Shown here: piece after piece, positions 1 to 62,835 of the stretch | Layout of the letters: each line of letters opens with the position of its first letter | How positions within the stretch are numbered: the first letter of the stretch is position 1 | Assembly: GCA_046094425.1 (NCBI GenBank) | Contig: JBJTHI010000158.1 | Coordinates: forward strand, 1-62,835 | Origin: Burkholderiales bacterium | GTDB taxonomy: Bacteria > Pseudomonadota > Gammaproteobacteria > Burkholderiales > Burkholderiaceae_C | DNA: 62,835 bases | Direction: 5' to 3' | Translations under genes and position numbers: made by a program | The notes under the pieces: model-generated | Told to the model about the DNA's origin: nothing | Seen by the model: the letters and a program-made list of their open reading frames with translations, nothing else | Databases searched by the model: none

Positions 1-137
1 ATCCATGCGAGCAAGGAAGGCTGCTTTGCGGGTGACTTTGCTGTGCGCGTCGAATCCAGCCATCGCCAAGGTGCTTTGTGTGTTCATCGCTCTATAACGC
101 CTTTGCTTCAATATGCGTGGACTTGTTCAGCGTTTCC
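1..137 (-). mobile_element. IS5-family insertion sequence, window-truncated (terminal inverted repeat plus first 29 codons of the transposase)
   Basis: A minus-strand ATG at 87..85 opens MNTQSTLAMAGFDAHSKVTRKAAFLARMD and runs off the window at base 1. The F-x4-K-x-TRK-x2-FL-x-RM(D/E) pattern matches the N-terminus of IS5-group DDE transposases (E. coli InsH has ...[23 protein letters not shown], recalled from memory). The reverse complement of 119..137 is GGAAACGCTGAACAAGTCC, which resembles the IS5 terminal repeat GGAAGGTGCGAACAAGTCC. It is followed by TTAA (138..141), a YTAR-type IS5 target. Confidence 0.6.
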
Positions 138-186
138 TTAAGTTGCAAGGGCCTGAGTCGATAAAGCAGACATGGAAGGAATCCCC

Positions 187-579
187 ATGTCTCGCCGCTT
201 ACTGCCTGCTCTCCTGCTGTCCACCGCTTTTTTGACGGGTTGCGAAATGCTGGGCATTGAGTCACCGGAAAAAGTGGCCGCTGCGCGCGACGCCGAAGGC
301 CGTGCCATTGGGGGGGGCTGCCGCCACGCTGGTCGTGCTATCGAAGACTGTTATGTCATGAACCGCAAAGCCGACAAGGCAGCAGTCTTCGCAGGTTGGC
401 GCGACATGAACGACTACATGCGCGAGAACAACATGGAAGCCGTGGCCCCCGAAGTGGCAGGACAAAGTGCGACCAAAGCGGCAGATGCGTCAGGCGACAA
501 AACCGACAAAGCAGCCGACAAATCCAGCAACAAAAAATCAGCCGACACCGCCGCCAAGGGCAAAGACGGCAAGGGTTGA
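187..579 (+). CDS. small lipoprotein with Lys/Ala/Asp-rich C-terminal tail
   Basis: MSRRLLPALLLSTAFLTG|C is a signal peptide with a lipobox. An alternative upstream start lies at 172. Confidence 0.6.
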   Translation: MSRRLLPALLLSTAFLTGCEMLGIESPEKVAAARDAEGRAIGGGCRHAGRAIEDCYVMNRKADKAAVFAGWRDMNDYMRENNMEAVAPEVAGQSATKAADASGDKTDKAADKSSNKKSADTAAKGKDGKG

Positions 580-638
580 TGCCTGGCCGTTGAGGCACCT
601 GCCCAGCGCAGGTTGGCGGATGCCGCCACAATCGGCTG

Positions 639-1520
639 ATGACCTCATTTCGTAGCAGTTTCACCCACCCCGAATTCATCACCGGCGCCAAAGACATGGC
701 TGCCGTGAGCCTGGGCATTTCCGCCTGGGGCCTGGTCACGGGCGTGGCCATGGTCAAGAGTGGTTTGTCCATTCCCATGGCCTTGGTCATGACCTTTGTG
801 GTGTTCGCGGGCAGCGCCCAACTGGCCGCCTTGCCCTTGATCGCTGCGGGCGCACCCATCTGGGTGATTTGGGCCACCGCTTTGTGCGTGAATTTGCGCT
901 TTGTGATTTTCAGCGCGCAGTGGCGGCCTTACTTCATGCACTTGCCTTTGCCCAAACGATTGGCCCTGGGTTACCTCGCTGGTGACTTGAACTACGTGCT
1001 CTTCATGAAACGGTTTGAAGAGCCGCGCCCCGACCAAGGGCAGATCGAATACTTCCTGGGTGGGGGCGTTTTTAACTGGTGGGCTTGGCAAATTCCCTCG
1101 GTCATTGGCATTTTGCTGGCCGATGTGGTGCCCACCCACTGGGGCCTGGGTTTTGCGGGCGTGTTGGCGCTCTTGGGTTTGGTGTGTGCGTTGTTGTCTG
1201 ACAAAGCCACTTTGGTGGCGGCCGTGGTGGCGGGTTGCGCCGCCATTGCCGCATTCGCGTTGCCGTTCAAGCTGCACATCGTCGTCGCCATTGCTGCTGC
1301 CGTGGCCGTGGGCTTGATGATGGACGGCGGCGACGATGCAGGTCGCAAGCTGCGACAGTGGCTGGCCCCGCGTTCCAACAACAAGTCCAGCAAGGCAGGA
1401 AGTGATGCGCTCAAACAGCAAGAAGGGGCTGCCTCAGGTGTGCCCCCGGACCTGTCGCTTTGCGCCAGGCCCCCCGAGGGGGATGAGAAAACTTGGGAAC
1501 GGCCCGCCGTTTTCTCATGA
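639..1520 (+). CDS. azlC: AzlC-family branched-chain amino acid exporter subunit
   Basis: Polytopic membrane protein with an AzlC-like N-terminus (ITGAKDMAAVSLGISAWGLVTGVAMV...). Its stop overlaps the azlD start as ATGA at 1517..1520. Confidence 0.8.
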   Translation: MTSFRSSFTHPEFITGAKDMAAVSLGISAWGLVTGVAMVKSGLSIPMALVMTFVVFAGSAQLAALPLIAAGAPIWVIWATALCVNLRFVIFSAQWRPYFMHLPLPKRLALGYLAGDLNYVLFMKRFEEPRPDQGQIEYFLGGGVFNWWAWQIPSVIGILLADVVPTHWGLGFAGVLALLGLVCALLSDKATLVAAVVAGCAAIAAFALPFKLHIVVAIAAAVAVGLMMDGGDDAGRKLRQWLAPRSNNKSSKAGSDALKQQEGAASGVPPDLSLCARPPEGDEKTWERPAVFS

Positions 1521-1846
1521 GCGACCTGGAAATCATCATCACCTGCGTAGGACTGGGCATCATTTCTGTGTTGACGCGCGGCTTTTTCTTGGTGTCGCAG
1601 CGAGAGTGGGTATTGCCGACTTGGGTTCAGAAGGGCTTGCGTTACGCGCCACTGGCGGCCTTGGCCGCAGTGGTCGCCCCAGAGGTGTTGCTCACCCAAG
1701 GCCAACTCATCACCACTTGGCAAGACGCCCGGCTTTTTGGTGCGGTGGCCGCCGTTGGCTACTACCTGTGGCGGCGCGGTTTGCTCGGCACCATCCTCGT
1801 TGGCATGGCGGTGTTTTTGCCTTTGCGGGTGATGTGGGGCTGGTAG
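1517..1846 (+). CDS. azlD: AzlD-family branched-chain amino acid transport protein
   Basis: Small ~109-aa hydrophobic protein translationally coupled to azlC. Confidence 0.7.
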   Translation: MSDLEIIITCVGLGIISVLTRGFFLVSQREWVLPTWVQKGLRYAPLAALAAVVAPEVLLTQGQLITTWQDARLFGAVAAVGYYLWRRGLLGTILVGMAVFLPLRVMWGW

Positions 1847-1965
1847 AGCGGCATAGAAATTCGTGTCCAATACCGGTCACCCTATTTGGGAACCGCTTGG
1901 TAACTCCCAAAGCCGTTTCTCCTGCCACTCGTCCCTAGAATCCAACCTCTTATTTCAGACCGCCC

Positions 1966-3159
1966 ATGAACGTTCTCCGATTCCAAGACCTCGTTGCCCA
2001 AGGCCAAATCTCCGCCAAGCGCGTATTCATTCGTGCCGATCTCAATGTGCCGCAAGACGATGCAGGCCGCATCACAGAAGACACTCGCATTCGCGCCTCG
2101 GTGCCTTGCATTGAACTGGCCTTGAAAGCAGGGGCCGCGGTGATGGTGACTTCGCACCTGGGCCGCCCGACCGAAGGCGAATTCAAACCGGAAGATTCCT
2201 TGGCCCCTGTGGCCACGCGCTTGGCCGAGTTGCTGGGCAAACCGGTGCGTTTGATTGCTAATTGGGTTGATGGCGTGACTGTGGCCCCAGGCGAGGTGGT
2301 GCTCTTGGAGAACTGCCGCGTTAACAAAGGCGAGAAGAAAAACGACGAGGCGCTGTCACGCAAGATGGCTGCTTTGTGCGACGTGTATGTGAACGATGCC
2401 TTCGGCACCGCCCACCGTGCCGAAGCTACCACCCACGGCATGGCGCAGTTCGCCAAGGTGGCGTGTGCAGGCCCGCTGCTCGCGGCTGAGATTGACGCCA
2501 TCACCAAGGCGCTCACGGCACCGAAACGGCCCTTGGTGGCCATCGTGGCAGGCAGCAAGGTCAGCACCAAGCTGACCATCTTGAAGGCCTTGTCCACCAA
2601 AGTGGATCAGCTCATCGTCGGCGGCGGCATTGCCAACACCTTCATGTTGGCGGCTGGTTTACCCATAGGCAAATCGCTGGCTGAAGCCGATTTAGTGGGC
2701 GAAGCCAAAGCCGTGATCGACGCCATGAAAGCACGTGGCGCGGCCGTGCCCATTCCCACCGACGTGGTCACCGCCACCCGTTTCGCGGCTGATGCACCCG
2801 CTATGGTCAAAGCCGCGCAAGATGTGGCCCCCGACGATTTGATTTTGGACATTGGCCCGCAAACGGCGAAGCAGCTCGCTGACCAATTGAAGTCCGCCGG
2901 CACCATTGTGTGGAATGGCCCGGTGGGTGTTTTTGAGTTCGATGCTTTTGCGGGCGGCACCGAAACCTTGGCCCGCGCCATTGCCGCCTCCAGCGCTTTC
3001 AGCATTGCAGGTGGCGGCGACACCTTGGCCGCCATTGCCAAGTACGGCATTGAAAAACAAGTGGGCTACATCTCCACTGGCGGCGGCGCTTTCCTTGAAA
3101 TTCTCGAAGGAAAAACGCTGCCTGCTTTTGACATTCTGCAAAAACGCGCGGTGGCCTGA
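1966..3159 (+). CDS. pgk: phosphoglycerate kinase
   Basis: 397 aa, with FIRADLNVP...MVTSHLGRP and other PGK hallmarks along the full length. Confidence 0.97.
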
Positions 3160-3204
3160 CCCCGTTTCAGGCACCGCTTCTTCCCCCCAGACGAAAGCCT
3201 CTTC

Positions 3205-4635
3205 ATGCCACGTGCCACCAAAATTGTCGCCACCTTGGGCCCCGCCTCCAGTGACCCCCAGGTGCTGGAGCGCATGATTCGCGCCGGGGTGGATGTGGTG
3301 CGCCTCAACTTCTCCCACGGCAAGGCGCAAGACCACATAGCCCGCGCAAACTTAGTGCGCGAAGTGGCCGCACGGGCGGGCAAAGAAGTGGCCATCATGG
3401 CCGACCTGCAAGGCCCGAAAATCCGCGTGGGCAAATTTGAAGGCGGCAAAACCGAACTGATTCCCGGCCAGAAATTCATTCTGGACGGCGCCACGACCGA
3501 GCTTGGCAACAACGAGCGCGTGGGCCTGGACTACAAAGAACTGCCGCGTGACGTGAAACCCGGCGACACGCTCTTGCTCAACGACGGTTTGCTCAAACTC
3601 ACTGTGGATGCCGTGGTGGGCGAGTTGGTTCACACCTCGGTGGTGGTGGGCGGTGAGTTGTCCAACAACAAAGGCATCAACAAAGCAGGGGGTGGCCTCA
3701 CCGCCCCGGCCCTCACGTCCAAAGACATGGACGACATCAAAACCGCCATGAGTTTTCAGTGCGAATACCTGGCGGTGAGTTTCCCCAAAAACGCCACCGA
3801 CATGGAAATGGCCCGCCAACTCGCCAACGTGGCCGGTGAACCCTGGCGCCACAAGCCCGCCATGATCGCCAAGATTGAGCGCAGCGAAGCTATTCCGGTG
3901 CTGGAGTCCATCATCAAAGCCAGCGACGGCATCATGGTGGCCCGCGGTGACTTGGCCGTGGAAGTGGGCAACGCCGCCGTGCCTGCGCTGCAAAAACGCA
4001 TGATCAAAATGGCCCGCGCGCTGGACCGCGTGGTCATCACCGCCACCCAAATGATGGAGTCCATGATCGTCAACCCCGTGCCCACCCGGGCGGAGGTGAG
4101 TGACGTGGCCAATGCGGTGTTGGATGGTACTGACGCCGTCATGCTCAGTGCCGAAACCGCAGCCGGCAAATACCCGGTGGAAACCGTGGAAATGATGGCC
4201 AGCATTTGCATCGAAGCCGAACGCGCCGAAGACGTGACCCTGGACGCCGACTTCAGCAACAAAACCTTTGGCCGCATCGACCAGTCCATTGCCATGGGTG
4301 CGCTGTTCACCGCCTACCACTTGGGCTGCAAAGCAATTTTGGCCTTGACCGAGTCAGGTTCCACGGCGCTGTGGATGAGCCGCCAAAAAATTCACGTGCC
4401 GATTTATGGCCTGACTTCCCAACTCAAAAGCCAACGCAAGATGGCTCTCTATCGCAATGTGCGGCCCCTCTTGATGCCCAACTGTGAAGAGCGCGACCAA
4501 GCCCTCAAGCAAGCCGAAGCCTTGTTGGTGGCGCGGGGTGTGCTCAAGCCGGGTGATACCTATGCCATCACCTGCGGGGAGCCCATGGGGCATCCCGGGG
4601 GCACGAATATGCTGAAGGTGTGTCAGGTGAGGTGA
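3205..4635 (+). CDS. pyk: pyruvate kinase
   Basis: 476 aa, with TKIVATLGPAS...VRLNFSHG...MVARGDLAVE motifs. Confidence 0.95.
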   Translation: MPRATKIVATLGPASSDPQVLERMIRAGVDVVRLNFSHGKAQDHIARANLVREVAARAGKEVAIMADLQGPKIRVGKFEGGKTELIPGQKFILDGATTELGNNERVGLDYKELPRDVKPGDTLLLNDGLLKLTVDAVVGELVHTSVVVGGELSNNKGINKAGGGLTAPALTSKDMDDIKTAMSFQCEYLAVSFPKNATDMEMARQLANVAGEPWRHKPAMIAKIERSEAIPVLESIIKASDGIMVARGDLAVEVGNAAVPALQKRMIKMARALDRVVITATQMMESMIVNPVPTRAEVSDVANAVLDGTDAVMLSAETAAGKYPVETVEMMASICIEAERAEDVTLDADFSNKTFGRIDQSIAMGALFTAYHLGCKAILALTESGSTALWMSRQKIHVPIYGLTSQLKSQRKMALYRNVRPLLMPNCEERDQALKQAEALLVARGVLKPGDTYAITCGEPMGHPGGTNMLKVCQVR

Positions 4636-4721
4636 GGGGGCGGGCATGTCGGGTGAATGTTCATTTGTTAGACGTGACACCTCACGCTCAGGCACCCCAC
4701 GCTGAACGCTCAAGGCATCGC

Positions 4722-5106
4722 ATGAATCCCGTCGAGCGCGTCATTCAACTAGCGAAGGAGGCCGAGGAAAAACGGAGCGTTTCCTTTGATGCGACTGACG
4801 TGCTGCCATTTTCCACAGCAGCCTTAAAGCAGATTGCCGATCATCCGGAACTGCAAGCTGAGTTTGAGCAAGTCTTCTGCGAGATGCCAGGCTATGCACC
4901 TACCGAATTCGTACAAGTCTGCATGCACGCTCTTCGCTGGGAGAAAGTCAAAAGCAGAATACGAGCGCAGGTGTCGCGCGGCAGTAGAACGCAATGATTG
5001 GCGAACTGAGCCTGTATACAGACACTACCTGGAAGCATTCGAGGACGGCTGGGCGGATGCAAATGACTTTTACGCTTCCTACTTCCGCAGCCCGCGCGAT
5101 ACTTAA
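4722..5106 (+). pseudogene. small hypothetical gene apparently disrupted by a +1 frameshift near 4945..4955
   Basis: Frame A (MNPVERVIQLAKEAEEKRS...HALRWEKVK) and frame B (KAEYERRCRAAVERNDWRTEPVYRHYLEAFEDGWADANDFYASYFRSPRDT) join at the run gtcaaaagcag. The stretch is visibly more AT-rich than its flanks. Confidence 0.35.
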
Positions 5107-5148
5107 CCTCTCCAGCGAGCGGTTCTTGCAAAGTCGATTTGCAAAATA

Positions 5149-5166
5149 GATACAGAAATCTGTATC
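5149..5166 (+). promoter_or_regulatory. putative VapB operator (7-bp inverted repeat GATACAG-aaat-CTGTATC) within the vapBC promoter
   Basis: Perfect inverted repeat 9 nt upstream of the vapB ATG, preceded by a duplicated TTGCAAA (5126..5146) that could supply a -35. Confidence 0.4.
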
Positions 5167-5174
5167 ATGCCGCC

Positions 5175-5420
5175 ATGAAGACCACCCTGGACTTGAACGA
5201 CCAACTCCTTGCTGATGCCAAGGCGCTTGCGGCGCAGCAGCGAACCAGTCTCACCCGTCTGATTGAGGAGGCTTTGCAGCTTCGTTTGCGCGCCAAGGCG
5301 GAGTCTCCCAAGCGCGGTCGCGTTCGATTGCCTGTCTTCAAGGGGCGCGGTGGGCTCGCAACGGGGGTGAACCCACTGAGCAACAAAGCACTACTTCAGG
5401 CCCTTGGCGATGACGCCTGA
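5175..5420 (+). CDS. vapB: type II antitoxin, VapB family (ribbon-helix-helix/DUF2191-like)
   Basis: MKTTLDLNDQLLADAKALAAQQRTSLTRLIEEAL is a typical VapB N-terminus. The gene overlaps the PIN toxin gene. Confidence 0.8.
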   Translation: MKTTLDLNDQLLADAKALAAQQRTSLTRLIEEALQLRLRAKAESPKRGRVRLPVFKGRGGLATGVNPLSNKALLQALGDDA

Positions 5421-5847
5421 CGTGAATGTGCTGGTCGCTGCTTCGCGCGTTGACCATCCACATCATGCGGTGGCCTTGGATTGGCTGGAGGAGGCACTGG
5501 CCACGTCTGGCACCGGCGCAAGTTTCACGCTCTTGCCCATGGTGCTGGCCAGTTTTCTTCGGCTCGTCACCAGCCCGAAGATATTCCAGACCGCAACGCC
5601 GATTGAAGACGCCATTGCGTTTGTCGATGCGCTGTTGGCTTCTCCTCGCGTGCAACTGGCGCAGCTCGGGCCCGAGTGGCCCATCCTTCGCAAGCTGTGC
5701 TTGGACAAGAAGCTCGGGGGAAACGATGTACCGGATGCTTGGTTGTCGGCCGCAGTCACGCAGTTGGGTGAGCACCTGGTGACTTTTGATCGGGATTTCA
5801 GGAAACTGCTCGCTCGCAATCGTTTCACGCTACTCGAACCGGCATAG
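5410..5847 (+). CDS. vapC: type II toxin, VapC family PIN-domain ribonuclease
   Basis: MTPDVNVLVAA...D-x-W...LVTFDRDFRKL places the PIN acidic residues in the expected positions. The gene overlaps vapB by 11 nt. Confidence 0.85.
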   Translation: MTPDVNVLVAASRVDHPHHAVALDWLEEALATSGTGASFTLLPMVLASFLRLVTSPKIFQTATPIEDAIAFVDALLASPRVQLAQLGPEWPILRKLCLDKKLGGNDVPDAWLSAAVTQLGEHLVTFDRDFRKLLARNRFTLLEPA

Positions 5848-5894
5848 ATGCCCAGTGGTGTGGCCGCCGGGGTAGTTGAGGGCGACCAGGCCGC

Positions 5895-6911
5895 CTAAAC
5901 CCGCACACTCTCCACCATATCCGCCACGGCAGCCGTCATGTTGATGGGCACCAAATCCAGTCCCGGTGTTTGGGCGCGCATCACACGAAAGAGTTCGTCG
6001 GCAAAACTGTGGCCGACTTCTTTCACGTCTTTGAAGTCCACCTCGGCACGCTTGAATAAATTTAAACGTGAGGCCACACGGCGTGCTTGAGCGCGTGATT
6101 CCAAGCCCAATTGGCTGGTGGTGAGCAAACGCAGGGGCACCACGGTGCGCTCAAAACCCAGGGTTTGGCCGCTGAGGCTGTACTGGCGCATCACGGCGTC
6201 GAGGGTGAGGGGAGTGTCCAGCGCAAAGGCGGCGTAAATCGAGGTGCCTTGGCGCTTCAGGGCGCGACCGGGTGTCCAGCCGCGTGCGTCCCAGCCCCGG
6301 TGTTGGAAGGCCAGTTCATTGGCATGCAAATCAAATACGTCGGCCAGTTTGGAGGTGAAGAACAGGCCGCGACCGGTGTGCTGCTGTGGCGCAGACGTGA
6401 GTTTGCCTTTGCTCAACTCCAGCATGGCCAAGGCGGGGTCGTCCAGCGAAAAGGCCTCGTGAACTTTGTTGAACAGGCCACGCCCGTCGTCCGACACCAA
6501 AAGCTGCACGTGCGAGGGTGTTTGGCGCAGCGACACCGTCACTTGCGTGCCTTCGCTGTGGTCAATGGCGTTGTTCAGCAGCTCGCTGAAGGCGTGCTGC
6601 GCAATGCGCTGCACATTGGCGGGCAGGTTGAAGTAGGGCGCAAAGTCGCGCGCCCAGGGCACGTCTTCCGACAGTCCGGCAATCGAATAGCGCTGCACCA
6701 CTTGGCGCAACAAACCGGGTTTGTACTGGGCGCGGCGCGACACGCCGTCGCGGAGCAGCCATTGGCCCTGCACCAGTTTTTGCAACACCTTGCTGGCCGT
6801 GCTGCGTGAGCAGTTCAGCCGCTCTGTGATGATGCGTGGCAACTCCTGCGGGTGATCCACTGCAGCAGCGGCAATCCACAGGGTGATGGAATTGAAATCA
6901 ATGCGAGCCAT
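5895..6911 (-). CDS. fused winged-HTH / GHKL (HATPase_c, RsbW-SpoIIAB-like) ATPase / STAS-like (DUF4325-type) protein
   Basis: The N-terminal wHTH is ITERLNCSRSTASKVLQKLVQGQWLLRDG. The GHKL boxes are N box ELLNNAIDHS, G1 DDGRG and G2 HTGRGLFF. The C-terminal part reads AEVDFKDVKEVGHSFADELFRV, as in DUF4325/STAS-like modules. Confidence 0.7.
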   Translation of the reverse strand: MARIDFNSITLWIAAAAVDHPQELPRIITERLNCSRSTASKVLQKLVQGQWLLRDGVSRRAQYKPGLLRQVVQRYSIAGLSEDVPWARDFAPYFNLPANVQRIAQHAFSELLNNAIDHSEGTQVTVSLRQTPSHVQLLVSDDGRGLFNKVHEAFSLDDPALAMLELSKGKLTSAPQQHTGRGLFFTSKLADVFDLHANELAFQHRGWDARGWTPGRALKRQGTSIYAAFALDTPLTLDAVMRQYSLSGQTLGFERTVVPLRLLTTSQLGLESRAQARRVASRLNLFKRAEVDFKDVKEVGHSFADELFRVMRAQTPGLDLVPINMTAAVADMVESVRV

Positions 6912-7052
6912 GACAGCCCCTCTTTTGGAATGTTCGGGCGTTTAGTGTCGGCGCTGGCGCGCCGAACTGAAGCTGGAAAAGAGGGGTGTTTTGGTGCCAA
7001 TTGAACCGAGCCGGATCCTGGATCAATCCACTCGCAAGAGAAAAATCACTCG

Positions 7053-8255
7053 TCAAAAAAAGCCGCCCTGCTTGCCCCCGCATTCGAGCGGCACTTGTTT
7101 GCTGCTCAACTCAAAGCTGTGCTCGCAAGCCCAAGAGATTTTTCCGCCACCCACGTCGCTGGGCGTCAATATCAGCTCTCCGTGCGGCGTTATCACGGTG
7201 AGTGTCATGTTGTCGGTGTCCAGCTCCAGGGTGGAGCCGTCGGGCTGCTCGGGTTTGATGCCCACCTCTTTCAATGAGTCGGGCACGGTTTGGGTTTTGG
7301 CATAGTGCGCGGCCAGTGCATCGCGCGCTGTTTTGGCGTTCTCGTAAGCCAATGCGACTTCAGCGCGCACTTTGTAGTCTTGATAAGCAGGGATGGCCAG
7401 GGCGGCCAAAATGCCAATGATGGCCACCACAATCAGTGGGCCGAATGAGCCACTGAGCCGGCCCACATTGGGCACAAAAGCGGCAAACAAAAACGCCCAT
7501 TTGCTTCGCGCAGGCATGACAACGTCTGGGTTGAGCACACGCTGCACCCGTTTGCTTGTCCACGGGTAACCGCTGGTGAGCTCGTGGTAGGACATCCAGA
7601 ACCCGCTGCTGCTTTTGACTTGCTCGCCAAAGGCGTGGAGGTTGATGGTGCGCCAGCGCTTCTCACCCGCCGCAATGGCCGACAGCGCGTGTGCCGCATG
7701 CTGAGGCGAGGTGCTGCATGCAGCACCATGCCGATCGCAAGTGGACTCCTGCGCACGCTCATAAGCCGCGCCAAGCAAGGGAATCCACAGGGCAGGCCAA
7801 CGCCAAAACCCACCCATGAAGTGTTTCATGCGGATGTGGCCCAACTCGTGGCCAATGTAAAAGTTCACGCCGTCGGGGTGGTCTTCCAAGGCATCGACCA
7901 CATTGGAGAGCAAGAGCACATAGTGGCGGCCCAAAAAGCGGGTGGCGAAGGCGTTGAACATGCCGTCGCCCATGAGCACATAGGCTTCGGGTTTTTCAGA
8001 CATGCCGAGCCTGTCGCAGCAGGCTTCAAAACGCTGGTACAGGTCGGGGAACTGGGCGGCACTCAAGGCCACGCCATTGCCCTTGACGTAAGCGATCAAG
8101 GCCGACTGGGCAAACAGATAAATGACAAAAACGAAGAGTAAATAAATCAGCGTGAGGCCGAAGGTGCCCAACACCAGCAGGGCCCAAAACAGCAGCCCCA
8201 GTACGAGAGTGATTCTGCCGAGCGAGCGCTCGCGGGGGTAAACCAATGCGTCCAT
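7053..8255 (-). CDS. M48-family zinc metallopeptidase fused to a C-terminal type IV pilin-like domain
   Basis: Two N-terminal TM helices are followed by HELGH at codons 136-140. From about codon 271 the sequence reads GPLIVVAIIGILAALAIPAYQDYKVRAEVA..., a pilin alpha1 helix without the G|F(T/S)LIE prepilin cleavage motif. It ends with W-x-C...P-x-x-C (Cys377/Cys392), a pilin-like disulfide loop. Confidence 0.75.
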   Translation of the reverse strand: MDALVYPRERSLGRITLVLGLLFWALLVLGTFGLTLIYLLFVFVIYLFAQSALIAYVKGNGVALSAAQFPDLYQRFEACCDRLGMSEKPEAYVLMGDGMFNAFATRFLGRHYVLLLSNVVDALEDHPDGVNFYIGHELGHIRMKHFMGGFWRWPALWIPLLGAAYERAQESTCDRHGAACSTSPQHAAHALSAIAAGEKRWRTINLHAFGEQVKSSSGFWMSYHELTSGYPWTSKRVQRVLNPDVVMPARSKWAFLFAAFVPNVGRLSGSFGPLIVVAIIGILAALAIPAYQDYKVRAEVALAYENAKTARDALAAHYAKTQTVPDSLKEVGIKPEQPDGSTLELDTDNMTLTVITPHGELILTPSDVGGGKISWACEHSFELSSKQVPLECGGKQGGFF

Positions 8256-8525
8256 ACATCCTCCTTGTGGTGAGCCGGCGCGGCCACTTTCTGTGTTTTC
8301 TGTGGGGCGGCATGATACGTGCGGCGCGTGCCAACTTGCGTCACCTTGTGCACCACCCCCGAGAACCGGGGGTGGCGTGGCAGTGCAATCGTTAATGCGC
8401 GGTTACCAAGCGCCACTCAAGCCCGCCCCGCCGCTAAAATTGCCGCAGTTACGGCCTTGGTACGGCCGCGCGGCCACCCAGGTTGCGCCCACCCCCTTTA
8501 TTAACTTCCACCCACAGGTGTTCCT

Positions 8526-9590
8526 ATGCCACTCGTCTCCATGCGCCAATTGCTCGACCATGCTGCTGAAAACGGCTATGGCATTCCGGCCTACAACGTC
8601 AACAACCTGGAGCAAGTTCAGGCGGTGATGGCGGCTGCCGATGAAGTGGGTTCGCCCGTGATTCTTCAAGCCAGCGCCGGGGCCCGCAAATACGCGGGCG
8701 AGGCCTTCATCAAACACCTGATTTCGGCGGCCATTGAAAGCTACCCCCACATTCCCTTGGTCATGCACCAAGACCACGGCCAAAGCCCTGATGTGTGCAA
8801 AGGGGCTATCGATCTCGGTTTCAGCTCGGTGATGATGGACGGTTCGCTGCAAGCCGACGGCAAAACCATTGCCAGCTTTGAATACAACGTGGATGTGACC
8901 CGCAAAGTGGTGGACATGGCCCACGCCTTGGGCGTGACGGTGGAAGGTGAACTCGGCTGCCTGGGTTCTTTGGAAACCATGAAAGGCGACAAAGAAGACG
9001 GCCACGGCACCGAAGCCACCATGACCATGGACCAGTTGCTCACCGACCCCGAAGAAGCTGCCGAGTTTGTGAAGCGCACCCAGTTGGACGCCTTGGCCAT
9101 TGCCATTGGCACCAGCCATGGCGCCTACAAATTCACCCGCAAGCCCACCGGGGACATCTTGGCCATCAGTCGCATCAAAGAAATTCACCGCCGCATTCCC
9201 AACACCCATTTGGTGATGCACGGCTCCAGCAGCGTGCCACAGAACCTGCTCGAAGAAATTCGCAAATACGGCGGCAACATGAAAGAAACCTATGGCGTGC
9301 CCGTGGCGGAGATTCAAGAAGCCATCAAACACGGCGTGCGCAAAATCAACATTGACACCGACATTCGTTTGGCCATGACGGGAGCGATCCGCAAGTTTTT
9401 CGTCGAGAACCCAGAGAAGTTCGACCCCCGCGAATACCTCAAGCCCGCCCGTGAAGCCGCCAAAGGCATTTGCAAACAGCGTTACTTGGAGTTCAACTGC
9501 GAAGGCCAAGCCGCCAAGATCAAACCGCAAACTTTGGTGCAGGTGTCGCAGCGTTATGCCAAGGGCGAGTTGGCGCAGACGGTGAATTAA
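8526..9590 (+). CDS. fba: class II fructose-bisphosphate aldolase
   Basis: 354 aa, with [27 protein letters not shown]...HGSSS motifs. Confidence 0.95.
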
Positions 9591-9652
9591 AGGGGCTGCG
9601 AGCGGCTTCGAGCGCAACGCACCGGAGGCTGGCGTTGATTGAGGCGAACCGC

Positions 9653-10369
9653 ATGCCTGGCCCCGATGTGAGTCACCGACAAAAGCAAGATGTTTTGTTG
9701 GTGACCTGTTTCGAGCCTTTTGGCGGCGACACCCTCAACTCGTCCCAAGCGGTTGCCCAAGCACTGCATGGGCAAGTGATAGGTGGTTTAACAGTGGTGG
9801 CCGTGGTGCTGCCCTGCGTTTTTGCGACGGCTCCTGTGGTGCTCAAGCAAGCACTTGAGCAATGGCAGCCGCGTTTAGTGCTCGCCTTGGGCCAAGCGGC
9901 GGGCCGGGCGGAGTTGTCGCTGGAACGCGTGGCGATCAATTGCATAGACGCCCCCATCGCTGACAACGCCGGTGGACAACCCACCGATGTTCAAATCGTT
10001 GAGGGTGGCCCGCCTGCCTATTTCACCACCCTGCCCGTGAAAGCCATGGTCAGCGCCATGCGCCAAGCCGGTGTACCTGCGGGTTTGTCTAACAGTGCGG
10101 GCACCTTTGTTTGCAACCAGGTCTTTTACTGTTTGCAGCATCAACTTGCCTCCGCCCGGCCTTCGGTGCCCAGCGGGTTCATGCATTTGCCGTTGTTGCC
10201 GGAGCAAGCGGTGGAACACGCCGACGGCTGCGATTCCACACGGCAACTGCCGAGCTTGCCGTTGCAACAGATGCTGAATGGGGTGCAGCTTGCACTGACG
10301 CAAGCAGTGGCCATGCTCAAGTGTACTGAGGTAGCACTTGCGCTACCGCTGTCGACTGGGTTGCACTAA
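9653..10369 (+). CDS. pcp: pyroglutamyl-peptidase I (pyrrolidone-carboxylate peptidase)
   Basis: [10 protein letters not shown], the catalytic Cys context AGTFVCN and GFMHLP are present. The start was chosen at MPGPD, because the longer ORF would overlap fba. Confidence 0.85.
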
Positions 10370-10424
10370 ACGACTGGCGTATTGGCCCACTTACAATTTG
10401 CTCCATTCACCCAATCCCCGCCCT

Positions 10425-11345
10425 ATGTCTCCCGCTCCCAGCACCGCCCTGCTAGAAAGCCACCTGAAATCCCTGCCCCTGCTCGCGCGTGGCAAGGTGC
10501 GTGACAACTATGCGGTGGGCAGTGATCGCATCTTGATGGTGGCCAGTGACAGGCTGTCCGCGTTTGATGTGGTGATGGGCGAGCCCATTCCGGGCAAAGG
10601 GGCACTGCTCACTCAAATGGCGCTGTTTTGGTTTGAGCGTTTGGGCCACATCGTGCCGCATCACCTGACTGGCGAGTCGCCTGAGAGCGTGGTCTCTCCC
10701 GATGAAGTGGCACAGGTGCGTGGCCGCTCCATGCTGGTTAAGCGTTTGAAACCGTTGCCGGTCGAGGCCGTGGTGCGCGGTTATTTGGCGGGCAGTGGGT
10801 GGAAAGAGTATCAAGAGAACCAAGCGGTCTGTGGCGTGAAGTTGCCCGCCGGGTTGCGCAACGCGAGCCGCTTGCCGTCGCCTATCTTCACCCCAGCCAC
10901 CAAAGCCGAGATGGGCGACCATGACGAGAACATCAGTTTCGAGCGCATGGTGGAGATCATTGGTCTAGACTTGGCCACGCGCGTGCGCGACACGTCGATC
11001 AAGCTCTACCAAACCGCCGCCGAGATGGCCTGGGCCAAAGGCATCATCATTGCCGACACGAAGTTTGAATTTGGTTTGGACGAGCAAGGCACACTCACCC
11101 TGATGGACGAAGTGCTCACGCCCGACTCCTCGCGCTTTTGGCCGGTGGAAGGCTATGAAGCCGCTTTGCGCGATGGCCGCAACCCGCCCAGTTACGACAA
11201 GCAGTTTGTGCGCGATTGGTTGGAGCAAGCGCAGGTAGGTGGCCAGCCTTGGAACAAACAAGCGCCCGCGCCCGCGCTGCCCGCTGACGTGGTGGAACAC
11301 ACAGCGGCCACTTACCGCGAGGCCCTGGAGCGTCTGACCGGATGA
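10425..11345 (+). CDS. purC: phosphoribosylaminoimidazole-succinocarboxamide synthase
   Basis: GKVRDNY...[10 protein letters not shown]...IADTKFEFG motifs. The start was set at MSPAPS. Confidence 0.93.
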
Positions 11346-12457
11346 GCGTTATGGTGGGCCGCTTGCCGTCCAAGTTGCTGGCGCGACTGGACGCGGCCAT
11401 CGCCCACACTTTGCATCCAGTAGACCAAGCATGTTTACGCGCCGAGCGGGCGAGTTACTTTGCGCGGCAAGGCTATTTTGAGCAAGCGCGCGCCGAAATC
11501 AGCGACCTGCATCGTTTGTTTGATGGGCGACCCCACCCGGCCGTCAGTGCCCATGTGGCCATGGCCGAGGGTTTGCTGGCCTTTCACGAAGATGTAGGCG
11601 TTGCCGCACCTGACAAGTTCAAACGCGCTCAAGCTCTGAGTCGGGCCGCTGGCTTGCCCCAAGTGCAGGCCCTGGCCAGTGCGTGGCTGGCACACACCGA
11701 CTATGTGGCGCTGGATTTTTCGCCGATGGCCAGCCACGCGAAAGAGGCGCTGCAACTGGCCGCGCCCGACCACCACGCCGCCCGGGCACGCACCTGCTTG
11801 GTGGTGGGCACAGCCTTGGACTTTGCGGGCCGACTCGATTTAGCCCAGCCCTGGTACACCAAGGCCCGCGAGCATGCGAATGCTGATGGTGACGACGCCA
11901 CACTCAGCGCGCTCAACACCAATATGGCGTCGCAGTTGTGTGACCACGCCTTGCGGGGCAGTTTGTTTGGTACAGCGGTGGATGAGGCCGCACGCCATGC
12001 GCTGGCCAGCGCTGAATCGGCCGACAGTTTTGAACGCTGGGTGGGCACGGTGTCGCTGCCTGCTTGGGTGCCCATGTTGCGCGCAGTGGCGCTCTCGGTG
12101 TCAGGTCAAGCGCAAGCGGCCTTGGTGCTTTACAGGGCTCATTTAGAGGAAGCGAAACAGCAGGGGCTCTCCCGTTTGGCCTCGACCTATTTAGCCGACA
12201 TGGCTTGGTGCGAATGGCGCGTGGGTGATGGCCAGGCAGCGCGCCAGAGCGCACAAGCAGCCTTGGAAAATTTGCCTATGACGCCGTATGCAGACGATCG
12301 CGCCGTGGCACATGCCCGCTTGACCCAGGTGTTTCGTGCTTTGCGTGACGAGGCGGGCGCGCTCAATCATGATGCCCAAGCCCAAACCTATTGGGCACAA
12401 CACCAGGCGGTACAGCACGAGGTGGTGGGGCTGCTCGGCGACTGGTCTGTTGCTTAG
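11342..12457 (+). CDS. hypothetical protein, helical-repeat (TPR-like) appearance
   Basis: 371-aa Ala/Leu-rich ORF whose start overlaps the purC stop (ATGA). No recognisable catalytic motif. Confidence 0.55.
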
Positions 12458-12469
12458 GGTCAACAGACC
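12444..12469. terminator. 9-bp hairpin between convergent genes (GGTCTGTTG-n8-CAACAGACC)
   Basis: The inverted repeat spans the two stop codons. There is no U-tract, so terminator function is uncertain. Confidence 0.35.
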
Positions 12470-13420
12470 CTAGAACAACACCATGCTGAGTTTGCGCCGG
12501 TAGCCATCCACCACTGGGTCGGCAGGTTGGGTGTCCACCTTGCCCGTCACCTCTAGCGCGCCCTTGACGGGTGTGGCCGCTTGGGCGGCTTTGGGTGGGG
12601 CGGTGGGCGTCATGATGTCCAAAATCGCCACATAGGTTTTGCGCGCCAATTCGTCCTTCCAAGTTTTGTCGCGCATCAAAATTTCCAGCAACTCGTCCAT
12701 GGCTTGCGTGAAACGCTGGGCGGCGAAGGCTTGTTGGGCCAGGGCGAAACGCGCGTCGAAGTCACGTTTGTTGGCGGTAATGGCAGCGGACAAATTGTCA
12801 GCAGAGGGTGTTGTCGGCGCTTGTTCGCAGGCCTGCAACCAATGGCCGCAAGCGGCGAGGCGGGCGTCCAACATCACTTTGCTGGCAACGGGGTCAAACG
12901 CGGCGCGGGCTTCCGCCACGCGGCCACTCTTCAACAAAGCGCGCAGGTAGTCCACCCGGGCGGCATCGTCGCCTGGGTTGATGGCCACGGCTTCCTGCAA
13001 CTTGGCCAAGGCGCTGTCTGCATCGCCTTCGGCCAGCAACTCGGCAGCTTCTTCCACGTCTTCTTCGGCGGCCACTTCGTCTGCCGTCGGCACGTGTTTG
13101 TCCAGAAACTCGCGGATCTGGGCTTCGGGTACCGCACCCACAAATCCGTCCACAGGTTGACCGTCTTTGAACATCACGCAAAACGGAATGCTGCGCACAC
13201 CAAAAAGTTGCGAGAGTTGGCCGGCGATTTCGGGCTGCTCATCGGAGTTCAGTTTGGCCAGGCGGAAGCGGCCTGCATAAGCCACCTCCAACTTTTCCAG
13301 CACCGGTCCGAGAGATTTGCAGGGGCCGCACCAGGGGGCCCAAATGTCCAACAGCACGGGTTGTTCGGTGGAGGCTTGAACTAGTTCGGCTTCCAGGTTT
13401 TGGAGGGTGATGTCGATCAT
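12470..13420 (-). CDS. thioredoxin-domain / TPR co-chaperone (YbbN/CnoX-like)
   Basis: WAPWCGPCK active site followed by a C-terminal helical-repeat region. The start was taken at MIDITLQN. Confidence 0.85.
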   Translation of the reverse strand: MIDITLQNLEAELVQASTEQPVLLDIWAPWCGPCKSLGPVLEKLEVAYAGRFRLAKLNSDEQPEIAGQLSQLFGVRSIPFCVMFKDGQPVDGFVGAVPEAQIREFLDKHVPTADEVAAEEDVEEAAELLAEGDADSALAKLQEAVAINPGDDAARVDYLRALLKSGRVAEARAAFDPVASKVMLDARLAACGHWLQACEQAPTTPSADNLSAAITANKRDFDARFALAQQAFAAQRFTQAMDELLEILMRDKTWKDELARKTYVAILDIMTPTAPPKAAQAATPVKGALEVTGKVDTQPADPVVDGYRRKLSMVLF

Positions 13421-13505
13421 GGGGTGGGGAATGTGAATCAAAGGCGTGGGCAGGAGATGCAGGCGTGCAGCCTACAATTCAAGCCACTTGGAGGAATAGA
13501 GCAGC

Positions 13506-14015
13506 ATGAGCGCGGATATGGGCGAAAAAACAGTGTTGGTGGGCGTGGTCATGGGGTCGAGCAGTGACTGGGAAACCCTGCGCGTAGCAACCGACATTCT
13601 CGCCCAGTTCGGTGTCACTCATGAAGCCCGCGTGGTTTCTGCTCACCGCATGCCCGACGACATGTTCGCCTATGCAGAAAGTGCGGCAGCACGAGGCTTG
13701 CAAGCCATCATTGCCGGCGCTGGCGGCGCGGCACACTTGCCCGGCATGTTGGCCGCCAAAACCACGGTGCCTGTGTTGGGTGTGCCGGTGGCAAGCCGCC
13801 ATTTGTCTGGGGTGGATTCTTTGCATTCCATCGTGCAAATGCCCAAAGGCATACCCGTAGCGACTTTTGCCATTGGCACTGCGGGCGCGGCCAACGCTGC
13901 GCTCTTTGCGGTGGCCATGCTTGCCAACAACAATCCCGCCTTGCGTACCCAACTGGAGGCCTACCGCGCACGCCAAACCGAAGCGGCGCGTGCCATGAGC
14001 GCTGATCTGAAGTGA
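13506..14015 (+). CDS. purE: 5-(carboxyamino)imidazole ribonucleotide mutase
   Basis: [14 protein letters not shown]...[11 protein letters not shown] motifs. Confidence 0.95.
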
Positions 14016-15181
14016 GTTCACCGAAACAAGCCATTCTTCCCGGAGCCACCTTGGGTGTGATGGGCGGCGGTCAATTGGGCCGCATGTGGGCACACGCGGC
14101 CCAGCAACTGGGCTACTTCACGGCGGTACTGGACGCCGATGCACACAGCCCGGCGGGATTGGTGTCGCACCACCATGTGCAGGCGGGTTATTTGGATGAA
14201 GCCGCCTTGGCCGCTTTGGCCACTTGTTCATCCGCCATCACCACCGAGTTTGAAAACGTGCCCGCTGCCGCGCTGGAAGCCTTGACGAAACAACGCCCGG
14301 TCTCGCCCCCTGCACAAGCGGTTGCCATTTGCCAAGACCGCGTGCTGGAGAAAACCCACTTCACCCGCTGCAGTGTGCCCTGCGCACCTTATGCGGTGAT
14401 TGAAACGGCGGAGCAACTGGCCGCAGCACCCAGTGACTTGCTGCCCGGCATACTCAAAACCTCACGCCTGGGTTACGACGGTAAAGGCCAGGCTCGCGTG
14501 ACCACGCGGCAAGAACTGGCAGCGGCCTGGGCGGGGCTGCAACAAGCACCTTGCGTGCTAGAAAAAATGTTGCCACTGGCGTTTGAAGTCAGCGTCATCG
14601 TGGCGCGTGGGGTGGACGGCCACGTGGTGCATTTGCCATTGCAACAAAACCTGCACCGCGATGGCATTTTGGCGGTGACGCAAGTGCCTGCACCCGATCT
14701 GAACAGTGCCCTACAAACCCAGGCTGTGGCGCAAGCGACTGCTGTGGCGGCGTCCATGAACTATGTGGGCGTGTTGTGTGTGGAGTTTTTTGTGCTGCAA
14801 GACGGCACGCTGGTGGCCAACGAGATGGCACCGCGTCCGCATAACTCGGGCCACTACAGCATGGATGCTTGCGATGTGTCGCAGTTCGAGCTGCAAGTGC
14901 GCACCATGACCGGCAACCCGTTGACTGCACCGCGTTTGCATTCTCCCGCTGTCATGCTGAATTTACTCGGCGATCTGTGGTTTGACGACCAGGGCCATGC
15001 GCGAAACCCTGCATGGGAAAAAGTGCTGGCCTTGCCGGGTATGCACTTGCATTTGTACGGCAAAACCGAGCCCAGACGTGGCCGCAAGATGGGGCATTTG
15101 ACAGTCACCGCCAGTACCTCGGCGGGGGCCAAAGACATCGCCTTGCAAGCGGCCGCTTTGTTAGGTTTACCCCCCTTCTAA
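14012..15181 (+). CDS. purK: 5-(carboxyamino)imidazole ribonucleotide synthase
   Basis: ATP-grasp protein with a GTGA overlap onto purE; contains [12 protein letters not shown]. Confidence 0.93.
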
Positions 15182-15191
15182 CCTTCCCACC

Positions 15192-16196
15192 ATGCTGCTT
15201 GATGGCACAGCCCCCGGCGTGATAGAGCAGGCCGCGCAGCAATTGGCGCGTGGCGAGTTATTGGCTTTCCCTACCGAAACGGTTTATGGCCTGGGCGCAC
15301 GTGCCGACAGCGATGAAGCCGTGGCAAAAATTTTTACCGCCAAAGGCAGGCCGACGGATCACCCCTTGATAGTTCATGTGGTCGATGCCACCGCTGCCCT
15401 CGCGTTCACGCCCCATGTGCCCGAAACTGCTCAAAAACTCATGGCTGCACACTGGCCTGGCCCGCTGACCCTGGTGTTGGCGCGTCGTCCCGAAGTGGGT
15501 ACAGCCGCAGCCGGTGGACAGGACAGCATTGGTTTGCGTTGCCCCGCCCATCCGCAAGCCCAAGCCCTGCTGCGTGCGGCGTTGGCGCTGGGTGTACACG
15601 GGGTGGCCGCACCCAGTGCGAATCGGTTCGGGCGCATCAGCCCCACCACGGCGGCGCATGTGGCTTCTGAGTTTGAGCCGGGTTTGTGGGTGCTCGATGG
15701 TGGCCCTTGCGAGGTGGGCATTGAATCCACCATTGTGGACTGTCGCCCCCGCCAGGCAGTGTTGCTGCGGCCCGGGCAAATCAGCCGTGTGCAGTTGGAG
15801 GCTTTGCTAGGAGAGCCGCTGGGTGTGCGTGATGCCTTGTCACCCCGCGTCTCTGGCAATTTGGCTTCGCATTACGCGCCGCAAGCCCCCCTGCGTTTGA
15901 TGACTGCGCCGATGATCGGCCAAGCTCTGGCCGTCTTGTTCGGGGAGAGCGGCCCCGCAGCGACGCCAGCGCCTTTGAAGCTGGCGGTATATTCCCGCGT
16001 CCCTCCCAGGCGTTCTGCGCCAGGCTTGCTGGTGCATCGCATGCCCGACGCGCCCGATGCCGCCGCCCATGAATTGTTTTCCGTGCTGCGAAGTTTTGAT
16101 GAACAAGGCGCGAAATTGATTTGGGTGGAAGAGCCCCCCGACACCCCCGAATGGGAAGGGGTGCGTGACCGTTTGCTGCGTGCCGCAGCGATTTGA
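15192..16196 (+). CDS. tsaC: L-threonylcarbamoyladenylate synthase (YrdC domain plus Sua5 C-terminal domain)
   Basis: FPTETVYGLGA...KGRPTDHPLIVHV, with a length (334 aa) that fits the Sua5 type. Confidence 0.9.
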   Translation: MLLDGTAPGVIEQAAQQLARGELLAFPTETVYGLGARADSDEAVAKIFTAKGRPTDHPLIVHVVDATAALAFTPHVPETAQKLMAAHWPGPLTLVLARRPEVGTAAAGGQDSIGLRCPAHPQAQALLRAALALGVHGVAAPSANRFGRISPTTAAHVASEFEPGLWVLDGGPCEVGIESTIVDCRPRQAVLLRPGQISRVQLEALLGEPLGVRDALSPRVSGNLASHYAPQAPLRLMTAPMIGQALAVLFGESGPAATPAPLKLAVYSRVPPRRSAPGLLVHRMPDAPDAAAHELFSVLRSFDEQGAKLIWVEEPPDTPEWEGVRDRLLRAAAI

Positions 16197-16208
16197 ACTG
16201 GAGTTTTT

Positions 16209-17171
16209 ATGTTTGTTGTGCGTAAGGTGTTTGACTTGGTGATGGCACGCCAGCGCTTGGTTTGGATGGCAGCAGCAACCAGCTTGTCGCTCGCAGCATG
16301 TGGCGGTGGCGACCAAGTGACAAAATTCGTGCCCGCTCGTGTGATTTCTTTTGGTGACGAAAACAGCGTTATCACCAGCACCGGGTCGAACTACAGCATC
16401 AATGGCCTGAACGCTGACAAAACAGCGGTGGACTGCGGCCTGAACCGCATTTGGAATCAAATTTTGGCCAATTCCTACGGCCTGAATTTTCCGCAGTGTG
16501 CGGGCGGTGCTATGGTAACCAACAGCCGCATCTTGGCCACGCCTGCTTCCAAGGTGGCAGATGTGAAAAGCCAAATCGACCAATTCCTGACCACCGACCG
16601 GTTTGCCAGCAACGATTTGGTTTCGGTGTTGGTGGGTCAGAACGATTTGTGGGCGCAATATGCGCTTTACAACGGCAGCAACGAAGCCAGTTTGATTGCG
16701 GCCATGGAAGCCGCAGGTGTGCTCTATGCAGAACAAGTCAATCGAGTGGCCAATGCGGGTGCGCGCGTGATCGTGTCCACCATGCCCGACCAAAGCCTTA
16801 CACCATTTGCTTTGGCGCAAAAAGCCGCCAACACCGACACCGACCGCGCGGCATTGATCAAACGCTTGATGAGCGCCTTCCATTTGAAGCTGCGCACCAC
16901 CCTCATCAACGACGGCACCCGCATCGGCCTGGTGCTGGCCGATGAACTGACCCAACAAATCGTGCAGTTCCCTGCCAACTTCAGTTACACCAACACCAAC
17001 ACCGCCGCGTGTTTGTCCACGGCTGTGCTGCCCAATTGCACCAGCGCCACCTTGGTGAGCGGGGCTGATCCTAGCGGCTGGCTGTGGGCGGATGTGACAC
17101 ACTTGTCCGCTGGCGGTCACTCTCGGTTGGGTGAAGCGGCTAGGGCGAGGGCGACGGGGAATCCGTTTTGA
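16209..17171 (+). CDS. SGNH/GDSL-family esterase lipoprotein
   Basis: Lipobox LSLAAC, a block I variant ISFGDENS and a C-terminal DVTHLS block. Confidence 0.75.
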   Translation: MFVVRKVFDLVMARQRLVWMAAATSLSLAACGGGDQVTKFVPARVISFGDENSVITSTGSNYSINGLNADKTAVDCGLNRIWNQILANSYGLNFPQCAGGAMVTNSRILATPASKVADVKSQIDQFLTTDRFASNDLVSVLVGQNDLWAQYALYNGSNEASLIAAMEAAGVLYAEQVNRVANAGARVIVSTMPDQSLTPFALAQKAANTDTDRAALIKRLMSAFHLKLRTTLINDGTRIGLVLADELTQQIVQFPANFSYTNTNTAACLSTAVLPNCTSATLVSGADPSGWLWADVTHLSAGGHSRLGEAARARATGNPF

Positions 17172-17293
17172 CGTGAGAGGTGGCCTTGGCCCCTTATTTG
17201 AAGTAGTGCGTACCCAATCATTTTTAGTTTCTGGCCCCTCTCGGGTTTGCCCTGCTTCTGGCTGCGAGTCGGCAGTTCTATAGTTCAGACTGA

Positions 17294-17313
17294 AAACGAA
17301 CGATCGTTCGTTT
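17294..17313. promoter_or_regulatory. perfect 20-bp palindrome AAACGAACGA|TCGTTCGTTT, putative operator upstream of the second GDSL esterase gene
   Basis: Verified base by base. It lies ~80 nt upstream of the ATG at 17395 and just upstream of a TTGACT -35-like hexamer. Confidence 0.4.
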
Positions 17314-17394
17314 CGCTTCTGACGTCTGGCCGGGGTTGACTTTGACCTTGGCGCTGAAATGCCAACACGGCTCACACCACCACAAGGGGACTTC

Positions 17395-18594
17395 ATGAAA
17401 CAGATTCGTACCTGGATGGCAATTGCCACCGCTTGCGTTTTGCTCACCGCCTGCGGCGGCGGTGGCTCGGATACCGCAGAGGTGAACTACAACGCGGGCA
17501 GCGGTTTGTTGTCCGGCGCTCCCACCAGCAAGGGTAACTTTGTCTCGGTGGTGTCGTTTGGTGACAGCTTGAGTGACGCGGGGTCTTACACACCGGCCAC
17601 CTCAGCCACAGCCAATGGTCAAGCCCCTTTCATTGGCGGGCGTTTCACCACCAATGCCACCGGTTCCACGGTGTGGGTGGAGAACGTGGCCACTGCCTTG
17701 GGTTTGGTGATCACACCGCACGAAGTGGGTTTTGGTGCCGCATCGGCCAAGTGCCCGGCGGCGGCAAACCCCGCGCTGGCCAACACGTGCACGGCTTATG
17801 GCCAAGGTGGCTCTCGGGTGACCGACCCGAATGGCATCGGCAAGGCCGGCGGTGCATTGACCGTGCCGGTGAAAACCCAAATTGCCAATCATTTGGCGCG
17901 TTTTGGCAACTTCAAAGGCAACGAGTTGGTGTTGGTTTTGGCCGGGCCAAACGACATCTTCACTCAGTTTGGTGTGTTTGCCGCCAAGGCCACACAGAAC
18001 GGGATTGATGTCGCCGCAGGTCGCCTCACACAAGCCCAAGCCGACCAAGCCAACCAAGCGAACGCTTTTGCCGCCCAAGGCGAGGTGAAAAAAGCTGCTT
18101 TGGAACTGGCCGGTTATATCCGCACGGAAATACTGGCCAAAGGTGCCAAATACGTGGCAGTGGTGACAACGCCTGATTTGGCAGCGACACCGTTTGGAGC
18201 ATCGGTGCCCGCGACGGCACGCCCGCAACTCACCGCCATGGTGGACGTGCTCAACCTGTGGTTGCGCGACGGCTTGAGTGGCCAGCCTGTGGGCATCATC
18301 GATGGCAACGGCTTCTTCAAAAACATCGTCGCCAATCCGGCCGCATTTGGTTTCACCAATGTCACCTCGCGCGCTTGTGATGTGGCGAAGATTCAAGCCA
18401 TCACCGGCGGTGCTGTCACCGATGGTTCCTCCTTGTTCTGCAACAGCACGGCAGGCGCACCATTCAATGGTTTAGCGACAGACGCCAGTGCCACCACCTG
18501 GTTCTTCGCTGACGGTGTTCATCCCACCACGGGAGGCCACAAGGCGTTCACCGACGAAGCGATGAAGGTGCTGCGCGCATTCGGCTGGATTTGA
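17395..18594 (+). CDS. SGNH/GDSL-family esterase/lipase lipoprotein
   Basis: Lipobox LLTAC, a canonical SFGDSLSDAG block I and C-terminal DGVHPT. The RBS AAGGGGA precedes the ATG. Confidence 0.8.
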   Translation: MKQIRTWMAIATACVLLTACGGGGSDTAEVNYNAGSGLLSGAPTSKGNFVSVVSFGDSLSDAGSYTPATSATANGQAPFIGGRFTTNATGSTVWVENVATALGLVITPHEVGFGAASAKCPAAANPALANTCTAYGQGGSRVTDPNGIGKAGGALTVPVKTQIANHLARFGNFKGNELVLVLAGPNDIFTQFGVFAAKATQNGIDVAAGRLTQAQADQANQANAFAAQGEVKKAALELAGYIRTEILAKGAKYVAVVTTPDLAATPFGASVPATARPQLTAMVDVLNLWLRDGLSGQPVGIIDGNGFFKNIVANPAAFGFTNVTSRACDVAKIQAITGGAVTDGSSLFCNSTAGAPFNGLATDASATTWFFADGVHPTTGGHKAFTDEAMKVLRAFGWI

Positions 18595-18612
18595 GTTGGT
18601 CGTTGTCGCCGC

Positions 18613-18651
18613 GGGTTCAAGCACCTGGTGTGCTTGAACCCTTTTTATTTT
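18613..18651 (+). terminator. rho-independent terminator (12-bp stem GGGTTCAAGCAC / GTGCTTGAACCC plus T-run)
   Basis: Perfect stem with loop CTGGT, followed by TTTTTATTTTT. Confidence 0.7.
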
Positions 18652-18920
18652 TGCTGCTGCCCCATCAAGAGTTTCATCGACAAGATGCTGAGAGACAGCA
18701 ACAAGGTCACCACATTGGCCACGATGATGGGCCAGGCTTTCAGCGCCCAGCCATAGACCAACCACAGCGCCACACCCAGGGTGAATACGCTGTACATGCC
18801 CAGTGATATGCCGCTGACATCACGGGTTTTGAAGGTGAGCCAAGCCTGGGGCACAAAAGCCACCGTGGTGAGCACGGCGGCGGCGTAACCAAACCAATCA
18901 ATGGATGGATTTAGGTTCAT
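18645..18920 (-). CDS. SemiSWEET / PQ-loop family transporter
   Basis: 91 aa with three TM helices and a PQ motif (FVPQAW). Its start overlaps the dacB stop. Confidence 0.8.
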   Translation of the reverse strand: MNLNPSIDWFGYAAAVLTTVAFVPQAWLTFKTRDVSGISLGMYSVFTLGVALWLVYGWALKAWPIIVANVVTLLLSLSILSMKLLMGQQQK

Positions 18921-20386
18921 CGCGCTTCCTTGCCAGGTGCGGTGTTGTTAGAGCCGCTTCTAACCTCAGCACCAGCCGCCCATTGCACCAGGGCCTCTAG
19001 CGCAGGCCGAGCGGCATTGGCATTGGCATGGTTGACGATGCCCACCACCACCAGGCGCTGGCCACTGGGGGCGAGGACATAACCTGCGATGCCCGCCACA
19101 TCACGTAGCGAACCGGTTTTGAGGTGGGTGCGGCCCACGGCGGCTTTGCTGTTGCGCAAGGTGCCGTCGATGCCGCCCACGGGCAAGGAGCTGATGAGCT
19201 CGGGCATGCTCGCGCTGCTCCAGGTTCGACGCAGTAGTTGCGCGAGCAACTGGGCTGTCACGCGGTTTTGGCGCGACAGGCCTGAGCCGTTATCTACTAC
19301 CAATGCGCGACCCGCTTCGCCCACTTGGTCTTGCACCCACTGCCGCAGTACCTCACGCGCAGCGTCCAAACCAGCGGGGATGCGCTGCTGGGCCGCTAAC
19401 GTGAAGAAGAGTTGCTGCGCCATCACGTTGTTGCTGTGTTTGTTGATGTCGCGGATTACCTCGGCGAGAGCCGGTGAAACCAATTCAAAGGTGGGGGCCG
19501 TGCTGGGCGCATTTCCTTCGCGCACCACACCACCGAGTTTGCCGCCCATGCTTTGCCACAAACCGAGCACGGCACGCTCGTTGTAGGTTCTGGCGTCGGT
19601 GTAGGCCACAGGCCAAAATTTTTCGCCGCAACTGCTGGGGTAGCTGCCGCTCAAACGCCATTGGTTGCTGTTAGAGAAGTCGGCCCTGAGGCCGCCGCGC
19701 CAGTCACCGCAGGGGACATTGCTAAGGGGCACGCTGGCCGGGAGGCTGTGGTTGGCCAGCGGCAGATCGGGGCTGACCCAAGCCACACCACGCGCCGGGT
19801 CGGGCGTGAAGGTCATCACCATGGCTTTGAAGTTGATGAGCAGAGCGTCAGCCGAAGCGTTGTAAGGGCGCAGCGGCTCGCCGTCAAAGTCGGCCGGGTT
19901 TTGCTCGGGCACCACAAAGCTGCTGCGATCCAGCACGATGTCGCCGCGTATCTCACGCACGCCCAACTGCTGCACCCGGCGCAGCAATAGCCACAGCCGC
20001 TCCACCACGAGTTTGGGGTCACCACTGCCTTTGATGACCAAATTGCCTTCCAGCACACCACCCGGCGATACGCTGCCGGTGAGCCAGACCGGGGTTTTCC
20101 AAGTCCATGCCGGGCCAAGCAAATCCAGTGCGGCCGTGGTGGTCAGCAGTTTCATCAGCGAGGCCGGGTTGACGGCTGTTTGCGCTTGCCACGACAGGCG
20201 AGGCTGTGCCGCGCTCACCTCGTGCACCACCGCCACCAAAGCCTCTGGAGGCACTTGGGCACGCACCAGCGCGGCTTCTACGGTGGCGGGAAGGGGCGTG
20301 GGCGCGACCACCGCTTGCGCCAAACACTGAGGTGATGCAAACGCAGCGCAGGCCAGTAGCAGGGGTTTTAACAGCAAGGTTTTCAT
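18917..20386 (-). CDS. dacB: D-alanyl-D-alanine carboxypeptidase/endopeptidase (PBP4)
   Basis: Signal peptide MKTLLLKPLLLACAAFA, with SLMKL (SxxK) and KTG(S) motifs. Confidence 0.9.
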   Translation of the reverse strand: MKTLLLKPLLLACAAFASPQCLAQAVVAPTPLPATVEAALVRAQVPPEALVAVVHEVSAAQPRLSWQAQTAVNPASLMKLLTTTAALDLLGPAWTWKTPVWLTGSVSPGGVLEGNLVIKGSGDPKLVVERLWLLLRRVQQLGVREIRGDIVLDRSSFVVPEQNPADFDGEPLRPYNASADALLINFKAMVMTFTPDPARGVAWVSPDLPLANHSLPASVPLSNVPCGDWRGGLRADFSNSNQWRLSGSYPSSCGEKFWPVAYTDARTYNERAVLGLWQSMGGKLGGVVREGNAPSTAPTFELVSPALAEVIRDINKHSNNVMAQQLFFTLAAQQRIPAGLDAAREVLRQWVQDQVGEAGRALVVDNGSGLSRQNRVTAQLLAQLLRRTWSSASMPELISSLPVGGIDGTLRNSKAAVGRTHLKTGSLRDVAGIAGYVLAPSGQRLVVVGIVNHANANAARPALEALVQWAAGAEVRSGSNNTAPGKEAR

Positions 20387-20480
20387 GCGCAACATCATCG
20401 CATGGGCCACCTTTTGGGCCAGCGCGAACCCGGGCGATAAACTCGCCACCTCTCACGTTTCACCCCCACACAATGCCACC

Positions 20481-21254
20481 ATGAGCCGCTTGCTGGCCTT
20501 TGATACCTCCACCCAGACCATGAGCGTCGCGCTCTGGGTGGATGGCGATGTGTTGACGTTTGATGGAGAAGGCGGCCCAGCCGCTTCTACCCAATTGATG
20601 GCGCAAATTCAACGCCTGCTGGCGCAAGCGCAAATGAGTTTGCAAGCACTGGACGTCATTGGATTTGGTCGCGGCCCAGGGGCATTTACCGGCTTGCGCA
20701 CAGCCTGCGCCGTGGCCCAAGGCCTGGCTTTGGGCGCAGACAAACCCGTGCTGGCTTTGGACTCGCTGTTGGCCGTGGCGCAAGACGCCTGTTTGACACT
20801 AGGGGCAGCACACCAACAACAAGGGCAGCCGATCTGGGTGGTCAACGACGCCCGCATGGGCGAGGTGTACGCAGCGCAGTACGTTTGGCAACTCGCTACA
20901 GCAGATTGGCATCAACTCACCGCACCGTTGCTCTCTCGACCCGAGGCGCTTGCCGCACAGTGGAGCCACAACCCACCCCACGCAGTGGCGGGCAATGCCT
21001 TATTGGTACCCGAATTGGCGCATGCACTGGTTCAAGCACCCTGCTTGCACGGCGTGGCCCAGTTCCCACAAGCGCAGGTGCGCGCGCGTGCTTTGGCCGT
21101 ATTGACCGATCACGCATGGCGACGTGGAGAAGCAGTAGATGCCGCGCTGGCGTTGCCGCTGTATGTGCGCGACCAGGTCGCTCTCACCACCGCCCAGCGG
21201 CAGGCTTCGCGCGCGGGTGTCAGTGCACCGTCTGATACGGTGAGTGCATCATGA
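20481..21254 (+). CDS. tsaB: tRNA t6A biosynthesis protein TsaB
   Basis: LLAFDTSTQTMSVAL...GPGAFTGLR motifs. Confidence 0.88.
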   Translation: MSRLLAFDTSTQTMSVALWVDGDVLTFDGEGGPAASTQLMAQIQRLLAQAQMSLQALDVIGFGRGPGAFTGLRTACAVAQGLALGADKPVLALDSLLAVAQDACLTLGAAHQQQGQPIWVVNDARMGEVYAAQYVWQLATADWHQLTAPLLSRPEALAAQWSHNPPHAVAGNALLVPELAHALVQAPCLHGVAQFPQAQVRARALAVLTDHAWRRGEAVDAALALPLYVRDQVALTTAQRQASRAGVSAPSDTVSAS

Positions 21255-21760
21255 ACGCCCGCTTGCAAGAGCAGCGCGGTCAATTGACTCCAGGCCAACG
21301 TTTGGAGGCCATGACCGTGGCTGCGCTGGATGCCGTCATGGCGGTGGAGCAACGCGCCTATGCTTTCCCGTGGACACGCGGCAACTTCATCGATTCAATG
21401 GCTGCGGGTTACGCGGCACAGTTGCTGTTTGCTGAACAGCAGTTGCTCGGGTATTTCGTGGCTATGCAGGGAGTAGAGGAAACGCACCTGCTCAACATTA
21501 CCGTTAAACCCGAGTTTCAAGGGCAGGGTCACGCCTCTATCTTGTTTCGCGCCTTGCGTGCTTACTGCGAGGACATAGGTGCCCGTAAATTGTGGTTGGA
21601 GGTGCGCGCCAGCAATTTGCATGCGCAGCATGTGTACCGGCACTACGGGTTTCAGCACATCGGCATTCGCAAAGCATATTACCCGGCGGCCCTGGGGCAA
21701 CGTGAAGACGCCGTAGTTATGTCTCTTGATTTGAAGCCCACTTTCCAGGGGCAAGCATGA
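21251..21760 (+). CDS. rimI: ribosomal-protein-alanine N-acetyltransferase
   Basis: GNAT fold with an ATGA overlap onto tsaB. Confidence 0.88.
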   Translation: MNARLQEQRGQLTPGQRLEAMTVAALDAVMAVEQRAYAFPWTRGNFIDSMAAGYAAQLLFAEQQLLGYFVAMQGVEETHLLNITVKPEFQGQGHASILFRALRAYCEDIGARKLWLEVRASNLHAQHVYRHYGFQHIGIRKAYYPAALGQREDAVVMSLDLKPTFQGQA

Positions 21761-22545
21761 GTGATTGGACGGCCAGGCAACGCGCCATGCTTGCAGAAAT
21801 GGGCACACCGCTGTGGTTCGTGCCGCCGGTTCAACCGGCGGTTGAATGGCCGCTTGAGGCGCAAGCCGTCGCACCCGCAGCGCCCGCTGCGGTGCCCGTG
21901 CCTGTTGCTGTCGCCCATGTTGAACCCAAGCAAGAAACTTCTAAGCAACCTAGTGCTGTCGTCGCTATGGACTGGCCTGCCTTGCGTGAGGCCGTGGCAG
22001 GCTGCCGAGCCTGCGGTTTGTGCGAGAGCCGCACCCAAACTGTGTTTGGTGTCGGTCACTTGCAAGCACATTGGATGGTGGTGGGCGAAGCACCAGGTGA
22101 GCAGGAAGATCGGCAAGGAGAGCCCTTCGTTGGCAAGTCAGGCCAGTTGCTGGACAACATGCTGGGTGCTTTGGGGTTGTCACGCTCTGCTGCAGAGGGC
22201 GTGGACGATCCTGCCCGCCAGGTTTATATCGCCAATACCTTGAAGTGTCGTCCGCCAGGCAATCGCAACCCCCTGCCGGAAGAGTTAAAAGAATGTGAAC
22301 CCTATTTGGTGCGCCAGATTGAACTGGTGCAACCAAAAATCATCTTGGCTATGGGCCGTTTTGCGGTGCAAAGCCTCTTGCGCAGCAACGAGCCCATAGG
22401 CAAACTGCGCGGGCGCGTCCACCGGTTTCAAGGGGTGCCCCTGATCGTGACCTACCACCCGGCCTATCTTATGCGCAATTTGGAAGATAAAGCCAAGGCC
22501 TGGGACGACTTGTGCCTGGCCCGTATCACCCACGAGGGGGTATGA
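21757..22545 (+). CDS. uracil-DNA glycosylase, family 4
   Basis: CRACGLC...GEAPGEQEDRQGEPFVGKSGQLL motifs, with an ATGA overlap onto rimI. Confidence 0.88.
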   Translation: MSDWTARQRAMLAEMGTPLWFVPPVQPAVEWPLEAQAVAPAAPAAVPVPVAVAHVEPKQETSKQPSAVVAMDWPALREAVAGCRACGLCESRTQTVFGVGHLQAHWMVVGEAPGEQEDRQGEPFVGKSGQLLDNMLGALGLSRSAAEGVDDPARQVYIANTLKCRPPGNRNPLPEELKECEPYLVRQIELVQPKIILAMGRFAVQSLLRSNEPIGKLRGRVHRFQGVPLIVTYHPAYLMRNLEDKAKAWDDLCLARITHEGV

Positions 22546-22575
22546 AGGGCGTGCATCTGTGTGTAATCTCACAAC

Positions 22576-25065
22576 ATGCCTGCGATGACCCTCCTCCAAA
22601 AGCCCCCTGCTGTTGCCGAGCTGTTCACAGACACTGCGCTGTGGGACGCCCTGCCGAGCATGGCCGTGATGCTGTCCCCCGAGGGGGACTTGTTGCGCAG
22701 CAACCGGGCCTTTGACCGCTATTTGTCGCAGCGCGTGGCCACCATCGCGTCGCGTATTGAGCGCAAGTGCCAATGGTTGAGCGAAATGTCTTGCCAGGCC
22801 TTGCTTGATGCACTGGCGCGGCGTGAAGACTTTCGTTTGTTGGTCTACCCACGAGCCGAACACGATCCTGACGACGTGCCCGCCTGTTTTGAATGCCAGG
22901 CCCAGTGGTTGCCTGAGGACGGCACCTATAGCTGCGTTTTGCATGACGTGGGCCACGCCCACCACACTGCCCGGTTGCTCGAAGCCCAGGCCCAGCAGTT
23001 TCGTTTGCTCGCCAACAACGTGCCGGTCTTGATTGCGTATTACGACGCTATCCACTTCACTTGCCAGTTCGCCAACAGCCAGTATGCCCGTACCTTTGGT
23101 TGGGATGAACGCAGCATCATTGGCCGCAATTTTGCGGAAATCATCGGTGTGGACGCCGCTGCTCAAATTCAACCTCAAGTGAATAAGGTGCTTCAAGAGC
23201 GCAAGGGTGTTTCTTACGAGCGCCAGTTGCCCAATCCTGATGGCGGCACCACGCATATTGAAGTGAACATCATTCCCCACCTGGATGCCAGTGGTGTTCC
23301 CGTGGGTGGTTATGTGCTGATCTCAGACATCACCCGGCATCGCGTGGCTGAACAGGCGTTGCGCGAATCGGAAGAGCGTTTGGCCAAATTTATGCAAGCC
23401 AGCGCCGAAGGCATTGTTTTTCATCAAAACGGGGTGGTGACTGATGCCAACCCGCCCATTTGCGAGTTGCTGGGCTACGAATTGAACGAGTTGCTCGGGC
23501 GCAAAACATTGGAATTCATTGCCCCCGATCACTTGGCCAAAGTGATCACGGTGATGGCCACGGGTCAAGAAACCACCTACGAGAGTGTGCTCATCGACAA
23601 ACAAGGGCGGCGCCTGCCGGTGGAGTTCATCGTGCGCACCATCATGCGTCACGGTGAAAAACTGCGCATGACCATCGTGCGTGACCTGCGTGACCGCGAA
23701 GCGGCCCGAGCCCGCATCCACTACCAAGCCCACCACGATGCGCTGACCGGTTTGCTCAACCGCACAGCCTTCATGGAGCGCTTGGATCACCTGATTGCTG
23801 CCTCACGCAGCAACAGCCGCAAAGGCGACGCTGTGCAGTCCATGGCTTTGCTCTTCATTGACCTGGATCACTTCAAACGTGTCAACGACTCGCTTGGCCA
23901 CCTGGCGGGTGACGTGCTCTTGCGCACGGTCGCCAAACGCATCACCGGTTGCTTGCGGCAAAGTGATTTGGTGGCCCGGTTTGGTGGGGACGAGTTTATG
24001 GTTCTGTTGCCACAAATGGGCAGCCGCGCCGAAGTGGAAGAGGTGGCCAGCAAACTACTCAGTGAGGTGGAGGCGCCGGTGTCTGTGGAAAGCTGGCCGC
24101 TGTCGGTCACGCCGTCGGTTGGAATTGCTTTGTTCCCGGAAGATGGCACCACGGCCGACGCCTTAATCAAGAACGCCGACACGGCCATGTACCAAGCCAA
24201 AGCACGCGGCCGTGCAAGTTACTGTTTTTTCACACCCGAAATGGCCAGCAACGCGTACGCTGATTTGGTGATGGAAGGTGAGTTGGCGCAGGCCCTGGCG
24301 CGCAATGAGTTTGAGCTTTATTTCCAACCGCAAGTTACCGCAGACAAGCAATCGCTGGTGGGCGTAGAAGCCTTGATACGCTGGCACCACCCAACACGCG
24401 GTTTGCTTATGCCTGACGACTTCATTCCTGTGGCAGAACAACAGCGTTTGATGCTGCCCATAGGGCAGTGGGTGCTGCGTGAGGCTGCGCGTGCGGCCGC
24501 GCTGTGGCATCGCCAAGGCTTGCAGATTGGGCCGGTGGCCGTGAACCTCTCCAACATGCAGTTCCAGTCCGGCGGGTTTGTCGATAACGTCTCGTCCATC
24601 CTGGCCGAAGAAGATGCCAAGGGGGAATGGATTGAATTTGAAATCACCGAACGCATGTTGATGGACGACCTGCCCGGTGTGCAACGGCGTTTGAAACAGC
24701 TCAGCGCGTTGGGCATCTTGATATCGGTGGACGATTTCGGGACCGGCTATTCCTCGCTGGGCCACTTGAAAGAGTTGCCCATCGACAAGATGAAAATCGA
24801 TCGCTCCTTTGTGCGAGACCTGCCCGAAGATACCGACTCAGCGGCCATTGCTTGCGCCATCGTGCAAATGGCGCGCAGCCTCGGGATCACCGTCATGGCC
24901 GAGGGCCTAGAAACCGAGGCGCAGCGCCTGTTTCTGGCTGGACAAGGTTGTCATGAGCTCCAGGGCGACCTCATCAGCAAACCGCTCAGGGCTGCCGACT
25001 TGGCCACTTGGGTGCGGGCACGTGCTACCGCTCGTGCCCACTCTGAGGTTGTAGCCACAGCCTGA
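22576..25065 (+). CDS. PAS/PAC - GGDEF - EAL signalling protein (diguanylate cyclase/phosphodiesterase)
   Basis: RFGGDEF and EALIRW motifs are intact, and at least two PAS modules lie N-terminal to them. Confidence 0.9.
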   Translation: MPAMTLLQKPPAVAELFTDTALWDALPSMAVMLSPEGDLLRSNRAFDRYLSQRVATIASRIERKCQWLSEMSCQALLDALARREDFRLLVYPRAEHDPDDVPACFECQAQWLPEDGTYSCVLHDVGHAHHTARLLEAQAQQFRLLANNVPVLIAYYDAIHFTCQFANSQYARTFGWDERSIIGRNFAEIIGVDAAAQIQPQVNKVLQERKGVSYERQLPNPDGGTTHIEVNIIPHLDASGVPVGGYVLISDITRHRVAEQALRESEERLAKFMQASAEGIVFHQNGVVTDANPPICELLGYELNELLGRKTLEFIAPDHLAKVITVMATGQETTYESVLIDKQGRRLPVEFIVRTIMRHGEKLRMTIVRDLRDREAARARIHYQAHHDALTGLLNRTAFMERLDHLIAASRSNSRKGDAVQSMALLFIDLDHFKRVNDSLGHLAGDVLLRTVAKRITGCLRQSDLVARFGGDEFMVLLPQMGSRAEVEEVASKLLSEVEAPVSVESWPLSVTPSVGIALFPEDGTTADALIKNADTAMYQAKARGRASYCFFTPEMASNAYADLVMEGELAQALARNEFELYFQPQVTADKQSLVGVEALIRWHHPTRGLLMPDDFIPVAEQQRLMLPIGQWVLREAARAAALWHRQGLQIGPVAVNLSNMQFQSGGFVDNVSSILAEEDAKGEWIEFEITERMLMDDLPGVQRRLKQLSALGILISVDDFGTGYSSLGHLKELPIDKMKIDRSFVRDLPEDTDSAAIACAIVQMARSLGITVMAEGLETEAQRLFLAGQGCHELQGDLISKPLRAADLATWVRARATARAHSEVVATA

Positions 25066-25086
25066 GGATCGCCCCTCGCCGATGTC

Positions 25087-25392
25087 CTAGCGCGGCACTG
25101 CCGATGCCGTCGGCTGCTGCGCAGCAGTGGCGAGCGATGATGGTTCAGTCCCTGCTCGCTTGGGGTCGGGATGGCTGACTGGTTTCGTGTTCGGATTGAC
25201 GCTTTGCATGGCTTTTGCAAGTGCGGGGCCGAACAAGTCGGCGCTGCAGGGCAGTTCACCCGCCGCGCGCGCGCGCAAGAATTCCGCCTTGACTTCTGCT
25301 CGGCTCAGCGGGGTCGTCTGAGCGTGGACTGGGTTTGCCAGGCTCGCAATCAAGGTGAGCAGCGACGTCGACAGGAACGAAGAGGTTTTCAT
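25087..25392 (-). CDS. DUF4148-like small secreted protein
   Basis: Signal peptide MKTSSFLSTSLLTLIASLANPVHA, followed by LSRAEVKAEFLRARAAGEL. Confidence 0.7.
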   Translation of the reverse strand: MKTSSFLSTSLLTLIASLANPVHAQTTPLSRAEVKAEFLRARAAGELPCSADLFGPALAKAMQSVNPNTKPVSHPDPKRAGTEPSSLATAAQQPTASAVPR

Positions 25393-25569
25393 GGTCTTTC
25401 CTTTTCTGCTCAAACTCAAGCGCTTGGCCACAGAGCCAAACCATCCATGGTTTGAGCATGGTGGTGACTTTATTGGTGCAAATAAAGAATATAAAGACCA
25501 ATTAATGGAACCATGAATTTCAATTTCAGCAACAATTGAGGCTCCCAAACTTTCTAGCTGAGAGCGATC

Positions 25570-26517
25570 TTGGATCGACTTCATTCCATGCGGGTCTTTG
25601 CCCGCGTCATTGACGAAGGTAGTTTTGCCGCTGCGGCCAGGGCATTGAATCTTTCCGCGGCGGTGGTCACACGTTTGGTGGCCGACCTGGAGGAGCACCT
25701 CAGCACGCGGTTGATCAACCGCACGACCCGGCGTTTGGCGCTGACCGATACCGGGGAGCTTTACCTGGAGCGGGTGCGGCAAATACTGTCGGAAGTGGAA
25801 GAGGCTGAAGCCCTGGCCAGCGCGGCCACGTCCGAGCCGCGAGGCATCGTGCGTGTGTTGTCGCCGCCCGCATTCGCCGTCCACCAACTGGCACCCCTGT
25901 TGCCAGGGTTTCGCAGGCGGTTTCCCAAGGTGTCGGTCGATTTGTCAGCCCCGGGGCCGGTCTCGACGGTGGACGAGAACTTCGACATCAGCATCCTCAT
26001 GACGCAGCGGCCACCGGATGGCGAATTCATCGCCCGGCTGTTGGCCAGAACCGCCTGGATCGTATGCGCTTCGCCGAGTTATCTGAATGAACGCGGCCGC
26101 CCCGCTCACCCCAGTGACTTGATGCGCCACCGTGTGATGGCGCCCAGCACAGTTCGTGAGGTTTCTTTCCGTGCGGATGCATCGCATCCTTCGCACGCAA
26201 ACGCAGCTGTGGCAGTGGCCGATGAAACCGTGACCTTGTCGTCGGTACGGGCCGCGCTTTCCACCAGCCACATCGATACCTTGTTTGCGGCTGCACGCGC
26301 GGGATTGGGCATTGCTGGCCTGCCGTCTTTTGTCGTTCATGGCGCTTTGCGTGATGGCAGCTTAGAGCGGGTGCTGCCGCATTGGCGTTTGCTCACGGCG
26401 TCGATCTATTTGGCCATGCCCACACGTCAATATGTGCCAGCACGTACCCGCGCGCTTTGGAACTTCCTACTTGAATCGTTGGGCGGTCAAGAGCGAGACC
26501 CCTGGTTAGACACTTGA
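25570..26517 (+). CDS. LysR-family transcriptional regulator
   Basis: (M)DRLHSMRVFARVIDEGSFAAAARALNLS is the HTH region. The start is TTG. Confidence 0.9.
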   Translation: MDRLHSMRVFARVIDEGSFAAAARALNLSAAVVTRLVADLEEHLSTRLINRTTRRLALTDTGELYLERVRQILSEVEEAEALASAATSEPRGIVRVLSPPAFAVHQLAPLLPGFRRRFPKVSVDLSAPGPVSTVDENFDISILMTQRPPDGEFIARLLARTAWIVCASPSYLNERGRPAHPSDLMRHRVMAPSTVREVSFRADASHPSHANAAVAVADETVTLSSVRAALSTSHIDTLFAAARAGLGIAGLPSFVVHGALRDGSLERVLPHWRLLTASIYLAMPTRQYVPARTRALWNFLLESLGGQERDPWLDT

Positions 26518-26535
26518 GCCAGCAGCCGGCGACGG

Positions 26536-27612
26536 TCAGTAAAACGCTTCCACCCGGGTGGTCCCCATCAAAGGCTCCAGCAATCGCGCCAGTGGACGCA
26601 GAGCGTTGTAGCGGTCGGCGGCCTTGTGGGCGTAAGCGAAAAAGCGCGGCAAGTCTTCGCTGTATTTGGGTTTGTGATCGCGGTGTTTCAAGCGACAAAA
26701 AATGCCCAGCACCTTGAGGTGGCGCTGCAAGCCCATCCATTCAAGCTGGCGCCAGAACTCGCCGAAATCTTCATCCACGGGCAGGGCGGCTTTTTTGGCG
26801 GCTTGCCAATAACGCACGGCGATGTCAATTTCTTGTTCTTCGTTCCAACTGAAAAAAGCGTCGCGTATCAGTGAGGCGATGTCGTAGGTGATGGGGCCAC
26901 GCACCGCGTCTTGGAAGTCGAGCACGGCCAATCCTTTCGGCGTGACCATGAGGTTGCGTGGCATGAAATCGCGGTGAACCGCCGCCATGGGTTGAGCCAA
27001 AGCACTTTGAACCAGCAAGTCACAGGCCTTGTGCCACTCAGATTGTTCGTCTTGATTCCACGTGACGCCGCGTTCTTGCTGAACACACCACTGGGGGAAC
27101 AGGGCCAACTCGCGGCGCAGCAGGGCGTCGTCGTAAGGCAGCCAGGAATCGCAAACCATTTTTTCTTGCCAGGCGACCAAGGTGTTGATGGCCGAGCGCA
27201 TCAGGGTCTGGCTTTTGGCGTGGTTGTGTTGTGAGGCTTGGCTTTGTAGCTCTGTCAACATCAAGGTGGTGCCGAGGTCACTCAACAACAAAAAACCTTG
27301 CGCTTCGTCCTGTGCCAACACCTGGGGGCAGTTCAAGCCCACGTTGGCCATTTCCTTGGCGCGCAGAACGAAAGGCCGCACGTCTTCCATGGGCGGTGGC
27401 GCGTCCATGACGATGAAGCTGCCACCAGCTTGGCTGTCCACACGCAAATAACGTCGAAAGCTGGCGTCACTGGAGGCAGCGCGTAAGGTGTGCGGCAACA
27501 AACCGTGAACACCGACCAAGGGCGCTAACCATTGCTCGAAAACGGCTTGGCGATCGCTGCTGGGCCATGTGACCGGCGCGGTTGTCGAAGATGAAGAGGG
27601 GCTAGAAGTCAT
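26536..27612 (-). CDS. aminoglycoside-phosphotransferase-fold kinase (AmgK-like anomeric MurNAc/GlcNAc kinase candidate)
   Basis: APH-type HRDFMPRN and DFQD motifs. It lies divergent to lptD, where amgK sits in pseudomonads. No murU partner is present in this window. Confidence 0.7.
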   Translation of the reverse strand: MTSSPSSSSTTAPVTWPSSDRQAVFEQWLAPLVGVHGLLPHTLRAASSDASFRRYLRVDSQAGGSFIVMDAPPPMEDVRPFVLRAKEMANVGLNCPQVLAQDEAQGFLLLSDLGTTLMLTELQSQASQHNHAKSQTLMRSAINTLVAWQEKMVCDSWLPYDDALLRRELALFPQWCVQQERGVTWNQDEQSEWHKACDLLVQSALAQPMAAVHRDFMPRNLMVTPKGLAVLDFQDAVRGPITYDIASLIRDAFFSWNEEQEIDIAVRYWQAAKKAALPVDEDFGEFWRQLEWMGLQRHLKVLGIFCRLKHRDHKPKYSEDLPRFFAYAHKAADRYNALRPLARLLEPLMGTTRVEAFY

Positions 27613-27714
27613 GAGTTGCCTTTGCACCAGGGTGCAGTGCACCTGCATGGAATAATCAATTCTACAAATCACCCTTCTCGGCATTGCTGAGATTCAGTCG
27701 TTTCACCGAGCGCC

Positions 27715-30156
27715 TTGTTGTTCTCACCCTTCCTCTCCTACCCTTGTCGGCATGTCTGCTGTTCTCGTGCGCTGTCCTGGGCGGTTGTTTTGTGCGGTGC
27801 GGGCGCGCAGGGTTTGCCGGTGCGGGCACAAAGCGTGACAGCGGTGCAACTTGCGGTGCCGCCGATCTCAGAGGTATCTGCACCCACAGCGTCATTGAAA
27901 CTAAAACCCACCACCCGGCTGCCAAGGGTGCGGCCTAAACAAGATGCTCAGTCCTTGCCTGCGTTCATCGCAGCCGATCGGCTGCAAGGCCGCCCAGCCT
28001 TGGAGGCTGAAGGTGAAGGTGATGTGGAGTTTGTGCAGGGCGGTTTGTCCGTGCGCGCCGATCGCTTGCACTACGACATTGTCCAAGACTTGGTGCGGGC
28101 CAGCGGTCAAGTTCGCATTGAGCGCAATGGCGATCTGTTCACCGGCCCCGAATTACAACTGCGCGTGAACCAATTCGAGGGCTATTTTCTGAACCCCACT
28201 TACCGCCTGGCGGCTACGCAGGCCAGCGGGAAAGCACAGCGTCTGGATTTCATCAACGACCAGAGCATGGTGATCACAGCAGCCACTTACAGCACCTGTC
28301 CACCCGACGGCTCGCAAGACCCGCCTTGGCTACTGAGTGCGGATCGCGTGCGCTTGAACACCGATCAAAACGAGGGCATTGCAGAGGGCGGGGTGTTGCG
28401 ATTCATGGGCGTGCCGATTTTGGCCTCGCCGGTGCTGAGTTTTCCGGTTTCCGATGAGCGCAAATCGGGCTGGTTACCGCCCAGCCTCACCTTCGATACA
28501 CGCAGTGGTATTCAGTTCGGTGCGCCCTACTACTGGAACATTGCGCCCCAACGCGATGCTACTTTCACGCCCACCCTCATCTCCAAGCGCGGCTTGGGTC
28601 TGGAGTCTGAGTTCAGGTACCTAGAGCCTCGATACAGCGGAGAGTTGCAATTGAATCTGCTGCCCGGCGATCGCCTCAAGAAAGCCGATCGCTACGGTTT
28701 GAATCTACGCCACGAGGCTGATCCCTTGGAAACTACCCAATATGGGCTCAAGGTCTTGCGCGTGTCTGACGACGACTATTGGAAAGACTTTCCTCGCAAC
28801 CTAGGCAGTGCCACGCCGCGACTGTTGTTGTCAGAGGCGCAGGTATCCAGGCCATTTGGCGACTGGACGGCCTATGCCAGAGCGATGAAGTGGCAGGTGC
28901 TGCAAGGCACGGACGTTGCCGCGAAATTCGAGGCGCCTTATGAACGTGTACCCCAGGTGGGAGTGCGAACCCTTCAGCCGCTTGCGGGGGGACTGCGTTT
29001 GGCGATGGAGGCCGAGGTCAATCGTTTTGCCAACCCTGCGGACAGTTTGAACCCGAATCGTGTGACGGGTACACGCGCCCACACGGTAGCCAGTCTGAGT
29101 CGCTCTTGGATAAATCCGGGTTGGACGGTGACGCCGCGCCTGTCGGTCAATGCCGCCAGCTACGACCTCAACCAAGCCATGACTGGGGGGCCGTGGCTGG
29201 GCCAACGCACGGCCAGTCGTGTTATTCCCACCTTCAGCGTGGACAGTCAGTGGGTGTTGGAACGCGACGCCAGTTTGTTTGGCCGCGCGCTGCGCCAAAC
29301 CCTGGAGCCGCGCATCGTGTACGCCCGCACCCCCTATAAAGACCAAAGCGGTTTGCCGGTTTTCGATTCAGCGCTCAAAGACTTCAATTTGAATGCGGTG
29401 TATTCCGAGAACTTGTACTCGGGGGTGGATCGTGTGTCTGATGCCAATCAGGCGACGCTTGGCGTGACCACCCGTTGGTTGGATCCAGGCAACGGTGGTG
29501 AAGTATTGCGACTGGGTTTGGCGCAACGTTATTTATTTGCCACGCAACGTATCACGGCAGATGGTGCCCCCAGCACGCGACGTTTGTCTGATCTTTATTT
29601 TGAGGGCGCAACCGGGCTGATTCCCAAGGTCACACTGGCCTCGTCGGTGCAATACAACCCGGAAATCAGCCGTGCGACCAATTACTCGAACTCGGTGGTT
29701 TACGCTCCTGAGCCATTCAAAGTCTTGAGTCTGCGCCACACCGGCGTGCGTAATGCGTCCGAACAGGTCGCAGTGGGCTGGCAATGGCCTCTTTACGGCC
29801 CGGTGGACAACCATGTGGGCAGCGGCCCGCTGATTCGCCGTACATCCTCCGCTGGCTCTTGCAATGGAACGGTTTACGCCGTGGGCAACGTCAACTACAA
29901 CCGCCGTGACAGCCGGATTACCGATTCCTTGGTGGGTTTGGAGTACGACGCGGGCTGCTGGATTGGCCGATTGGTGGTGGAACGTTTGTCCACCGGTTTA
30001 AGCGAAGCCAATACGCGTATCTATTTGCAATTGGAGTTGGTGGGCCTGTCACGCCTGGGCACCAACCCCTTACAGCGCTTGAAGGACAATGTGGTGGGAT
30101 ACCGCCTGTTGCGCGATAGCGCCAACCCGCAGACGACCACTGGGCCTTATGACTAA
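27715..30156 (+). CDS. lptD: LPS assembly outer-membrane protein LptD
   Basis: OstA-like N-terminal domain and a large beta-barrel. The start is uncertain: TTG at 27715, with no in-frame ATG near the signal peptide. Confidence 0.9.
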   Translation: MLFSPFLSYPCRHVCCSRALSWAVVLCGAGAQGLPVRAQSVTAVQLAVPPISEVSAPTASLKLKPTTRLPRVRPKQDAQSLPAFIAADRLQGRPALEAEGEGDVEFVQGGLSVRADRLHYDIVQDLVRASGQVRIERNGDLFTGPELQLRVNQFEGYFLNPTYRLAATQASGKAQRLDFINDQSMVITAATYSTCPPDGSQDPPWLLSADRVRLNTDQNEGIAEGGVLRFMGVPILASPVLSFPVSDERKSGWLPPSLTFDTRSGIQFGAPYYWNIAPQRDATFTPTLISKRGLGLESEFRYLEPRYSGELQLNLLPGDRLKKADRYGLNLRHEADPLETTQYGLKVLRVSDDDYWKDFPRNLGSATPRLLLSEAQVSRPFGDWTAYARAMKWQVLQGTDVAAKFEAPYERVPQVGVRTLQPLAGGLRLAMEAEVNRFANPADSLNPNRVTGTRAHTVASLSRSWINPGWTVTPRLSVNAASYDLNQAMTGGPWLGQRTASRVIPTFSVDSQWVLERDASLFGRALRQTLEPRIVYARTPYKDQSGLPVFDSALKDFNLNAVYSENLYSGVDRVSDANQATLGVTTRWLDPGNGGEVLRLGLAQRYLFATQRITADGAPSTRRLSDLYFEGATGLIPKVTLASSVQYNPEISRATNYSNSVVYAPEPFKVLSLRHTGVRNASEQVAVGWQWPLYGPVDNHVGSGPLIRRTSSAGSCNGTVYAVGNVNYNRRDSRITDSLVGLEYDAGCWIGRLVVERLSTGLSEANTRIYLQLELVGLSRLGTNPLQRLKDNVVGYRLLRDSANPQTTTGPYD

Positions 30157-31495
30157 GCCAATGTTTACTGAAATTTCTTTTTCCTCTCGCAAGACTACCG
30201 TCGTGTTTGCATGGCTACTGGCCGGGTTGTGGTTCAGTGGCCAAGTGGTGGCTCAGTCCAGTACTGGTGGCGCACGGCAAGGTGACTACATTGTGGCGGT
30301 GGTGAACCAAGAGTTGGTCACTGCGGCAGAAGTGGATCAACGCATGGCTGCTGCACGCGTCGCCAATCGTGGGCGGGAACTGCCCCCTGATCAGGAACTG
30401 CGTCAGCAGGCCCTGGAGTCGTTGATTGAAGAGCGTGTGCTGGTCACCTATGCGCGCAACAGTGGCCTCAAAGTGGAAGACTCCGAAGTCGACCGGGCAG
30501 TAGCCAATGTGGCGGCGCAGAACCAACTGAATGTGCAGCAGCTGCGACAACGCCTTGTGCAAGAAGGCATTCCGTTTGAGCGTTTTCGCGGCACGCTGCG
30601 AGACCAGCTCTTGGTGGAGCGGGTGCGCGAGCGCGAAGTGCTGGGTCGGGTTCGTATCAGTGATGCCGAGGTGGAGGATTGGTTGGCCAAAAAACGTGGT
30701 GAACTCCAAAGCCAGACCACGATGGATATTGCGCAGATTTTGGTGCGTGTGCCTGATGGCGCTTCAGATGCTGTGGTCGCACAGCGCAAGGCCCGTGCCG
30801 AGGAAGCTTTGGCGCGGCTGAACGCGGGGGAGCCGTTTGAACTGGTGGTTGGGCAGTATTCAGATGATGCCAGCACCAAAGATCAAGGTGGCCGATTGGG
30901 GCCCAGAACCGCTGATCGCTTGCCGGACTTGTTTGTTCAGGCCGTGGCGAATTTGAGTGTGGGACAGCGTACCCAAACGTTGCTGCGCTCCGGTGCCGGG
31001 TTCCACATTCTTAAACTCAGCGAACGCAGCGATACAACCGGTTTTGCGGTGACCCAAACCCGCGCACGCCATATTTTGCTGCGTACCTCGGCTCAACTCA
31101 GCCGCGAAGCAGCGGTGCGTCGTTTGCAAACCTTCAAACAGCAAGTGGAAGCCCGTCGCACCTCTTTCGAGCAACTGGCCAAAGACAACTCAGAAGACGG
31201 TTCAGCGGCACAGGGTGGCGAGTTGGGCTGGGCCTCGCCAGGTACTTTTGTGCCCGAGTTTGAGCAGGCCATGAATGCCTTGCCGTTGATGGGCATCTCC
31301 GACCCTGTCGTGTCTCGTTTTGGCGTGCACCTGATTCAAGTGCTGGAGAGGCGCAACCAAGCCCTTGATCTCAAACAACAGCGTGCCTTGGCGCGAAATG
31401 CTTTGCGCGAACAAAAGTTTGAAGAGGCTTATGCAGAGTGGATCGCAGAGTTGCGTGCACGGGCGTATGTCGAGTTGCGCGAAACAAGCCGGTGA
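30149..31495 (+). CDS. surA: periplasmic chaperone / peptidyl-prolyl isomerase SurA
   Basis: SurA N-terminal domain plus parvulin domains. The gene overlaps the lptD stop. Confidence 0.9.
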   Translation: MTKPMFTEISFSSRKTTVVFAWLLAGLWFSGQVVAQSSTGGARQGDYIVAVVNQELVTAAEVDQRMAAARVANRGRELPPDQELRQQALESLIEERVLVTYARNSGLKVEDSEVDRAVANVAAQNQLNVQQLRQRLVQEGIPFERFRGTLRDQLLVERVREREVLGRVRISDAEVEDWLAKKRGELQSQTTMDIAQILVRVPDGASDAVVAQRKARAEEALARLNAGEPFELVVGQYSDDASTKDQGGRLGPRTADRLPDLFVQAVANLSVGQRTQTLLRSGAGFHILKLSERSDTTGFAVTQTRARHILLRTSAQLSREAAVRRLQTFKQQVEARRTSFEQLAKDNSEDGSAAQGGELGWASPGTFVPEFEQAMNALPLMGISDPVVSRFGVHLIQVLERRNQALDLKQQRALARNALREQKFEEAYAEWIAELRARAYVELRETSR

Positions 31496-31526
31496 TACTG
31501 AGTTTTAGTACCGCACGGTCGCACGA

Positions 31527-32294
31527 ATGAAACACGCGCCGCGCAAGCGTTTCGGCCAGCATTTTTTGGTGGATGAGGGCGTTATCCATGCGATTGTTCA
31601 AGGGATAGAGCCCCGTCCTGGCGACGCATTGGTGGAAATAGGCCCTGGCCTGGGCGCGCTCACCAATCCCCTTTTGCGCCAGTGTCATCAGCTCACCGTG
31701 GTGGAATTGGATCGAGACTTGGCCGCGCGTCTACGAAAGCGCCCTGAGCTGCGGGTTGTCGAGGCCGATGTGCTCACGGTGGACTTCGCTGAACTGGCGC
31801 GGGAACTGTTCAAACCGCTGCGTGTGGTGGGCAATTTGCCCTACAACATTTCGACGCCCATCCTCTTTCACTTGATGGACTACGCACCGCATGTGCAAGA
31901 CCAGCACTTCATGCTGCAAAAAGAAGTGGTCGATCGCATGGTGGCTGGGCCTGGCACCAAAGACTATGGACGCCTCTCGGTGATGCTGCAATGGCGTTAC
32001 GAGATGGAAACCTTGCTTGAGGTGCCACCCGAGGCGTTTGATCCTCCCCCGCGTGTGGACTCAGCCGTGGTGCGCATGTTGGTGCGAACTGAACCGGCAG
32101 CGGTCAACCACCAAATTTTGCGCGAGGTGGTGGCCGTGGCCTTCTCCCAGCGACGCAAGCTCTTGCGCCATACCTTGGGCGCGCACTTGGAGAAGTTGGC
32201 TTTTGCCGGTGCTTTCGATGTGCAGCGCCGCGCTGAAGAAGTGCCGGTTCACGAGTACATCGCTTTGGCTCAGGCACTGTCGTTGCCGCCATGA
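31527..32294 (+). CDS. rsmA: 16S rRNA (adenine1518/1519-N6)-dimethyltransferase
   Basis: [11 protein letters not shown]...[10 protein letters not shown] motifs. Confidence 0.93.
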
Positions 32295-32326
32295 AAAAGG
32301 CGGCCTGCACGGGCCGCCTTTTTATT
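32294..32326. terminator. bidirectional rho-independent terminator (AAAAA-GGCGGCC-n6-GGCCGCC-TTTTT)
   Basis: GC stem flanked by an A-run and a T-run, between convergent rsmA and the minus-strand genes. Confidence 0.75.
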
Positions 32327-32341
32327 TGTACACGCTAACGC

Positions 32342-32557
32342 TCAAGCAGCATTGAGCCACATGGACGTATCGAACGCGCTGCTCATCATCGGCATGTTCA
32401 TGCCGAAGGTGGCTGCTGCTGCGGCGCTCTTGGCTGCGGCTTTGGCGGCGGCCTTGACAGGCTTGTCGCTGGCCTTGTCGCTGCTGTGGGTCACCTCAGT
32501 GGCCCGCTCCCATGACCCTGATTCTTGGGAGCGGGCTACTGAAAAGAATAAAAACAC
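32342..32557 (-). CDS. possible small Ala/Lys-rich protein (uncertain; the true start may be the GTG at 32494)
   Basis: The minus frame shows a GC-rich third-position bias (GCC/AAG/GAC/AGC codons) and ends just before the bidirectional terminator. No recognisable family. Confidence 0.25.
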   Translation of the reverse strand: MFLFFSVARSQESGSWERATEVTHSSDKASDKPVKAAAKAAAKSAAAAATFGMNMPMMSSAFDTSMWLNAA

Positions 32558-32931
32558 CTAAAGGGGATTTTTCTCTCAGCCCAGAAGTCGGCTGCATCTC
32601 GAAAAACATCCAGCAACTGCTCTCGTGCTTCGCGGTCAAAACGCGGGTTGTCAGGCAACTGCTCTAGCACCACCACAAAACCAGTTTGATCGCCGGACTT
32701 GAAGACCAAGTCTGTCATGCAGTCGTAGAGCGCATCCAAGTTTTTGCCGAAGTGTGCGGGAAACAAAAAAGCCTCGGCAATGGCTTCGAGGACGTCCTGC
32801 TTGGACTGGGCCGCACCCAAACTGGCATAGAGGAAATGCTGCTCGGCGGCTTGAGCCGCTTGCTGCAAATCCTCCACGCGGTAGGCGCGGATCGATTGAA
32901 CAATGTTCGGACGCACGGTCTGCAACTGCAT
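32536..32931 (-). CDS. barstar-family ribonuclease inhibitor
   Basis: 131 aa, acidic, with ...VLEAIAEAFLFPAHFGKNLDALYDCMTDL.... It lies immediately downstream of the RNase gene. Confidence 0.8.
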   Translation of the reverse strand: MQLQTVRPNIVQSIRAYRVEDLQQAAQAAEQHFLYASLGAAQSKQDVLEAIAEAFLFPAHFGKNLDALYDCMTDLVFKSGDQTGFVVVLEQLPDNPRFDREAREQLLDVFRDAADFWAERKIPFRCFYSFQ

Positions 32932-32985
32932 GGCCTCGTTCCTTCGTCGGAGTCAAAAAATCTGTATTTAAACGTTGTCCTTCGA

Positions 32986-33402
32986 TCACTGCACAATCCG
33001 GCGAAAGCTGGCGTAGTGGTCGTCGGTGTAGTAACACGCATCGGGACGCTGCACTTGCTGCCCACCGCAAACAATCCGTCTAGCCCCCCGGTCACGCGAC
33101 CCGGGGGTTTTGACTGTGTATTCACGGTAATAGCCGCGAGGCTGCGCTGGGAGAATCCGTTCTCGGTTGCCAAAGACCGATCCATCCTTGCGGTATGGAT
33201 GCGGCCCACCAGCCCGAATGGCACGTTCCGTCGCCTGCGCTTCTTGGGGCAGTTCCGCCAGGCTGACTTGCGCCACCGGTGGCGGCCCTTTGGCCCAAGC
33301 CGCTTGATCTAAGCCTGCTGAAGCGAAGATCAGCCCTGTTGCCAGAGCGGTGAGCCCCCACTTACTAAAAACTGTACGGGCCGCGGTCAGAGCAGAAAGC
33401 AT
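32986..33402 (-). CDS. secreted guanyl-specific ribonuclease (barnase / RNase Sa-N1-T1 family)
   Basis: Signal peptide ending AWA, then GNRERILP...YYREYTV...R...DHY catalytic-region motifs. An alternative GTG start lies at 33423. Confidence 0.85.
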   Translation of the reverse strand: MLSALTAARTVFSKWGLTALATGLIFASAGLDQAAWAKGPPPVAQVSLAELPQEAQATERAIRAGGPHPYRKDGSVFGNRERILPAQPRGYYREYTVKTPGSRDRGARRIVCGGQQVQRPDACYYTDDHYASFRRIVQ

Positions 33403-33652
33403 CACGGATTTTCCCAGTTCCACGAGCCGCTCATGGTAGCGAATTAGGCCGAAAATCTCAAGCCTTTACTTGAGTTCGAGCTCCCCAATACACACCGAGT
33501 GTGTATGCTCACATTCATTTTAATCAAATATTCTCAACGATTTCTACCGTCATTTAATTTTAATAGAGCGGGCCACCTGAGGAGTTTCGACTCGCCTGCG
33601 TGGGCCCCCAGCGGGCGCAAAAAAGCCCCAAACTGGTGCGGGGTTGTGTGAT

Positions 33653-35947
33653 TCAACGACCAGCATTGGCGTCTGCGACGGTTAAAGCTGTCATGTTGAC
33701 GATGCGCCGAACGGTGGCCGAGGGCGTCAGGATATGTACCGGTTGGGCGGCGCCCAGCAGCACCGGGCCGATGGCAATGCCGCCGCCCGCGGCTGTTTTG
33801 AGCAAGTTGTAGCTGATGTTGGCGGCGTCAATATTGGGTAGCACGAGCAAATTGGCTTCGCCCGAGAGTCGGCTGCCCGGCATGATGTCGCGGCGGTACG
33901 CGGCGTCCAGTGCGGTATCACCGTGCATCTCGCCATCCACCTCCAGCCACGGGGCTTGGGTTTGCAACAGGGCCAAGGTTTCGCGCATCTTGACCGCCGA
34001 GGGCTGGTTGCTGGAGCCAAAGTTGCTGTGTGACAGCAAAGCCGCTTTGGGTTGCAGACCAAAACGCATCATTTCTTCTGCGGCCATGGTGGTGATTTCT
34101 GCCAACTGCGCGGCTGTGGGGTCGTAGTTCACATGGGTGTCCACCAGCATGACTTGGCGGCCCGGCAGAATTAGACCGTTCATGCAGGCGTAAGTTTTTG
34201 CCCCGGCGCGCAAACCCACCACTTGGTCGATGTAGTGCAGGTGCAAGGCGGTGGTGCCCCAGGTGCCGCAGAGCATGCCGTCCACTTCCCCCTTTTTCAG
34301 CAGCATGGCACCAATCAAGGTGAGGCGGCGGCGCATTTCGATTTTGGCGAGCTGCGCGGTGACGCCCTTGCGCGCAGTGAGCTGGTGGTAGGTTTGCCAG
34401 TAGTCGCGGTAGCGGTGATCGTTTTCTGTGTTGACCAGGTCGTAGTCGCGCTCAGCTTGCAGGCGCAGGCCAAACTTCTCCACGCGCTGGGCAATCACTT
34501 CGGGGCGGCCAATCAAGGTGGGGCGGGCCAAGCCTTCGTCCACCACCACCTGCACCGCACGCAGCACACGCTCTTCTTCGCCTTCGGCGTAGGCCACCCG
34601 CTTGTTGACCGCCCGCTTGGCAATGTTGAAGATGGGCTTCATCGTCGTGCCTGAGGCGTAGACGAAGGCTTGCAGCTTCTCGCGGTAAGCGTCGAAGTCT
34701 TGAATGGGGCGCTGGGCCACGCCGGAATCTGCTGCCGCTTTGGCAACCGCAGGCGCAATTTTCATCATCAAGCGCGGGTCAAAGGGCTTGGGAATGAGGT
34801 ATTCCGGGCCGAAACTCAAGGTGGCGCCTACGTAAGCGGCGGCGACCACCTCACTTTGTTCGGCTTGTGCCAGCTCGGCAATCGCGTGCACAGCGGCGAT
34901 TTCCATTTCCACCGTGATGGTGGTAGCCCCGCTGTCCAGCGCACCTCGGAAAATATAGGGGAAGCACAGGACGTTGTTGACTTGGTTGGGGTAATCGGTG
35001 CGGCCCGTGGCCATGATGGCGTCGCTGCGCACCTGTTGCACTTCTTCGGGCGTGATCTCGGGTGTGGGATTGGCCAGCGCGAAGATGATGGGCTGGGTCG
35101 ACATAGCGGCCACCATGTCTTTTTTCAGCACCCCGGCGGCGGACAAACCCAGGAACACGTCAGCACCCACAATCGCTTCTGCCAAGGTGCGCTGGGTAGT
35201 TTTTTGCGCGAAGACGATCTTGTCTTCGTCCATCAACTCGGTTCGGCCTTCATAGACCAAACCCGCCAAGTCGGTGACCCAAATGTTCTCCCGTGGCACG
35301 CCCAATTTCACCAGCAGACCCAGGCAAGCCAGCGCGGCGGCACCGGCCCCCGAGGTCACGAGTTTGATTTTTTTGATGTCTTTACCCGTGACCTTCAGCG
35401 CATTGAGCAAGGCTGCACCCACCACGATGGCGGTGCCATGCTGGTCGTCGTGGAAGACGGGAATCTTCATGCGCTCGCGCAACTGGCGCTCCACATAAAA
35501 ACAGTCTGGCGCTTTGATGTCTTCCAGGTTGATGCCACCAAAAGTGGGCTCCAGCGCGGCAATGATGTCCACCAGTTTGTCCAGGTTGTTCTCTGCCAAC
35601 TCGATGTCGAACACGTCAATGCCGGCAAATTTCTTGAACAGAACGCCTTTGCCCTCCATCACCGGTTTGGCCGCCAGCGGGCCAATGTTGCCCAGGCCCA
35701 GCACGGCCGTGCCGTTGGTCACCACCGCCACCAAATTGCCGCGCGAGGTGTAGCGGTAGGCGTTGGCCGGGTCGGCCACGATCTCTTCACAGGCGGCCGC
35801 TACGCCGGGCGAGTAAGCCAGCGCCAAGTCACGCTGGTTGACCAGTTGTTTGGTGGCCGCGATGGCCACCTTTCCGGGGGTGGGGAACTCGTGGTACTCC
35901 AGGGCGGCTTGGCGAAGTTCGGCGGCTTTTTGTTTGGAGTTCGGCAT
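33653..35947 (-). CDS. maeB: NADP-dependent malic enzyme (malic enzyme plus PTA-like C-terminal domain)
   Basis: 764 aa, with [12 protein letters not shown]...AYSPGVA motifs and a phosphate-acetyltransferase-like C-terminus. Confidence 0.95.
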
Positions 35948-36170
35948 GCGATGTCTCGTATGGTTGGATGACAGATGGGCGAGCTTGGCACAGACGACTG
36001 TCGGTGGGCTGTCACTTCGGGTTAGCGAAGGATTTTAGGAGTCGCGGGTGTTTCCCGGTTGCATTCGAGCATGTCAAGCTGGCATGGTGCTATGTTGAGG
36101 CACAAACCACTGGCCTGATGTGCGCAAAACTGCGTATCTGTTTCACCCGCAAAACCACCATACTGCGCCT

Positions 36171-38270
36171 ATGCAACCCACGACCTCGGCCGCCACCTTC
36201 GCTCCACGCCGCGCGCGCAGGGTTTGGTTGTGGATGGCTTTGGTGGCTTTGTTGTTGGTGGCGCAGTCGGTGTTGGTGTGGATGACGCTGCGTTACGAGA
36301 GCGCCCGAACCCAGGAGCAGGTGGAAAACACCGCGACCAGCGTTGCCGCTGAGGTCAGGCAAAACCTGTCGCGTGTGCTGCAAAGTTTGCAGGCCCTGTT
36401 GTGGACCGATCCACCGCTACCGCAGTGGCGTTTGGAAGTGGCTGATCTGTTGCGGCGTTCGCCCGCCGTGCTGCGCGTGGAATGGCGCGATGAGAGCTAT
36501 CGCATTTTGTCCGCCATCGACAGCCCCTTTCGTCCGCCGATTTTCACCCGCATTGCGCGCGCTGACATTGATTTGGAAGCCGACCTGGCTTGTGTCGCGG
36601 CCGCGCGTTTTTCAAGCCCATCCTATTCACGCAGTTACTTCGTTCCCCTGCCCGATGGTTTGGGCCTGGAGGTGATCGATGTGTGCATCCCAGTGCAAAA
36701 CGGCGGACGGCCACACTCCTTCATGGTCGCCACCATCGGACTGAGTGCATTGCTGGCCGATGCGGCCAATGCCGAACAACTCAGGGAGTATGAAGTCACC
36801 TTTGTCGAGGGTGATGGCACCCGGCTGGCGCGGGCGGGTTTGCCGCGTGGAACGGGTGTTTATGTATCTGATCGCGTGGTTGATTTGCCAGGCAACGCTT
36901 TGCAGTTGCGCGCCGACAGCCGTGAAGGTGGCCCGCGTTTGATTCCCAACTTGGCGGTTGCCTTGGTGTTGGGGCTGTCGCTGGCGTTGGGCGCGGTGGT
37001 GGCCCTCTTGGTACGCGATGTGCGCAAACGAGCCCGAGCGGAGGCTGCTCTGGCCGAGTCACTGGCCTTTCGCAAAGCCATGGAAGACTCCTTGGTGACA
37101 GGCCTGCGCGCCCGCGACCTGCAAGGCCGCATTACCTATGTGAACCCGGCCTTTTGCAAAATGGTGGGGCGAGAGGCCCATGAGTTGCTGGGGCATGCCG
37201 TGCAGCCTTATTGGCCGCCCGAGTTGGTGGCCGACTACACCGCCCGGCAAGCGCAACGTCTGGCACGACTGATGGCTGGGAATGCTCACAAAGAACTGAT
37301 TCAAGAAGCACGGGAAGGTTTTGAAACCTTGTTTTTACGTGCCAACGGCGAGCGCTTTCAAGTCATCATTTTTGAAGCTCCATTGGTGGATGGCTCAGGC
37401 GTACAAACCGGTTGGATGAGCGCTGTGCTGGATGTGAGCGCGCAGCGCCGGATGGAGGAGCTGTCGCGCCAGCAACAAGACCGACTGGCCGCCACGGCGC
37501 GTTTAGCGACCGTGGGCGAGATGGCTTCGTTGCTCAGTCACGAGTTGAATCAACCTTTGGCGGCCATTGCCAGCTACGCCACGGGCTCCTTGAATCTGAT
37601 GCAGGCTGAAGTAACGTCCGCAGCACCCATGCAGTTGCCCACGGAGCTTCAACAAAATCTGCAACAGGCGCTGCAACGCATTGCCGAGCAAGCAGACCGC
37701 GCCGGTCGCGTCATCAAAAGCGTGCACAACTTTGTGCGGCGGCGTGAACAAGCCCGCGAGCCCACCAGCGTGCAAGCCTTGGTTGACGCGGTGCTGCCCC
37801 TGGTGCGTTTGCAAGCGCGCAAAAGTGGAACGCGCATTGAGGTCAGGGTGGCTCCTCATCTGCCCCGCGTGGTGTGCGATCGAACCATGGTGGAGCAGGT
37901 CTTGCTCAACTTAACGCGCAACGGCATTCAGGCCATGGAAGACGCCGGCACGGAAGCCCCATCGCGCGAGCTGGCCTTGCTGGTGCAACAGACCCATCCG
38001 GACTGGGTGCATTTTTTCGTCATCGACCGAGGTCCCGGCATCTCTGCCGAAGTTGCCAAACAACTCTTCACCCCCTTTTTCACTACACGCAGCGAAGGCA
38101 TGGGGCTGGGTTTGAGCTTGTGCCGCACGGTGATTGAACAACACGGCGGGGCGCTGGATTTTCAAAGCCCGGCCGCTGCCGGTAGCACCCCCGATCGCGG
38201 TACCGCTTTCAGCTTCACCTTACCCGCCGAACATAAAAGGAGCCACGCTCGCCATGACGCTTCAACTTGA
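36171..38270 (+). CDS. sensor histidine kinase (periplasmic sensor - PAS - HisKA - HATPase; DctS/FixL-type)
   Basis: Two TM segments flank a ~260-aa periplasmic region. It has a PAS module, H box SHELNQPLAAI, N box NLTRNGIQAM and G boxes. Confidence 0.85.
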   Translation: MQPTTSAATFAPRRARRVWLWMALVALLLVAQSVLVWMTLRYESARTQEQVENTATSVAAEVRQNLSRVLQSLQALLWTDPPLPQWRLEVADLLRRSPAVLRVEWRDESYRILSAIDSPFRPPIFTRIARADIDLEADLACVAAARFSSPSYSRSYFVPLPDGLGLEVIDVCIPVQNGGRPHSFMVATIGLSALLADAANAEQLREYEVTFVEGDGTRLARAGLPRGTGVYVSDRVVDLPGNALQLRADSREGGPRLIPNLAVALVLGLSLALGAVVALLVRDVRKRARAEAALAESLAFRKAMEDSLVTGLRARDLQGRITYVNPAFCKMVGREAHELLGHAVQPYWPPELVADYTARQAQRLARLMAGNAHKELIQEAREGFETLFLRANGERFQVIIFEAPLVDGSGVQTGWMSAVLDVSAQRRMEELSRQQQDRLAATARLATVGEMASLLSHELNQPLAAIASYATGSLNLMQAEVTSAAPMQLPTELQQNLQQALQRIAEQADRAGRVIKSVHNFVRRREQAREPTSVQALVDAVLPLVRLQARKSGTRIEVRVAPHLPRVVCDRTMVEQVLLNLTRNGIQAMEDAGTEAPSRELALLVQQTHPDWVHFFVIDRGPGISAEVAKQLFTPFFTTRSEGMGLGLSLCRTVIEQHGGALDFQSPAAAGSTPDRGTAFSFTLPAEHKRSHARHDAST

Positions 38271-38925
38271 CCCCCAACTCGGCCTGCCCATGGTTTACCT
38301 GGTGGACGACGAAGACGTGGTGCGTGACGCACTGGCGTGGTTGCTGCGTTCGCGCCGTTTGTTGTCTGAGTCGTTCAGCAGCGGCGAAGCCTTTGATGCC
38401 CTGTTGTCGCAGCGTTTGGCGGCAGACGGCCTCCAAGGCTGGCCACGTTCACCGAGCTGTTTGCTGCTGGATGTGCGGATGCCGGGCATGAGTGGGCTGA
38501 TGCTGTTCGACCGCCTGGTGCAACTCGGTTTGCTGCAAGTGCTGCCCGTGATTTTTCTTACCGGCCACGGCGATGTGCCCACGGCGGTGGCCGCAGTGAA
38601 ACAAGGCGCTTTTGATTTTGTGGAAAAGCCCTTTGCCGACAACGCCTTGGTGGACAGGGTGGAACAAGCCTTGACGCAAAGCGCACAAGCCCTGGCCGTG
38701 CGACGCGACGCTTCGTCTATGGCCAAACGTTTGGCCGACCTGACCGAGCGCGAACGTGAAGTGATGCGTTTGGTGGTGGCCGGGCGTCCCAACAAACTCA
38801 TCGCCGACGAGTTGAACATCAGCGTGCGCACGGTTGAAGTTCACCGCGCGCGGGTGTTTGAAAAAATGGAGGTGAAGTCGGCGGTGGAGCTGACCAATGT
38901 GTTGCGGGCGGCGGGAGAGCTGTAA
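38254..38925 (+). CDS. response regulator, FixJ/NarL (LuxR-type HTH) family
   Basis: Receiver domain (VYLVDDE...LLLDVRMPGMSG) plus LTEREREVMRLVVAGRPNKLIADELNISVRTVEVHR. The gene overlaps the kinase stop. Confidence 0.88.
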   Translation: MTLQLDPQLGLPMVYLVDDEDVVRDALAWLLRSRRLLSESFSSGEAFDALLSQRLAADGLQGWPRSPSCLLLDVRMPGMSGLMLFDRLVQLGLLQVLPVIFLTGHGDVPTAVAAVKQGAFDFVEKPFADNALVDRVEQALTQSAQALAVRRDASSMAKRLADLTEREREVMRLVVAGRPNKLIADELNISVRTVEVHRARVFEKMEVKSAVELTNVLRAAGEL

Positions 38926-38960
38926 AGCGGTTGAGGTTTTCGTGCGGCGACAATCGCGCC

Positions 38961-39950
38961 ATGACGAAGTCTTCAGCTACCTTGGGCGAATTCGACCTCA
39001 TTGCCCGCTACTTCACCCGTCCCACACGCCGCGCGGCCCTGGGCGTGGGCGACGACTGCGCCTTGTGGATACCGCAGCCGGGTCAACAACTGGCCATTTC
39101 CAGCGACATGCTGGTGGAGGGGCGGCATTTTTTGTCCACGGTCGATCCCGCGCGTTTGGGCCACAAAGCCTTGGCGGTGAACCTCAGTGACTTGGCGGCT
39201 TGCGGCGCACGTCCCGCCGCCTTCACTTTGGCCTTGGCATTGCCTCGTGCCGACCCCGTGTTTTTGCAAGGTTTTTCCGAGGGCCTGTGGGCCTTGGCCG
39301 AGGCTCACCGCTGTGAGCTGATTGGTGGCGACACCACCCAAGGGCCGCTCAACATCTGCATCACCGTCTTCGGTGAAGTCGCGCCCGGCCAGGCCCTGCT
39401 GCGCTCGGGGGCGCAATTGGGCGACGACATATATGTCAGCGGCACCGTGGGTGATGCTCGCTTGGCCTTAGAAGTATTTCGTGGCAGCCTGCATGTGCAC
39501 GGCACAGAATTCAACGAGGTGCGCCGCGCCATGGAAACGCCCGAGCCGCGAGTGGCCTTGGGGCAAGCGCTTGTTGGTTTGGTCCACAGTGCCGTGGATG
39601 TGTCCGACGGTTTGCTCGGCGACCTCACCCACATCTTGAACCGCTCCCAGGTCGGTGCCCGCGTGAATGTCGATGCCGTGCCACGCAGCGGCGTGCTGCG
39701 TCGCCAGCCCGTGGCAATTCAAAAGCTGTGTACCTTGGCAGGCGGCGACGACTACGAATTGGTTTTCACAGCGCCCAGCAGTGCAGCGCCCCGCTTGCAA
39801 ACCCTGGCGCGTGAATTGAATTTGCCCTTGACCCGCATCGGCCACATAGAAGCGCAGCCCGGCCTGCGTTTGGTGGACGAGCAGGGGCAAGCCGTGGACA
39901 ACCACTTCTCCTCCTTCGACCATTTTCGAGAAACCCATGGTGCGCCATGA
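38961..39950 (+). CDS. thiL: thiamine-monophosphate kinase
   Basis: LGEFDLIARYF...GVGDDCAL motifs. Confidence 0.9.
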   Translation: MTKSSATLGEFDLIARYFTRPTRRAALGVGDDCALWIPQPGQQLAISSDMLVEGRHFLSTVDPARLGHKALAVNLSDLAACGARPAAFTLALALPRADPVFLQGFSEGLWALAEAHRCELIGGDTTQGPLNICITVFGEVAPGQALLRSGAQLGDDIYVSGTVGDARLALEVFRGSLHVHGTEFNEVRRAMETPEPRVALGQALVGLVHSAVDVSDGLLGDLTHILNRSQVGARVNVDAVPRSGVLRRQPVAIQKLCTLAGGDDYELVFTAPSSAAPRLQTLARELNLPLTRIGHIEAQPGLRLVDEQGQAVDNHFSSFDHFRETHGAP

Positions 39951-40498
39951 ATGAGGTTGTAACTTCACCGAGCTCCACCCCGGCCATGCAACGTCCCAGC
40001 GTCGGCTTCATGCTGTCCCACCCCGCCCACCTGCTGGCCCTGGGGTTTGGCAGCGGCCTCTCACCCGTGGCCCCCGGCACCGTGGGCACCTTGTGGGCTT
40101 GGCTCACCTTTGTGGTGTTTGATCCCTACCTGAGCGCCTTGGGCTGGGCACTGGTGTTGTCGTTCAGTCTCGTGGTCGGTTGGTGGGCTTGCACCATCAC
40201 CGCCCGGCATATGAACGTGGCCGACCCGAGCAGTGTGGTGTGGGACGAAGTGATCGCGTTTTGGCTGATTCTTTGGCTCGTCACCCCGGCTGGTTTTTGG
40301 GGCCAGTTCAGTGCTTTTGTATTGTTCCGTTATTTCGACGCCGCCAAACCCGGGCCTGTGGCTTGGGCCGATTCGCTGTTTCAAGCACACCAAGGGGGCT
40401 CTGTGGGTTGGGCGCAAGGCTTCGGCATCGTGCTCGATGATCTCGTGGCGGCCTTGTGTACCTTGCTGGTGATCGCGCTGTGGGTACGCCTGTGGTGA
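39947..40498 (+). CDS. pgpA: phosphatidylglycerophosphatase A
   Basis: GFGSGLSPVAPGTVGTL...FRYFDAAKP motifs, with an ATGA overlap onto thiL. Confidence 0.9.
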   Translation: MNEVVTSPSSTPAMQRPSVGFMLSHPAHLLALGFGSGLSPVAPGTVGTLWAWLTFVVFDPYLSALGWALVLSFSLVVGWWACTITARHMNVADPSSVVWDEVIAFWLILWLVTPAGFWGQFSAFVLFRYFDAAKPGPVAWADSLFQAHQGGSVGWAQGFGIVLDDLVAALCTLLVIALWVRLW

Positions 40499-41004
40499 TT
40501 GCACTGGATGCTACTGCCGAGGTAGAAGAACTCGCCGCACTATTGCGCGCCAAACAATGGCGTTTGGTCACCGCAGAGTCCTGTACCGGGGGTTTGATCG
40601 CAGCAGTGTGTACCTCGGTGGCCGCCTCCAGCGACTGGTTCGAGCGTGGGTTTGTCACCTACAGCAATGAAGCCAAAACCCAAATGCTAGGCGTTGCGGC
40701 TGGCCTCATTCAAACCCACGGTGCCGTCAGCCGTGAAGTCGCCCTGGCCATGGCCCAAGGCGCGTTGTCGAACTCTTCCGCGAACTTGGCTGTCGCCGTC
40801 ACCGGCATAGCTGGCCCCAGTGGCGGCAGCGCCGAGAAACCCGTTGGCACCGTGTGGATCGCCACCGCACAACTGAACGCGCCAGCACAGGCAGAGTGTT
40901 TTCTATTCGCCGGTGACCGTGCCGCTGTGCGGGCGCAGAGTGTGGTGCAGGCTTTGCGTGCTCTCTTTCTTCGTGCGCGCTTGACCAACACAAGTCCCAC
41001 TTAA
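40492..41004 (+). CDS. pncC: CinA C-terminal domain / nicotinamide-nucleotide amidohydrolase PncC
   Basis: LVTAESCTGGLIAA...GIAGPSGG motifs. The start is uncertain (GTG at 40492 or ATG at 40456). Confidence 0.85.
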   Translation: MVIALDATAEVEELAALLRAKQWRLVTAESCTGGLIAAVCTSVAASSDWFERGFVTYSNEAKTQMLGVAAGLIQTHGAVSREVALAMAQGALSNSSANLAVAVTGIAGPSGGSAEKPVGTVWIATAQLNAPAQAECFLFAGDRAAVRAQSVVQALRALFLRARLTNTSPT

Positions 41005-41015
41005 ACTGCCACACC

Positions 41016-44000
41016 ATGCAAGGCCAACTTTTCACCCAAGACTTTTTGCTGCACGGCATACGCCACACGCCGCCCTACCAAAACCTGGATGACAAAGTCT
41101 TTGCCCACTTTGAGCAAGCACTCGCGCAGCTCACCCAAAACCTGCGCGCTGATTCGGTGCTGAACGAAGCCCAAACCGAGCAAGCCCTGATTCATCCGCT
41201 GCTGAATTTGCTTGGTTGGGGAAGCGACTACTTGCCGCAAGTGAACATGTCGGCCAAAGGCCGCGAAGATGTGCCGGACTTGCTGCTGTTTCGCAGCCCC
41301 GAGGCGCTGCAAAAAGCACGCGAAGAAAACCGCGACGACCAGCGCTACCGCCACGGCCTCACCATCCTGGAAGCCAAACGTTGGCTGCGTCCGCTGGATC
41401 GAGGTGATGCCAGCGAGGCCACCGATCCCGGTGCCCCCTCCTCACAAATGCTGCGCTACCTGAGCCGTGCCGAAGTGGTGAGTGACCGCGCGGTGAAGTG
41501 GGGCATGCTTACCAACGGCGGGGTGTGGCGGCTGTATTACCAAGACGCACGTTCGCGCGCCGAGCATTTTTTCGAGATCGACTTGGCCTTTGTGCTGGCG
41601 CTGTCGGGTATTCAAACCGATCTGACCGATGCTCAAAGCGAGGCTGAACCGCAGCACCAGCTCAAACTCTTCTACTTGCTCTTTTGCCGCGATGCGTTTT
41701 TGCCGCAACCTTGGGACAGCGCGGAGCGGAGCTTTCACGCTTACGCACTGAACGAAGCCCGCCTCTATGAAGAAAAAGTCTCGCAAGACTTGGGTGTGCG
41801 CGTCTTCACCGAGATTTTTCCGCGCCTGGCCCAAGCCCTGGCCGAAGGCGATTTGCAAGCGCAAAAAGAAAAACGCGGCGTCGGTCAATTTGCGCGTTTT
41901 CACTACACCCGTCCTTACTTGGACGAAGTGCGTGAATCCGCCCTGGTGTTTTTGTACCGCCTGCTGTTCCTCTTTTACGCCGAAGACCGCCACTTGCTGC
42001 CCGTGCGCGACGAGCGCTACCGCGCCTACAGCCTGCGCCGCTTGCGCGAGCAGGTGCGGGACGACGTGGATCAGCGTAAGGTGTTCTCCAGCCGCGTCGA
42101 TCATATTTGGCGCGCCTTGCAAGGCGTGTTCTTGCTGATTGACAGAGGCGACGATGCCGTCGGCATGCCTGCCTACAACGGCGGCCTGTTCGACCGCGCC
42201 CGCGCCCCGCTGCTGGAGCGCACCCGCGTGCCCGACGCGGTGATGGCCCCCATCATCGACGCGCTGTCGCGCCGCACCGAAGACCTGCTGCACGCCTGGA
42301 TCAACTACCGCGACCTGTCGGTGTCGCACCTGGGCGGCATTTACGAACGCTTGCTCGAATACACCCTGGTGCATGAGGTGCAGGCCGAAGACGACTACCA
42401 CGACAAACCCGAGGTCAACCGCATCAGCGCAGAGCCCGCCAGTTTTGCACGCAAGGTGTCGGGCAGCTATTACACCCACGACGACTTGGTGCGGCTGGTG
42501 CTGCGCGAGTCGGTGGGCCTGCTGGCGCAAGAGCGCAAAGATGCATTCAGCCAGCAACTGAGCAAGTACAAAAAGAAGCCATCACTCAACCCCAGTGATT
42601 GGGATGTGCTGGACAAGCTAGACCCCGCCAGCAACATCTTGGAGCTCAAGGTGTGCGACCCCGCCATGGGCAGCGGTCATTTTCTGGTCGCGTTGGTGGA
42701 CTATTTGGCCGACCGCGTGTTAGAGGCCATCAACACCGCCGAAGTGGCCGTGGCCGAGCAGCCCTGGTCTGCACACTTGGTGGAGCAGGGCCGCCCTTGG
42801 CAAAGCCCGGTGGTGGGCCGCATTGCCCTTATTCGGCAAACCATCAGAAAAACCGCCCAGCAACACGGTTGGGCCGTGACGGATGCGCAACTCGACGACC
42901 GCCACATCGTGCGCCGCATGATTTTGAAAAAAACCATCTTCGGCGTGGATAAAAACCCCATGGCCGTGGAACTGGCGAAAACCGCGCTGTGGCTGCACAC
43001 CTTCACCGTGGGCGCGCCCTTGAGTTTTCTCGACCACCACTTGAAAGTGGGCGACTCCCTGCATGGCGAGCGCCTGCCCGTGGTGCGCCGTGCGCTGGAC
43101 GGCTTGGGCATGCTCTTCCAACAAGGCGAGTTGGAGCGCCTGGCCCTGGCCGCGAGAAATTTAGAACAAGTGGCCGACTTCACCGATGTGGACATGGCCC
43201 AGGCCCAGTTGTCCAAGAAGCTGGCCGAGGATGCAGCAGCGCAGTTGGCCCCCTTGCACGCCCTGCTCGACTTTTGGCGCGCCCTGCGCTGGCTGGTGCC
43301 AGGCTGGCCGGTCGATTCCGGCAAAAAGCTCGCCAAACTCGGCGACGATGCATTACGCCTGGCCCTGGCCGAATTGTTCTCGCCTGCCCGTAACCTGGTG
43401 GCCACCTTGGAGACCGGACGCGTCGAGGGCCAAGGTGCCGCCGTGGAAGCGGCCAATGCGCTGTTGTCGCGCACACGCGAATTGGCCCAGCGAGAAGACT
43501 TTTTTCATTGGTGGACAGCCTTTCCCACGGTCTTCAAAGGGGGCGATGGCCAAGGTGGTTTTGATGCGGTGATAGGCAACCCGCCCTGGGATCGCATCAA
43601 ACTGCAAGAGGTGGAATGGTTTGCCGAGCGCGAACCGAAGGTGGCTTTGCAAGCACGCGCCGCAGACCGAAAGAAACTCATTCTTGAATTGCAAAAGAAA
43701 AACGCACCCGTGGCCTTGCAATATGCGCAGGCCACCGAGCGCGCCGAGGCCAACGCCCGCGTCTTGAGCAAAGCGGGCGACTACCCGCTGCTGGGCGGTG
43801 GCGATGTGAACCTTTACAGCCTCTTCGTGGAGCGCGCTCAGGGGTTGATTTCCCCGAATGGGTTGGTGGCCTTGCTCACCCCCAGCGGCATTGCGGCTGA
43901 CAAAGGGGCTGCCGAGTTTTTCCGCAGCATCTCCACCACGGGGCGACTTGGAGCTTTGTTTGATTTTGAAAACCGCAACAACCCTGATGGCAGTTTTTTC

Positions 44001-45278
44001 CCCGATGTGGACTCGCGCTTCAAGTTCAGCGTGATGTTATTCGGCGGTGCACAGAGACAGTTTGAACGTTGCCGCTGCGCGTTCTACTTGAACGACATTG
44101 AGCAGACCTCAGATGCCGAGCGCGTACTCAATTTAACCGCCCGAGACTTCGCCCTGGTCAACCCCAACACCGGTGCAGCCCCCATCTTCAGAAGCCGGCG
44201 CGATGCGGACATCACCACGCGCATCTATCGCAGCAACCCGGTGCTTGTGCGTCATGCCGAAGTTCAAACGGGCAAATCCTCGGAGCACAAGCTGTGGTCT
44301 GTGAAATACCTGCGCATGTTCGACATGACCAACGACTCGCATTTGTTCTTGACGCGGGCTGAGTTGGAAAAACAAGGTTTTGTGGCGGCGGGATTGAACC
44401 GATGGCGACGAGGCGACGAAGAAGCCGTGCCGCTGTACGAAGGCAAGATGGTGCAATTGTTTGACCACCGCGCAGCCGATGTGGTGATACATGCCGAGAA
44501 CTTGCATCGTGCAGCGCAACCCGAGCCGATTCAGTCCGCCATGAAAGAACAGGCGGATCGCTACCCCGTTGCGCAGTTTTATGTGCCTTCACAAGAAACA
44601 CGGGCGAACCGTTTCCCGTGGGCGCTGGGTTTCAAGGAAATTTCTGCGCCCACCAACGCGCGTACCATGATTGCTTCCATCGTTCCAGGGGTTGGTTTTG
44701 GCAACAAGCTGCCTCTGCTGGTGCCGCAGGTGGAAGATGCGAGAGAAGCCGCGCGCATGGTGGCTTTGCTTTGCGCCACGTTGAACAGCTTGGCTTTCGA
44801 CTTTGTGCTCAGGCAAAAGCTGCAAGGCCAGACCATTAACTTATTCATCCTCGAACAACTACCCGCCATCGCCCCCGACCGCTTTGACCAACCCCTGCCT
44901 ACTGCTTTCACCATGCGCATGCGCCAAGCGGGTTTGATGAATGGCCACCATGCCAACCCCAGCGTGGCCGACTTTGTAATTCCCCAGGTGTTGGCCCTGT
45001 CCTACACCGCACACGATCTGGCCCCCTTTGCGAAAGACTTGGGTTATGTGAACGAGGACGGTAGCGTCAAACCGCCGGTTGTTTGGAACGAAGAAGAACG
45101 CTGCGCGCGCATGAATGCCTTGGACGCGCTCTTCATGCATCTCTACGGTTTGAATGCCGACGATGCGGCGTATGTGATGGACACCTTCCCCATCGTGCGC
45201 CAGCAAGACGTGGCGGCGTTTGGGCACTACCGGACGCAGGCAGAGGTGCTGCGGCTCTTGGCTTTGATGGTGGATTGA
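41016..45278 (+). CDS. 1420-aa fused PD-(D/E)XK nuclease / gamma-class N6-adenine DNA methyltransferase / specificity region (type IIG, MmeI-PglX-like restriction-modification enzyme)
   Basis: The N-terminus has PD88...E119-A-K121 (nt 41277, 41370..41378), and a YNGGLF motif lies at codons 387-392. The SAM motif I VCDPAMGSGHF starts at codon 546 (nt 42651), FGVDKNPMAVELAK follows, and the catalytic NPPW is at codons 855-858 (nt 43578..43589). A long C-terminal region (YEGKMVQLFDHR, LNSLAFDFVLRQK) resembles the target-recognition parts of this family. No Walker A/helicase motif was seen. Confidence 0.75.
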   Translation: MQGQLFTQDFLLHGIRHTPPYQNLDDKVFAHFEQALAQLTQNLRADSVLNEAQTEQALIHPLLNLLGWGSDYLPQVNMSAKGREDVPDLLLFRSPEALQKAREENRDDQRYRHGLTILEAKRWLRPLDRGDASEATDPGAPSSQMLRYLSRAEVVSDRAVKWGMLTNGGVWRLYYQDARSRAEHFFEIDLAFVLALSGIQTDLTDAQSEAEPQHQLKLFYLLFCRDAFLPQPWDSAERSFHAYALNEARLYEEKVSQDLGVRVFTEIFPRLAQALAEGDLQAQKEKRGVGQFARFHYTRPYLDEVRESALVFLYRLLFLFYAEDRHLLPVRDERYRAYSLRRLREQVRDDVDQRKVFSSRVDHIWRALQGVFLLIDRGDDAVGMPAYNGGLFDRARAPLLERTRVPDAVMAPIIDALSRRTEDLLHAWINYRDLSVSHLGGIYERLLEYTLVHEVQAEDDYHDKPEVNRISAEPASFARKVSGSYYTHDDLVRLVLRESVGLLAQERKDAFSQQLSKYKKKPSLNPSDWDVLDKLDPASNILELKVCDPAMGSGHFLVALVDYLADRVLEAINTAEVAVAEQPWSAHLVEQGRPWQSPVVGRIALIRQTIRKTAQQHGWAVTDAQLDDRHIVRRMILKKTIFGVDKNPMAVELAKTALWLHTFTVGAPLSFLDHHLKVGDSLHGERLPVVRRALDGLGMLFQQGELERLALAARNLEQVADFTDVDMAQAQLSKKLAEDAAAQLAPLHALLDFWRALRWLVPGWPVDSGKKLAKLGDDALRLALAELFSPARNLVATLETGRVEGQGAAVEAANALLSRTRELAQREDFFHWWTAFPTVFKGGDGQGGFDAVIGNPPWDRIKLQEVEWFAEREPKVALQARAADRKKLILELQKKNAPVALQYAQATERAEANARVLSKAGDYPLLGGGDVNLYSLFVERAQGLISPNGLVALLTPSGIAADKGAAEFFRSISTTGRLGALFDFENRNNPDGSFFPDVDSRFKFSVMLFGGAQRQFERCRCAFYLNDIEQTSDAERVLNLTARDFALVNPNTGAAPIFRSRRDADITTRIYRSNPVLVRHAEVQTGKSSEHKLWSVKYLRMFDMTNDSHLFLTRAELEKQGFVAAGLNRWRRGDEEAVPLYEGKMVQLFDHRAADVVIHAENLHRAAQPEPIQSAMKEQADRYPVAQFYVPSQETRANRFPWALGFKEISAPTNARTMIASIVPGVGFGNKLPLLVPQVEDAREAARMVALLCATLNSLAFDFVLRQKLQGQTINLFILEQLPAIAPDRFDQPLPTAFTMRMRQAGLMNGHHANPSVADFVIPQVLALSYTAHDLAPFAKDLGYVNEDGSVKPPVVWNEEERCARMNALDALFMHLYGLNADDAAYVMDTFPIVRQQDVAAFGHYRTQAEVLRLLALMVD

Positions 45279-45299
45279 CGCTAGCGGAGTTCGTCGAGC

Positions 45300-45600
45300 C
45301 TATCCTGCAAAACGGCAGGGATTCCAAGTGGTGCGTGATGCCACTGTCATGCGCGAATGCGTCATTGCGGCGTAGGCCGCAATCCAGTGGGTGGTGGCAA
45401 GCCATGGCTCGGAGGTGGCTCCACCCGTACCACCGCCTGGATTCCGGCCTCCGCCGGAGTGACCGAATCTGTTGGCGCACGTTGATTGGGATCACGCCCC
45501 TGCAAAATCCGTTCGCCCTGAGCTCGTCGAAGGGCATGTGAATCAAGTCAAGGCCTTCGACGGGCTCAGTCCGAACGGTTTGATGTTTGGCAGAGACTCT
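45300..45600. repeat. cluster of REP-like palindromic repeat units in the convergent RM-gene / holA intergenic region
   Basis: Hairpins: ATTGCGGC-gtag-GCCGCAAT at 45364..45383, the unit GGATTCCGGCCTCCGCCGGAGTGAC near 45439..45463, and GTCGAAGGGC...GCCTTCGAC near 45527..45562. Spurious translations give the stereotyped pseudo-peptides (LDSGLRRSD, ALSSSKG, FDELRANG) known from proteobacterial REP-type elements. Confidence 0.6.
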
Positions 45601-46740
45601 CTAAACCTTCAGCGCCAAACGCGGCTTCGGTGGGGCGCGGCCTGATCCCGCTTGCCGACGCGGCGCAGCAGGCCCAGCACCGGCTTGCTCGCACAACATC
45701 AACACCAAACGTTTTAACGCAGCCCAAGGCTCAAGCGGCCACTTCGGGTGGCGCAGGCCTTTGACGATGCCATCGCAAATATGCGCGGCTTGTAGCAGTT
45801 CCTGCAAACCATCTTGTCGCAGCAGGGGCACCACCCGTTCAAACAATCGTTCCTTGTTGCCCCATACCCTGGCCTCGCGTAGTGCCATGGGCAGGGGCTG
45901 ACCGTTCGCTGTGGCGTCCTTCACGCGCTTCAAAGCGCGTATGTCTTCACTCAAAGTCCAATGCACCAGCACAGCCGCTTCGCCTTCAGCTTGCAAGCCT
46001 TGCAGCATGCGCAGCGCGCGACCGGCTTGGCCAGCGAGCACGGCTTCGCCGAGTTTGAATACGTCGTAACGCGCCACGTTGAGCACGGCCGCTTCAATTT
46101 GGGCGATGGTGAGCTCGCCCGCAGGGTAGAGCAAACCCAGCTTCATCACCTCTTGGTGGGCGGCGAGTAAATTGCCTTCCACGCGGTCGGCGAAAAAGTC
46201 CAGAGCCTGTTGTCCTTCAAGGCCACTGCTGACACGCTGGCCTTGCTGCGCCAAGCGCTGCGCAATCCAGGCGGGCAGGGCTTTTCGCTCGACGGGATCG
46301 ACACGCACCATCACACCCGCTTGATCCAGCGCGGTGAACCAGGCGCTTTGTTGCTGCTGGCGATCCAGCTTGGGCAATTGCAACACGGTGAGCACGTCTT
46401 GCGACAAGGTTTCGCACGCGATTTCGCAATAACGCTGTAAAGCCACCGAGCCTTCTTTGCCAGGTTTGCCGGACGGGATGCGAATTTCAATGAGTTGTTT
46501 GTCGGCAAACAAACTCATCTCTTGCGACGCACCGAGTAAGGCGCTCCAGTTGAAGTGGGCACCGGCCACGGTGTGAACTTGGCGCTCGCTGTAACCCAGG
46601 CTGCGCGCAGCGGCTCGCAAGGCGTCACCCGCTTCTTGGGCCAGCAACGGCTCGTCGCCCCAGATGGTGTAGATGGGCCGCAGGCCTTTGCTGCTGGCTT
46701 GCTGCAAGTGCGCAGCGAGCTGTTCGGCTTTGATCTGCAT
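45601..46740 (-). CDS. holA: DNA polymerase III subunit delta
   Basis: 379 aa, with PIYTIWGDEPLL...; last gene of the conserved leuS-lptE-holA arrangement. Confidence 0.88.
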   Translation of the reverse strand: MQIKAEQLAAHLQQASSKGLRPIYTIWGDEPLLAQEAGDALRAAARSLGYSERQVHTVAGAHFNWSALLGASQEMSLFADKQLIEIRIPSGKPGKEGSVALQRYCEIACETLSQDVLTVLQLPKLDRQQQQSAWFTALDQAGVMVRVDPVERKALPAWIAQRLAQQGQRVSSGLEGQQALDFFADRVEGNLLAAHQEVMKLGLLYPAGELTIAQIEAAVLNVARYDVFKLGEAVLAGQAGRALRMLQGLQAEGEAAVLVHWTLSEDIRALKRVKDATANGQPLPMALREARVWGNKERLFERVVPLLRQDGLQELLQAAHICDGIVKGLRHPKWPLEPWAALKRLVLMLCEQAGAGPAAPRRQAGSGRAPPKPRLALKV

Positions 46741-46746
46741 GGGGCT

Positions 46747-46945
46747 AGTCCTACTGTGTCAGTAAATTGCCCCTGCGTGAGCTCCTGCGGCTGTCACAGG
46801 GGCTCACCCTTGGGGCCGGTATGCCAAACCGCGCTGGGCGTTGTTGCAGCCCTTGCCAGGGGAAACGCCCCGGGCGGCGGACTGCGCCTAGCCCGGTGCG
46901 GTTTGGCATATCGGCGCAGGGGCAATTGACTGACACAGTAGGACT
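46747..46945. mobile_element. 199-bp MITE-like element with 31-bp terminal inverted repeats (30/31 complementary) and nested internal palindromes
   Basis: The left arm is 46747..46777 (AGTCCTACTGTGTCAGTAAATTGCCCCTGCG). The right arm is 46915..46945 (CGCAGGGGCAATTGACTGACACAGTAGGACT). An inner 12-bp pair is ATGCCAAACCGC at 46821..46832 with GCGGTTTGGCAT at 46898..46909. The element fills the whole lptE-holA intergenic gap. Confidence 0.55.
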
Positions 46946-47462
46946 TAGGACAATTTGACCGTGGCCAAGCGTCGCATCACCTGGGCCACGATGTCGCTTT
47001 GCATCACGCGGTAAAGCTGGGCCTCTTCTTGTTCTTTGGCCAGAGCCAGGCTTTCGCTGTAGCTCATGTCGCGCACCAGCAGCAGTTCGGCGGGCGGTTG
47101 CAGCACGGTGCCGCCTGGCGTGGACACCCGGTACCGCAAGCGCACGCGCAGTTGAAAGGTTTGCACCAAACCGGCGGCGTTGCGTGCAGAGGCTACTTTC
47201 TCACGTGCATCCTGCAAGGCCTCAAACACCACTTGCGCCTGCGCGGTGGTGTCTACCACGGTGGTGGATTTGCTGCCGCTGAAGTTCAGCTTCAGCTCTT
47301 CCAGCATCAAAGAGCGGGGTGCAAAACCGGTGAAGGCGATGGTGCGGAATTGCAACTCGGGCACACGGCGCAGCTCAAAACCGCAAGCGGTGAGCAAGGC
47401 CGTGCAAGATGCGGCCGCCAATGCGGTTCTGCGTGAGCACGAGTCGTTCATGGAGGTTGCAG

Positions 47463-47466
<4 letters not shown>
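46945..47466 (-). CDS. lptE: LPS assembly lipoprotein LptE
   Basis: Lipobox ALLTAC and the conserved position between leuS and holA. Confidence 0.85.
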
Positions 47467-50207
<2,741 letters not shown>

Positions 50208-50226
50208 TGGATCATGGAAGGGCCGT

Positions 50227-50658
50227 TCAACGCGAGGTACTGCTCGCCTGCGGCTGCGCCACAAAGGCAATGCGACTCAACCCCGCTTGTTGCACCTGGC
50301 CGATGAGTTCAGCCACGCGGCCATAAGCCACGGTTTTGTCGGCGCGCAGTTGCACTTCGAGCAGCGCATTGGTTTTGGCTTTGTCTGAGAGGCGGGCGCT
50401 CAAGGTGGCGGCGTCCAGCAACTCATCTCCCAAATAGAGCTTGCCTTGGGCATCAATCGCCACCGCGATGTAGGGGCTGGAATCAGAGGCTTGGGCGGCA
50501 CCACTTTGTGGCAGGTCGAGCTTCAGGCTGCTCGTCATCAAGGGGGCGGTGATCATGAAGATAACCAATAGCACCAACATCACGTCGATCAGTGGCGTCA
50601 TGTTGATCTCGCCCATGGGTTGAGGGCCAGTTGTGCGTTCCAGGCGGCCGAATGCCAT
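50227..50658 (-). CDS. exbD: ExbD/TolR-family biopolymer transport protein
   Basis: EINMTPLIDVMLVLLVIFMITAP motif. The start was set at MAFGRLE. Confidence 0.88.
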   Translation of the reverse strand: MAFGRLERTTGPQPMGEINMTPLIDVMLVLLVIFMITAPLMTSSLKLDLPQSGAAQASDSSPYIAVAIDAQGKLYLGDELLDAATLSARLSDKAKTNALLEVQLRADKTVAYGRVAELIGQVQQAGLSRIAFVAQPQASSTSR

Positions 50659-50672
50659 GGTGTTTGATGCCT

Positions 50673-51350
50673 TTAGGCGACTGAATCGCCAGAGCGAGGC
50701 AGTTTCATGGCGTCCAACTGGAACTCGCGCAGGTCGTGGGCAAAACCCTCCAGTTCGGCTTCGCAAGCGCCCACCATCTTGCCGAAAATGTTGTAGGCCA
50801 ACACGGCAGGAATGGCCACGGCCAAACCCGCAGCCGTCATGATGAGGGCTTCGCCCACCGGGCCAGAGACACGTTCAATGCTCAAGGTGCCAGCCGTGGA
50901 GATGCCCACCAAGGCATGGTAGATGCCCCAAACCGTGCCGAACAAACCAATGAAGGGCGCGGTGCTGCCGATAGACGCCAAGAGTACCTGGCCCCATTGC
51001 AGTTGCGCCAGCACCGCATGCAGGGCATCGCGCAAACGACGGGTGAGTTGCGAGGCGACGCTGCTACCGGAAGCCAAGGTGGCGGGCCGTGCTTCTTTGG
51101 TGGCTGCTTGCAGCAACGGCATCAGCACCCCGCTGCGGTCAAAGGCGCTGAGTTGGGCTTGGCCTGCTTTCAAATCGGACGCGGCCCAAAACGCCGCCAC
51201 GGCGCGGGTCACGTCGGCGCGTACCCGACGCAGCAACCAAGTTTTCCAAAAAATGAGAACCCAAGCGCTGACCGACATCAACAACAACATCAAGGCCACC
51301 GCCTTGATGACGGCATCGCCTTGTTGCCAGAAATGTTCAAAACCGTTCAT
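50673..51350 (-). CDS. exbB: MotA/TolQ/ExbB proton-channel protein
   Basis: 225 aa with three TM segments and APFIGLFGTVWGI. Confidence 0.88.
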   Translation of the reverse strand: MNGFEHFWQQGDAVIKAVALMLLLMSVSAWVLIFWKTWLLRRVRADVTRAVAAFWAASDLKAGQAQLSAFDRSGVLMPLLQAATKEARPATLASGSSVASQLTRRLRDALHAVLAQLQWGQVLLASIGSTAPFIGLFGTVWGIYHALVGISTAGTLSIERVSGPVGEALIMTAAGLAVAIPAVLAYNIFGKMVGACEAELEGFAHDLREFQLDAMKLPRSGDSVA

Positions 51351-51368
51351 GGGATTTAAAGGAGTATG

Positions 51369-52178
51369 TCAAGCGGCGCCCAGCACGTCGTTCATGTCGA
51401 ACAGGCCGTGGGCCTGGGTCATTAAAAAACGTGCGGCGCGCAAACTGCCTTGGGCGTAGGTGGCGCGGCTGGAGCTTTTGTGGGTGATTTCTATGCGCTC
51501 GCCGATGCCTGCGAACAGCACCGTGTGGTCGCCCACCACGTCGCCGCCACGGATGGTGGCAAAACCGATGGTGGAGGGGTCGCGCGCGCCGGTCACGCCC
51601 TCGCGGCCATAGACGGCGCATTCTTCTAAATTGCGGCCCACCGCTTTGGCCACCACCTGGCCCATTTGCAAGGCGGTGCCACTGGGCGCATCGACTTTGT
51701 GGCGGTGGTGGGCTTCGATGATTTCAATGTCGTAGCCTTCGCTCAAAGCCCGTGCGGCCACGTCCAGCAGCCGCAGCACCACGTTCACGCCCACACTCAT
51801 ATTCGGGGCCATCATCAAGGCCAGGTGCTGGGCATGTTGGGTGACCTGGGCTTTTTGTTCTGGAGAAAACCCGGTGGTGCCGATCACGGCTTTCACGCCC
51901 AACTCTTGGCACACGGCCAGGTGGGCCAGCGTGCCTTCGGGGCGAGTGAAGTCAATCAGCACCTGCGCGTTTTTCAAACCTGCCTGCAAATCGGAGGTGA
52001 TGAGAACGCCGCTTTGTTGGCCCAAAAAAGCGGCCGCGTCTTGACCTAAACCAGGGCTGCCGGGGACGTCCAAGGCACCGGCCAGCACCATGTCGGCGGC
52101 TTGATCCAAGGCTTCAATGAGCACCCGGCCCATGCGGCCAGTGGCACCCGCGATGGCAATGCGAATGGGTGCCACCAT
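51369..52178 (-). CDS. dapB: 4-hydroxy-tetrahydrodipicolinate reductase
   Basis: [12 protein letters not shown]...[15 protein letters not shown] motifs. Confidence 0.95.
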
Positions 52179-52729
52179 CAGCGTGCCTCCAGTGGCGGGT
52201 AGTCGCGCGCGGGCGGGTTCACCGCCACGTTGGTAGCGGGCGCAGGCGCAGCTTTCGGGCTGGGCAGCGCTTTGATCTGCTCTTCGGTCAAGGCCAGTCG
52301 GGGTACTTTGTTGGAAGACTTCAGGGTGTTGATGGAGGCAACAAAGTCTTTCTCTGTGGGTAACTCAGGCGCTTCAATGGTCTTGAGCCGCTCGCCCTCA
52401 AACTTCACCATCACCAAACGTTGTTGAGGCGTGGTGCCTTGGCGGCGGATGGTGAAGGGGTAGTCCCAGCGGTCGGCGTGGAAAATGTCGGTGAGCAGGG
52501 GCGAGCCCAAAATATCGCGCACTTCGGTGCGTGTCATGCCGGGTTTGACTAAAGCCAGTTGTTCTTGCGTGACCACATTGCCTTGCACCACTTCCAAACG
52601 GTAGGGGGTGATGAAACCCAATACGTTGTTGGACGTTTGCAGCGATTGGCAGCCGCCCAAAGCCAGCAATCCCGATACCAGCAGGAGCCGTTGGATTGAA
52701 GTGAATCGCAGGGGGCGTGACAGTGGCAT
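52178..52729 (-). CDS. bamE: outer membrane protein assembly factor BamE (SmpA/OmlA lipoprotein)
   Basis: Lipobox LALGGC and [14 protein letters not shown]. The start was taken at MPLSRP (an alternative is 52753). Confidence 0.85.
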
Positions 52730-52740
52730 GGCGGTCTTTT

Positions 52741-52759
52741 GAATATGATGCAATCATTC
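52741..52759. promoter_or_regulatory. Fur-box-like imperfect palindrome (GAATATGATGCAATCATTC) in the bamE/fur divergent region
   Basis: It contains ATGAT-gca-ATCAT half-sites, but the spacing differs by one base from the 19-bp GATAATGATAATCATTATC consensus, so the match is weak. Confidence 0.3.
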
Positions 52760-52817
52760 TAGCGGCAGCAACCTGAACGGCAGCCAAGCCGTCACAGGCA
52801 TCGAACAGGCCTTCACC

Positions 52818-53261
52818 ATGCCCCCACATTCCACTAACCACGCAGAAGAACTCAAGAGCAGCGGCTTGAAGGCCACCTTGCCGCGCATCAAAATTTTGGA
52901 AGTGTTTCAGCAGTCCACCCAGCGCCATCTGACCGCTGAAGATGTCTATAAATTGTTGCTCACCGACGGGGCCGATGTAGGTTTGGCCACGGTCTATCGG
53001 GTGTTGATGCAGTTTGAGCAAGCGGGCCTGCTTTCGCGCAACCACTTTGAGGCCGGCAAGGCGGTGTTCGAGTTGAATGAAGGGGGGCACCACGACCACT
53101 TGGTATGCCTCACCTGTGGCCGCGTGGAAGAGTTTTTCGACGGCGAAATTGAAAAGCGCCAGCGTGCCGTGGCGACATCAAGGGGTTTTGATCTGCAAGA
53201 CCATGCCTTGTCGCTCTACGCGGTGTGCACCAAGAAGAACTGTGCGCACAAGCCCAAGTAG
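52818..53261 (+). CDS. fur: ferric uptake regulator
   Basis: [14 protein letters not shown]...[16 protein letters not shown] motifs. Confidence 0.93.
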
Positions 53262-53273
53262 GTTTGTTTGGGG

Positions 53274-54230
53274 TCAGTCTTCAGCGCCCTTAGAAAGCGC
53301 TTTTTGATGACGTTCGATGAACTCGCGGTAGGTGTCAATGCCACGCAGTTGCAAAATGGTGTTACGCACGGCAGCCTCCACCAGCACCGCCAAGTTGCGA
53401 CCTGCGTCCACCGCGATGATGGCCTTGAGCACTTGCACGCCCAGTATGTCTTCGTACAAGGGTTCGTAGGGCAGGCGCTCGAACTCTCGCTCCAGGGTTT
53501 CTTTGCGCACCAAATGCACGATGAGCTTGAGGCGCATTTTTCGGCGCACGGCGGTTTCGCCAAAAATGGCTTTGATGTCCAGCAAACCAATGCCGCGCAC
53601 TTCCAGCAGATTGATGAGCAGCTCTGGGCAGCGGCCTTCGAGCGAGGTTTGCGACACACGAAACAAATCCACCGCATCGTCGGCCACCAGCCCGTGGCCG
53701 CGTGAGATCAGCTCCAGTCCCAATTCACTCTTGCCCAGGCCCGATTCACCGGTGAGCAGCACGCCCAAGCCCAGAATGTCCATGAACACACCGTGCCTGG
53801 TGGTGCGTTCGGCAAAAAGCTGGGCCAGGTAGGTGCGCACCACGTCGATCACATGGCCGGCTGACTCATGGGTGACGAAGAGCGGAATATCCGCCCGGTC
53901 GCACATGGCGACCAAACGGTCGGGGGCTACTTGACCATCGGCCACGATGACCACTGGGGGTTCCAGGGTGACGATGCGCTGAATGCGGCGCTCTTGGTCG
54001 TCGTCGTTGCAGTCCAGCAAATAGGCCACCTCGCGGTGGCCCACGATTTGCACGCGGTAGGGGTGGATGTAGTTGAGATAACCGATCAAATCGGCGGCCG
54101 ATTGCGCGCTGCGCACTGCGGCCTCGTCAAAACGCCTCTCTGGGTGAGCGTGTCCCGCCACCCACTCCCAACGCAAGCTGGGCCGGTGTTCTTCAAACAG
54201 CGCTTCGGCGCTGATGACAGAAGGTTTCAA
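53274..54230 (-). CDS. hprK: HPr kinase/phosphorylase
   Basis: [25 protein letters not shown] (P-loop and signature). Confidence 0.93.
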
Positions 54231-54259
54231 TCGTGCAACCTGTGCTTGTTGTGGTTGGG

Positions 54260-54730
54260 TTAAGCCACAGACTGCAGCGGTTCCCAGCGCGAGATCAACT
54301 CGTGAACCTTGGCGGCGTCAAGCTCGGATTTGAGCTGTTCACGCAGGTCGCGGTCACTGAGCATTTCGGCAATTTCCGACAAAATTTCCAAGTGCCGCTG
54401 GGTGGCCGCCTCGGGTACCAGCAGAAAAATCAGCAGGCCCACAGGTTGGTCGTCTGGCGCATCGAAGGGAATGGGTTGTTGTACCCGCAATACCGCCGCC
54501 AACGGGTTTTTCAGCCCTTTGATGCGTCCATGGGGAATGGCTACCCCATGACCCAAACCGGTGGAGCCCAAACGCTCACGCGCGAACAAGTTGTCGGTCA
54601 CGAGCCCGCGCGCTAAAGCATGTTGGTTCTCAAACACCAAACCGGCGTGTTCAAACGCCCGTTTTTTACTGGTGGCGTCCACGTTCACCAACACATTGGT
54701 GGCGGGCAAGATGGCGGCAAGACGGTTCAT
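54260..54730 (-). CDS. ptsN: PTS IIA-Ntr nitrogen regulatory protein
   Basis: [12 protein letters not shown] phosphorylation-site motif. The start was taken at MNRLAAIL. Confidence 0.9.
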
Positions 54731-54916
54731 CGAGGCTTTCTGCGTACTGCTGAGAGGCTGACGTTGGCGACTCATTCTAAAAACAAGCGAGCTGACCATT
54801 GTTTATTCGGCCATCTCATCCATGAACTTGATTGTGCATAGGCTGCTGCGTCGCAGCAATGCCTTGTCTCGGGGGCGTGTTGCTTTTTGAATAACGGCTT
54901 TTAAGTAACGTGCCCA

Positions 54917-54943
54917 AAGAAAAAGCGGCCACTTAGGCCGCTG
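54917..54943 (-). terminator. rho-independent terminator downstream of hpf
   Basis: On the minus strand it reads AGCGGCC-taagt-GGCCGCT followed by TTTTTCTTT. Confidence 0.65.
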
Positions 54944-54970
54944 TAAGAAGTGCGAAAACCGTGATGGAGT

Positions 54971-55312
54971 TCACGTCAAACTGGCATCCATTCGTTTGGC
55001 GGCCACGTGGTGGTGGTTTTGCAGCTTGTCTTTGTGGCGCAAGACTTGTCGATCCAGCTTGTCCATCAGTTGATCAATGGCGGCGTAGAGGTCTTCGTGC
55101 GACTGCTCTACAAAAATCTCTTTGCCTTTGGCATGTAGCGTGACCTCGGCCCGTTGGCGGCGTTCTTTCTCTTTCTGTTTCTCCACCGAAAGCAGCACGG
55201 CCACATCGACCACTTGGTCGAAATGACGTGTGACGCGGTCTAGCTTTGTGAGCACATACTCTCTCAGAGCTGGCGTCACTTCGAGGTGATGACCACTGAT
55301 CGTCAGGTTCAT
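54971..55312 (-). CDS. hpf: ribosome hibernation promoting factor (sigma-54 modulation protein family)
   Basis: [20 protein letters not shown] motif. Confidence 0.93.
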
Positions 55313-55539
55313 GAAGACTCCTTTTCAACGGGCTGGGGGGAAAGCGGAGGGTTGATCGAAGGTCTGAAATGCGAAATGTCTGAATGCAGTGTGCGCCTGT
55401 TTTCTTGGGCTGGCAAGGCCTGAAGTGCAACATCTGGTCGCAGCCGTCTGGCGTTTTGTATCCATGCCTTTGGTGTGATTTATTCATTGAAGTTTCCGTT
55501 TCAGCGGTCGATAAAACGGCAGATGGAAAGGAGACCCTG

Positions 55540-56667
55540 ATGCACGCCACATTGACCGAACTGCTCGAAAACCTCAGCACAGGCATGCTGTGGCTCTCTG
55601 GTGAAGGACAGGTGCGTTACGCCAATGCCCGGGCGCTTGCACAAACCCGGTTGGCTGTTGGGCAGACGCTGAACCACGGTGGTTTGAGTCAAGCCGTCAA
55701 GGCCGCTGTGCTGTTGAAAAAAGCCAGTCAACTCCGCATGACCGGTGTGCCTGCGGTGGCTGGCGGTACGGCGCCTGAGTTGGCGTGCAAGGTGTTGCCT
55801 GGTTTGTCCAGCGACGATGCGGTGGTGCTGATCAATGATGTGGCCGAGGAAAAGGCCACGGTCGGTTTCGACAATCTCATGATGGTCATACGCAGTGACT
55901 TGAAAGAGCCGCTGCAAGAACTGACCGATGCCTTGGCCGTGGCGCGCAGCCAGGGGGACGTACACGCGCTGGACGCCTTGTGCGACCGCGTCGATGAGGT
56001 CAAGGATGTCCTGGCGCATTTGGTGGAGTTGGGCCAGGTTTGGAACAGCCAGTCGCTTCTGGCCAACGACCGCATTGAGTTGTGGTCGCTGCTGCAACAA
56101 GCATGGGCCGAGGTGGAGCCCATTGCTCGCCAGCGCGGGGTCAAGATTCGATTCAACTCGCAAATCCCTGCCGCCGATCTGGCTACGCTGTATGGCAGCG
56201 AGCCCTGGCTGCGCCGGGTGATGGTGGAATGCCTGCTCTCCGCGGTGCGCGGTGCACGCGGCGGCTCCACGTTGGACATCGAGCACCGCCAAATGGGGCC
56301 GCGCGCCATGATTGTGCTGCGCGACAGCGGTGCGTTTGCCGGTGCGCCCCATAGCGCAGAGAGTGAAGTACTGGGTGGGGCGTCAGGTTCCAAACCAGCG
56401 GGTGGCGAACCGCGTTTGACGGCACGTGACATAATTGGCTTGAAGCTGTGTCAACAAATTGTGGCTCTACACGGCGGGCAGTTGCGTGAAGAGAAAGACG
56501 ATGAGCTGCGCAACTTCTTGATTGATTTGCCCACCGGTGCACCGCATCGCGCCGCCAATGCAGAGCTGGATATTGCGCAAGCGCAACGTTATGCCAGCGA
56601 TTTGGCCGAGTTGATGGCTAGGCGGCGTAAAGCGGCCAACGCTGCGCCTAAAGCGAGTGCCGCTTAA
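55540..56667 (+). CDS. histidine-kinase-like protein with degenerate catalytic motifs (pseudo-kinase candidate)
   Basis: PAS-like N-terminus. The DHp-like segment MMVIRSDLKEPLQEL has Ser (55894..55896) where the phospho-accepting His of SHxLxxPL should be. The N box is degenerate (ECLLSAVRGA) and so is G1 (RDSGAF). The C-terminal GLKLCQQIVALHGGQL is retained. The RBS GAAAGGAG precedes the ATG. Confidence 0.7.
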   Translation: MHATLTELLENLSTGMLWLSGEGQVRYANARALAQTRLAVGQTLNHGGLSQAVKAAVLLKKASQLRMTGVPAVAGGTAPELACKVLPGLSSDDAVVLINDVAEEKATVGFDNLMMVIRSDLKEPLQELTDALAVARSQGDVHALDALCDRVDEVKDVLAHLVELGQVWNSQSLLANDRIELWSLLQQAWAEVEPIARQRGVKIRFNSQIPAADLATLYGSEPWLRRVMVECLLSAVRGARGGSTLDIEHRQMGPRAMIVLRDSGAFAGAPHSAESEVLGGASGSKPAGGEPRLTARDIIGLKLCQQIVALHGGQLREEKDDELRNFLIDLPTGAPHRAANAELDIAQAQRYASDLAELMARRRKAANAAPKASAA

Positions 56668-56699
56668 GCACTTTGTTCACACCACCAAGGGAGTTTCCC

Positions 56700-57065
56700 G
56701 TGAAGCGCATATTGATTGTGGAAGATCAGCCCGACATTCGTAAGCTCATCAGCATGACTTTGGAGTTCGAGCAATACGAAATTCACGAGGCTGCTGATGG
56801 TGCATTTGGGTTGCGCATGGCCTCGGCCGTGACGCCGGATTTGATGCTGCTGGACGTGATGATGCCGGGCGAGATGGATGGCTTGCAAGTGTGCAAGCGC
56901 ATCAAAACCGATCCCAAACTTCAGCACATCAAGGTGGTGCTGTTGACTGCACGTGGGCAAGTCCGTGACCGGGAAGAGGGAAAGCAAGCGGGGGCCGATG
57001 AATACCTGATTAAACCGTTCAGTCCGCTGCAATTGATTGACACGATAGAAGGGCTGCTCCAGTAA
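56700..57065 (+). CDS. stand-alone CheY-like receiver domain response regulator
   Basis: (V)KRILIVEDQPD...LMLLDVMMPGEMDG...LLTA...LIKPF motifs. GTG start with an AAGGGAG RBS (alternative ATG at 56673). Confidence 0.88.
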   Translation: MKRILIVEDQPDIRKLISMTLEFEQYEIHEAADGAFGLRMASAVTPDLMLLDVMMPGEMDGLQVCKRIKTDPKLQHIKVVLLTARGQVRDREEGKQAGADEYLIKPFSPLQLIDTIEGLLQ

Positions 57066-57101
57066 TTGCTTTGGCTCGAACCATCATTCAGGAGTGTCGC
57101 C

Positions 57102-57947
57102 ATGAGCATTCTCATGAGGTTTTACCGGAGCTGCGTCACGGGCATGATGGCCTTGCTGCTGCCCGTGCTGTCATGCGCTCAAACTTACTCGGTGGCCGTG
57201 GTGCCGCAATTTCCTGCGGTGGAAATTCACCGTGCTTGGACGCCATTGCTGGCGCATTTGAGTGCGCAGACGGGTTTGGATTTGAAGCTGGTCACAGCGG
57301 GGTCTATCCCAGAATTTGAGCGTTCGTTTCAAGCGGGTCAGCCCGACTTGGTTTTTCTCAACCCATACCACATGGTGATGGCGGCCAAGTCGCAGAAGTA
57401 CCAACCCCTGGTACGCGAGAGCAAGGAGCTGCTGACAGGTATTTTGGTGGTTCGTGCAGACAGCCCCGTCAATAGTTTGGCGGAGTTGGCGCAGCAAACC
57501 TTGGCCTACCCGGCTCCGAATGCGTTTGGCGCTTCGCTGTACATGCGCTCTTTGTTGGCAGAACAAAAAATTCAAACCCAAGCAAACTTTGTCAAAACAC
57601 ACAGCAACGCCTACCGGCATGTCATTGCCGGGCAAGCGGTGGCAGCCGGTGGCATACGCAGCACGCTGGAGCGAGAGCCCGCAGAAGTGCGTTCCCAACT
57701 TCGGGTGTTGTTTGAAACACCGGCGGTGGCCCCCCACCCTTTAGCGGCACACCCTAGGGTGTTGGAATCGCATCGACTCGCGCTGCGGGATGCTTGGCCC
57801 TCTTTGGCGCAGTCTGAAGCAGGCCAGAACTTGCTCAAAGCCGTACAGATGAGCCATCCCATGGCGGCTGACTACAAGCGGGACTACGCTCCGTTGGAGC
57901 GATTGCGCCTGGAGCAGTTCGCCGTGACGGAAGGAGGCACGCCGTGA
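57102..57947 (+). CDS. PhnD-like periplasmic substrate-binding protein (phosphate/phosphonate SBP fold)
   Basis: Signal peptide followed by YSVAVVPQFPA...DLVFLNPYHMV. An AGGAG RBS is present. The stop overlaps the start of the downstream kinase (GTGA). Confidence 0.8.
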   Translation: MSILMRFYRSCVTGMMALLLPVLSCAQTYSVAVVPQFPAVEIHRAWTPLLAHLSAQTGLDLKLVTAGSIPEFERSFQAGQPDLVFLNPYHMVMAAKSQKYQPLVRESKELLTGILVVRADSPVNSLAELAQQTLAYPAPNAFGASLYMRSLLAEQKIQTQANFVKTHSNAYRHVIAGQAVAAGGIRSTLEREPAEVRSQLRVLFETPAVAPHPLAAHPRVLESHRLALRDAWPSLAQSEAGQNLLKAVQMSHPMAADYKRDYAPLERLRLEQFAVTEGGTP

Positions 57948-60577
57948 GTGCTGGCATGTGGGCCCAGGTCTGGGCAGCGTGCATGCGTTGGTGGCCGCGG
58001 CATTTGCGGCACCAAATGTTGCTTCTGCTGGCGGGCGTGACGGTGCTATCGATGGTGGCTTTGCACCTGTTGTCCGGTCAGCGGGCCGCCCAAGCGTCAT
58101 TTGAAGCGTCTCGGCATTGGGCGCAGGCGGTGGCAAGCACAGCGGCCAGTTCTGGGGCCCAAGCCATGGTGCTGAAAGACTATGCACAACTGGAGACTAT
58201 CTTGCGGGATATCGCCCGTTTGCCAGGCGTGCTTCGAATCGATGTGGTCGAAGCCAGCGGCACGGCCCTGTTGTCCTTGCGCACTCACGCGCAGGGTGAC
58301 CCGCAGGTGCGTTACCGACCGACTGATGTGCAATCACCCGTCACAAACGTCGGCACCGATGGCGTGATGCCTGAGCCGCAGGCGGTACAAGTAGCGGGGC
58401 GTCAAGCGCTACAGGTGTGGACGGCGGTGGACAGTGCCAGCCCCTTGGGTTACATCGGCGTTTTATTCAGCCAAGAAGGCCAACGCGCCGCCATGGGCAA
58501 GATACAGCGGGACTCTTTATGGATGGCGGCCGCCGCAGGTGCCGCCACCATCTTGGTCGTTTATGGCTTTTTGCTGCGAGCCTTGAACCCGTTGCAACGC
58601 TTGGCGAAGTTCTCGCAGTTACTGGGCAGTGACAGCGGTCAAACCTTGCAGCAACGCACCGGCAGCCAAGAGGTGGAAGACCTCACCGACGCGCTGAATG
58701 ACGCCTCCGTGCGTCTATTGACCCAAATGGAGGCGCTGCGCCGTAACGAGGAAAAGACACATGCCATTTTGGATGCCACACCCAACGCGATTTTGGGCTT
58801 GGATGAGCGCTGCCGCATCACGCTGGTCAATCCGGCAGCGACCAGCATCTTTGGGGTGCAACCAGAAGAAATAAGTGGTTCTTTGCTCACCAAATTGTTG
58901 CCTAAGTTGGATGCTCAAACGGTCGAGGAATTGACACTGCAAGGCATGTTCAACCACAACAGTCAAAGCCGTTCGGCCAAGCTGGACAGTGAGGCCATCC
59001 GCCGTGATGGGACACCCTTTCCTGTTGAGGTAGCCATCTCTCGCATCGAAACATCCGAGGGCATTCGGTACACCTGCGTGGTCAGTGATGTGACCGATCA
59101 GCGCTGGATCGACAGCATGCTGCGTTTGTACAACCGGGCACTGGAATGCACCGCCAACGGCGTGGTGATATCCGACGTGCGCAGCCCGGGCCAGCCCTTG
59201 TTCTACGCCAACCCAGCGTTTGAAAAAATCACCGGCTACCCCACCTTTGAGGCGATCGGTCGCAATTGCAGTTTCTTGCAACGCGACGACACGGAACAGC
59301 CCGAGGTCGGTGTGCTGCGCGAAGCGGTTCGCACGGGCCAAAGTGCCACCGTGGTGCTGCGCAACTATCGCAAAGATGGCAGCCTATTTTTTAACGAGCT
59401 CTCCATCTCACCGGTGGCCGAGCCCGATGGCACGGTCACCCACTATGTGGGTGTTCAGTCTGACGTGACAGAACGCGAACGCTCGCGTTTCGCGCTGGCC
59501 CAAAGGAATGCCCGCCTGAACGCGGTGTTCGACCTGAGCCCCGATGGTTTTGTGGTGTTTGACCGTGAGCGACAACTGGTGTACTGCAATCCCGCCTTCA
59601 TGCAAATGACGGGGTGGAACGATGTGACGGCCATTGGTGAGTTGGATCTGTCCCGGTTTGACGCGCAGATGCAAGCCTTGTGCGATCCCGTACACCCATA
59701 TGTACCCGCTGCCAGTGCGATGGATACCCAGGCGGGAAGCGACTTGCTCATGCTGATACACCCCGAGCGCCGCATCCTCTCTCGCGTGGTGCGATTGAAC
59801 ATGGACGGCCAAGGTGAGTCGGTGCTGTATTTCCGTGACGTGACACGAGAGACCGAAGTGGATCGCATGAAGAGCGAGTTTCTGACCACGGCTGCGCATG
59901 AGTTGCGCACGCCCATGGTGAGCATTTTTGGTTTTGCCGAGTTGATGCTCAAGCGTCCTGTGCCCCCCGAGCGGCAGCGGGACGTGATTGAAACCATTCA
60001 CCGCCAGTCTTCGCTGCTCATCAACATGATCAATGAGTTGCTGGATTTGGCCCGTATCGAGGCCAGGCAAGGTAAAGATTTCCGCATGAAGCCACAGCCG
60101 GCACAGGCTTTGATTGACGATGCGGTGGAGGTCTTGGCCGTGCGCAAACATTCCCATCCCGTGGTGGTGCAATGCGAACATGGCGACGTTGTCTTGATGT
60201 TGGACAACGACAAATCGCGCCAAGCCTTGGGCAATGTGCTGTCCAACGCCTACAAGTATTCGCCCCAGGGTGGCAGCATCCAGGTGGCGACTAAGCTCGT
60301 ACGTTCAGGCGAGGAGGCGAAATTAGGCATCTCCGTGACCGATCAAGGCATAGGCATGACGGCCGAGCAGCAGGCACGCTTGTTTGAACGCTTTTTCAGG
60401 GCCGACCCCTCAGGCAACATACCCGGCACCGGCCTGGGCATGTGTTTGGTGAAAGAAATCATGGCCTTGCACGGAGGCAGCATTGAGGTGAAAAGCCAGC
60501 TCGGTGTGGGCACCTGTGTGACGCTGTGGTTCCCCATGTCTGAACGCACCTTGACCCGACCCATGACCCTGAGTTGA
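57944..60577 (+). CDS. sensor histidine kinase (TM - periplasmic region - HAMP-like - three PAS/PAC - HisKA - HATPase)
   Basis: Intact H box AAHELRTPMVSI, N box NVLSNAYKYS, and G boxes DQGIGM and GTGLGM. Confidence 0.9.
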   Translation: MSAGMWAQVWAACMRWWPRHLRHQMLLLLAGVTVLSMVALHLLSGQRAAQASFEASRHWAQAVASTAASSGAQAMVLKDYAQLETILRDIARLPGVLRIDVVEASGTALLSLRTHAQGDPQVRYRPTDVQSPVTNVGTDGVMPEPQAVQVAGRQALQVWTAVDSASPLGYIGVLFSQEGQRAAMGKIQRDSLWMAAAAGAATILVVYGFLLRALNPLQRLAKFSQLLGSDSGQTLQQRTGSQEVEDLTDALNDASVRLLTQMEALRRNEEKTHAILDATPNAILGLDERCRITLVNPAATSIFGVQPEEISGSLLTKLLPKLDAQTVEELTLQGMFNHNSQSRSAKLDSEAIRRDGTPFPVEVAISRIETSEGIRYTCVVSDVTDQRWIDSMLRLYNRALECTANGVVISDVRSPGQPLFYANPAFEKITGYPTFEAIGRNCSFLQRDDTEQPEVGVLREAVRTGQSATVVLRNYRKDGSLFFNELSISPVAEPDGTVTHYVGVQSDVTERERSRFALAQRNARLNAVFDLSPDGFVVFDRERQLVYCNPAFMQMTGWNDVTAIGELDLSRFDAQMQALCDPVHPYVPAASAMDTQAGSDLLMLIHPERRILSRVVRLNMDGQGESVLYFRDVTRETEVDRMKSEFLTTAAHELRTPMVSIFGFAELMLKRPVPPERQRDVIETIHRQSSLLINMINELLDLARIEARQGKDFRMKPQPAQALIDDAVEVLAVRKHSHPVVVQCEHGDVVLMLDNDKSRQALGNVLSNAYKYSPQGGSIQVATKLVRSGEEAKLGISVTDQGIGMTAEQQARLFERFFRADPSGNIPGTGLGMCLVKEIMALHGGSIEVKSQLGVGTCVTLWFPMSERTLTRPMTLS

Positions 60578-60784
60578 GGCCGTGGTGACGCAGCCACCGA
60601 GCCAGCGGTGACATAATTCCGCATCCAAATTTCGGAGCCCCACTTGGACGTCTCGCCCAGTCTGTGACCGTCCGCTCCTTGGCTGATGCGCCTGCCGCAT
60701 CTACCAGCTTGAAGGGAGTGAGACGGTCGCGCAAATCCCCGCCACCCCACCCCCTGCCGCACCTGTTGCGCTGCTGGAGCCCCC

Positions 60785-61747
60785 ATGCTCAATGTGTTTT
60801 CGCTGGCCAATGGCCGCTTGTTCCAAGAAGAAATTGAAAGCCTAGGCGAACTGGCGCGTGCGCAGCCAGTGTGGGTGGACTTGGAGTCGCCCACGCCCGA
60901 GGAAAAAAGCTGGATCGCCCAGCACTTTGAACTCACCATTCCCGAAGACGCGGTGGATGACGACTTGGAAGAGTCCGCACGTTTTTACGAAGAAGACAAT
61001 GGCGAGTTGCACATTCGGTCTGACTTTTTGATCGACGACGATGTCACGCCGCGCAACGTGCGCGTGGCCTTCATCTTGCACCGGGGTGTTTTGTTTTCCG
61101 TGCACGAGGAAGACTTGCCCGTGTTTCGCCTGCTGCGCCTGCGCGCGCGGCGCATCCCGGCTTTGATTGAAGACGCCAAAGACGTGCTGCTCAAACTCTA
61201 CGACGCTGACGCCGAGTACAGCGCCGACGCCCTGGAAGGCATTTACGACAGCCTGGAATTGGTCAGCCGCCGCTTGCTTAAACAAGACGTGAACGACACG
61301 GCAGCAGGCGAGGCGCTGAACGCGATTGCCCGCGAAGAAGACTTGAATGGCCGCATTCGCCGTAATGTGATGGACACTCGCCGCGCCGTGAGTTTCATGA
61401 TGCGCAGCCGCATGCTCGGGGCCGAGCAGTTTGAAGAAGCGCGGCAGATTCTGCGCGACATTGACTCGCTGGATAGCCACACGACTTTTTTGTTCGACAA
61501 GATTAACTTCTTGATGAATGCCAGCGTGGGTTTCATCAACATCAATCAGAACAAAATCATCAAGATTTTCTCGGTGGCCAGCGTGGCACTTTTGCCGCCC
61601 ACCTTGATCGCCAGCGTGTACGGCATGAACTTCGCCGCCATGCCGGAGTTGAGTTGGAAGTATGGCTACGGTTTTGCCATCAGTCTGATGGTGGCGTCGG
61701 TGGCCGCGCCCTTCATTTACTTCCGACGCAAGGGCTGGTTGCGTTGA
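60785..61747 (+). CDS. corA: magnesium/cobalt transporter CorA
   Basis: YGMNF signature before the last TM helices. Confidence 0.93.
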   Translation: MLNVFSLANGRLFQEEIESLGELARAQPVWVDLESPTPEEKSWIAQHFELTIPEDAVDDDLEESARFYEEDNGELHIRSDFLIDDDVTPRNVRVAFILHRGVLFSVHEEDLPVFRLLRLRARRIPALIEDAKDVLLKLYDADAEYSADALEGIYDSLELVSRRLLKQDVNDTAAGEALNAIAREEDLNGRIRRNVMDTRRAVSFMMRSRMLGAEQFEEARQILRDIDSLDSHTTFLFDKINFLMNASVGFININQNKIIKIFSVASVALLPPTLIASVYGMNFAAMPELSWKYGYGFAISLMVASVAAPFIYFRRKGWLR

Positions 61748-61990
61748 ACCTTGTCACCGCAGGATCGATTGGGTTCAAGTTAGGGCTTGCAAAGTGCCAA
61801 CTATTCACGCCCCGTTTGTCGAGGCCTTTTACGGTTTGGGGCTTGAAAAGCCATCTGGACAGAAAAATCCATAAAAATCAAAAACTTATAGACTTGGCCC
61901 ATTACTTGCGTCTCTGAGTGTGAGTGCCGAATCGGCATCGGGAAAGTTTTCGTATCTAAACCATTCACGAATCAACAAGGAACAAAAACA

Positions 61991-62644
61991 ATGTTGCGTA
62001 CCGCAATCGCATCGGCCCTCTTGGGCGTGGCAACGGCTGCTGTGGCCGTGCCTGTCGTTACTGTCGGTGGTACCGCAGTGGCAGGGCAAGGTCAGTTCTC
62101 CAGCGAGTCCGGCGTGACCACACTCGATTTCAACGTGGGCAGCGTTTTGCCGTCTGGCGTGACATTGACGGCTGCAGCCAGCAATTTTGTGTCGGGCAGC
62201 CTGGCCGGCGTCTACGCCGCTCCTCCGGGAGATTTTTCGCAATACTTGACCGTGAGCCCCGCGTCCGGAACGCCTGTGTCCATCAGCTTGGCTACTGCTG
62301 CGAACTACATCGGTTTTTACGCCGGAAGCTTGGACGCCTTCAATCTGATTGAGTTCTACAACGGCTCGACCCTGGTGTCCTCTTACACAGGCAGTGATTT
62401 GGCCGCCTTGGCTGGCGTGCCCGCGAACGGGGATCAGTCCATTGGCCGTTACTTCAACGTATTTGAAACTGGCAACAGTTTCACCACGGTGTTGTTGACC
62501 TCGAGCCAAAACGCATTTGAGCTGGACAATTTTGCAATTGGCGTTGCCGGACCTCCCAGCCAAGTGCCACTTCCAGGTACTTTGTCGCTCTTCGGTTTGG
62601 GCCTGGTTGCCGCTGCGGTTGGCCGCGCCAAAGCAAAGAAGTGA
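61991..62644 (+). CDS. PEP-CTERM sorting-signal protein
   Basis: Signal peptide. The C-terminal VPLPGTLSLFGLGLVAAAVGRAKAKK combines a PEP-like motif, a TM helix and a basic tail. Confidence 0.85.
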   Translation: MLRTAIASALLGVATAAVAVPVVTVGGTAVAGQGQFSSESGVTTLDFNVGSVLPSGVTLTAAASNFVSGSLAGVYAAPPGDFSQYLTVSPASGTPVSISLATAANYIGFYAGSLDAFNLIEFYNGSTLVSSYTGSDLAALAGVPANGDQSIGRYFNVFETGNSFTTVLLTSSQNAFELDNFAIGVAGPPSQVPLPGTLSLFGLGLVAAAVGRAKAKK

Positions 62645-62667
62645 TTTGATTCTTAGTCCGCCGAAAG

Positions 62668-62702
62668 AAAAAGAGGCTTGAAAATTTCAAGCCTCTTTTT
62701 TA
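62668..62702 (+). terminator. rho-independent terminator of the PEP-CTERM gene
   Basis: AGAGGCTTGAAA-a-TTTCAAGCCTCT followed by a T-run. Confidence 0.8.
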
Positions 62703-62703
62703 T

Positions 62704-62835
62704 GTGCGCCCAGCATGGGCGCACTCCTGCGGGTGCAAGTCCCGCCACGAGCTGGTCACAGCGAGTGAAGTGAAGCGCAACTGCATGAGGGTGACCGAGT
62801 GTGGGAAGGAAGCGTGGAGCATAAATCGCGAGCCG
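62704..62835 (+). mobile_element. 5' end (domain I start) of a group II intron, class C-like, truncated by the window edge
   Basis: It starts with GTGCG, immediately after the terminator T-run. GTGCGCCCAGCATGGGCGCACTCCTGCGGGTGCAAGTCCCGCC closely parallels the start of the Oceanobacillus iheyensis IIC intron (GUGUGCCCGGCAUGGGUGCAGUCUAUAGGGUGAGAGUCCCG, recalled from memory). A later GGGAAGGAAGCG parallels its GAAGGAAGCGG. Confidence 0.6.

Follow-up and report, generated by a model that had tools for sequence, protein, structure and literature searches.

A conserved M48 metallopeptidase fused to a type IVa pilin module that lacks the prepilin processing site

The fusion gene and its genomic context

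The window analyzed here (the whole stretch of DNA, 62,835 nucleotides long) is ordinary Burkholderiales chromosome. One minus-strand open reading frame in it encodes 400 amino acids plus a stop codon, and the translation matches the protein quoted in an earlier reading of the sequence, hereafter the original prediction. The product is a single conserved polypeptide comprised of a transmembrane (TM) hairpin, an M48 peptidase, a juxtamembrane linker, and a type IVa pilin module (Table 1).

The gene lies between pyk and fba, with pgk, purC, purK, lptD, and surA nearby, and is adjoined by a vapBC-like pair and an HATPase-DUF4325 gene. The window neighbors are not conserved outside close relatives, and neighbors differ among all lineages examined (four metagenomic or genomic contexts). 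No conserved neighbor was found across 80 genome loci, which include Variovorax, Methylophilus, Marinobacter, Shewanella, Duganella, Massilia, Dyella, Desulfoluna, and Thiospirillum; the most frequent neighbor family occurred at no more than 11 of them. We found no prepilin gene within ~8 kb of the fusion at any of 86 loci or elsewhere in the 62-kb window. Plasmid and phage sequences yielded only distant M48-only matches and no copies of the fusion. Scans of the locus for promoters, terminators, and Rfam families returned nothing above background.

Table 1. Features of the M48-pilin fusion (nucleotide positions are those of the window)
Feature	Residues	Nucleotides	Strand	Basis
M48-pilin fusion, whole coding sequence		7053..8255	(-)	Open reading frame, full-length homologues, independent contigs
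N-terminal TM hairpin (TM1, ~15-30; turn, G30-T-F-G33; TM2, ~34-57)	14-57	8085..8216	(-)	Hydropathy, model
M48 zinc-peptidase domain, predicted to be cytoplasmic	58-245	7521..8084	(-)	Pfam PF01435, weak HtpX matches, Foldseek
Predicted zinc-binding/catalytic motif, H136-E137-L-G-H140	136-140	7836..7850	(-)	Read from translation
Predicted third zinc ligand, in invariant R167-A-x-E170-x-T-C173-D174	170	7746..7748	(-)	Alignments
Conserved juxtamembrane linker	246-272	7440..7520	(-)	Alignments, AlphaFold2 model
Pilin alpha1N (third TM; pilin positions 6-28), with G281 (G14) and P289 (P22)	273-295	7371..7439	(-)	Alignments, hydropathy
Pilin alpha1C, amphipathic, predicted periplasmic part of long helix	296-325	7281..7370	(-)	Model, PilE alignment
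Pilin globular head	326-393	7077..7280	(-)	Alignments, model, Foldseek

The original prediction had proposed an M48 protease fused to a pilin-like domain and had named a frameshift or misassembly joining two separate genes as one way in which it might fail. A 9.1-kb contig (~30x) from one freshwater metagenome run was identical to the window over the whole gene, and a second run spans the fusion junction independently. Sequences from a related strain and from an RNA-labelled run differ from the window across nt 7398-7741 by substitutions only, and no indels or joints were seen across this region in contigs from several runs, including the related strain. Additionally, a search of a 90%-clustered collection returned 2,610 homologues, the best 120 of which cover 94 to 100% of the query at 54 to 92% identity. 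We found no evidence in favor of an artifact; because junction-spanning contigs are independent and full-length homologues number in the thousands, this explanation is effectively excluded and the fusion stands.

The N-terminal domain is a predicted M48 zinc peptidase

Pfam analysis assigned the N-terminal part of the protein to Peptidase_M48 (PF01435) with a score of 57.2 bits, well over the cut-off of 20.3 (E = 2.6e-15). The HELGH motif reported in the original prediction is present, and the M48 family motif points to E170 as the probable third zinc ligand. In an alignment of 44 diverse members, H136 and E170 were invariant and E137 and H140 were at least 90% conserved. The domain is thus predicted to be an intact HtpX-like zinc endopeptidase. 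Among the NCBIfam models, weak matches were obtained to HtpX and to pilin/GspG, all far below the cut-offs. The best protease matches were HtpX models (NF002669, NF002826, and others), and their best score of 29.9 bits is so far below the cut-off of 341 that the fusion is not an HtpX orthologue. Foldseek gave only weak matches of the protease part to BepA, ZMPSTE24, 3c37, and the HtpX domain 3cqb.

Like Escherichia coli HtpX (MEROPS M48B), an inner-membrane heat shock zinc protease, the fusion has two N-terminal TM segments, with HEXXH following at nearly the same position in the chain and a Glu ligand farther downstream; in both proteins the active site would lie at the cytoplasmic face of the membrane. 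Unlike HtpX, in which two of four hydrophobic segments are TM helices between HEXXH and the Glu ligand, it has only ~20 hydrophobic residues there, and it adds the conserved linker, a third TM segment, and a predicted periplasmic pilin domain.

The C-terminal module has a pilin fold without the processing motif

The linker carries the motif P248-x-R250-x-x-[FL]-A254-[YF]-x-x-A258-x-F-x-P262, with a short helix at residues 252 to 258 followed by a Gly-rich stretch. Downstream of it, residues 274 to 338 aligned to residues 7 to 71 of mature Neisseria PilE in a search of solved structures (E = 6e-8), and a profile built from 31 homologues extended the match to residues 273 to 379, aligned to pilin 6 to 123 (E = 9e-17). 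The Pfam Pilin family (PF00114) matched residues 296 to 392 at 18.5 bits, below the cut-off of 22; some relatives pass this cut-off (e.g., P0147 at 76 bits). AlphaFold2, run with a diverse 44-sequence alignment, gave a model with a mean pLDDT of 94.2 and a pTM of 0.83. In this model the protease domain is alpha/beta, a long helix spans residues 265 to 321 (as 265 to 306 and 308 to 321), and the head consists of an alpha-beta loop and four antiparallel strands (342 to 346, 351 to 356, 359 to 367, and 373 to 379). The C-terminal part is therefore pilin-like in the structure prediction that had been proposed as a check: in Foldseek the C-terminal third superposed on gonococcal pilin 2hi2 over 158/158 columns, with a probability of 1.00 and a TM-score of 0.60. 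Pfam, the PilE alignment, and AlphaFold2/Foldseek agree on the architecture originally predicted.

The two cysteines of the Cys-Cys loop that had been recognized at the C terminus were also recovered. The putative loop is bounded by C377 (nt 7125-7127, within W375-A-C377) and C392 (nt 7080-7082, within P389-L-E-C392), and W375, C377, P389, and C392 are invariant among the 31 homologues of the close family. Mean pairwise identity falls from 71% in the protease core to 60% in alpha1N and 46% in the head, so the pilin head appears to be less constrained than the protease yet maintained.

The Gly-rich stretch of the linker fills pilin positions -3 to +5. L267, S268, and G272 occupy positions -1, +1, and +5, respectively, so the G|FTLIE processing and assembly motif is absent, as had been claimed; G272, which stands in place of E5, is invariant in the close family. 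Approximately 267 residues precede the pilin helix, and there is no short leader ending in Gly(-1). With Gly-1, Phe1, and Glu5 replaced by a Gly/Ala/Ser linker, the module is predicted to be incapable of cleavage at the canonical site, methylation, membrane extraction, or polymerization. Features shared with the type IVa major pilins (Neisseria PilE and Pseudomonas PilA) are an alpha1 of ~53 residues with G14, P22, and an AYQDY-type continuation, a head of four strands, the W-x-C motif, and paired cysteines at the C terminus. Unlike these pilins, the fusion has no leader peptide, Gly-1, Phe1, or Glu5, its head is small, and its module is internal and covalently joined to a three-TM protease. 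The protein is a member of the M48 family; it is neither an HtpX orthologue nor a functional type IV pilin.

Predicted membrane topology

Hydropathy analysis identified only two long hydrophobic segments, at residues 14 to 57 and 272 to 290. A first AlphaFold2 model, based on 31 close sequences, placed residues 7 to 60 in one helix; this was dropped in favor of the hairpin obtained with the more diverse alignment, in which helices 7 to 30 and 34 to 60 are separated by a break at residues 31 to 33. G30 and G33 are invariant among the 31 homologues. Between H140 and E170 there is a single 20-residue hydrophobic segment (146 to 165). Since only 30 residues separate H136/H140 from E170, this segment can neither pass through the membrane twice nor span it in full, and the zinc ligands should share one side of it. 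The residues just before TM3 carry five net positive charges and those after it carry none, and pilin heads that carry a Cys pair are located in the periplasm. Together, the hydropathy profile, the distribution of charges, the geometry of the zinc ligands, and the pilin Cys pair strongly indicate the order N-in, TM1, TM2, cytoplasmic protease, alpha1N as TM3, and periplasmic head. This is consistent with the original notion of the pilin helix as an internal TM anchor, with the head across the membrane from the protease. The fusion would thus have the orientation of an unprocessed prepilin in which the protease replaces the leader peptide.

This layout resembles that of the M56 proteins BlaR1 and MecR1, in which a final TM helix connects a membrane-embedded cytoplasmic gluzincin to a C-terminal domain outside the cytoplasm. 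By analogy, a variable periplasmic domain could bind a ligand or partner and activate the protease to cleave a cytoplasmic regulator, with the strongly conserved juxtamembrane linker relaying the signal. We consider this improbable. The fusion belongs to another peptidase family: the Peptidase_M56 profile gave no match at E <= 1, and BlaR1 was not among the Foldseek matches listed. No BlaI/MecI-type repressor gene adjoins the fusion at the 80 loci, nor does any other conserved partner. Its outer domain is a pilin head, where BlaR1/MecR1 have a penicillin-binding domain. Pilin heads, and the Sel1 repeats found in the relative P0243, are protein interaction modules and not known small-molecule sensors.

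The topology also bears on a role put forward in the original prediction, that of a decoy or sensor for pilus-dependent phages. The pilin-like head by itself and the vapBC-like pair and HATPase-DUF4325 gene next to the fusion are what speaks for this or for another form of antiphage defense. We regard such a role as very unlikely, because three TM segments would hold the module in the inner membrane without surface exposure and because PADLOC matched neither the fusion nor its downstream neighbor. The restriction of the adjoining genes to close relatives and the absence of the gene from phages and plasmids also argue against it.

The fusion defines a large M48 subfamily with a variable C terminus

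The fusion forms its own large M48 subfamily. Clustering at 50% identity left 314 representatives with E <= 1e-30, and relatives are encoded in at least 342 species-representative genomes. Among the matches listed, the closest named relative came from a Rhizobacter metagenome-assembled genome (83% identity). Full-text searches returned no description of the M48-pilin architecture, and neither NCBIfam nor PADLOC has a dedicated model for it. Database names are generic ("M48 family metalloprotease" or double COG names), also for the Marinobacter and Variovorax orthologues. The earlier view that the architecture falls outside any characterized system agrees with these searches.

Divergent representatives keep the core, that is, the two TM segments, the M48 domain, the linker, and a third TM segment, and vary in the parts beyond. 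C-terminal variants include a single pilin head, tandem heads (P0147, P0258, and P0260), and unrelated domains. In P0243 the head is replaced by Sel1 repeats, which stand behind a pilin-type helix; the helix is kept. P0172 and P0252 have a nonpilin third TM segment. A recognizable pilin-type helix was found in ~40 of the 74 representatives with a complete core, and in about half of the 50%-identity representatives the third TM segment is degenerate or nonpilin. The HEXXH residues are lost in P0157, P0205, P0258, and P0260. The window protein is thus one branch of a larger family with a variable periplasmic domain.

The G14...P22 motif, present in 174 of 271 proteins, was used as an anchor to align the helices. 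Pilin positions 7 to 30 match the pilin consensus family-wide, and positions -3 to +5 are rich in Gly, Ala, and Ser. None of 59 divergent representatives has Glu or Asp at position 5, and only 2 of them combine G-1 with Phe, Met, or Leu at +1. Because the 7-to-30 consensus is kept while these residues are missing, the determinants of processing and polymerization have been removed selectively and consistently across the family. Alternatively, the fusion might be a precursor cleaved within the Gly-rich stretch, either by prepilin peptidase at a noncanonical Gly or by its own M48 domain, which would free a pilin-like protein or, as a switch, detach the protease from its anchor. Gly, Ala, and Ser do dominate next to the cytoplasmic end of the helix, the site at which PilD cleaves genuine prepilins. 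We judge this scheme highly improbable, given the rarity of the G-1/F+1 register and the absence of E5; for the same reasons, the known mechanism could not assemble a released pilin-like protein.

Pilin helix types vary among clades

The pilin helices of the family are of several types. The best match of the window protein is Neisseria PilE, that of P0233 is Myxococcus PilA (1.6e-17), and that of P0132 is a Geobacter pilin (2.5e-9); the helices of other members are GspG-like or resemble PVC-type pseudopilins. On a neighbor-joining tree of the M48 core, members with the same helix type mostly group together, with a few exceptions.

Two Desulfobacterota orthologues (L026 and L027) have a core and a distal head of the betaproteobacterial type and are 51 to 53% identical to the window protein. 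After P22, their helices read PQFSTYKVKAH and PQFQTYRIKSH, respectively, compared with PQFSAYRVKAY in the Geobacter pilin. Indeed, the best match of the Desulfoluna protein (L026) among solved structures is the Geobacter pilin, and PilE was not matched. These alignments indicate that residues 22 to 35, just beyond the membrane, have apparently been converted to the pilin type of the host lineage. The conversion, probably a single event, could have arisen from selection for matching or from gene conversion.

Possible function

Type IV pili and the type II secretion system (T2SS) play central roles in motility, adhesion, DNA uptake, secretion, and phage entry. To our knowledge, the cellular policing of the inner-membrane pilin pool is understood only in fragments. 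The M48-pilin fusion suggests an unexplored tie between membrane proteolysis and the subunits of pili or secretion systems. Of the roles named in the original prediction, pilin quality control and the regulation of pilus or T2SS assembly are plausible. The clade-specific helix types lend these roles some support, and the gene neighborhood lends none.

HtpX is a cytoplasmic-face quality control protease for membrane proteins, pilins wait in the inner membrane with their heads in the periplasm, and pilin E5 and the pilin N terminus are needed for assembly. Our tentatively preferred reading is that an HtpX-like protease is steered by a nonpolymerizable pilin mimic toward pilins or pseudopilins of the inner membrane or toward the machinery associated with them. 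The disabled pilin module would serve as a targeting or recognition device. With its conserved helix and host-type head, it might partition or pair with inner-membrane pilins or pseudopilins or dock on the assembly platform, which would bring the HtpX-type active site beside them at the cytoplasmic face of the membrane. From there, the protease could police the quality of type IV filament subunits or machinery or cleave them as a means of regulation, with unprocessed or surplus prepilins as possible targets. We favor this reading because the helix is conserved beyond what an anchor needs, is kept despite head replacement, and follows the pilin types of the lineages.

Several observations weigh against the pilin-mimic reading. 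The fusion gene is not linked in the genome to genes for pili or the T2SS, and some members have lost HEXXH residues. The clade helix types could stem from gene conversion with resident pilin genes and not from selection. Since about half of the representatives are without a pilin-type third TM segment, the pilin helix cannot be essential to what the wider family does at its core. Very little of a mature pilin faces the cytoplasm, and this would restrict the reach of a cytoplasmic-face protease.

The main rival reading, somewhat less probable, is a generic HtpX-like quality control protease of membrane proteins with no specific tie to pili or secretion. Here the pilin segment would act as an N-in/C-out signal anchor linked to a small, stable domain in the periplasm, which might aid stability or oligomerization. 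The gene stands alone amid housekeeping contexts that vary by lineage, pilin genes are nearby at 0 of the 86 loci, many members have a nonpilin third TM segment and unrelated C-terminal domains, and HtpX models are the best NCBIfam matches, albeit at a score that denies orthology (30 versus 341 bits). A mere anchor would be unlikely to keep the consensus at positions 7 to 30 over such deep divergence yet lose exactly G-1, F1, and E5, and unlikely to adopt the pilin type of the host lineage.

A stronger form of the pilin-mimic reading is that the fusions represent an unrecognized class of pilus or secretion regulators, in which the protease's mimic of the cell's own major pilin samples or joins the pilin pool or the platform, has a helix that coevolves with the resident pilin, and allows proteolytic control of filament biogenesis. 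This is doubtful, but if true, it would be the proteolytic counterpart of PilS-type sensing of membrane pilin. Thousands of sequences from several phyla share the conserved fusion, which is found in the tractable genera Variovorax, Marinobacter, Shewanella, and Methylophilus, so the question of a pilus link is directly testable by simple genetics.

Even without such a link, the fusions constitute a large uncharacterized M48 subfamily with a modular periplasmic domain and clearly exemplify how a pilin fold has been reused in nature as a stationary part of the membrane. An analogy, and only that, is offered by archaeal FlaF and FlaG, which, unlike the fusion, carry no protease and belong to another domain of life and another filament system. 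In these proteins, pilin- or archaellin-like domains are held in the membrane by an uncleaved N-terminal helix as static components of a machine.

Distribution and divergence of the fusion and its M48 core

Comparison of the fusion protein with distant relatives revealed three matches restricted to the M48 core: one encoded by Enterococcus phage Efs 1-1-1 (OR846598.1, positions 28427-29029) and one each by a Persicobacter plasmid and a Tsukamurella plasmid, both large. These share 27 to 33% identity with the fusion across residues 35 to 242, and no pilin part was found in any of them. The occurrence of M48-core-only relatives on these replicons shows a far broader distribution for the protease core than for the pilin fusion.

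Among the divergent family representatives, P0258, P0260, P0157 and P0205 have lost residues of the HEXXH motif (examples of the degenerate motif are RELAR, HGIAS and HVLGR), with the rest of the protein conserved. Two of these four carry two tandem pilin heads. Such members may act as scaffolds, having become pseudo-proteases.

The loci from Desulfoluna butyratoxydans (L026) and a Desulfobacterales MAG (L027) encode mosaic orthologues, which are of the betaproteobacterial fusion type in the M48 core and distal head and of the Geobacter pilin type at positions 22 to 35 (mature-pilin numbering), the helix that follows P22. In the membrane part of the L026 helix, G14 and the A17-A18 pair also are gone.

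Conserved cysteines of the M48 domain

C80 and C173 are each at least 90% conserved as a pair across 44 diverse family members, and C173 follows E170, the predicted zinc ligand, at a distance of three residues. C79 and C180 likewise are invariant in the close family of the fusion. Because the inferred topology places the M48 domain in the cytoplasm, the conserved pair points to either a redox switch or another metal site; if that topology is wrong, C80 and C173 would instead form a disulfide.

Genomic neighborhood and other ORFs

The fusion gene and the ATPase-DUF4325 gene also are adjacent in a Rhizobacter MAG (L001), an arrangement not seen in more distant relatives. The ATPase-DUF4325 protein had no PADLOC match. 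A small island separates pyk from the fusion gene and holds the toxin-antitoxin-like pair as well as the ATPase-DUF4325 gene; L001 also has a similar toxin-antitoxin-like pair. Elsewhere in the window, the probable product of the 1420-aa ORF is a fused restriction-modification enzyme of type IIG/IIL or a related defense enzyme. The 404-aa ORF appears not to be a gene but a spurious high-GC shadow ORF.

Features of the window discussed in this section
Feature	Position	Strand	Remark
Overlapping toxin-antitoxin-like pair: DUF6364 protein (93 aa), then PIN-domain protein (147 aa)	5139-5847	+	
Histidine-kinase-like ATPase domain with C-terminal STAS-like DUF4325 (338 aa)	5895-6911	-	Directly downstream of fusion
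C173 codon	7737-7739		Within M48 domain of fusion
C80 codon	8016-8018		Within M48 domain of fusion
404-aa ORF	8403-9617	-	Antisense to fructose-bisphosphate aldolase gene
Fructose-bisphosphate aldolase gene	8526-9590	+	
1420-aa ORF with Eco57I-type restriction-modification methylase domain	41016-45278	+

Follow-up and report, generated by a model that had tools for sequence, protein, structure and literature searches.

The 5' end of a probable mobile class C group II intron directly behind an intrinsic terminator in a Burkholderiales genome

Background

Class C (IIC) group II introns of bacteria have been described as a group with distinct hallmarks that targets transcription terminators (PMC1702495, PMC4424553). 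Three marks can be read in the RNA, namely a CGC that replaces the AGC of domain V, a distal stem of the same domain that is 2 bp shorter, and a conserved AGGAA in the epsilon-prime region (PMC1702495). B.h.I1 of Bacillus halodurans (PMC1702495) is among the described elements closest to the one reported here: both insert a few nt past terminator stem-loops, pair IBS1 with EBS1 over 3-4 bp, have CGC for AGC and a shorter distal stem in domain V, carry AGGAA, encode a protein that lacks an endonuclease domain and occur in several copies per genome. The element differs from B.h.I1 by its host, which is here a betaproteobacterium (Burkholderiales), by its sequence lineage, by being known from sequence alone, and by its copy number, since five copies are mentioned for B.h.I1 vs. 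ca. 21-23 here.

A second point of comparison is O.i.I1 of Oceanobacillus iheyensis, the IIC intron that has been crystallised, in a form without ORF. Its first ca. 40 nt, its GAAGGAAG block and a domain V of the form GAACCGCC...GGUGGUG are features which we take to be alike in both elements, while the family described here differs in carrying a full RT/maturase, as read from copies in a congener. When compared by HMMER score with solved structures, the protein encoded by these copies has the GsI-IIC RT (6AR1) as its best relative with 430 bits over residues 60-446, followed by 7UIM (302 bits), deposited as 'Group II intron reverse transcriptase/maturase', and then by 5HHJ/5HHL. All of them resemble it in combining RT and thumb/X with no endonuclease. 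The last three structures (7UIM, 5HHJ and 5HHL) are presumably those of class C proteins from gut Firmicutes. The IIB protein 6ME0 and the IIA protein LtrA gave only ca. 130 bits. Finally, the IIC-attC introns (S.ma.I2 type) share the ribozyme class and also recognise a DNA stem-loop; they differ in targeting integron attC sites, whereas the copies examined here all lie behind a hairpin followed by a T-run.

The stretch of DNA analysed as a whole, hereafter the window, is 62,835 nt long and corresponds to contig C158 of an assembly of 353 contigs and 3.47 Mb. We estimate at about 95% the probability that its last 132 nt (62704-62835) are the 5' end of a mobile bacterial class C group II intron located behind an intrinsic terminator.

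Results

A group II intron 5' end at the end of the window

The features found at this end of the window, all on the forward strand, are as follows.

61991..62644, +, gene of an exosortase-dependent surface protein with a PEP-CTERM-type C-terminus (217-aa ORF)
62667..62703, +, intrinsic terminator composed of an A-run, a GC-containing hairpin (core 62672-62696) and a T-run
62700..62703, +, IBS1 (TTAT), last four nt of the 5' exon, with 4/4 pairs to AUGA including one G-U
62704..62835, +, class C group II intron, initial 132 nt (5' portion of domain I), 144.3 bits with covariance model R1, ended by the contig end
62704..62724, +, conserved 9-bp hairpin (RNAalifold consensus helix 1) that contains the 5' splice-site GUGCG (62704-62708)
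62729..62745, +, domain I hairpin GCGGG-UGCAAGU-CCCGC (helix 3), matching the RF02003 consensus
62807..62811, +, class C signature AGGAA (epsilon-prime region) in conserved alignment columns

The 217-aa ORF matches NF050191 (Npun_F0296 family exosortase-dependent surface protein domain) with an E-value of 3.6e-25 and 89 bits vs. a cut-off of 29, and its C-terminus gives weak PEP-CTERM matches. From its stop codon onwards, the sequence reads as an A-run, the hairpin, a series of T's, the dinucleotide AT and then GTGCGCCCAGCATGGGCGCAC from 62704. The core of the terminator, AGAGGCTTGAAA/TTTCAAGCCTCT, forms a perfect hairpin (62672-62696) with T's at 62696-62701, so that the intron starts 2 nt past the hairpin and T-run. 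Folding of the 45 nt that precede 62704 gave -21.2 kcal/mol, 7 of the last 9 nt are T and a self-complementary match spans 62668-62700. A simple consensus terminator scan of the window did not list the hairpin at 62672-62696, which folding shows clearly. A reading made earlier from the sequence only had placed a hairpin with a T-run at these very positions behind a PEP-CTERM gene, and the sequence, the fold and the NF050191 match all agree with it; the coordinates given in that reading were found to be correct throughout.

The same sequence-only reading had proposed that a GUGYG group II start follows the terminator. GTGCG indeed begins at 62704, the block GGGAAGGAAGCG is found at 62803-62814 and the block GAAGGAAG agrees with the Rfam group-II-D1D4-3 consensus. 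When the window alone was compared with Rfam, the match obtained was sub-threshold (group-II-D1D4-4, 24.2 bits vs. a gathering score of 49, E 0.0069). A covariance model, designated R1, was built from 63 aligned introns of other genera, with none from the genome under study or from the congener genome G001 described below. It matched 62704-62835 with 144.3 bits (E ~1e-33) over model positions 1-131 of 132, the 3' side of the match being ended by the end of the window. This match fixes the boundary at 62704, and the window does end 132 nt into the element, as had been claimed; a covariance-model match, which the earlier reading held to be essential, was thus obtained from introns of other genera.

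The predicted structure of this segment is conserved. In helix 1 (62704-62712 with 62716-62724), pair 9-13 occurs as A-U (42 sequences) or G-C (17), and pair 4-18 as C-G (62 sequences) or, once, as U-A. Compensatory changes occur in three of the five pairs of helix 3, with 99.7% of cells paired. Overall, the consensus structure of the 63 relatives comprises 40 pairs, 15 of which display compensatory changes, with 98.6% of cells paired; none of 500 shuffles equalled the observed values and slid registers collapsed. Four of the AGGAA columns (104, 106, 107 and 108) are invariant in the 63 relatives and the fifth (105) nearly so. The predicted 21-nt hairpin that encloses GUGCG might, in a reading that we consider rather improbable, be more than a consequence of sequence conservation and act as a functional alternative structure, for instance one that restrains splicing or that mimics a target stem-loop.

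Occurrence of the element in the same genome

The last ca. 140 nt of the window recur at 23 places of the same genome with 89-100% identity, nearly all of them at contig ends, and the first 132 intron nt of the window are 100% identical to most of the other copies. Upstream of GTGCG, the sequence differs in each of the 23 copies and always consists of a GC-rich hairpin and then T's. These unique flanks speak against a spread in which flanking DNA was duplicated along with the intron. With a terminator defined by a dG <= -12 kcal/mol and >= 5 T within the last 9 nt, 21 of the 23 copies are located behind a terminator, as compared to 0.8% of 2,000 positions drawn at random from this genome. A homing context downstream of terminators had been put forward from the sequence, and it holds for these 21 copies as well as for ca. 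60 relatives (see below).

A second repeat family, present in ca. 21 copies, terminates in ...CCCCTATGCCGAT, each copy having a unique 3' flank. It carries the last ca. 30 codons of an ORF (...TIAYFDR.GVPRLS, then stop) and two hairpins. The interior of the family (ca. nt 231-1700), which would hold the ORF and domains II-IV of the window copy, is absent from the assembly, and the ORF was read from the copies of G001. The contig ends 132 nt into the element because intron copies collapse in short-read assembly, as is usual for repeats that exceed the k-mer of the assembler. In the five congeners, matches to the family amount to 5, 2, 1, 0 and 0, vs. ca. 21-23 nearly identical copies in the genome under study.

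One further copy, on C223 (9011-9443), is reduced to its last 116 nt, with ca. 200 nt of other sequence upstream; beyond these lies yet another repeat family whose ends are found on C192, C267, C189, C345, C154 and other contigs.

Two other types of group II introns were detected in this genome. Contig C283 (L011:1-1479) carries a second, distinct class C-like intron with a 421-aa RT/maturase frame, the only RT gene assembled in this genome, and with domains V-VI that score 40.5 bits with RF00029 at 1281-1354. It was considered as the collapsed interior of the multi-copy family and rejected, its RT region being only 74% identical and its 3' flank being its own. A divergent 5' end found on C29 (ca. 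89-90% identity) may belong to the C283 intron. The third family occurs as two or three 3' ends (C250:1-150, C251:5941-6085 and C19:2590-2659). The C250/C251 copies have a canonical AGC domain V (GAGCCGTATGAATCGAGAGATTCACGTACGGTTC; RF00029 57.7 bits) and are unrelated in sequence to the window family; by its domain V, this third family is not class C.

Full-length copies in a congener

The closed genome G001 of the same genus (CP050901.1, labelled Rhizobacter sp. UKL202a) carries the element five times, with 97-98% identity to the window over the initial 132 nt. At locus L024, the element occupies positions 201-2080 (1,880 nt), lies directly behind a terminator and has ...CCCCTATGCCGAT as its 3' terminus. 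The two end families found in the genome under study map to the two ends of this element, with ca. 96-98% identity for the 5' end and ca. 95-100% for the 3' end. The site itself looks empty in the genome under study, the flanks being 483 nt apart on C300:12541-13590 vs. 1,954 nt in L024.

The L024 element matches Rfam models RF02001 (group-II-D1D4-3; 114.2 bits vs. a gathering score of 32) and RF01998 (group-II-D1D4-1; 39.5 bits vs. 35). The former match starts at intron nt 82, so that its first 51 nt lie inside the window. The Rfam comparison proposed earlier thus succeeds for the 97-98% identical full-length copies and stays below threshold for the window taken alone. The RT/maturase ORF that had been predicted downstream is also present in the G001 copies: starting from its first GTG, it encodes 468 aa and matches TIGR04416 (group II intron reverse transcriptase/maturase) with 396 bits for a cut-off of 300. 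The product has the Pfam domains RVT_1 and GIIM only, with YADD present; no endonuclease domain was found in it with Pfam.

The last 78 nt of the family fold with -48.9 kcal/mol (z = -5.8). In the predicted fold, domain V has a CCGCC.../...GGUGG base, a 2-nt bulge on the 3' strand and a 3-bp distal stem. Domain VI is predicted to contain a bulged UA whose A is located 8 nt from the 3' end, and the last bases of the intron are ...GCCGAT; between lineages, a compensatory change from GGCA/UGCC to GGGA/UCCC is observed in this domain. The 3' end with domain V is found on ca. 21 contigs, including C12, the partner of the window (see below). When the sister intron on C283 is aligned to the Rfam model, the positions of the AGC triad are taken by CGC, with the usual G-U, and the distal stem is 4 nt shorter. 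A domain V with an AGC triad had been expected some 1.8-2 kb downstream; domains V and VI do close the 1,880-nt element of G001, and the triad is CGC, not AGC. Finally, RF00029, the Rfam model of domains V-VI, gave no score for the 3' end of this family in searches of the whole genome, of 2 kb (E <= 1) or of 111 nt (E <= 10), which is a failed test of that model and not of the structure.

Relatives in other genera

A search with the protein encoded by the G001 copies retrieved ca. 600 related loci, and the 80 that were kept span Burkholderiales, Rhodocyclales, Pseudomonas, Marinobacter, Acidobacteria, Myxococcales and Longimicrobiales. The same 5' end is located directly behind a hairpin and T-run in about 65 of these 80 loci, 63 of which make up the alignment used for R1. 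Intron size is also conserved, with 1,827-1,883 nt in 60 relatives as compared to 1,880 nt in G001, in keeping with the small size of class C elements, in which a ribozyme of ca. 0.5 kb and the ORF together stay below 2 kb.

One of the loci inspected (L039; contig NZ_JBMLSK010000235.1 of a Roseateles MAG, 2,872 nt) displays, at ca. 1868/1869, a 3' end ...CCCCTATGCCGAT joined directly to a 5' end GTGCGCCC. This junction could stem from a tandem insertion or a circular form, or else from an assembly that wraps around a repeat.

Recognition of the exons

The EBS1 loop follows GGGC at ca. intron nt 176 and is highly variable among relatives, with 27 distinct tetramers among 62. In 44 of the 62 relatives, its first four nt form 4/4 pairs with the end of the 5' exon (last four nt). 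Shuffling of the exons among the introns yielded a mean of 6.5 and a maximum of 17 in 10,000 trials; none of the 10,000 shuffles attained the observed mean and sliding the register destroys the signal. For the family of the window, the loop is AUGA, as seen in the copy on C69 and in the G001 copies. When the 23 copies of the genome under study were compared with AUGA, 12 paired at 4/4 positions, 10 at 3/4 and one at 2/4. This contact is the EBS1-IBS1 pairing of 3-4 bp known from class C introns. The position of an IBS2 is occupied by the terminator hairpin in every copy of this genome.

On the other side of the intron, 13 of 21 copies have a T as the first base of the 3' exon, as do 36 of 60 relatives, which fits a single EBS3-IBS3 pair. 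No EBS3-IBS3 covariation was shown among these copies or the relatives, the candidate loop UAGAA hardly varying.

The 3' partner of the window copy and the occupancy of its site

The surface protein gene and its terminator are conserved within the genus, the hairpin being kept in the congeners G001, G004 and G005. In G004 and G005, the orthologous terminator is followed directly by ordinary intergenic DNA, with no match to R1 at either locus. When the window flank up to 62703 is joined to C12 from position 231 onward, the resulting sequence aligns with the G004 and G005 loci in one piece, without a break at the junction. The latter two are therefore empty sites, and C12 is the contig that holds the 3' junction of the window copy. 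A convergent 348-aa ORF ends 35 nt beyond the 3' end of the intron, which is thus flanked by two convergent genes and lies at a two-way terminator; since the hairpin is symmetrical, it could serve both.

Positions 140-230 of C12 are the last 91 nt of the intron and are 100% identical to the family. They are preceded (C12:1-139, L037:1-139) by the terminus of an IS-like repeat that abuts these 91 nt at the stop codon of the ORF. This repeat ends in ...TGTCACTAATCAGG, has a start codon that reads inward (MTMNRVQFQAGLSM...) and is present in 17 copies, each differently flanked and nearly all at contig ends; none was found in the five congeners. Its equivalence with an IS5-type end at positions 1-141 of the window was considered and rejected, no similarity being detected.

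The simplest view of these junctions is that the window copy is a full intron and that an insertion sequence, of which only the right junction was assembled, probably interrupts its domain IV. Alternatively, the window copy could be a dead, internally deleted remnant made of 5' and 3' stubs around an insertion sequence. The abutment of the repeat on the last 91 nt at C12:139/140 is compatible with such a deletion, the interior of the copy is absent from the assembly, repeats visibly cut short other copies of the same genome (see C223 above), and G001 has an ORF-less remnant of ca. 490 nt at the same terminator. We nevertheless regard this alternative as unlikely: identity is 100% with most copies over the first 132 nt and with the family over the last 91 nt, which suggests an insertion too recent to have decayed much, and the IS-like repeat has the same terminus here as at its 16 other sites, in line with a simple insertion.

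An assembly artefact, in which a repeat node would have been wrongly joined to the terminator with no intron at this site, is very improbable. It is true that the contig ends exactly in the ca. 140-nt overlap common to ca. 20 contig ends, a signature of a branch in a de Bruijn graph, but the unique flank continues unbroken into the repeat and the geometry of the junction is that of the other copies, with a hairpin, a T-run and an IBS1 that fits EBS1. In addition, C12 carries, right after an intron 3' end, the sequence that lies behind the terminator in G004 and G005, and both insertion junctions therefore exist.

The remnant of G001 mentioned above lies at the orthologous terminator (L035:138-627; CP050901.1 ca. 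486087-486576). It is from a different class C lineage, R1 giving it only 16 bits (L035:139-262). Since this terminator carries a remnant of a different lineage in G001 and is empty in two other congeners, comparison of the loci suggests that the same terminator has been hit more than once.

Discussion

Every class C feature tested here was found, EBS2 absence and EBS3 aside, and the element is of a well-known kind. That it belongs to group IIC, as had been proposed from the sequence, is supported by the CGC of domain V, the AGGAA motif, an RT devoid of endonuclease domain, the EBS1-IBS1 pairing and the terminator context. There is hardly any room for a IIA or IIB intron, or for another terminator-associated repeat such as a REP-like element, a retron or an sRNA: the silence of RF00029 on the 3' end and the weak Rfam match of the window alone would be in line with one of these, but the CGC triad, the short distal stem, AGGAA, a 4-bp EBS1-IBS1, an endonuclease-less IIC-like protein, a size of ca. 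1.88 kb and terminator targeting are all present, and the one family with a canonical AGC in this genome (C250/C251) is unrelated in sequence.

With the element taken as a class C intron, its mobility would follow the scheme described in the literature, in which the excised intron RNA and its protein would reverse-splice into DNA just past terminator hairpins (PMC1702495, PMC4424553). The stem-loop would be recognised by its shape, without base pairing, and the 4-nt EBS1 loop (AUGA) would read the last four bases of the exon (TTAT), together with one base of the 3' exon. According to the same literature, cDNA synthesis would be primed by the nascent strand at a replication fork because the intron protein has no endonuclease. 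Insertion behind terminators would spare host genes, and the family would in this way have spread to ca. 21-23 sites of the genome. One could go further and propose that the lineage is in an active burst and that some terminators are true hot spots, with two lineages at the same terminator in two species; we consider this extended reading rather improbable.

Conclusions

For annotation, the class C intron explains where the window contig and ca. forty other contig ends stop. It also implies that ca. 20 terminators of this genome carry a retroelement which gene callers will miss since its interior is not assembled. For the biology of these introns, the behaviour observed is textbook class C and adds little, and both the high copy number and the interruption of this copy are local details. 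The 27 guide tetramers found among 62 relatives constitute a natural data set on EBS1-IBS1 retargeting, and one terminator site displays a presence/absence polymorphism among congeners. Finally, this high-copy lineage could serve to study how the proliferation of class C introns is controlled.
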